A stretch of DNA of 32,000 nucleotides from Candidatus Heimdallarchaeota archaeon (GTDB lineage: Archaea; Asgardarchaeota; Heimdallarchaeia; Heimdallarchaeales; Kariarchaeaceae): NCBI GenBank assembly GCA_030149205.1, contig JASBSB010000003.1, forward strand, positions 300,001-332,000. Direction: 5' to 3'. Every line of letters starts with the position of its first letter. Position 1 is the first letter of the stretch. The position numbers and the translations under genes were made by a program. Below, one piece after another: positions 1-32,000 of the stretch. The notes beneath the pieces were generated by a model. It was not told the DNA's origin, ran no database searches, and saw nothing but the letters and a program-made list of their open reading frames with translations.

Positions 1-1
1 A

Positions 2-1105
2 CCCTCTTTCTTTCATTGCAAGAACATAGGGTTTTGCTTTTCCTGCTGCGCTTGTAAACTCTATGGCAAGTAACAAACCTCTTCCTCTTACCTCCTTCAC
101 AACTTGTGAAGGCAGAGTCTTTAATTTATCTAAGAAGTATTTACCATTTTCTTGAGATTTTTGAGCTAAGTTTTCTTCAACTAGCACATCAATTGCTGCG
201 CTCCCTACAGCACATGCCAATGGGTTTCCACCAAATGTAGACCCATGTGACCCACTGCTTAACACAGACATCACCTCTTTAGACCCTAAAGTTGCAGAGA
301 TAGGCATGATTCCACCTCCTAAAGCCTTTCCAACCAGCAAAATATCTGGTTGTACATCATCATACATAAAGCAGAAAGGTTTTCCAGTCCTACAGAAACC
401 TGTTTGAATTTCATCTGCAATGAGGAGGATATTATTTTCCTGACAAACTTCATACACATTTTTTAAATAACCCTGAGGAGGGGTGATTACCCCCGCTTCT
501 CCTTGTATAGGTTCAACCAAAAATGCAACTGTGTTTGGTGTAATAGCTGCTTTTAACGCATCAACGTCACCAAAAGGGATTTTTACAAAGCCAGGTGTTG
601 CAGGACCAAAATCACCGTAAGTGTCTGGATCTGAGGAGAACCCAACAATGGTGGTTGTACGTCCATGAAAATTGTTTTCACAAACTATGATCTCAGCCTT
701 ATCCTTTGGAACTTTCTTCTTCCAATATCCCCACCTTCTTGCCACCTTGATTCCGGTTTCAACTGCTTCAGCACCAGTATTCATGGGGCAAGCCATTTCA
801 TATCCGGAGTACTCGCATAACTTTTGAAGAAATCCACCTAACTTGTCATTATAAAAAGCTCTTGAAGTAAGTGTAATCCTATTAAGTTGGTTCTCAGCTG
901 CTTTTATTATGTTTGGATGGAGATGCCCCTGGTTTACTGCAGAATACGCTGATAAGCAATCAATGTATTTCTTGCCATCAACATCCCATACATAGATTCC
1001 TTCACCTTTAGATAATACAACAGGAATTGGAGTATAATTTGGGCTAGCCCATGTATTCTCCAATTTGATAAATTCTTGTGTTTTGGATTCATTTAATTGA
1101 GCCAT
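2..1105 (-). CDS. rocD: Ornithine--oxo-acid aminotransferase (class III PLP-dependent), 3' end runs off the window
   Basis: Not in the ORF track; translated by hand from ATG at 1105: MAQLNESKTQEFIKLENTWASPNYTPIPVVLSKGEGIYVWDVDGKKYIDCLSAYSAVNQGH, MNTGAEAVETGIK, NFHGRT, ADEIQTGFCRTG, GKALGGG (PLP lysine), HGSTFGGNPLACAV. Open to the window edge. Confidence 0.9.
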   Translation of the reverse strand, partial: MAQLNESKTQEFIKLENTWASPNYTPIPVVLSKGEGIYVWDVDGKKYIDCLSAYSAVNQGHLHPNIIKAAENQLNRITLTSRAFYNDKLGGFLQKLCEYSGYEMACPMNTGAEAVETGIKVARRWGYWKKKVPKDKAEIIVCENNFHGRTTTIVGFSSDPDTYGDFGPATPGFVKIPFGDVDALKAAITPNTVAFLVEPIQGEAGVITPPQGYLKNVYEVCQENNILLIADEIQTGFCRTGKPFCFMYDDVQPDILLVGKALGGGIMPISATLGSKEVMSVLSSGSHGSTFGGNPLACAVGSAAIDVLVEENLAQKSQENGKYFLDKLKTLPSQVVKEVRGRGLLLAIEFTSAAGKAKPYVLAMKERG

Positions 1106-1246
1106 TTTGACAATTATCTATTGGTAACATTTTAAATTTCCGTTAGATTTACTCGCTAAATTTTTGATTTAGCATTTTTATGATTAAACAAGTTATTAAG
1201 AAACTTTAAAGAGGTTTAATAAGGTCAATTTAATTGTCATTTAAGT

Positions 1247-1435
1247 ATGAAAGCTTGTAGAAGATGCAGGACAATCAATCATGACAAAAACAATCCTCGC
1301 TGTGAACGATGCAACTCTACAGATTTAACCGTAGATTTTTCAGGTGTTGTCTATATCATTGATCCAGAAACATCTGAAATCGCCAAAAAGTTACAGATAG
1401 AAGAACCAGGGGAATATGCACTAAAAATTCGGTGA
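1247..1435 (+). CDS. spt4: Transcription elongation factor Spt4 (RpoE'')
   Basis: 62 aa, KACRRC...CERC zinc finger, FSGVVYIIDPETSEIAKKLQI..PGEYALKIR typical of archaeal Spt4. Confidence 0.95.
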   Translation: MKACRRCRTINHDKNNPRCERCNSTDLTVDFSGVVYIIDPETSEIAKKLQIEEPGEYALKIR

Positions 1436-1439
1436 ACAT

Positions 1440-1970
1440 ATGCAGCCTTTACATCTAAAGCTCCCAGTAAAACTTAGGGAAAAATTATCCAACCCAATTG
1501 GAGATCTGCTTGTTGGAGAACCTAATGAGGTGATTCAATCATTTAAGGAGAAGTTCACAAGTTACAAGTACTTGATAACAGTTGGGGATGTCGTGTCACG
1601 CACTTTTTTAGAGGCAAATCTAAACCCAAACCTTATAATAACAGATGGACAGACAAAAAGAAGCAAATTAGAGAATAAATTAAACGTAAAGGGTTATAAA
1701 ATCAGTAGAACAGAATCCAAAGCAGCAGAAATTAGCAGAGAATCATGGATAGCTATTCAGGAGGCATTCCTTGATGTTTTTGAAAAGATCAACGTTCATA
1801 TAGAGGTAAAGGGGGAAGAAGATCTATTGGTTTTACCTGTAATATTAGAAGCCCCTGAGAATTCCCTCGTTATTTATGGGCAACCAAATGAAGGAGCTGT
1901 CGTTATTCGAGTAACACAATCAAAGAAATTTTTAATAAGAAAAATCATAGACGAGATGGAGATAATCTAA
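1440..1970 (+). CDS. GTP-dependent dephospho-CoA kinase (DUF359 family)
   Basis: Motifs ITVGDVVS, DGQTKR, GEEDLLVLP, VIYGQPNEG; conserved position between spt4 and rps24e. Confidence 0.88.
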   Translation: MQPLHLKLPVKLREKLSNPIGDLLVGEPNEVIQSFKEKFTSYKYLITVGDVVSRTFLEANLNPNLIITDGQTKRSKLENKLNVKGYKISRTESKAAEISRESWIAIQEAFLDVFEKINVHIEVKGEEDLLVLPVILEAPENSLVIYGQPNEGAVVIRVTQSKKFLIRKIIDEMEII

Positions 1971-1972
1971 AC

Positions 1973-2272
1973 ATGGATGTTAATATCATAGAACAAAAAG
2001 AAAATCCATTACTTGATAGGACAGAGGTGCTTGCAGAGCTAATTTTTGAAAAAGAAAGCACACCTTCAAGGGACGCAATAACAAGTAGAGTTTCGGCTTT
2101 GCTAAATTCTGACCAGAAAAGAACGATTTTAAAGGAGATTCAAACAAAATTTGGTGAAACAAAAGCAATTGCAAAACTTCGTGTGTATAAAAGTGAAGAG
2201 ATAGCAAGAAGAGTAGAGCCTGATTATGTTTTAAAGAGAAATAACTTGACAGGTGAGGTAAAAAATGAGTGA
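1973..2272 (+). CDS. rps24e: 30S ribosomal protein S24e
   Basis: [29 protein letters not shown] motifs; synteny. Confidence 0.93.
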
Positions 2273-2411
2273 GTCAAAATATTATAAGGTTGAAGGTGAA
2301 AAACTAAAAAGAACCAAAAAAGAGTGTCCAAAATGTGGAAAGGGGTATTTCATGGCCGAACACAAAGATAGATACACCTGTGGAAAATGTGGTCACACTA
2401 TTTCCAAATAA
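2265..2411 (+). CDS. rps27ae: 30S ribosomal protein S27ae (not ubiquitin-fused)
   Basis: Missing from the ORF track (48 aa). Hand translation: [50 protein letters not shown]-like GGTGAGGT upstream; 8-nt overlap with rps24e. Confidence 0.95.
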
Positions 2412-2527
2412 GCTATGTGAGAAAACTAAAGTTAACCAAGATCTTGATTGTAAACACTTCGGTTACTAGATTTATGATTAGTTCAGAAAAATACAAAGGG
2501 AAAGCAAGAAATATTAACTTTTAAAAT

Positions 2528-3091
2528 TTAATTTTCGAGTTGTTCTTCTTCAAATTGTTTTTCCCATTCCTCAATCCATTCTAGCTTTCCTAATCCTGCT
2601 TGTCGAGAGGTAATTCCAACCCTGATATTTGCCTTTTGCATACCTACTACAGCCACTTTTCCTCGATATGTATCACCGATACTTACTCGTTTCCCACTAT
2701 CTCGACCGATCATTGCCTGATCGGATTGTTTGTACTGGAAAAAGTCATCACCCATCTGGGATCGATGACAAAGACATTCAATTGTACTGACCTGGATAAA
2801 GATACCAAAATCAACTACATCAACCACACGACCCTCAACTATCTCGTTCCTTTCAGGTTTATAACAGAGTACCTTAAATTTACATGGATAGAATGCACCG
2901 CCATCCTGTGGTATTAATTTCCCCTTCCCTACCTCTTCAGCCTCTAAGACTGCAACTATCGATCCAAGTTCAGGGAAAACCCTTTCTTCAAGATTATCTC
3001 TTGCAAGTTCTAATAAGATGGATTTAAGTTCCTCATCGAAACGATTTGGTGGAACACGAAGGGTATCTGTGATTTGGCTGATATAATACAT
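2528..3091 (-). CDS. rpoE1: DNA-directed RNA polymerase subunit Rpo7 (E')
   Basis: LRVPPNRF, GKGKLIPQDGGAFY, GEVV-like EGRVVDVVDFGIF S1 domain, RQAGLGKLEWI; GTGGAG SD upstream on the minus strand. Confidence 0.95.
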   Translation of the reverse strand: MYYISQITDTLRVPPNRFDEELKSILLELARDNLEERVFPELGSIVAVLEAEEVGKGKLIPQDGGAFYPCKFKVLCYKPERNEIVEGRVVDVVDFGIFIQVSTIECLCHRSQMGDDFFQYKQSDQAMIGRDSGKRVSIGDTYRGKVAVVGMQKANIRVGITSRQAGLGKLEWIEEWEKQFEEEQLEN

Positions 3092-3267
3092 TTAAATAAA
3101 ACTCCACTTAAATTAATTAAACATCCTTTCTAAATTGTTTATAATTAAAATGATTTTGATATGTTTCGATGGAAAGTTTACCCAGTTTGAAAATGAATAA
3201 GAAGTTTAGCATTAGTCATTTAGGAATCAAACTATAGGCTTAATAAAATATAATATGATGAAAGATA

Positions 3268-3642
3268 ATGATTGAAAAAATGGTTATCAATATTGGAACT
3301 CAATCTGGGTATTCCAAGAAGGTGATTCTTGAAAAAGAAGCCAGAGTAGAACTCTTTGGACATAAAATCGGTGATGAGATAGATGGTGTCACTATTGGAT
3401 CTGAATATGAGGGGTATGTATTCAAAATTACTGGTGGTTCTGATGAAGATGGAGTTGCAATGAGACCTGAATTTGAGTCTGAGGGTTATAGAAGGCTACT
3501 TATCTCAAAAAGTGTTGGATTAAGAACCAAAAGGAAAGGAGAGAGAAAACGAAGAAGGTTAAGAGGGAACATTATTGCAGATGACATATCACAATTAAAT
3601 CTTAAAGTGGTAAAAGAAGGCAAGAAAAAAATCAAAGAATAA
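3268..3642 (+). CDS. rps6e: 30S ribosomal protein S6e
   Basis: LFGHKIGDEIDG, KITGGSDEDGVAMRP, GERKRRRLRGNII, QLNLKVV. Confidence 0.93.
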   Translation: MIEKMVINIGTQSGYSKKVILEKEARVELFGHKIGDEIDGVTIGSEYEGYVFKITGGSDEDGVAMRPEFESEGYRRLLISKSVGLRTKRKGERKRRRLRGNIIADDISQLNLKVVKEGKKKIKE

Positions 3643-3649
3643 AATTATT

Positions 3650-3654
3650 GGAGG
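3650..3654 (+). promoter_or_regulatory. Shine-Dalgarno site of eif2g
   Basis: GGAGG 7 nt upstream of GTG at 3662; supports the long N-terminal form. Confidence 0.7.
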
Positions 3655-3661
3655 ATAAATC

Positions 3662-5083
3662 GTGTCAGTTAAGAGAAAAAGTAGAGCAAAGAAAAAAGAA
3701 GAATCGGTAACCGTTAAAGAGGAAAAAAAGCCAATTAAATCAAAAAAAACTAAGACAAAAAAAACAACTGGCACAAAAGCGCCAAAATCAACCTCTACTA
3801 AAACCAGCAAATCAAAGCCTAAAACAACCAAAAAATCAACAAAAGTCATTCACCCTGAAGTAAATATCGGTACCGCAGGGCATGTCGACGAGGGCAAATC
3901 TACCCTTATACAATCATTGACTGGGAAATTCCCAGACAACCACTCTGAGGAGATTAAAAGAGGTATCACTATCAGGTTGGGTTATGCAGATTGTGACATC
4001 AAAGAATGTCCTAAATGTTCAGAACCAGATAAATGGACTGTTGAAGATGTATGCCCACACTGCGGATCAAAAACCAAACTAAATAGACGAATCTCATTTG
4101 TTGACGCACCAGGACACGAAATCCTTATGCAAGTTATGTTATCAGGTGCCGCTATTATGGATGGAGTAATCTTGGTTGTTGGTGCAAATAAAAAAGTGCC
4201 ACAACCACAAACCAGAGAACACCTTGCAGCTATTACAGCCTTAGGGATAAAAAATGTTATTGTTGTTCAAAACAAGGTTGAGCTTGTCTCAGTAGAACAA
4301 GCAAGAGAGAACTACAAACAGATCAAAAATTTCCTCAAAGGAACCTTAGCTGAAAATGCACCTATCATTCCAATGAGTGCAATTCATGGTATAAATAAAG
4401 ATTTATTGCTATCTGCAATTCAAAATTTCATTCCTACACCGAAACATGATGCCAAAGCACCTTTACGGATGTTTGCAGCAAGGTCATTTGATATTAACAC
4501 ACCTGGTACTACAGCTAAGAATCTAAAAGGTGGAGTATTTGGTGGATCAATTACTACAGGTAAGGTTAAAGTAGGAGAAACTGTAAGGATACTACCTGGA
4601 CTAAAGAAAAAAGAGGGTAAAACAACATTAAGAATACCTGTAGACACGAAGGTCTTAAGTATCCGAGTTGGGGAATCTGGAGACAGTAAAGATGCCACCC
4701 CTGGAGGATTAGTTGCAATACAGACTGAGATAGATCCTAGTATGACAAGGTCAGATAATCTTAGTGGAAGTATCCTTACCACTCCAGAAACCCCAGTTGA
4801 GGTTGTCGATGAACTCCATTTGAAATACACACTCTTCGATTCTGTGGTGGGTTCAGACACAAATGAGGCTGTGAAACCTCTTGCTAAAAAAGAACCTCTT
4901 TTATTAACTGTAGGAACAGCAACGGTCACAGGAACAATAACACAATTGAAAAAGAGTATAGCTGATGTAAAGTTAACCTCAGTCATAGCAATGGACCCCT
5001 CAGTTAAAGTGGCTATAAGTCGCCTGATCCATAAAAGATGGAGACTAATTGGTTTTGCAGATATAGTTGAAGATGAAGGATAA
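3662..5083 (+). CDS. eif2g: Translation initiation factor aIF2 gamma subunit with Lys-rich N-terminal extension
   Basis: PEVNIGTAGHVDEGKST, EEIKRGITIRLGYAD, CPKC/CPHC zinc knuckle, SFVDAPGHE, QPQTREHL, KRWRLIG. Confidence 0.96.
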   Translation: MSVKRKSRAKKKEESVTVKEEKKPIKSKKTKTKKTTGTKAPKSTSTKTSKSKPKTTKKSTKVIHPEVNIGTAGHVDEGKSTLIQSLTGKFPDNHSEEIKRGITIRLGYADCDIKECPKCSEPDKWTVEDVCPHCGSKTKLNRRISFVDAPGHEILMQVMLSGAAIMDGVILVVGANKKVPQPQTREHLAAITALGIKNVIVVQNKVELVSVEQARENYKQIKNFLKGTLAENAPIIPMSAIHGINKDLLLSAIQNFIPTPKHDAKAPLRMFAARSFDINTPGTTAKNLKGGVFGGSITTGKVKVGETVRILPGLKKKEGKTTLRIPVDTKVLSIRVGESGDSKDATPGGLVAIQTEIDPSMTRSDNLSGSILTTPETPVEVVDELHLKYTLFDSVVGSDTNEAVKPLAKKEPLLLTVGTATVTGTITQLKKSIADVKLTSVIAMDPSVKVAISRLIHKRWRLIGFADIVEDEG

Positions 5084-5495
5084 CACACTGAAAATATTTA
5101 TAGATACAAATTTTATATTACATGCGATAGACTGGAACTTAAATTTTACTCATATATTAGAAAGAAATATCACCAAACCATATCAAATCATGATTCACCC
5201 TCTAGTTATAGAAGAACTTGATTTGCTCGAATCACAGTCTTCGAATTCAACCAAGCTTCTCTCAAAAATTAAGTTAGCAAGAGAATTAATATTGTCTAAT
5301 TTTATGATTTACAACAAATCCATCGAGGGAGAAGGTACTGATGTTAGTTTATTGTTGGCTGCAGAACATGAAGAAGGTGCAGTAATGACATTTGATTCCA
5401 ACTTGAGAAAAAGATGTAAAGAAAGGGGGATTCCAACTATAACTCTAACAAAAAGAAAGGAATTTATCTCTGATGGGTATTTAGAAGTAAATTAA
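5073..5495 (+). CDS. PIN-domain RNase (Fcf1/Utp24-like archaeal family)
   Basis: IDTNF, EEL, TDV, TFD acidic quartet; LRKRCKERGIP; conserved position after eif2g. ATG at 5073 preferred over TTG at 5067. Confidence 0.88.
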   Translation: MKDNTLKIFIDTNFILHAIDWNLNFTHILERNITKPYQIMIHPLVIEELDLLESQSSNSTKLLSKIKLARELILSNFMIYNKSIEGEGTDVSLLLAAEHEEGAVMTFDSNLRKRCKERGIPTITLTKRKEFISDGYLEVN

Positions 5496-5506
5496 ATTGA
5501 GATTAA

Positions 5507-7540
5507 TTAAAGTTTTAATTTTGTTGATTTATAAGAAACTATGTTTGTAGCTGCAACACTCATGAAATTGATGGTTCCTTGGTTAAGTGAATAGCTAAAG
5601 GATAGGACTGTTGAACCGATCGTTCCGATTTTGTTTGTCCAGTTAGCAGAAACTCCCCAAGAGTGTTTAAGAGCTAGATTTCCACTCGCAACAAACCAGC
5701 CTAAAGAACCATCTTTCTTAACTGGGAGAGTTATCGTCAAATTATCCAACCTATAAATATAATCGGCGAGCCTGTTGTTGTCCCTTGTTAACCCTCCAAC
5801 ATCAGAACTGTATGCATTTGAGCTTGAAATAGCCATATTAAATATTCCAGTTTTTAACTTGGTAGGGTTAGAATATGTCTGAAGCTGAGCCATTAAGTAA
5901 GAGGCTTTCTTATTAGCATATGAGATGGTAAGATCTTTGGGGAGATTAAATGTGTAATTCATCGATCCCCAATATATGTTAATATCACCATCTACAACTT
6001 GAGATGTAAGTTGTAATCTAAATTCAGAAGGATTCTTGGGGTTTTTTATAACTTGGAATGAGTTTACCTTGACCCTCGCATTTGTCATCAGCTTTGCTTC
6101 TTCTTTCAATGAAGTAATAACCATATCCCTGGGGACGACTTTTTCATGTCTGAGTTCCTTTGGTAAACTCTTATCAAGATACAAATCATTGAAAGCAAAA
6201 CTTACCACGCGAGACCCTTGTGGTGATATTCTTATTGCATAGGAAACACCAGTTTGGTTAAATGCAAGGACACCATTTTTATAAATTCTATAAGTGTGAT
6301 TTCCGTAGGCCGTAACATCTATAGACTTGTTTGCACTGAGAGTTGCAACATCTCTACCACCAACGTCTTGAGCACCATTTTTTACTCTTTCATTGAACAT
6401 TACATTTGTTTGAATGTCAGCAGTAATAGCAGGTGTGCCACTGTAAAAGGAATAGGTGTTATTCGCGGTTGCTGTTACTCCACCACCACCACCTCCATTG
6501 TTTCCAGTGGTAAGAAGCCCGTCACAAGTTGTACCACATGATAGGGGAACTAATCCAGTGATTCTTTCAGTTGTCATCCAATCAATTTGCTTCTGAATAT
6601 CGTTGTAGTTTCCAAAGGCACTCACTGTTCCAAAGAAAACCAATGGGACACCTCGATCAAATAAAGCTGTTAGAGCAGATGTTGCTACTTTCGGAACTGC
6701 CCAGGTGCTAACAAGAACCAAATTATATGTTTCTGCCATGTATGTGGTGTTCAATGTAATCTTTCCTAAATCATACACATCTTTATTGGGATCGAATTGA
6801 AAAGTAATACCTTTAGTCTGTGTGATGTATCGAAATCTCTTATCGGTAATAGATTTTTCAAGGCGCTCGAATGCATTGTCCGTGATATCGTTAAAGGTAA
6901 GGATGGCTATTCTGTACGTGACAGGGGCAAAGAAATCTTTTAATGAGACTACCTTAGTGAGAACCGTCCTGTCAATTGTACCAGGGGCAGAACTGATTTT
7001 GATTTTTGCATAGAAGAGAGAGGTGTTAAATGGAATTCTTGCAAAAGTGACACCATAATCAGCCACAGATAAACCTATATCATAGGAAGCATTCCCACTT
7101 GATTGTTTATATCCTCCAAAGGTATCTCCAAGTCTAAACAAAGACCCCTGGGAGTTGACTTTATAAGCATTAATCGCTCCTTGAATAACCCAAGGAGCAA
7201 AATCATCTAGCCTTGTGTTTCCAATATATACATCGATTCCATGCACATAAACCGGAGAGGTTAACTTATTGTCTACCTGAACCCTTAACCCTACTACATC
7301 TTTGGATCTTTGTGGGTTTGGGTCGGAAAATACCTGAATGATCGTTCCAACAACCTCAGAGATTGAGTTTGCTGATTTATTAAGCTGTGAGGCAGGATTC
7401 AGACTTGTATTTGTAGAAATCGCATTATTCATAACAACAGAAACAGAAGCTCCACCAGCAACAGCAATTGCAATTACTAGAATCATAGCAATTACAGGAC
7501 TGACAGACCTATTTCTCTTTAACACAGAAATTTCTCTCAT
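5507..7540 (-). CDS. Large type IV pilin-like / class III signal-peptide surface protein (about 677 aa)
   Basis: MREISVLKRNRS|VSPVIAMILVIAIAVAGG is a class III signal plus pilin N-terminal helix; ATG at 7540 preferred over the track start at 7603; beta-rich domains flank a central alpha/beta domain. Confidence 0.72.
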   Translation of the reverse strand: MREISVLKRNRSVSPVIAMILVIAIAVAGGASVSVVMNNAISTNTSLNPASQLNKSANSISEVVGTIIQVFSDPNPQRSKDVVGLRVQVDNKLTSPVYVHGIDVYIGNTRLDDFAPWVIQGAINAYKVNSQGSLFRLGDTFGGYKQSSGNASYDIGLSVADYGVTFARIPFNTSLFYAKIKISSAPGTIDRTVLTKVVSLKDFFAPVTYRIAILTFNDITDNAFERLEKSITDKRFRYITQTKGITFQFDPNKDVYDLGKITLNTTYMAETYNLVLVSTWAVPKVATSALTALFDRGVPLVFFGTVSAFGNYNDIQKQIDWMTTERITGLVPLSCGTTCDGLLTTGNNGGGGGGVTATANNTYSFYSGTPAITADIQTNVMFNERVKNGAQDVGGRDVATLSANKSIDVTAYGNHTYRIYKNGVLAFNQTGVSYAIRISPQGSRVVSFAFNDLYLDKSLPKELRHEKVVPRDMVITSLKEEAKLMTNARVKVNSFQVIKNPKNPSEFRLQLTSQVVDGDINIYWGSMNYTFNLPKDLTISYANKKASYLMAQLQTYSNPTKLKTGIFNMAISSSNAYSSDVGGLTRDNNRLADYIYRLDNLTITLPVKKDGSLGWFVASGNLALKHSWGVSANWTNKIGTIGSTVLSFSYSLNQGTINFMSVAATNIVSYKSTKLKL

Positions 7541-7639
7541 CTTATATAAAAAGTCTTCTTCCAGCCTAATAAATGTTATGCAATAAAATAAAGATATTCC
7601 CATTTAGATAATTTGTAAGTAATGTATTTAAATTTGTGA

Positions 7640-9850
7640 TTAACTCATGTACTTTTTGGTGAGAATAATTGCCACTGCCAGGGCTAATCCTAAGCTTGCA
7701 CCTATAATAATTGCTATTTCATTTGTAAATGGACGGGAGCTTGACTGAACAGGATTATCAACTTTAAACTGAAAAATCTGAGAACTAAAATGATTTAAGT
7801 TATCCTTAGCGTAGACTATTAACGTATAGGTTCCATTTAATACTTTTGTACTATCAAATTGGATTTTATAAAGATCTGAACCCTTTGAATTCATCTGACC
7901 ACTTAAAATAATTTGTTTTGGACCTTTATTGTTAAAGATTTGATATTCTGAAACTAAGATTCCAGATGGATCGGTTATACTAAAGTTAAACTCAACTGTA
8001 CCTTTGACAATGGAATCATTTTGGAGTGTAAGTGAATGAATTATTGGATTATCAAATCCAACACCAGATAAATCAATTGAGTACTTTTGAAGATAACTTG
8101 AGTTAAACTGAATAGTTAAGACTAATTTAGCTATTTCAATTTTTTCATGTGAGGGGGTAAATTGGATCACAGTTTGGGCAGTTTCCCAACCTATCAAAGT
8201 AGCAGGTGCATTTGTCAACTTGAATGAGGGTGAGCCTGTTAAGTTATAGGAGAGGGAAATGTTCTTGTCACCTTGTGTTGAAATTAATAAACCCCTAGAT
8301 GTCGTATCATTAATTTTCTGATTCCCAAAATTCAAAGTATTGGATTGAATTGTAAATTTCGAATTAAAACTTGTGTAAATATATTGGGGAATGGAGACGA
8401 AACCAACGAAGGGATTGTAATTTTCTGTTAAAGTAGCCCCTGTTAAAAAGTAAAGAGAACCGTTGTTTATTACCTTGGACATAAGGTCTAATTTAATTGA
8501 CTGAGCAAAACCCTGTAGAAAGGAATACTTGTTTGCAAGTTGATTGAAAATTGATAAAGCACCGCCAGCTCCAAACTCATAAGAGTAGTTGGAAAGATTC
8601 AAGTACTCTCCATTAACCTCTCTCTCAGGGTAAAGAAATTTATTTCCAGAATAAAAACCGACATTTTGCAGATTAAAAAGGCTGGCAAAATCAAAGCCTG
8701 AAAATCCAGTTATATTAAGAAAATTAGAGTAAGTGTCTAAGATTGAGAGGGTCCCAATTATCCCGTATCTCATTCCAAACTCTTTTTGTACTAAATAGGG
8801 TTCAGAAACGTTCCACCAGGTCGTATCAACCCTATAATTACCGCTTGTTGTGCCATTCAACCAGTTTAAAAGTCCTATTCGAACATTTGTCAAATTCAAG
8901 GTGGAATTATAATTTTGTATTCTTGAAAATAGATCAAAAAATCCGGTTTGACCGTCCGCATATCCAGTTGCAACAAGGTTTGGTGTTTGGGAACTTACTG
9001 GAATAAAATTTTCAGTTCCATTGAATTGTAATTGTTTTAGAAGATAAGTTAAGCTGTCATTAAATAGTGATTTTACCTCAGAATTGCTGATATTGAAGGT
9101 TTGTAGCTTTAAGGTTAAATCTGTCACACCTGCCACACCTAGTCCAATTCCATTTAATGTCAGATTTTTGGAGCTACTAAATTTAAAATCAACATTTGGA
9201 TACCAATTTATCCTTTGAAGGGTGTTTGCCAAGGTGGAATTCCAATGAATTTTTCCTGATTTGTACACCTCAGATGCTATAGTATGAATTAATTTTAAAG
9301 TAGTATTTTTGAAAAGAACATTATTTGTCATGTTATATAACAAGCCATAAAATGCTGCTATTCCTGATAATCCAAAATCTAAACTTAAATCAATATTAGT
9401 GTCGTTGTTCGAGATTGTCCAATATACATGCGTTGAGTTAACAAAGGAAGTATGTTTCAACAAATCATTTCCTATTGATTCCGCAAGCTGAATTGCGTCC
9501 TGTCTACTTTTTGTGTCAATCACCGAAGAAAATGCATTTACATTTTTAAGCAGATTTAATCCGACACCTGCTTCTCCAGCAAGTCCATAAAAATTCAAAG
9601 GGGAACCAGGAGAACTTGGAAATAATCCTGAACCTAATTTTTGAAATTTATTTTGTATTTTTTGAGTAATTTCTTTGAAAATGTATGTAGCAGACTTATT
9701 GTAAGTTGGGTATAAATTATTGCTAGTTTTGATAGCTGTAGAACCATTTACAGAGTGAATATCACTCAGAACTGGTGTCACATTGCTGCCTCCGTTCATG
9801 AGGATTACAATCAGCAGTATAGGGATGAGGTATGTACCTAGCTTCTTCAT
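7640..9850 (-). CDS. Secreted, C-terminally membrane-anchored LanC-like (alpha/alpha)6-barrel protein with Ig-like stalk
   Basis: Signal peptide; repeated Gly motifs at helix starts (YGLAGEAGVG, DFGLSGI, GIGLGVAGV, GYADGQTG, GMRYGIIG, YEFGAGG); two beta-sandwich-like regions; C-terminal TM helix plus KK; many NxS/T sequons. Confidence 0.55.
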   Translation of the reverse strand: MKKLGTYLIPILLIVILMNGGSNVTPVLSDIHSVNGSTAIKTSNNLYPTYNKSATYIFKEITQKIQNKFQKLGSGLFPSSPGSPLNFYGLAGEAGVGLNLLKNVNAFSSVIDTKSRQDAIQLAESIGNDLLKHTSFVNSTHVYWTISNNDTNIDLSLDFGLSGIAAFYGLLYNMTNNVLFKNTTLKLIHTIASEVYKSGKIHWNSTLANTLQRINWYPNVDFKFSSSKNLTLNGIGLGVAGVTDLTLKLQTFNISNSEVKSLFNDSLTYLLKQLQFNGTENFIPVSSQTPNLVATGYADGQTGFFDLFSRIQNYNSTLNLTNVRIGLLNWLNGTTSGNYRVDTTWWNVSEPYLVQKEFGMRYGIIGTLSILDTYSNFLNITGFSGFDFASLFNLQNVGFYSGNKFLYPEREVNGEYLNLSNYSYEFGAGGALSIFNQLANKYSFLQGFAQSIKLDLMSKVINNGSLYFLTGATLTENYNPFVGFVSIPQYIYTSFNSKFTIQSNTLNFGNQKINDTTSRGLLISTQGDKNISLSYNLTGSPSFKLTNAPATLIGWETAQTVIQFTPSHEKIEIAKLVLTIQFNSSYLQKYSIDLSGVGFDNPIIHSLTLQNDSIVKGTVEFNFSITDPSGILVSEYQIFNNKGPKQIILSGQMNSKGSDLYKIQFDSTKVLNGTYTLIVYAKDNLNHFSSQIFQFKVDNPVQSSSRPFTNEIAIIIGASLGLALAVAIILTKKYMS

Positions 9851-9916
9851 TATTACAAAGTATATGTATTTTTCGTAAATAAGAACTTTATTGCATTCTT
9901 TACATGGGAATTATAA

Positions 9917-10510
9917 TTAAAATGAATTAAAAAGATACAACTGAAGTATAGCTAGCCCCAAAAGAACAAAGCCATTTGAGAACAGGTAAATCCTGGTCCA
10001 GAATTTTGAGATTGTCTTATCCTTCCAGAAAAACCTAGGAAGATGAATTAAATAGGTCCCACTCATCTTTTGAGTAATTTCTTCTCCTGTAATACCAGTA
10101 GCTACCCAGTCAGCTGCATACATAATTTGGTCTAAATCATTACCCGACTTTTCCTTCCAAGTTGGAAAGTAATCTAAGATGAGATGGGTAAACATTCCGA
10201 TATTGAAAAATGCCAATAAGGGATAAACGATATGAGTTTGTGCCACTGTCCTGCTCAAATAAACTAGCCCCATCATTAGTAATGAAGGAAAAGCTGAGTG
10301 GAAAAACCAATCTCTGTGAGCAAACAACTTTCCCCAGATGAGATCAAGGTCAGGAAATTGTGCACCAAAGACTGAGAGCAGGAATGCCAATGTTAACCAC
10401 GAGTAATCCCTTGGGTAAACAAATGTGTAAGATTTGATGTAAACTAATAATGCCATGGTCGCTCCAAAGGCAATTAGAGAGAAATTAATATGCCAGGTTC
10501 GATTTGCCAT
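9917..10510 (-). CDS. Membrane-bound metal-dependent hydrolase (YdjM/DUF457-like)
   Basis: N-terminal His, FPDLD, HRDWFFHS, HLILD motifs set within TM helices. Confidence 0.8.
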   Translation of the reverse strand: MANRTWHINFSLIAFGATMALLVYIKSYTFVYPRDYSWLTLAFLLSVFGAQFPDLDLIWGKLFAHRDWFFHSAFPSLLMMGLVYLSRTVAQTHIVYPLLAFFNIGMFTHLILDYFPTWKEKSGNDLDQIMYAADWVATGITGEEITQKMSGTYLIHLPRFFWKDKTISKFWTRIYLFSNGFVLLGLAILQLYLFNSF

Positions 10511-10572
10511 ACTTTTTTATGATAAAAATGAGCTTTTAACTCTACTCTTCAGAGAGTCCATTAAACCTAATT

Positions 10573-11595
10573 TTAAATGAAATCATACAATGACTTAGCA
10601 TTATCTAAAGTGAATGTAACTGGATCATCAACTGGATAACACAACAACTTTGTTCGACTGTGAACTGACCCTGGAAGTCTAATTAACCTTTTAATGTCAA
10701 TTGTGACTTTGTGATCTATCCGAGGGTATCTATATTTGATGAGTGTAGGTAGAAAAGTATCATCAAAATTTATTTTCCGTGGTACAATATCTACCAGATT
10801 TGGATGAGTAATTGAAGCATATTTCTCTCTAAGTGTTTTCAATGCCTGTTTTTTAATACCCATTTCAAAAAAAACTTCATTGGGGGTTGAAAAGAGAAAA
10901 TTTTGTCCTAGCAACCTGAAAATTCGACTTTTAAGTTGCTCTGCTGAATTTTTCAAACTTTCAACACGTTGTTCTCCTAATGGATCGTGAATTAATAACA
11001 TGTAATTAATCAAGGCGGTTCTCTGTTCCGTATCCATAATGAATGCATCGGGGTCAAGAATCCAACAATGATAGCCACGACCACCAGAAAACAACCAATG
11101 AATGTTTTTGAACCCAAAATCATCCTTGAGTGTCTCATCTATAATCGCTGCTGCATCTTGCAACAATGGCCAACAGGCAGGGCAAACTGATTTCTTGCCC
11201 TTGCATTCGCAGTCTCTCACTGGGTCATATTCATTTCCATCTAAATCAAAAATTAATTCCCTACCAACCCAGTTTGTCTGATGGATTGAAAGCCCCGGAC
11301 GATTTAAAACCTTAGTATGAACAGGTTCATCGTATTCTGCACCGATGTAAGCCCCTGTTACTGTAAAGCTTGATAAGTACTCAACCAAATAATTTGGTTG
11401 TTCAAAAGACCTGTTCCTAGTGAACCCTTTGTCCTCAATTTCAAATCCAAACTCTCTAAATTTAAATTTATTAGAGTCAATTAACTTTAGAAGAAGGTTG
11501 ATATCAAAACTTTTGGAATAGTACCGCTTTAAATCATCACTGAAATTTCCCTTCCTCGATGATTCTTCCAGTCCACCTTCTTCATCCCTTTTCAA
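10573..11595 (-). CDS. priS: DNA primase catalytic subunit PriS
   Basis: RELIFDLD (DxD), CECKGKKSVCPACW zinc site, FSGGRGYH, IDHKVTIDIKRLIRLPGSVH. TTG start is uncertain. Confidence 0.96.
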   Translation of the reverse strand: MKRDEEGGLEESSRKGNFSDDLKRYYSKSFDINLLLKLIDSNKFKFREFGFEIEDKGFTRNRSFEQPNYLVEYLSSFTVTGAYIGAEYDEPVHTKVLNRPGLSIHQTNWVGRELIFDLDGNEYDPVRDCECKGKKSVCPACWPLLQDAAAIIDETLKDDFGFKNIHWLFSGGRGYHCWILDPDAFIMDTEQRTALINYMLLIHDPLGEQRVESLKNSAEQLKSRIFRLLGQNFLFSTPNEVFFEMGIKKQALKTLREKYASITHPNLVDIVPRKINFDDTFLPTLIKYRYPRIDHKVTIDIKRLIRLPGSVHSRTKLLCYPVDDPVTFTLDNAKSLYDFI

Positions 11596-11633
11596 CCAAA
11601 AACCCTACTTATTATTCTATATAAACTAAGCTT

Positions 11634-12512
11634 TTAAAGTGCTTCCATCTTCCTTGTTCTTAATAAATTTAGCCAAAGTACTATTCGAATGAAAAAGAGG
11701 GGAGGATAAAACAAATTAAGCCCGGTAAGTCCAATATAGAACTCTTGATATTTCTTTGTGGCAAGCAAAAGAATTCCAAATGATATTGCCAGGTAAATAT
11801 TTAGATATAGAATTGACTGTAACCCAAAAATTGCTGTGGAGAAACCTCCTAGGTCAAAAACTTGTAGAAAAATAATCTTTAGAACAAGGCTAACAAAACT
11901 AAGCTTCAAAACCTCTATTAACGCATAAAACAATATTGTAAAAGCAATTGATACAATAATACTAACAACTGACAGAACCCTAGATTTTACAAAATAAATT
12001 TTCAACAAATAAACATATATAACAAACAAAATTAGCTCTGAGAATAGTTCTAAATAATTGGGGAGAACAAAAGTAAATGCAAGAAAGAATTTGTTAATCA
12101 TGTGAATTGCAAAAACCCCTAAATATAAGGATAGAAAAATTATGAATCTTGGTAATTTATTGTTCTCTTGCATATATTTGTAGATTACAACAGACAAATA
12201 GATCAAAAAGAGTACTGCTATTATTAACCCAAAAATTGTTACAAACGGACTTGATACATTAAAATCAAACAGAACAAAAAGAGAAGATAAAAGGGACAAA
12301 GTTAATAAAATTACTTCATAGTATGTGATTTTTCTATCTGAGCCTCTAAAGTTCAAATTATAGTAATCAAATGCAAGAGGGATCAGGATAAGAATCGTCC
12401 AAATTTGAATAGTAGGTATAGGCAAATTATGAAATGTAATTGTATCTGATAACAAAATATACAGAATATTTAGTAGAAGTACGACGGGAGAATAAAATTT
12501 CACGTATTTCAT
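11634..12512 (-). CDS. Hypothetical polytopic membrane protein (roughly 8-9 TM)
   Basis: Almost entirely hydrophobic segments with short loops; no motif recognised. Confidence 0.7.
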   Translation of the reverse strand: MKYVKFYSPVVLLLNILYILLSDTITFHNLPIPTIQIWTILILIPLAFDYYNLNFRGSDRKITYYEVILLTLSLLSSLFVLFDFNVSSPFVTIFGLIIAVLFLIYLSVVIYKYMQENNKLPRFIIFLSLYLGVFAIHMINKFFLAFTFVLPNYLELFSELILFVIYVYLLKIYFVKSRVLSVVSIIVSIAFTILFYALIEVLKLSFVSLVLKIIFLQVFDLGGFSTAIFGLQSILYLNIYLAISFGILLLATKKYQEFYIGLTGLNLFYPPLFFIRIVLWLNLLRTRKMEAL

Positions 12513-12603
12513 TCAAATAGCTTCTTAATTAACTTTCTTAAACAAATGAGAATCATCGATGTCTAAGCCATAACCTTATTTATTTTATAGCAACTACTAC
12601 CAT

Positions 12604-13962
12604 ATGGGAGAAAGATTGATTTCTCCATCGTGGTACATTTTTCGACAGGTTGAATTAAACAAAGTAAATGTAGATGATGAAGGGTACCGCTTAATAGTTG
12701 CAAGAATAAACTTTCTTTCATTTTCTCAATCAAAATTAGGATCAAATCAAAACTCTTTCACTGAAAGATTAATTGAGGAAGATACATTTAATGAACAACT
12801 CAAAGGTCACCTTTTGCTAAGGATCACAGCTTCAGTTGATTTAAGATTGAAATCATGGTTAATAGAAACTGAGGGAGACTACTTTATTGAAAAGCTCAAG
12901 GCATCTGATTTTGAAGAACAAAAAGCTGTACTTTACGATCTTTACCCTAAGAATTCTCTCCTTCTCTTCGACGAAATCCAAGAAATGATCCCCGAAATTA
13001 TAGATAAGTTTGGTCTTCAAGATAGTTTTGACAGTTACCTTCGTTATAAATTAAAAAGAAGCATAAAACGTATTAACCCTAAAGAGATAATTCTAGCAAT
13101 CAAATTCTCTGAAGCTCCTTATTTGCTCTCCAACCGCAAAGGTGATATGTACAAAGGGTGGGTGCTCATAAATTTAGAGAGAGCAATGTCTTCAATTAAG
13201 AAAAGATTTGAAAGAAAACTTAGAGAAAAAATTGATCAATTATCAGCCAGAGTAGAGAAGGACAGACATCTGAAAAATATTGCAATTCAATACTATGAAT
13301 TTATTCAACAAGATATTTTCGATAAACTCATCAAACCAACACGTGAATCTTTCAATATTAGTGGCATTGAGCTAGAAGGTGAAATAGAGGATAATTTAGA
13401 TAAGTTTCCTCCTTGTATTTCTGACTTAATGATGAGGGTGAATCAAACAGGGTACTTAGGACATTCTGAGAGATTCCAACTTGGATTGTTCTTAAAACAC
13501 GCAGGAATGCCAGTCGATGAACAACTCCAATTTTGGTATTCAAAGGCAGTAGATAACCTGGGGATTTCTTTTGAAGAGTTTAATAAAAAAGCAGGATACA
13601 TTATCAGACATATTTATGGCCTCGAAGGTGGGCATATAGATTACCAGATGCCCTCTTGTAAAACAATTCAAGATAAGATGTATTGTAGGTTTAGACATGC
13701 CTCAATTGAAACCAATCAAGAATTGTTGGAGGCAGCATACAAAAAGAAATTTGGAGACCAGCTCCCCGAGAAAATATTACAGTTCATGAACAAAATTATG
13801 CAACAAACAATTGACGGTTATTATTCAACCGCCTGTTCAATGTACCTTAGTGGTTTGATAAATTTTCAGAGAATAAGAATCAACCACCCCTTAATCTACT
13901 TAAAGGTATTCACAGACTTTGAAAAGAAAAATGAAACTACAGAGAGTAAATCAGAAAACTGA
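12604..13962 (+). CDS. priL: DNA primase large subunit PriL, eukaryote-like (p58/Pri2 type)
   Basis: FPPC271, HSERFQLGLFLK, YIIRHIYGLEG, PSC352, YC361RFRH, AC411, NHP motif; N-terminal HLLLR...W..E.D. Confidence 0.93.
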   Translation: MGERLISPSWYIFRQVELNKVNVDDEGYRLIVARINFLSFSQSKLGSNQNSFTERLIEEDTFNEQLKGHLLLRITASVDLRLKSWLIETEGDYFIEKLKASDFEEQKAVLYDLYPKNSLLLFDEIQEMIPEIIDKFGLQDSFDSYLRYKLKRSIKRINPKEIILAIKFSEAPYLLSNRKGDMYKGWVLINLERAMSSIKKRFERKLREKIDQLSARVEKDRHLKNIAIQYYEFIQQDIFDKLIKPTRESFNISGIELEGEIEDNLDKFPPCISDLMMRVNQTGYLGHSERFQLGLFLKHAGMPVDEQLQFWYSKAVDNLGISFEEFNKKAGYIIRHIYGLEGGHIDYQMPSCKTIQDKMYCRFRHASIETNQELLEAAYKKKFGDQLPEKILQFMNKIMQQTIDGYYSTACSMYLSGLINFQRIRINHPLIYLKVFTDFEKKNETTESKSEN

Positions 13963-14089
13963 GAAGTTGAAAAGATTGAGGGAAACTTACAAAATTAATT
14001 AGGCTTTTATGTAATATAGATTTTGATAAATTGTCAATTTTTGACTGTGCCTCTTAATTGTCACATCTGTAATTTACATAGAGTATATA

Positions 14090-15805
14090 TTAAGGACAAG
14101 CATATTTTTGAGCTGGGTTGAGAAGGGGAATTAAGTTGTTTTGTGGATTAGATAACCCAAAAGGATCCCTGCTTAACACTCCTTGGGTTATATCTCTTCC
14201 ATTCGACCATTTACCTGTAAAGCCAGCTCGTAGTGACAAAAACTGAGATAAAAATTGAGTTGAATTCAAATTATTTCCTTCTGCTGCCAAATAATTAACC
14301 ATAGACATTGTGCGTCTGTAAATATTCATTTTTGTAATCGTGTTTTGAACAATATCAACAGGAAGGTAATGTGAAGTGATCTGCCTTGGATATCCGGATC
14401 TATCCGATCTTAGAAAAAGATAGTAACTGTTGTTATCTGGAACATTTACCTTTCCTCCTATTAAATTATAATAGTGATTCATCCCCATACAAGGACTTAC
14501 AGTATGGTCATCTTGATATCCTACAATGTTAATTTTCATAGTTGATGGAAATTGTGAAAAATTGGCTTTTAATGAGGTGACATTTGATGATAACCATGGC
14601 GCTTCCATGTCTAGGAGGAGTTGATTGTTTGCCCATCCTCTCTTTATAGTTTGATAAGCAATGAAAGGTGTCATTCCTCCACCCATTGAATGACCCATTA
14701 CCAATACTCTAGATAAATCCAATGAAACTTTTGAAGAGCTAAGTTCCTTGAAGAAGGAAGCGGAGGTTAAGGTTTGATTCTGAATTTGATCTAGTGCTGA
14801 AGTTATCCCTTTCCATTCCATATTGTACCTTATGTACAACTGTTTTTCGAGTATTGTACTTGCGTTAATTCCCTTTGGGTTAAAATATGAGATATTAGAG
14901 GTTGTATATGTCATATATTGAGAAAATATCACCACTGCACCAGAGGAAGCCAGGTTAGTTAATAATTCTCTATAAAATTTGAGAGATGTTCCTGAATATC
15001 CGTGTAGAAATAGAACCACAGGAAACTTTGTTTGTTTTGTAGTTGAATTCACTGTAGGGGAAAAAACATAAGTGTACCAGTTCCCATCATGATTGTCAGG
15101 GACTATGTAGTTAGAGTACTCTTTGGAAACGGTTTGTTTGATCTGTGTCATTTCCACCTGGTATCTGTTTGGTGTCCCTGTAATCCCATAATTCAATGAA
15201 GTCACTGGGTGCGGGGATAACCCTAAAGAAGGGACTATCACTGGAGATAAGATTGAAACAATCAAATAGAACAATAAGATGAAATATAAGTATCTCAATG
15301 CAAAATGGATTGATGATTTATTGATTCCAAAAGCAGAAACCCTATTTCTTGAGATAAATGTATTATAATCTTCCCTATAATCAGTCAATAGGAAAAGCTT
15401 CAATCCGACAACAAACAGTAGACTTAATCCCAGTAAAGAGGGATATAAAAGAACACCATCACGAAAAAGCAGTGCGTTAATCTGTGTATAAAGAAAATAC
15501 TCTATACTAATAACTCCTATCAAGATTTTTAATAAAAGATCGATGTAAAATCCATCTTTAATCCTTCGTTTCTTTAATGTGAAGCTTAGAGATATTAAAA
15601 TAATAATAGTATAACCTAAAATCAATATCATACTAATTGGCTGTAAGGACCTGTTAATTTCATAGATCGAGACTGCACGTTCAAATGAATAATTTGAGAT
15701 ACTTAATGAACCCACCAAAAGAAAAGAATAAATCAATTGAAATAAAATTCCCGAGCTTATTTCTACAAGGAATGGGACTTTGCTAATTCTATTTAAAATA
15801 CTCAT
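14090..15805 (-). CDS. Membrane-anchored alpha/beta hydrolase (esterase)
   Basis: About 5-6 N-terminal TM helices, then PVVLFLHGY, GHS373MGGG, GYQDD433, TSH479YLP (predicted triad). Confidence 0.85.
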   Translation of the reverse strand: MSILNRISKVPFLVEISSGILFQLIYSFLLVGSLSISNYSFERAVSIYEINRSLQPISMILILGYTIIILISLSFTLKKRRIKDGFYIDLLLKILIGVISIEYFLYTQINALLFRDGVLLYPSLLGLSLLFVVGLKLFLLTDYREDYNTFISRNRVSAFGINKSSIHFALRYLYFILLFYLIVSILSPVIVPSLGLSPHPVTSLNYGITGTPNRYQVEMTQIKQTVSKEYSNYIVPDNHDGNWYTYVFSPTVNSTTKQTKFPVVLFLHGYSGTSLKFYRELLTNLASSGAVVIFSQYMTYTTSNISYFNPKGINASTILEKQLYIRYNMEWKGITSALDQIQNQTLTSASFFKELSSSKVSLDLSRVLVMGHSMGGGMTPFIAYQTIKRGWANNQLLLDMEAPWLSSNVTSLKANFSQFPSTMKINIVGYQDDHTVSPCMGMNHYYNLIGGKVNVPDNNSYYLFLRSDRSGYPRQITSHYLPVDIVQNTITKMNIYRRTMSMVNYLAAEGNNLNSTQFLSQFLSLRAGFTGKWSNGRDITQGVLSRDPFGLSNPQNNLIPLLNPAQKYACP

Positions 15806-15945
15806 ATCAGATTGATAAAACCTATAAGTTTTAACTTTTAGCTATACGCATAAATTAATTAGATTATTACCAGCTTTATAATGAGATGAGTTATATATTT
15901 GTCTGATAATAAATTGTTAAGGTGTTGAAGTACTCCCTAAAAATA

Positions 15946-16794
15946 ATGAAAAGGTTTGGCCATTCAAACAGAGGATTGTCACCCATTGTATCTGCTATTT
16001 TCCTCATTGGTATAATGGTGGCAGCAATTGCAGCAAGTTTTGCAATAATTGTTCCTAACCTACAAAAAGTAGAAGATGGAAATGTTCTAGGACAGGCTCA
16101 AACTGCCTTAACTAATCTGGATAAAGCTCTTCAACAAATGATAAGTTCTGGGAAAGATAGTCAATTAAACTATCAATTTTACTACAAGAATGGGTTGCTC
16201 ATTGGAGACAACAGCTCATTTTATAATTTAACCCTAAGCTATCCCCTCCTTTCCTTTGCTAAAACTGTTTCACTACCTTATTCAAGAGTCATGGTGCAAA
16301 CACCTGTGGCAAGCTCTATTATGAGTGTGGGACAGACAGATTACTTTTCTGGAAGCCAAAATCAAAAAACCTTTGCTCTTAATGTATCTACTGCCCAATC
16401 AACAAATTGGGCTATTCTTAATAGCACACGTTCCCCATTTCAATCTACAGGAATTAATAATAGCTTAGGATACAGGATGCTTTTCTTATCCTCATACCAA
16501 AATCAGGTGTTAAAATTACAAATTAGTTTTGTCAAATTTGTATTTGAAAAAATTAATAAAAAGAGTTCTTCTGACCCTCTAATAAAGATTATCTATGCAG
16601 GAAAAGTGGCAAACACATCAAAACTTATGGATGGCACTCAATTCTTTCCCAAGACAGGATCTCTAAGTGTTATACTACAAACCAAAATAACTGATGGAAG
16701 CCCCATTTATAGGGAAATACCGTTTACGTTTTCCGGGACTGGGTTCTATTTAGATGTTGAGGTTTCTTATCATTTATTTAAAATATCCTTTTGA
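15946..16794 (+). CDS. Class III signal-peptide (type IV pilin-like) protein
   Basis: MKRFGHSNRG|LSPIVSAIFLIGIMVAAIAASFAIIVP followed by an amphipathic helix; ATG at 15946 preferred over GTG at 15922. Confidence 0.8.
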   Translation: MKRFGHSNRGLSPIVSAIFLIGIMVAAIAASFAIIVPNLQKVEDGNVLGQAQTALTNLDKALQQMISSGKDSQLNYQFYYKNGLLIGDNSSFYNLTLSYPLLSFAKTVSLPYSRVMVQTPVASSIMSVGQTDYFSGSQNQKTFALNVSTAQSTNWAILNSTRSPFQSTGINNSLGYRMLFLSSYQNQVLKLQISFVKFVFEKINKKSSSDPLIKIIYAGKVANTSKLMDGTQFFPKTGSLSVILQTKITDGSPIYREIPFTFSGTGFYLDVEVSYHLFKISF

Positions 16795-16795
16795 A

Positions 16796-16869
16796 CGGAT
16801 CTATAGGGATTTGAACCCTAGACCTTCCGCTCCGCAGGCGGACGTTCTTCCAAGCTGAACTACAGACCC
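16796..16869 (-). tRNA. tRNA-Arg(GCG), intronless, CCA not encoded
   Basis: Cloverleaf built by hand: acceptor GGGTCTG/TAGATCC, D stem GTTC/GAAC with GGA (A20), anticodon arm TCCGC-CTGCGGA-GCGGA, T arm TAGGG-TTCAAAT-CCCTA, discriminator G; 74 nt. Confidence 0.97.
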
Positions 16870-16963
16870 TATTATAGCTTATTCCTTAACTATTTCTAAG
16901 TTTCTATACATTTCTTCGTATCTATTTGCAATCATTAATTTAGTTGGGGTTGATGTTAAATTT

Positions 16964-17311
16964 ATGTTAAATCGTAATGATTCAAACCTAACTTGTTGGT
17001 TTTGTAAAAGCAAGCTCAATGAGAACAATCTGTTTTTGGATGAGAAAGAAGTTGAGGAGGTATTTACAAGCCTCTACCCAAAACTGGTCATTCACGAGGA
17101 TATTTCTCATGTTGGAGTCTGCATAATTTGTGCAGGATTACAAAAATACATTGCTCAAGACAGTGTTAAACTAAGGCTAAAGATGGGTGAGGCTGGAGAG
17201 ATCTTAAAAGATAAAGCTAGTGTGCTTTCCGGGAAATTAAAAAGTGGGGCATCACAGATTAGAAATAAAGTTCAAGAAAAAGTTAATGAAAAACAATCAA
17301 CTGAAGAATAA
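16964..17311 (+). CDS. Hypothetical C4 zinc-binding protein with helical C-terminus
   Basis: C11xxC14-x38-C53xxC56 followed by a Lys-rich amphipathic helix. Confidence 0.65.
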   Translation: MLNRNDSNLTCWFCKSKLNENNLFLDEKEVEEVFTSLYPKLVIHEDISHVGVCIICAGLQKYIAQDSVKLRLKMGEAGEILKDKASVLSGKLKSGASQIRNKVQEKVNEKQSTEE

Positions 17312-17312
17312 C

Positions 17313-18134
17313 TTACAATTGGTCACCTAAATACTTGACAACTGTTCTTTCTGAGATGACCCCTAATAACTTTCCATTTTCCAAAACTGGAGCTCCACCA
17401 ATTGAGTTGGAATTTAAGTAACTTATAGCTTCCAAAAGATTAGATGAGGCCTCAACTGATAATACATTTTTAGTGGATAAGAATTTTGCTGGGATAGTTG
17501 TTAGAAAATTTGGATTATTTTTTATCTCCTCTCTCTCTTTTGCAACCAGACTTGTGATATCGTTTGCAGAGATCAACCCACTTACATTGCCCTCTTCGTT
17601 TAAAGTTATCACACGAGTTACATGTTTTTCGCTAATCTCTTTCATTAAATTTAAAATTAAAGCCCCTTCATTACAGGTTAGAAAATCAACTTTCAGATAC
17701 TCTTTAATTGATGACAGTTTAACATTACTTAGTTCCTTTTCTTCATTCAGGTTTTTCAATATATCCCTTTCTGTTAATATACCCTGAAGACGGTCTTCTT
17801 CCTTACCAACAACCAAAAGAGATCCAATATTCTTCGAATGCATCAGTTTTATCGCATCCTTTAAATTACGGTCAAGGACAATTCTTATTGGATCAGGAGT
17901 CATAAACTCAGTAATTTTCGCTTTATATGCTTCTGGTAGTCCTAATCTCACGACAGCCCTCATTAGGTCAGTGACAGTAATAATACCATAAATTTTCCCT
18001 AGTTTTGTTATTGGTAGTCGTCTAAATTTACTTTGACCCATAATCAGGAATACTGAAAGCAAGGTTCTGTTTGGGGCACCTTCTGCAACATCATATTTTG
18101 TCGCAGCATCCCACACCGATATATTTGATAACAC
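17313..18134 (-). CDS. CBS-domain protein (four CBS repeats)
   Basis: Repeated LP/AP...GIITxxD, GILTERD, GLISAND and GVISERT motifs. Confidence 0.9.
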   Translation of the reverse strand: MLSNISVWDAATKYDVAEGAPNRTLLSVFLIMGQSKFRRLPITKLGKIYGIITVTDLMRAVVRLGLPEAYKAKITEFMTPDPIRIVLDRNLKDAIKLMHSKNIGSLLVVGKEEDRLQGILTERDILKNLNEEKELSNVKLSSIKEYLKVDFLTCNEGALILNLMKEISEKHVTRVITLNEEGNVSGLISANDITSLVAKEREEIKNNPNFLTTIPAKFLSTKNVLSVEASSNLLEAISYLNSNSIGGAPVLENGKLLGVISERTVVKYLGDQL

Positions 18135-18198
18135 TTTAACTCAAAAACTCCGTTGTTAGATTGAAAACAACAATCGATAATAGGGCAATTTAATAAAC

Positions 18199-18208
18199 TT
18201 TTATAAAA
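18199..18208. promoter_or_regulatory. Palindromic TATA element TTTTATAAAA, possibly bidirectional
   Basis: Self-complementary TATA-like decamer between the divergent CBS and TPR-like genes. Confidence 0.45.
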
Positions 18209-18314
18209 TTTGTTTACTGTTTGCTAGTTTGTTGTTCCGATTTTAAATCTTTTAAGTTTCTTTAATTCGAGAAGGTAATAACTCAGTTAAATAATACAAA
18301 TATTGTTGTATAGC

Positions 18315-18995
18315 ATGGAACCCTCTCTTAACGAGGTTATAGATGAGGCTAATGCGCATTTTGAGACTGGAAGATACAAGGATGCTGCAAAGACACTAAA
18401 GCACATAGTTGATAGACTCATCAAGGAGAAAAACTACATCGATGCTGTGTATTACTTGTACAAGCAACTGATAGCCTGGGATGCAATTAAAGAAAGAGAA
18501 GAGATAGCAGACACATATTTTAAACTCGGTATGATTGGAATTCAACAAGGAATACAATTGTCCATGCAAAATGTTGAATCAACACCAATACTAAGATCCA
18601 AATTACAAAATTTGAATGCTACAAGAAAATTTATCTCGAAATTAAATTCTCAATCTACACAGTTAGATGAATTAAACAAAACAACAACCCAATTAATGTA
18701 TGACGTATTACAATCACTCATTGATGAACACGATATTTCAATAGATGAAAAAATTGAGTTTCTTAGAAAAATTATTGAATTATCTGACGAAATTGATAAG
18801 GGAGAAAAATCAAATTATGAAAAAGCACTTGCTACCCTTTTTAAAGAGAAAGGAACTGAGTTGTTAAATGATCAAAATGAATTTAGCAAAGAAATGGGTT
18901 TGTCTTGGTTAAATAAGTCACTTGAAATTTTTAAAAGGACTAAAAGCTCAAAAGAGGTTGCTGAAATACAAGGTCTACTTAAAAAGTACAATTAA
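18315..18995 (+). CDS. All-helical TPR-like repeat protein
   Basis: ANAHFETGRYKDAAK, EIADTYFKLG and C-terminal A.LFKEKG...LNKSLEIFK repeats; ATG at 18315 preferred over TTG at 18303. Confidence 0.65.
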   Translation: MEPSLNEVIDEANAHFETGRYKDAAKTLKHIVDRLIKEKNYIDAVYYLYKQLIAWDAIKEREEIADTYFKLGMIGIQQGIQLSMQNVESTPILRSKLQNLNATRKFISKLNSQSTQLDELNKTTTQLMYDVLQSLIDEHDISIDEKIEFLRKIIELSDEIDKGEKSNYEKALATLFKEKGTELLNDQNEFSKEMGLSWLNKSLEIFKRTKSSKEVAEIQGLLKKYN

Positions 18996-20881
18996 ATTTT
19001 GTTATATTTTGTATAGAAATAAATTATCACTGCAACTGGAATTACTAATCCAAGAACTACCAACACCATATTTAAATCGCTTAAAGAGTTGTAAGTGGGT
19101 AAAGGTTTTGAGATAAACATGGCCTGAGATTTTGTAGTCGCAAACCCATAGCCATAGCTTGATGATAAAATATCAACCGTAAACCATCCAAATGTTTGCA
19201 TTTTCAATTCACCGACAAATGATCCATTTTGTTCAGGTAATAAGGTCACGTGAGTGATTGGTGAACCAGCACGTCGCACAGTTATCTGGACTGAAACTGC
19301 CTGGTTGAGTGGGGTGAAGAAGTTATTTGTGACATTCGCTGTTAATCTAATAGTCGTTCCTAATGATGTATTATGAGTTGACATCACAAATGAATTTAGG
19401 TTTAACCTATAAATCTGCCCAGCACTCCAGGGCATCATCCTAAGGAGATATTTAAAGTTTCCATCCTTCGATATGAAATTATTTGAGATTAAGTTAGCTG
19501 GAAGTAAGCTTATTCTCCCACCAAATTCAAGATCTGTGGTGGAGGCTAAAGTCAGGTTGTCATTTAAAACGGTTTTATCGTCCGCTTTTTTGTTACCATT
19601 TGAATCGTAAATTAAATTGCTCTGGGTGAACATTGGGTAAGTCATCCCTCGTTGATCCAAAACATAACCACCTGAATGTACCGTTGTGAGGTTTAATGCA
19701 AAACTGGAATCAAAGCTGACATTTGATGGTACAGCATTTGTAAATGTCGAATTTCCTTTTAAAAATGGTAGTTTCTGGTTAAATCCTGTCAGGTTTAGTG
19801 AGGTTTGGTTCTTTTGAAGAACTACATTGTTTAGAAGCTGGATATTAAGTTTTGAGGTGATTGATTGGGATGAACTAAGTGAGGAGGATGAGTCTGTTGA
19901 AAGAAAAACCATAGCATGCCCACCGTTCTTAACAAAGTTAATCAACCCATCAATGTAATTCTGAGAGTATCCATTTTTAGAGATGGAGACTATAACAAGA
20001 GCATTCTTATCAAAAGTCTTGTTAAAGATACTGTCTACGGTGTTTACTGTTAGATTGAACCCATATGCATTGAATAGATTGACTAAAGATGGATTAGCAC
20101 TCCCACCAATGTTTTCAAAGTAAACTTTAGTATTGGCCTCTCGAGGTGCTTTTGCAAACCCTGTTCCTGTTGAATTTAATCTAACCTGAAACCATTTAGT
20201 TGTTACAGCAGTGCTGAAATTAGCAGTGGCAGATTGGTTAAACCAACTAACGAATCTAAACTGTAAAACACCAGTATTATTGATGTTGAAATCATGTCCT
20301 TTTAGGTCAGATCCATATAATGGTTTGGTAAATTCATAACCAACTTGACCTGTTGAATTGATTTTGAGACGTTTACCACTGCCATTTTGAGTCCCATTTG
20401 CAGACACATCATAAGTAAATGGTTTAGAAGTATTTGTAGACGTAAAGGCATCAATCGCTGATGTATTGTACTGATCGATGACCATCACATCATCTGGTGA
20501 GGCTTTTGTCCCAAGATTAGCGGTATCCAGATTATTATCGATCTGCAATGCCATGAAGTCATGAGTTTGGTTAACTGGGTTTGAGGCATTAACAGGAATA
20601 AATTTAGGATTTGTGAAATTTAATGCAAAGTAAAGATTCGAGGTGTTTGTTGAAGTCACATAGACACTGGCTGGAAAGTTCCCAAGTGTTCCGTTAAAGC
20701 TAGCGCTATTTTGCCACTCTGATGTGGTAACATTCCCATCTAATGTGGGTGGAGCAGTAACAGGTAATATCTGTGAGGGATTACTTGAAACTATGTAAAC
20801 ATTTTGAACTGCTGAAGTTACTAACAATGCAACAACCAGTGTTACAAGCATAACTCCTCTTGCTTTCATCTTAACTTTCAT
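18992..20881 (-). CDS. Secreted membrane-anchored protein: DOMON/CBM9-like + GIFT/DUF4350-like + Ig-like domains
   Basis: Signal peptide; PTLDGNVTTSEW...LYFAL...GYEFTKPL; LINFVKNGGHAMV...GGRISL...SNNFI...N...W; C-terminal TM helix. Confidence 0.65.
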   Translation of the reverse strand: MKVKMKARGVMLVTLVVALLVTSAVQNVYIVSSNPSQILPVTAPPTLDGNVTTSEWQNSASFNGTLGNFPASVYVTSTNTSNLYFALNFTNPKFIPVNASNPVNQTHDFMALQIDNNLDTANLGTKASPDDVMVIDQYNTSAIDAFTSTNTSKPFTYDVSANGTQNGSGKRLKINSTGQVGYEFTKPLYGSDLKGHDFNINNTGVLQFRFVSWFNQSATANFSTAVTTKWFQVRLNSTGTGFAKAPREANTKVYFENIGGSANPSLVNLFNAYGFNLTVNTVDSIFNKTFDKNALVIVSISKNGYSQNYIDGLINFVKNGGHAMVFLSTDSSSSLSSSQSITSKLNIQLLNNVVLQKNQTSLNLTGFNQKLPFLKGNSTFTNAVPSNVSFDSSFALNLTTVHSGGYVLDQRGMTYPMFTQSNLIYDSNGNKKADDKTVLNDNLTLASTTDLEFGGRISLLPANLISNNFISKDGNFKYLLRMMPWSAGQIYRLNLNSFVMSTHNTSLGTTIRLTANVTNNFFTPLNQAVSVQITVRRAGSPITHVTLLPEQNGSFVGELKMQTFGWFTVDILSSSYGYGFATTKSQAMFISKPLPTYNSLSDLNMVLVVLGLVIPVAVIIYFYTKYNKI

Positions 20882-21001
20882 TATAATTTCACTCTTAGTA
20901 AGTTGATGTTCTTAATCTCGTTTTTAAATGGTGTTTTTAATTCTAGGTGAAGTTAACAATGTATTGGTTCTTTTCTTTTTGAAACTCAAACTTTCTACTA
21001 T

Positions 21002-22183
21002 CTATTCAAAAAGAACCTTCTCTCTAGACATCGCCTTAACTGATCCACGGAGCAATAGCAAATTGAAAAGAAGTATTGCCAAAATGTATAATATGGTGTT
21101 TAGCAAATTTTCCTTAAATATTATATTAATCACTGCACGATACGGCCAAAAGTATGGGTTCACATATTGAGCAATACCCGTGGATAACGGATCCACCAGC
21201 AGGGAGATGTAAAAAAGAAAAGTTAGACCTATATTTAAGTATCCGGAAATTCTGTCACCTGATTCCCTCCCAAAAAATAATTGAAAAAAGAGAGTGAAAT
21301 TCATATTCATAAAGCTAAGTATCAGGAATAAGATTATAAGAAGGGTTAAAACTAGTGGATCATATAATATAGACGATTGGATAACAAAAGGATTAGAAAA
21401 CGATGTTCCAGATGCTTGGTTGACCGATCCAGCAAATAATAATCCAAACAGGTAACTTAGCGGGATACTTACACCAAATAAAGTCCCTATCAATAGCTTT
21501 GACATAATTAGGTTGTTCCTGTTCTTTACTGAATACAGAAGTAATTCCATCATATTAGACTGTTTTTCCTTTGCAAATGAAACAAACCTTACGAAGGATG
21601 ACCCCATCATCAGAACCAAAAAAATCATATAAACTAGAGGAAAAGCTAAATTTCCTTTGATTGAAATTTCTTTCTGCTTCAGTTGCTCAATTGAGTTCTT
21701 ATAAACAGATACGTCAATCTTAGGTAAATCGGTTATGTTTAAAATTTTTAAGAATTGTTGGTAGATAAAGGGCTGTATTTCCTTACCAAAGATAGATGAA
21801 ACTCTAATGTCACTAGAAGATTCTCGAAAAAAATACTGTAACTTATGATCCTTTATTGCAACGGTAGAAAAGTTCTGGGGGAACCATATCCCGTTTGTTG
21901 AATTTGAAAACTTTCCAAAGCTGTTTACTTCTTCAAATTTGACTGTTGAACTGTTAAAATTAGTTTGGAGCTGACCTGTCATAAATTTTCCAAGTTTTAA
22001 ACTTGAATTAATCCCAATATCCTGATTATAGACTACAACTGTTATTGGTGCTTGTTGCGTTATTAATGTTGGAGAAATTGCCAAAAATGTGATGAATAAC
22101 ATTGGGATCAAAATTGTTAAAATTATCGCCCGTTGCTTTAACAAGCTTTTGAACTCATAGAATAGGAGAGTGGAAAGTTCCAT
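21002..22183 (-). CDS. ABC-2 type exporter permease
   Basis: YEFKSLLKQR, one TM helix, extracellular domain (VVYNQD), FAKEKQSNMMELLLYS, then further TM helices and NPYFW. Confidence 0.88.
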   Translation of the reverse strand: MELSTLLFYEFKSLLKQRAIILTILIPMLFITFLAISPTLITQQAPITVVVYNQDIGINSSLKLGKFMTGQLQTNFNSSTVKFEEVNSFGKFSNSTNGIWFPQNFSTVAIKDHKLQYFFRESSSDIRVSSIFGKEIQPFIYQQFLKILNITDLPKIDVSVYKNSIEQLKQKEISIKGNLAFPLVYMIFLVLMMGSSFVRFVSFAKEKQSNMMELLLYSVKNRNNLIMSKLLIGTLFGVSIPLSYLFGLLFAGSVNQASGTSFSNPFVIQSSILYDPLVLTLLIILFLILSFMNMNFTLFFQLFFGRESGDRISGYLNIGLTFLFYISLLVDPLSTGIAQYVNPYFWPYRAVINIIFKENLLNTILYILAILLFNLLLLRGSVKAMSREKVLFE

Positions 22184-22926
22184 CAGCTCTCACCCTCAAA
22201 TGCTACAATTAACGCCTCATCTAAACTAGAGTCAGGAGCAAAATGGTTTTTGATATCTTCTTTCGTTCCTTCCATAATGGTTTGACCATTTCTAATAATA
22301 ACCATATGATTTGCAAGATTCTCAATATCAGATAAGATGTGTGATGACATCACCACGGTCTTTCCCATTTCAACTTCTGATTTAATAAGCCTCCTGACTC
22401 TTGAAGCCCTCTGAAGATCAAGACCTGCAGTAGGCTCATCCAAAACCAATATTGGTTTGTTAAGAATTAGTGCCCTAATAAGACTGAAAGCCCGTTTCTC
22501 TCCACCTGAAAGTTTTCCCCAATCTTGAGGAAGCAATTCAGTCATCTTCAACTGATCAGTGTAGCTTATTATAAGAGGCAGCACATCCTTATCATTTAAT
22601 TTGTTTAATTTAGTTATCAATAAGATATTATCCTTAACTGTGAGCGATTTATAACCTGCATCCTCCTGAGGAACGAATGCCACTTTATCCCGGATTTTTG
22701 CTGCTGACGAAGTCACTGAGAGATTATCGACTAGTATATCCCCATGATCTAGCTTAAGTAGACCGAGTAAACATCTGACTGCTGTCGTTTTTCCCGCACC
22801 GTTTGGACCAAGAAGAACGTTAACTTGACCAGAGTAGAAGTGAAAGCTTAGACTGTTTAAAATGAATTTCGAATTCAAAGATTTTCTTACTTGATCAAAC
22901 ACGATTGAATAAGAAGATTTCAACAA
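22183..22926 (-). CDS. ABC transporter ATP-binding protein
   Basis: GPNGAGKTT, LSGGEKR, LDEPTAGLD, SSH; its stop overlaps the permease ATG (TGATG). Confidence 0.95.
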   Translation of the reverse strand: MLKSSYSIVFDQVRKSLNSKFILNSLSFHFYSGQVNVLLGPNGAGKTTAVRCLLGLLKLDHGDILVDNLSVTSSAAKIRDKVAFVPQEDAGYKSLTVKDNILLITKLNKLNDKDVLPLIISYTDQLKMTELLPQDWGKLSGGEKRAFSLIRALILNKPILVLDEPTAGLDLQRASRVRRLIKSEVEMGKTVVMSSHILSDIENLANHMVIIRNGQTIMEGTKEDIKNHFAPDSSLDEALIVAFEGES

Positions 22927-23024
22927 TCTCAGAATTAGAGTATCTTCTTAAATTTCTAGAATGATAACCTAAGGAATTAATTAGAAGAACTTAGATTCAA
23001 ATTAAAGTTTAGATTAAAATTGTA

Positions 23025-23375
23025 TCATTCAATAGGGTCTGGTTTCTTTCTTTCTCTTCTGTGCATATGTATTTTCTTTGTTGGATCATTAATTGGAATG
23101 AAATCGGTTTGAAGTATCCTATCTGCTAGCTCAGCAGAAAATGCACCTTTCCAAATCAAACCTGCTCGAAATTGTATTTTACATTCATCACAATAACGTG
23201 TTCTTGTTTTGATATTCAACCATAGCCTGGCCTCAGTTCCATTTTTGAAGCAATGATCACAGTAATTTCCTGCTCGAATTGTCGCAACTTCCCTAGTTGT
23301 GCAGCTATCACATTTCCCTGGTCTTGCAATAGGTCTCAAGCAACCTTCACATAAATATTGTCCATAGAGCGGCAT
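23025..23375 (-). CDS. Hypothetical protein with four CxxC pairs
   Basis: CEGC, CDSC, CDHC, CDEC; basic C-terminal tail. Confidence 0.65.
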   Translation of the reverse strand: MPLYGQYLCEGCLRPIARPGKCDSCTTREVATIRAGNYCDHCFKNGTEARLWLNIKTRTRYCDECKIQFRAGLIWKGAFSAELADRILQTDFIPINDPTKKIHMHRRERKKPDPIE

Positions 23376-23453
23376 TTTGATGTCCTTTGTATATTTATTG
23401 TTGGGGAGTTATTTAAACAATACTATAGGAGGTACAATCTAGACGTGTATCTA

Positions 23454-24065
23454 TTATCTAACCATAGTTGAGTTTGTAAAAATTTCGGGTTCGTCATTCT
23501 TAAATTTGTAAGTAAGTTCCATACCTCTTCCCAGAGGAATCAATACAGAGTTAGTCTTCGGGTTGTCTCTAACCTTTTCGATATAATCTCTAGCTTCTTC
23601 AAAATTAACTAGTGTTCCATGGGCAACTATAGTTCCTCCTGGTATTAGCTTTGGGAAGAATCGATTTAGGTGAGAAACAAAATCCCTCGTTTCAGTATCA
23701 AGAAATACAAAATCAGATTCAGGGATTTCAGCACTTTCAATCGATTCATTATGGAATGTTACAAATTTGCTTAGGCCTGCTTTCTCAATATTCATCTTAG
23801 CTTTTTCAATTAATTCAGTATCTTTTTCAAAGGTATGAACATGACCCGAATTTGATTGGGCTACTAATGCTAACCAAACAGTAGAATAACCAACTGAAGT
23901 ACCAAGTTCAAGTATCTTAGTTGAGCCCAACCCCCTAACTAGGACACTTAAAAATTCACCTATATCCCTTGAAATAGACCTGTTTAACTTCCCTTTAAGG
24001 TTATTCGATCTTTGTTTATCGTCTTCTTTTTCTAACAATTCCAAAACGTCGAGTGTCGTTTGCAT
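23454..24065 (-). CDS. Class I SAM-dependent O-methyltransferase (YrrM/caffeoyl-CoA OMT-like)
   Basis: ILELGTSVGYST, FEKD, DFVFLD, GGTIVAH, LIPLGRGM. Confidence 0.85.
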   Translation of the reverse strand: MQTTLDVLELLEKEDDKQRSNNLKGKLNRSISRDIGEFLSVLVRGLGSTKILELGTSVGYSTVWLALVAQSNSGHVHTFEKDTELIEKAKMNIEKAGLSKFVTFHNESIESAEIPESDFVFLDTETRDFVSHLNRFFPKLIPGGTIVAHGTLVNFEEARDYIEKVRDNPKTNSVLIPLGRGMELTYKFKNDEPEIFTNSTMVR

Positions 24066-24193
24066 AGGATCTGATTCTTGTAAATTATTTATTCCTTGCG
24101 TCTTGAAGAATTGGAATTGTTAGATATAAGACATTGATTATTCTATTAGAATTAATTTGTATAATTTAATGTTTATTTATACTTAAATTTTTA

Positions 24194-25057
24194 CTATGCC
24201 CTGATTGGTTTTGAGGTTATCCCAGATAGAGCGGCAGACATTTGGATCCTTTTGTACAATAGGAAAACGACCACCCAATAAAAAAGGTATGCTCCAATTT
24301 CGAGTAACGAAGGATTCGATTTGTATCCAAACAGTGTTCTTAAGATAGGTCCAATAATTCCAGTTTTATGCGATAAGGGTAAGACAAATAATGGAACATT
24401 CCAAAACAGACTTCCACTCCCAAACAAGAATGCTTCTTGAAACTCATGGATCCCAACTGAAAACATTCCAGCTGCGAAGATTACTAAAATAATGCTAGTA
24501 ACATTGAAAAATTGCTTGAGATTAAGTTTTAAGACCCCCTTGAAGAAGAAAACTGAAATCAACGTTGCAGTAATAATACCTATGAAAGTTGATGTCCAAA
24601 CAGCAGTTGGATTTTCCTTTGTTGAGATACCTGCAATGAAAAGAGCACTCTCAACACCTTCTCTGAAAACAGCCACGAACGCAAGAGAAATTATGGCGTA
24701 TTTGTTTTTCCCTGACATTGCAAGATCCATTTTTTCAATTAATTCTGATTTCATGACCCTTCCATGCTTCATCATCCAAACAATCATCCAACCAAGGACC
24801 AAAGAAGCCAATATAAGGGCACCACCTTCAAAATATAATGCTTGAACACCAGTGAAACCTCCTAAGAACACACTAAATAAATAAGCTAAAATTCCAGATA
24901 TAACAGCAGCAGAGAGGGCACCAAACCAAACCTGATTTTTGAGGGATGAAGGAGCCTCAGTTTTTTTTAGGTAAGCTAGAAGAATACTAATTATCAGAGC
25001 AGCTTCTAGGGTCTCTCTAAGCATCAAAACAAATGCAGTAATTGAAAATATTTCCAT
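24194..25057 (-). CDS. FTR1/EfeU-family high-affinity iron permease
   Basis: Two RExxE motifs (LRETLE, FREGVE), about 7 TM helices, AAGMFSVGIHEFQEA. ATG at 25057; GTG at 25069 also possible. Confidence 0.93.
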   Translation of the reverse strand: MEIFSITAFVLMLRETLEAALIISILLAYLKKTEAPSSLKNQVWFGALSAAVISGILAYLFSVFLGGFTGVQALYFEGGALILASLVLGWMIVWMMKHGRVMKSELIEKMDLAMSGKNKYAIISLAFVAVFREGVESALFIAGISTKENPTAVWTSTFIGIITATLISVFFFKGVLKLNLKQFFNVTSIILVIFAAGMFSVGIHEFQEAFLFGSGSLFWNVPLFVLPLSHKTGIIGPILRTLFGYKSNPSLLEIGAYLFYWVVVFLLYKRIQMSAALSGITSKPIRA

Positions 25058-25074
25058 ATTTTTTGTCACAACCT

Positions 25075-25090
25075 TTTCGGGTACCCGAAA
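25075..25090. promoter_or_regulatory. Perfect 16-bp palindrome TTTCGGGTACCCGAAA, candidate operator (copy 1)
   Basis: Directly visible; lies between the permease start and its TATA box. Confidence 0.65.
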
Positions 25091-25127
25091 CTAAATTGGT
25101 TTTCTAATTATACTCAATGAAATACAA

Positions 25128-25135
25128 TATATAAA
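25128..25135 (-). promoter_or_regulatory. TATA box (TTTATATA) for the iron permease
   Basis: Matches the archaeal TTTAWATA consensus on the minus strand about 70 nt upstream of the ATG. Confidence 0.5.
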
Positions 25136-25215
25136 GCATAAGATTAGAACATTTATCATCACGCTTCACAATTGCGTAATTAAGGAATTTTTTAAAGAAT
25201 TAGTATGAAAACAGA

Positions 25216-25235
25216 AAATTCGGGTATCCGATTTT
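25216..25235. promoter_or_regulatory. Second copy of the candidate operator (core TTCGGGTATCCGAT)
   Basis: 12/14 identical to the copy 1 core, with dyad-symmetric AAA/TTT flanks. Confidence 0.55.
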
Positions 25236-25379
25236 ATGAAATTGTGTTACCTTTTTGTAAGTAATTTTTCATGATGTGATACAATTTCAGTTACTCCTTT
25301 GAATTTAATGCAATAAATTTGGAAGTTATACAACTTTTTTAAAATTAGACACATTACAGCTATCTATTAAAAACAGGAT

Positions 25380-26537
25380 GTGATTAAAATAGGACTAATT
25401 CTTGAATTTGAAGGGAAAAATCTTTTTCGTAAGTATAACATCCCTCTTGTAAACTCCATGCTTGTCACCAACGAACAAGAAGCTATTGAAGCTTCTCAAA
25501 AGTTGGGGCTACCAGTTGCAGTCAAAGCACAGGTACTATCTGGTGGGAGAGGGAAGCGAGGATTAATTAAAATTGCTAAGACCCCTGAAGAAGTGGTTGA
25601 GAAAGCAAAAGAGATTCTTAATATGGAATCTGATGGAAGGCCAGTGACTCATTTATTAATAGAGGAAGCAGAGACAATAAAACAAGAACTCTTTGTGTCA
25701 ATGCTTTTTGATCCAGAAACCTATGATGTGAAAGTGCTTTTTAGCCCAAAAGGAGGGATTGACATCGAAACACTGGCTAAGGAAGAACCAGAGGCAATTG
25801 AAACGTTTATTATTCCATTTGGTGATCGATCATATCCTTATTACTTCATGTATAAGTTAAAAGAAAGAGGGATACAAAGCAAACAGGTTGTGCCTCTTGC
25901 AAGAATAATTTCAACTCTGGTCAAAATGCTTTATGATGAAGACCTACAGTTAGCGGAGATAAACCCTCTGGTAATTAATGACAAGGGAGAAGTTATTGCC
26001 TTAGATTCAAGAGTGGTAACTGACGATGATGCCTTGTTCAAGCATCCTGAGAGAAAAAACTATCTTTCAGAAACACTACGACACACAAAAGCTGAAAAAG
26101 AGGCTGAAGAAGCGGGTCTCTCATTTGTTGACCTTGATGGAGACATAGGAATGCTCTCGTGTGGTGCTGGAATGGGAATGGCAACAGCAGACCTCATTGA
26201 ATATTTTGGAGGTGAACCTAGGAACTTTTTAGATGTTGGTGGTGGGGCATCTCCTGAAAAAGTTTCAGAAGCATTAAGGATCATGATGGAAGAAGGTGGC
26301 CTTAAAGCGATTCTGATCAATGCATTTGGAGGTATAACCAGACTTGATGATGTTGCGAAAGGAATAATTGATGCCAAAGAAAAATATAACATTAATATAC
26401 CTCTTGTCATCAGATTAACTGGGACAAACCAGGAGGAAGGTGTTAGGATTTTGAAGGAGCATGGGCTAAAGGCATATTTAGACATGGAAGAGTCCATTGA
26501 AGATGTGGTCAAAGAGTCAAGAGGAGGTCAAAATTAA
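25380..26537 (+). CDS. sucC: Succinyl-CoA synthetase beta subunit
   Basis: [54 protein letters not shown]. Confidence 0.96.
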
Positions 26538-26538
26538 G

Positions 26539-27399
26539 ATGGCAGTATTATTAACCAAAGATACAAAAGTTATTGTTCAAGGTATTACCGGATATCAAGG
26601 ATTATTTCATGCAAAGAAAATGAGAGAGTATGGAACTCAGGTTGTTGGTGGAACGAGACCTGGTAAAGGTGGTACTGAAATTGAGGGTTTCAAGGTTTTT
26701 GATACCGTAAAGGAGGCTATGCAGGAGACAGGAGCTACAGCTTCAGTAATTTTTATTCCTGCATCAGGAGTCAAGGAAGCAGCCTTTGAAGCAATAGATG
26801 CTGGAATTGAGTTGTTAGTTGTAATAACTGAGCATGTGCCTAAGGTTGATGTCATAACCATAGTGGAAAAGGCCAAAAAACATAAAATTAACATGATTGG
26901 ACCTAATTGTCCCGGAATAATAACTCCAGGTCAAGCAAAGATTGGAATTACACCTGGGAACATCGTATCACCTGGAAAGGTGGGAGTTGTCTCAAGATCT
27001 GGAACACTTACATATGAGGTTTTAGAGCAACTAACAAAAGCTGGTGTTGGTCAATCAACATGTGTTGGCATTGGAGGAGATCCCTACAAAGCAACTAATT
27101 TTATCGAAGTTTTAGAGATGTTCGAAAAAGATCCAGAGACTGAGAAAATTGTAATGATCGGTGAGATTGGTGGAAGCGCCGAGGAAAAAGCAGCTCAATA
27201 TATTAAGGAACATGTTACCAAACCTGTCGTTGGTTTTATTGCTGGTAAAACAGCAAAAAAGGGGAAAACAATGGGTCATGCAGGTGCTATTATCCAAGGA
27301 AATGTGGGGACAGCAAAGGGGAAAATTGAAGCTCTTCAATCGGTTGGAGTCAAAGTTGCTGAAAGGTTATCTGAGATCCCTAAACTTCTTGAATCATAA
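26539..27399 (+). CDS. sucD: Succinyl-CoA synthetase alpha subunit
   Basis: [37 protein letters not shown] (phospho-His). ATG at 26539 with GGAGGT SD. Confidence 0.97.
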
Positions 27400-27466
27400 A
27401 ATTTGCATCTAATTTATTTTATTCTCATTACCTAGTAATTATAAAAGTTAATCCTTAATTTATTTC

Positions 27467-28051
27467 ATGAACAGTGTAACTTATCAGGAATCATCCATAT
27501 TCCAAAGAAAGTCATCAAGATTACATCACCCAGAAAAAATTATTCCAAAGTCTCTGATTCTTGAATTACTAAAAGCAGCCCAGTGGGCTCCATCATCCAG
27601 TAATAAACAACCTTGGAGATATATCATCTTTGATAAAAGCGACCCTGAGCAGTTTAAGAAGGGATTAGAGCTACTGTATGATGGGAATAAAAAGTGGGCA
27701 AAAAATGCATCACTACTTATTTTAGCAGTAGCAGAGGCTGAAGATGAAGAAGGTAAATTTATCCCCATCAGTTTACATGATCTTGGCTTAGCAAATGAGA
27801 ACATACTTATCAGAGCAACAGAGGCTGGGTTGGTGACAAGGCCAATGGGGGGTTTTGATAAGGCAAAGACAAAGCAATTTCTTGAACTTCCAAACTCTCT
27901 ATATCCTTTGGTTATGATAGCCGTTGGGTATCCAGGGGATAAAAATCATGTAGATCCCTCGATCGCTGAAAGAGAAAATGCTCCTCGTCAAAGAAAGAAT
28001 CTTTCAGAAATCGCATTTTTTGGAAACCTAGATAACCCAATAAAAGAATAA
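27467..28051 (+). CDS. Nitroreductase family protein
   Basis: RKSSR, AQWAPSSSNKQPW, MGGFD, IAVGYPG. Confidence 0.92.
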   Translation: MNSVTYQESSIFQRKSSRLHHPEKIIPKSLILELLKAAQWAPSSSNKQPWRYIIFDKSDPEQFKKGLELLYDGNKKWAKNASLLILAVAEAEDEEGKFIPISLHDLGLANENILIRATEAGLVTRPMGGFDKAKTKQFLELPNSLYPLVMIAVGYPGDKNHVDPSIAERENAPRQRKNLSEIAFFGNLDNPIKE

Positions 28052-28084
28052 CTAGTTTAAATACCAAAAAAAACCAACGACTTT

Positions 28085-28351
28085 ATGAATCTCACAAAGA
28101 CATTTGATTTAAATCCAGATCTTGTGGGAATCCTAGAGCATCTTTCTGAAAAACTACAGGTTACGAATGAAGATATTATAAAATTTGCAATTGAAAATTA
28201 TTTTCTTAAGGAGAATGAAAGGGAACTTAACACCTCTATTAGGATCTTTTTGCGCTTACAAACACAAGATATAGAAGTAACTAATCAGTTAGGAACTTCA
28301 ATTAAAACAAATAAGCTAGCAGACACACTAAATCTTATACTTGAGCACTAA
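28085..28351 (+). CDS. Small ribbon-helix-helix (CopG-like) DNA-binding protein, putative
   Basis: TKTFDL strand, LVGILEHLSEKL helix, NEDIIKFAIENY helix match the RHH pattern. Confidence 0.55.
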   Translation: MNLTKTFDLNPDLVGILEHLSEKLQVTNEDIIKFAIENYFLKENERELNTSIRIFLRLQTQDIEVTNQLGTSIKTNKLADTLNLILEH

Positions 28352-28457
28352 TAGAAAAGCATGAGTAGGAAAAAGCAAAGTGCGACAAAGAAAATGAATA
28401 GATATATATAGGTGAAAGAGAAATTATAGCAAATCACAAACAATATCGAAATGCACA

Positions 28458-28481
28458 AAAAATCAACATGTTTTGATTTTT
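28458..28481. repeat. Inverted repeat AAAAATCAA-N6-TTGATTTTT upstream of tfb
   Basis: Perfect 9-bp arms, about 10 nt upstream of a TATA-like ATATAAAT. Confidence 0.55.
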
Positions 28482-28538
28482 CTGCGCAAGATATAAATAT
28501 TGAAACGTGATAAATATACATTAACTTCAAAAAAAAGT

Positions 28539-28553
28539 ACCACCGTCGGTGGT
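28539..28553. repeat. GC-rich palindrome ACCACCG-T-CGGTGGT in the tfb leader
   Basis: Perfect 7-bp arms in AT-rich context, ending 17 nt before the ATG. Confidence 0.65.
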
Positions 28554-28570
28554 GAATTTGAGGGTTTAAT

Positions 28571-29518
28571 ATGAATGAAAAATGTACGGATTGCGGAAGC
28601 ACAAGGATCATCGAGAGGTATCGTGAAGGTACCATCGTATGTTCAGACTGTGGGTTAGTTATTGATCAAATAATAGATTCGAGGTCAGAGGTCACAACTC
28701 ACATCACAAATAATGGAGAAAAAATAGCAAGAACTGGTGCGCCAGTAACTGTATTAAGGGCTGATATGGGGTTGTCAACTGAGATCGGATACCATAATCG
28801 TGATGCAAATGGTGGAAAAATTAGCGTCTTAACCAGAGACAGATTGAGAAGATTGAGATGGTTAAATTCTAGAACATCTAAATCAGAAGTAAGAAACTTA
28901 AGGGTAGCACTGAGGGAGTTGAAAAGGATGAGTTCAACATTGGAATTATCACAAAACACCTCATCAACTGCATCTATGTATTACAGGAAGGCACTCAAGG
29001 CAAAACTAATCAGAGGTAGATCAATTAACTCAATGGTTGCAGCAGCAATATATCTTGCGGCAAGACAACATAATTTTCCAGTTGTAATCAAAGACCTTGA
29101 AGAAAACAGTCAGGTGGATAAGAAGGTTATTGCAAGATGTATGAGGGTATACATGCAAGAGTTAAATATAAAACCAGAGAGGAGTACCCCTGAATCAATG
29201 ATCCCCAGACTTGCAAGTGAGCTCGATATCACACCAGAAACTAAAAATGAAGCATTGAAGATCTTGAGAGAAACAAGGAACAATAGGCTTGATGTTGGAA
29301 AATCACCAATGTCGATTGCTGCTGCTGCGATATACTTAGCATGTCTGAGAACTGGAGAAAGAAGAACTCAACAGATGGTAGCTAAAATAGCAAAAACCAC
29401 ACCTGTAACCCTAAGAAACAGGTACAGGGAGATATCTGAAGCACTTACCATAGATGTTGAAGTCAAAAGAGGGGCTGCCGCAACCCCTGTGTATTTCAAG
29501 AAACCCTTTGAAGATTAG
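28571..29518 (+). CDS. tfb: Transcription initiation factor IIB (TFB), divergent B-reader
   Basis: CTDC/CSDC zinc ribbon, RTGAP, RNLRVALREL, IRGRSINSMVAAAIY, GKSPMSIAAAAIY, VTLRNRY. Confidence 0.96.
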   Translation: MNEKCTDCGSTRIIERYREGTIVCSDCGLVIDQIIDSRSEVTTHITNNGEKIARTGAPVTVLRADMGLSTEIGYHNRDANGGKISVLTRDRLRRLRWLNSRTSKSEVRNLRVALRELKRMSSTLELSQNTSSTASMYYRKALKAKLIRGRSINSMVAAAIYLAARQHNFPVVIKDLEENSQVDKKVIARCMRVYMQELNIKPERSTPESMIPRLASELDITPETKNEALKILRETRNNRLDVGKSPMSIAAAAIYLACLRTGERRTQQMVAKIAKTTPVTLRNRYREISEALTIDVEVKRGAAATPVYFKKPFED

Positions 29519-30048
29519 ATAAACCAACTATTATAAAGAACCGTCAAATAAAAGAATCCCAATCCGTACAATAAACCAATAATATATCCAAAAAAGACAT
29601 CGGTAAAATAATGCCTAAGTTTTGTGAGTCTTTGTAATGCGATAGTTATGCTCCATAAAAGTATAACAATCCACAGTAAATTATATGGAAAATAAAGAAT
29701 TGAGAACATAAAGATAAAAGCAGCCCGTGTGCTGTGACCAGATGGGAAAGAATAACGATCAAAATAGTGTTCAAGCTTAGGTTTTGGGATTGGACGCTCT
29801 CTTTTAACTCGCGACTTAATCACCATAAGTAAAAGGGTCAGACTGATTAACCCCAAAATCAATTCAAGAAGGAATAAAAAATTAAATCCAAAAAAAAGGA
29901 TTAAAAGTGCTAATATTATAAAAAATCCTTTTTGTGTTCCTGAGTATGAAATTGTGTCCAATGTAGAAATTAACAGTGGGTGTCTTGACAAGGTCTCATT
30001 AATACCATAAGTAAGCTTTTCATCGCTAGAATTAGCTTCCTTGCTCAT
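29515..30048 (-). CDS. PAP2-family membrane phosphatase
   Basis: KSRVKRERP, SFPSGHS, R.....HYFTDV motifs; ATG at 30048 preferred over the AT-rich track start at 30183. Confidence 0.9.
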   Translation of the reverse strand: MSKEANSSDEKLTYGINETLSRHPLLISTLDTISYSGTQKGFFIILALLILFFGFNFLFLLELILGLISLTLLLMVIKSRVKRERPIPKPKLEHYFDRYSFPSGHSTRAAFIFMFSILYFPYNLLWIVILLWSITIALQRLTKLRHYFTDVFFGYIIGLLYGLGFFYLTVLYNSWFI

Positions 30049-30286
30049 AATAGAATCTAAATTAAGGTTTATTATAGGGTTTCTTTGTTGACTTGATATC
30101 GTAACTATTATAAATTTCATCCATTTTTGAAAAAAAAGAAGATTCGAATTAAAAAAATTAAAAATATGCAAATTAAATTTCAAATAATTGAAAAATAGTC
30201 TAAAAAATAAAAAAAAAATAAAGCATTTTCATTAATAAATTAGCTCATAAAATGAATTTATAAAAGCTTGAGAAAAACTAAACAAA

Positions 30287-30772
30287 ATGGATGTACCTGA
30301 TGAATTAGATAAAAGAATCATTAGTGAACTGAGAAAAGATTCTCGGAAAAGTGTTCGAGATTTAGCTAAGGGGCTGGGAGAATCACCAAGTACTATTTAC
30401 AACAGAAGAAAAAGGTTAGAAGAAAGAGGAATTATAAAAAATTTCACTGTACATTTGGATTACAAAAAAATTGAACTAGCTTATGTTAGCTTCTTACTCT
30501 TCAAGGTAAATTTGGATCACGAGAAGCGGATCCGAGATGTGGCATCAGAATTACAAAAACTCGACTCTGTGTATGAGGTTCATATAATTACAGGACAGTA
30601 CAATATTATGGCTAAATTTAGAACTAACTCCCCCGAGGAATTAAGCAAATTAATTTTGGATCAAATTAACTCCATTAAGGGGATTATTGAAATTGAAACT
30701 TTTTTGGTTCTAGAAACAGAAAAAGAAGAGAACGATGTGTTCAACCCGTTTAAAGGAATCCCTACACAGTAA
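30287..30772 (+). CDS. Lrp/AsnC family transcriptional regulator
   Basis: DELDKRIISELRKDSRKSVRDLAKGLG...RLEERGII HTH; ITGQYNI RAM domain. Confidence 0.94.
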   Translation: MDVPDELDKRIISELRKDSRKSVRDLAKGLGESPSTIYNRRKRLEERGIIKNFTVHLDYKKIELAYVSFLLFKVNLDHEKRIRDVASELQKLDSVYEVHIITGQYNIMAKFRTNSPEELSKLILDQINSIKGIIEIETFLVLETEKEENDVFNPFKGIPTQ

Positions 30773-30832
30773 TCATCATAATGTGCAAAAAGAATCGAAT
30801 TAATAAAGGCTTAACTCAAAGAACAATTGAAG

Positions 30833-31702
30833 ATGAGTGAGGACAACAAAATTAATACTCCTGTGGAACAGAACAAGTCCGCTAGACCCAGAGAAACAAA
30901 GCTATTTGGAAGAGTTCACAACAACGATAACATAGCCTTTTTGAGAGAGAAAATACCAAATGATTTCGTTGACCTTACCCTCACAAGTCCACCGATTTAT
31001 GATGAAAATCTGTACACTAATACTGGTGGAGAAGGAGAATTCGGGTGGAAAACATTTGATCAATATCTTGCACACCTTTCAACGCTGTTGGAAGAGCTGT
31101 TCCGTGTTACTAAACCAGGAGGCATGCTAGTAGTAGAAACAATGTCTGGTCCAAATGAACATAAGAAGCAAATAAAGAAGCTATTCCCAATACCCGCTCG
31201 TATTACCCTATCAGCTTTGGAAAAACAATGGGAGTTTTGGGATGAGGTTATAATAGTTGGAATGCCAAATAATATAGTTTCCATTCCTAAACACTCTCCT
31301 CCTACGGCGCAAAACAAAATGATTCATAAACAATTATTGGTTTTCAGAAAACCTGGGAAGAAAAACCAATGTCGGAAAGCCAAAGGACATTATTTAAACT
31401 CAATCTGGACGATTACACCAAATAAGAGAGAAATGGAAAATTACGCAGATTATTCATACGGCATATTTTCTGAACACCTGATTAAGAGGGTTTTAAGTCT
31501 CTGGAGCTGCCAAAAAGACATTGTCTTAGACCCATTTGCGGGTACTGGACAGGTGATCCGTATAGGGAAAAAATTTAGAAGAAGAGTTTTTGGAATTGAG
31601 ATAGATCCAAAATTGGAAAAATATTGGGACGATATCAACAAACCAATTCAAAAAGTAAATGAACCTAAAGCTGATCAAAAACCAGATAAAGATACTACCT
31701 GA
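30833..31702 (+). CDS. Orphan beta-class DNA amino-methyltransferase-like protein with atypical motifs
   Basis: VDLTLTSPPIY (motif IV), RVTKPGG, IVLDPFAGTG (motif I), GIEID; motif order IV then I. Confidence 0.8.
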   Translation: MSEDNKINTPVEQNKSARPRETKLFGRVHNNDNIAFLREKIPNDFVDLTLTSPPIYDENLYTNTGGEGEFGWKTFDQYLAHLSTLLEELFRVTKPGGMLVVETMSGPNEHKKQIKKLFPIPARITLSALEKQWEFWDEVIIVGMPNNIVSIPKHSPPTAQNKMIHKQLLVFRKPGKKNQCRKAKGHYLNSIWTITPNKREMENYADYSYGIFSEHLIKRVLSLWSCQKDIVLDPFAGTGQVIRIGKKFRRRVFGIEIDPKLEKYWDDINKPIQKVNEPKADQKPDKDTT

Positions 31703-31744
31703 ATGAATAACACCTCTTATTAATCCATATTAAAGGTGGAATCC

Positions 31745-32000
31745 ATGAGAGTTTTAACTTCCCAAATCAAGCCTTTCAGAGAGAAGTTAATAACCGTAAG
31801 AGCAGAAGCAGAAATCTATAACGGTACATATCTGGGAATACCTGTGATTATCAAGGTTAGAAAACCAAAGCTGTATAGAAACTCAATACTTGACAAAATC
31901 ATTAGAGAAAAAAGAACCGTCTATGAAGCGAGATTGTTGCAAATTTGCTACTCCGGAGGTATAAATGTACCAAGAGTTTATTTTGTTGATAAAGTTAACT
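31745..32000 (+). CDS. bud32: KEOPS kinase Bud32, runs off the window
   Basis: Not in the ORF track; hand translation: MRVLTSQIKPFREKLITVRAEAEIYNGTYLGIPVIIKVRKPKLYRNSILDKIIREKRTVYEARLLQICYSGGINVPRVYFVD. GGTGG SD upstream. Confidence 0.88.
   Translation, partial: MRVLTSQIKPFREKLITVRAEAEIYNGTYLGIPVIIKVRKPKLYRNSILDKIIREKRTVYEARLLQICYSGGINVPRVYFVDKVN

Follow-up and report, generated by a model that had tools for sequence, protein, structure and literature searches.

The gene examined here lies in a window of 32,000 nucleotides of contiguous DNA from a Heimdallarchaeia archaeon, and raises the question of whether this archaeon encodes a primase large subunit (PriL) of the eukaryotic p58/Pri2 (PRIM2) type or a canonical archaeal PriL resembling one. 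The first-pass annotation, made from the sequence, favoured the former on the basis of cysteine spacing and conserved blocks, while warning that the class may already be known. That caution proved justified. Two papers from 2025 (Li et al., PMC12770985; Feng et al., PMC12680538) describe a eukaryote-like primase group, termed the Heimdall group or clan, with three extra C-terminal helices at the Fe-S cluster, and the window PriL is a further member of it. Because both papers describe the same class, the finding is correct but known. We are highly confident that the gene is the single chromosomal orthologous PriL of its host within this published group, with the functions proposed below, and no observation spoke against this assignment.

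The priL gene and its surroundings

The window PriL matched the Pfam family PF04104 (DNA_primase_lrg) with 144.3 bits (E 5.7e-42; cut-off 22.4) over profile positions 4-265 of 266. It was the sole PF04104 match in an HMM search of the 3.3-Mb genome (93.5% complete), and no second PriL was found in that search. The blocks that the first-pass annotation had called eukaryote-like were located at residues 361-365 (CRFRH), 69 (HLLLR) and 168 (FSEAP, for its F.EA), and NHP occupies residues 427-429. The features of the locus are collected in Table 1.

Table 1. Features of the priL locus, with positions counted from the first nucleotide of the window.
Feature	Position	Strand	Basis or remark
priS, eukaryote-like catalytic primase subunit, 340 aa, TTG start	10573..11595	-	Pfam PF01896 E 1e-32; TIGR00335 156.5 bits, above cut-off
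Putative gene, hydrophobic ORF, 292 aa, family unassigned, between priS and priL	11634..12512	-	ORF list
Divergent intergenic region, 91 bp	12513..12603		A/T-rich TATA-like stretch ~15-30 nt ahead of the priL ATG
priL, eukaryote-like Heimdall group primase large (regulatory) subunit, 452 aa	12604..13962	+	Open ORF; stop TGA 13960-13962
PriL N-terminal domain, ~residues 1-243	12604..13332	+	PriS-binding by homology; AF2 model and VIA-align
PriL C-terminal Fe-S domain, p58C-like, residues 256-441	13369..13926	+	VIA-align, Foldseek
C271, predicted 4Fe-4S ligand 1, in PPC motif	13414..13416	+	Cys in 110/110 aligned sequences
C352, predicted ligand 2	13657..13659	+	Cys in 110/110; low-pLDDT loop 339-356 of apo model
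C361, predicted ligand 3, in CRFRH	13684..13686	+	Cys in 110/110; eukaryotes C-P-F/Y-R
C3-C4 segment, 49 residues	13687..13833	+	Spacing statistics; common to eukaryotic PRIM2, absent in canonical archaeal PriL
C411, predicted ligand 4, within helix 407-419	13834..13836	+	Cys in 109/110; eukaryote-type 32/32
H428-P429, (H/N)P motif closing the Fe-S domain	13885..13890	+	Pro column is Pro in 106/110 sequences

The genes for the two primase subunits are divergent in the genus of the window, with priS 1 kb from priL and a putative gene without a Pfam match between them. The TATA-like stretch preceding priL is a candidate promoter. The catalytic subunit PriS carries motif I (LIFDLD) at residue 114, a Zn knuckle at Cys 129/131/138/141 and motif G/S as YIG at residues 83-85; the latter aligns with DIG of the human protein and represents the Heimdall-type Y*G motif. 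Its best match in the PDB was human PRIM1 (113 bits), followed by Pyrococcus (about 80 bits) and S. solfataricus (43 bits). Both a PriL longer than its PriS (452 against 340 residues here) and a partner PriS with Y*G as motif G/S are traits of the published group, whose hosts, according to PMC12770985 and PMC12680538, belong to Heimdallarchaeia, Wukongarchaeia, Njordarchaeia or Sifarchaeia. Across 15 Asgard families, a long-form PriL was present in every genome searched, mostly as a single match and usually in a priL-priS pair. The window genome, which GTDB assigns to the order of Ca. Heimdallarchaeum, also encodes two PolB genes (PF00136), one DP2 and one DP1; the named proteins closest to the window PriL come from Kariarchaeaceae and Heimdall LC_2.

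Cysteine spacing and fold of the C-terminal domain

The window PriL contains exactly four cysteines (271, 352, 361 and 411), all encoded by TGT. The first-pass annotation had taken them as the Fe-S ligands of a eukaryotic p58C layout, with the fourth 50 residues after the third instead of closely spaced as in archaeal PriL. Both the open reading frame and an alignment of 110 PriL/PRIM2 sequences bore this out for predicted ligands, C411 lying in the context YSTACSMY 50 positions past C361. The alignment comprised 30 long-form Asgard, 18 short-form Asgard, 30 non-Asgard archaeal (Hadarchaeota and Thermococcales-like genomes among them) and 32 eukaryote-type sequences, the last obtained by a profile search of a representative library and called by a score of at least 325 bits to the eukaryote profile together with the Cys layout, not by taxonomy. 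Because the four columns hold Cys in 110, 110, 110 and 109 of the 110 sequences, the correspondence between them reflects homology and not chance. Alignment and superposition support the assignment of C411 as the predicted counterpart of the fourth cluster ligand of eukaryotes.

Counted as residues between neighbours, the C1-C2, C2-C3, C3-C4 and C4-HP spacings of the window PriL are 80/8/49/17, compared with medians of 78/16/39/20 for eukaryote-type and 72/8/5/5 for canonical archaeal sequences. The C3-C4 distance separates the groups: 40-50 residues in long-form Asgard (n=30) and 38-46 in eukaryote-type sequences (n=32), as opposed to 5-11 in short-form Asgard (n=18) and 3-9 in non-Asgard archaeal sequences (n=30). 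The terminal cysteines of the S. solfataricus PriL chain 5of3_B are likewise tightly spaced. By contrast, the C2-C3 distance is 8 residues in the window PriL and 8-9 in all long-form Asgard sequences, versus 12-17 in the eukaryote-type rows. In the AF2 model of the window PriL (pLDDT 79), DSSP assigned three helices (368-383, 389-403 and 407-419) to the C3-C4 segment and the C4 helix, which ends at residue 419 (nucleotide 13860).

Profile and structure comparisons placed the protein on the same side. The four NCBIfam equivalog models for archaeal PriL all stayed below their cut-offs (36-64 bits, where 339-479 are required), and their matches stop at residues 361-387. When the window PriL was searched against PDB sequences, all 22 PriL-family matches were eukaryotic (70 bits at most) and no archaeal PriL appeared at E<=1, while in the control search the short-form PriL of Odinarchaeum retrieved S. 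solfataricus PriL first. Foldseek with the AF2 model returned eukaryotic chains only at ranks 1-37, with p58C-only chains at ranks 14-28 (TMt 0.71-0.78) and S. solfataricus PriL at rank 38 (E 7e-3). In VIA-align superpositions, the C-terminal domain matched yeast p58C (3lgb_A) with Z 18.4 and an rmsd of 2.3 A over 168 of 181 residues at 31% identity, and human p58C (5f0q_A) with Z 18.4 and 2.7 A over 175 of 187 residues, whereas S. solfataricus PriL matched the window PriL with Z 10.2. The N-terminal domain gave Z 14.8 with human PriL-NTD (4bpu_D; 3.4 A, 187 residues), against 12.0 with P. horikoshii (2dla_B) and 10.7 with S. solfataricus (1zt2_D). The overlay on p58N and p58C proposed in the first-pass annotation ranks both eukaryotic domains above archaeal PriL.

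Phylogenetic position and competing explanations

A tree of the 110 sequences was computed by a 'quick' search after removal of the C3-to-HP columns; it is unrooted, and its eukaryote and long-form Asgard stems are long. Without the insert columns, a split with SH-aLRT 99 separated eukaryotes and long-form Asgard sequences from short-form Asgard and non-Asgard sequences, and the window PriL was placed with Kariarchaeaceae/Heimdall LC_2 sequences. In an AU test on a 52-row subset, a single clade for all Asgard PriL was rejected (delta lnL 88, p 4e-5). HMM and phylogenetic placement, which the first-pass annotation had suggested as a check, therefore put the window PriL with PRIM2 and not with canonical PriL. 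However, the eukaryote-type rows form a clan of their own (SH-aLRT 99) that excludes all 30 long-form Asgard rows, the window PriL among them. The kinship with the Pol alpha-primase subunit drawn in the first-pass annotation accordingly stands as a placement on the eukaryote side but not as identity with PRIM2 proper. With its archaeal C2-C3 distance and an Asgard clan apart from the eukaryote clan, the window PriL is a sister or intermediate form.

We considered whether the protein could be a canonical archaeal PriL with an independently gained C-terminal insertion, its likeness to p58C being convergent. Independent elaborations of the PriL C-terminus do exist, for instance the insert of about 60 residues found in Methanofastidiosum and a relative. 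That insert follows C4, whereas the one in the window PriL shares its position and approximate length with that of eukaryotic PRIM2. Moreover, the grouping with eukaryotes, in the split as well as in the AU test, survives removal of the insert columns; the N-terminal domain, too, fits human PriL best, the archaeal equivalog models fail, and the partner PriS shows the same eukaryote affinity. We regard this convergence as very unlikely. An equally slight probability attaches to a eukaryotic origin of the gene, whether acquired horizontally by Asgard archaea or introduced as contamination of the assembly, in place of an archaeal sister of PRIM2. An unrooted tree, which does not give the direction of descent, leaves room for such transfer, and Li et al. 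(PMC12770985) allow for an early horizontal transfer in primase history. Against this, priL sits on a 473.7-kb contig amid archaeal genes such as that for aIF2-gamma, and the long form recurs, mostly single and usually paired with priS, in every genome searched of the 15 Asgard families. In addition, long-form Asgard sequences and eukaryotes form two separate clans and are not nested, and the archaeal C2-C3 spacing is kept in the window PriL.

Primases are known in Asgard viruses and mobile elements, which is all that could be put forward for a primase subunit of an integrated element instead of the cellular replicative PriL, and nothing in the locus points to it specifically. The genome, 93.5% complete, has no other PriL, the genes around priL are of housekeeping or membrane type and include no phage or integrase families, the GC content is even over the window, and orthologues are conserved across the class. 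We consider this origin the least probable of all, and the cellular, orthologous Heimdall group PriL remains our reading of the gene.

Proposed function and comparison with known systems

By homology, the N-terminal domain of this cellular PriL would pair with the PriS encoded nearby, while C271, C352, C361 and C411 of the C-terminal domain would bind a 4Fe-4S cluster. The approximately 40 extra C3-C4 residues are predicted to fold into helices covering the cluster as in eukaryotic p58C, with the fourth ligand in the last helix. The analysis itself shows the gene, its layout, its fold similarity, its phylogenetic position and its single copy; binding of the cluster and of PriS, short primers and hand-off are inferred. 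Biochemistry of the Gerdarchaeales orthologue, as given in PMC12770985, found that Gerd_ePriSL makes primers of less than 10 nt and that PriL restrains extension by PriS. By analogy with this one orthologue from another order, the window PriL probably aids initiation and limits primer length, and primers would then be handed off to PolB or PolD. The same source found neither Pol alpha nor the B subunit among existing Asgard genomes.

The window PriL may also preserve the sequence of steps by which the p58C domain of eukaryotes was built up. Already in place are the three-helix C3-C4 segment, a longer C4-HP linker and 8 additional residues between C1 and C2. Because lengthening between C2 and C3 is absent in all 30 long-form Asgard sequences, the C2-C3 loop may be a later addition in stem eukaryotes, a proposal to which we give somewhat less than even credence; the addition is possibly tied to Pol alpha docking. 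This point was not found in the accessible text of PMC12770985 and PMC12680538, whose motif figures may cover it.

Primase is a replisome component whose eukaryotic form traces to one Asgard subgroup, and the Heimdall-type PriL/PriS pair lends support to the view that the replisome of eukaryotes has a heimdallarchaeial ancestry, a case that PMC12770985 and PMC12680538 have already made from phylogeny, predicted structures and biochemistry. The pair also offers a simpler archaeal model for the p58C functions of Fe-S cluster protection, primer counting and hand-off. What the window adds is one Kariarchaeaceae-like orthologue and independent confirmation, not discovery, along with two small points: the archaeal C2-C3 loop length is kept, and priL and priS are divergent in this genus.

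Among known systems, Gerd_ePriL of Ca. Gerdarchaeota archaeon B18_G1 belongs to the same clan of the 110-row tree as the window PriL (177 bits), although it comes from a different order. It has the same four-Cys layout (Cys 252/334/343/388, its C388 corresponding to the window C411), a long C3-C4 segment folded into three helices (alpha18-20, which enclose the Fe-S cluster; PMC12770985) and a nearby Y*G PriS. Its C3-C4 segment is 44 residues long as opposed to 49, and its priL and priS are adjacent, while those of the window diverge and an ORF separates them. B18_G1 has two canonical aPriL paralogues besides Gerd_ePriL, whereas the window genome has none. The PriL of Ca. Heimdallarchaeum endolithica/aukensis, a 'Heimdall clan' primase of Feng et al. 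(PMC12680538), shares the GTDB order, the long form and a PriL longer than PriS, but belongs to a different family, has two extra Cys beside C1 and C2, and is directly followed by priS.

Eukaryotic PRIM2/p58/Pri2 (PDB 4rr2, 5exr, 3lgb and 5f0q) has the two-domain architecture of the window PriL, superposes through p58C on its C-terminal domain (about 170 residues, 2.3-2.8 A, 28-32% identity), and shares with it the blocks SH..LR...W.I..E.D and C.FRH as well as similar C1-C2, C3-C4 and C4-HP spacings; it differs in its longer C2-C3 stretch, which holds a PG.GD.HG-type loop in most of the rows printed. By contrast, canonical archaeal PriL (5of3/1zt2, 2dla, PRK02249 and the Asgard 'Loki group') shares with the window PriL the PF04104 domain, the four Cys columns, the terminal (H/N)P motif and a C2-C3 distance of 8 residues, but is only 320-400 residues long and has C3-x3-11-C4 followed by (N/H)P, in most cases no more than about 5 residues further on, without the three-helix segment; the window PriL scores at most 40 bits to the Asgard short forms.

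Primase genes in the window and its genome

The window, with a G+C content of ~35% throughout, encodes both primase subunits, PriL (large, P0001) and PriS (small, P0002), with priS positioned ~1 kb upstream of priL on the opposite strand.

Primase genes of the window and the frame between them
Feature	Coordinates	Strand	Description
priL (P0001)	12604-13962	+	open ORF, 452 aa
priS (P0002)	10573-11595	-	340 aa; PF01896; TIGR00335 above its cut-off
hydrophobic ORF between priS and priL			292 aa; no family match

P0001 matched the Pfam primase large subunit family PF04104 over profile positions 4-265 of 266 (E 5.7e-42). The four NCBIfam archaeal PriL equivalogs scored it below cut-off (36-64 bits versus 339-479), with their matches ending at residues 361-387, ahead of the distal C-terminal domain. 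The four cysteines named in the first-pass annotation (C271, C352, C361 and C411) are the only ones in the protein, each encoded by TGT at the expected coordinate, and all of the sequence blocks quoted there were located (HLLLR at 69, FSEAP at 168, CRFRH at 361, YSTACSMY at 407 and NHP at 427). P0001 itself is the single PF04104 match in the genome (3.3 Mb, 12 contigs, 93.5% complete), in which the locus lies on contig 7 of 12. A search for a B-family polymerase, also proposed in that annotation, returned two PolB genes; with a single DP2 and a single DP1 alongside, the polymerase complement is a usual archaeal one. Given that the nearest labelled proteins to P0001 come from Kariarchaeaceae, Heimdallarchaeota LC_2 and Hodarchaeota, and that the GTDB order of the genome includes Ca. 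Heimdallarchaeum aukensis and endolithica, the host is a Heimdallarchaeia (Asgard) archaeon.

In sequence matches to PDB chains, P0002 also matched eukaryotic small subunits best, scoring 113 bits with human, 94 with yeast, ~80 with Pyrococcus and 43 with S. solfataricus PriS. Its YIG at 83-85 aligned to human DIG and corresponds to the 'motif G/S = Y*G' that marks Heimdall-group PriS according to Li et al. (PMC12770985).

Divergent priS (-) and priL (+) genes were found in three loci of the same genus (window 10573-13962, G015:C13 and G036:C122), separated by ~1 kb with one hydrophobic ORF in the window and by ~3 kb in the other two. Elsewhere priS directly follows priL on the same strand, both in most of the other Heimdall-group genomes sampled and in no fewer than 15 long-form loci. 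As exceptions to priL-priS adjacency, Li et al. list only Borrarchaeales and some Hodarchaeales (PMC12770985).

Cysteine spacing and predicted fold

A PF04104 scan of 121 Asgard genomes revealed a clearly bimodal distribution of PriL lengths and matches. Long frames (~415-500 aa) matched the whole profile, while short frames (~345-410 aa) matched it only up to ~position 206. Expressed as position differences between the four conserved cysteines (C1 to C4), the layout was C1-81-C2-9-C3-42..51-C4 in long forms and C1-72-C2-9-C3-6..12-C4 in short forms. No full-length Asgard long form scored below 114 bits with P0001 and no Asgard short form above 40 bits, and its scores with eukaryotic PRIM2 chains in the PDB (55-70 bits) exceeded that with any Asgard short form.

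Residues between landmarks in the 110-sequence alignment (HP, the (H/N)P motif)
Group	C1-C2	C2-C3	C3-C4	C4-HP
Window P0001	80	8	49	17
Asgard long forms, median, n=30	80	8	45	18
Eukaryote-type, median, n=32	78	16	39	20
Asgard short forms, median, n=18	72	8	7	5
Non-Asgard archaea, median, n=30	72	8	5	5

The columns of the four P0001 cysteines held Cys in 110/110, 110/110, 110/110 and 109/110 aligned sequences. Outside Asgard, the sample covered Thermococcales-like genomes, Hadarchaeota, Archaeoglobales, Methanosarcina, Haloferax, Thermoplasmatota, Bathyarchaeia, Nitrososphaeria, Desulfurococcaceae and Micrarchaeia. C3 and C4 were 3-9 residues apart in every readable PriL of this sample, and (N/H)P stood a few residues past C4 in all but two; the S. 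solfataricus PriL chain 5of3_B has the same tight terminal pattern. The contrast drawn earlier between eukaryotic and archaeal terminal cysteines is borne out by the spacing counts. P0001 shares three of the four length features with eukaryote-type sequences, its C2-C3 spacing being archaeal. All 30 Asgard long forms, including P0001 (residues 352-361), have 8-9 residues there, versus 12-17 in eukaryote-type rows, usually with a PG.GD.HG-type loop. The C-terminal domain of the long forms thus represents an intermediate form rather than a full p58C, and the sequence comparison suggests a stepwise build-up of p58C.

Other elaborations were seen in this sample. PriL of ~500 aa from a Methanofastidiosum sp. 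(L173:1456-2952, -) and an uncultured Thermococci (L174:1456-2958, -) possess canonical tight C2/C3/C4 with a ~60-residue insert after C4 and before the NP motif, weakly resembling an HTH_9 winged-helix (sub-threshold, E 0.026); it looks like an independent, different C-terminal elaboration outside Asgard. The N-terminal third of PriL from two Archaeoglobales (L171:805-2124, +, Archaeoglobaceae; and L186) carries 8-9 densely packed Cys in ~30 residues, a stretch absent from every other PriL sampled, which may be an extra metal-binding module.

The AlphaFold2 model of P0001 (26 homologues, mean pLDDT 79) has three helices (368-383, 389-403 and 407-419), with C411 in the third, and beyond them a terminal helix spanning 429-451. 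Foldseek against the PDB placed eukaryotic primase large subunits at ranks 1-37 (best E 1.8e-12), including p58C-only chains at ranks 14-28 with TMt 0.71-0.78, and S. solfataricus PriL first appeared at rank 38 (E 7e-3). In VIA-align, model residues 256-441 superposed on yeast p58C 3lgb_A (Z 18.4, rmsd 2.3 A, 168/181 residues, 31% identity) and human p58C 5f0q_A (Z 18.4, rmsd 2.7 A, 175/187 residues). The N-terminal domain gave Z 14.8 with human 4bpu_D, 12.0 with P. horikoshii and 10.7 with S. solfataricus. As a control, the top PDB sequence match of an Odinarchaeum short PriL (P0037) was S. solfataricus PriL.

Phylogenetic position

The tree comprised 32 eukaryote-type, 30 Asgard long, 18 Asgard short and 30 non-Asgard PriL, the eukaryote-type representatives coming from a profile search of a 1.84-billion-protein library, and was built with IQ-TREE (LG+C20 PMSF). 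Because the columns from C3 to HP were dropped, the insert could not drive grouping. In this 110-row unrooted tree, obtained by 'quick' search and having long stems and eukaryote-type rows without names, the split between eukaryote-type plus Asgard long forms and Asgard short plus non-Asgard forms received an SH-aLRT of 99, placing P0001 on the eukaryote side in the PRIM2-versus-archaeal comparison that had been proposed. Eukaryote-type rows formed one clan and Asgard long rows another (SH-aLRT 99 each); P0001 joined two same-genus relatives, then Kariarchaeaceae, LC_2 and Heimdall sequences. Constraining all Asgard PriL to a single clade was 88 log-likelihood units worse (p-AU 4e-5, 52-row subset). 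P0001 is a single-copy PriL with a p58C-like fold, sister in position to eukaryotic PRIM2, and the eukaryote-type interpretation of the first-pass annotation is supported by HMM, spacing, fold, tree and partner PriS.

Several other Asgard loci deserve mention. Two genomes had two PF04104 matches each: G048 (short-form family, 9% contamination; C206:176-763 and C97:18903-19451) with one short form and, at the edge of a contig, a partial ORF that scores higher, and G050 (11% contamination; C70 and C9) with two long forms. These could be true co-occurrence, as reported for two PriL genes in Gerdarchaeota B18_G1 (PMC12770985), or bin contamination. L018 (G004:C40:14706-15266) combines a strong long-form-like PF04104 score with an in-frame TAA and a missing C-terminal part, which may point to a pseudogene, to an error in sequencing or to recoding of the stop. 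Long-form eukaryote-like PriL of family f20 (P0296-P0302; L027/G032) occur in GTDB Asgardarchaeota genomes under the NCBI labels Korarchaeota, Crenarchaeota or Thermoproteota archaeon; they may represent the Njord/Panguiarchaeum-type lineage, which Li et al. assigned to the Heimdall group (PMC12770985).

Proposed function and comparison with described primases

By analogy with eukaryotic structures and the Gerdarchaeales enzyme, C271, C352, C361 and C411 would ligate a 4Fe-4S cluster shielded by helices 368-419. PriL's N-terminal domain would bind PriS, and the C-terminal domain would aid initiation and probably cap primer length ahead of hand-off to PolD/PolB.

The eukaryote-like PriL class of P0001 is already known, as the first-pass annotation had cautioned it might be. 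Li, Liu, Huang and Li (Mol Biol Evol 2025) divided Asgard primases into a Heimdall group, sister to eukaryotic primases, and a Loki group clustering with Thermoproteota, and described an extra C-terminal three-helix element around the Fe-S cluster in Heimdall-group PriL (PMC12770985). They name C252, C334, C343 and C388 as the ligands of their Gerd_ePriL, and show that Gerd_ePriSL makes very short primers whose extension is restrained by ePriL (PMC12770985); the cysteine positions of L049, a long-form PriL locus, are identical to these ligands. Feng et al. (Nat Ecol Evol 2025) independently described a 'Heimdall clan' primase, exemplified by Ca. Heimdallarchaeum endolithica, with three helices gained, a eukaryote-like size relation of PriL larger than PriS, a conserved priL-priS neighbourhood and, in a yeast two-hybrid assay, an interaction with the C-terminal domain of DP2 (PMC12680538). 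PriL is likewise the longer subunit in the window (452 versus 340 aa). The host of P0001 falls in the order of that example as well; the finding is therefore correct but already on record. The C2-C3 length and the divergent priL/priS arrangement are small points beyond the available text of PMC12770985 and PMC12680538, and leave unchanged the assignment of P0001 to this published class.
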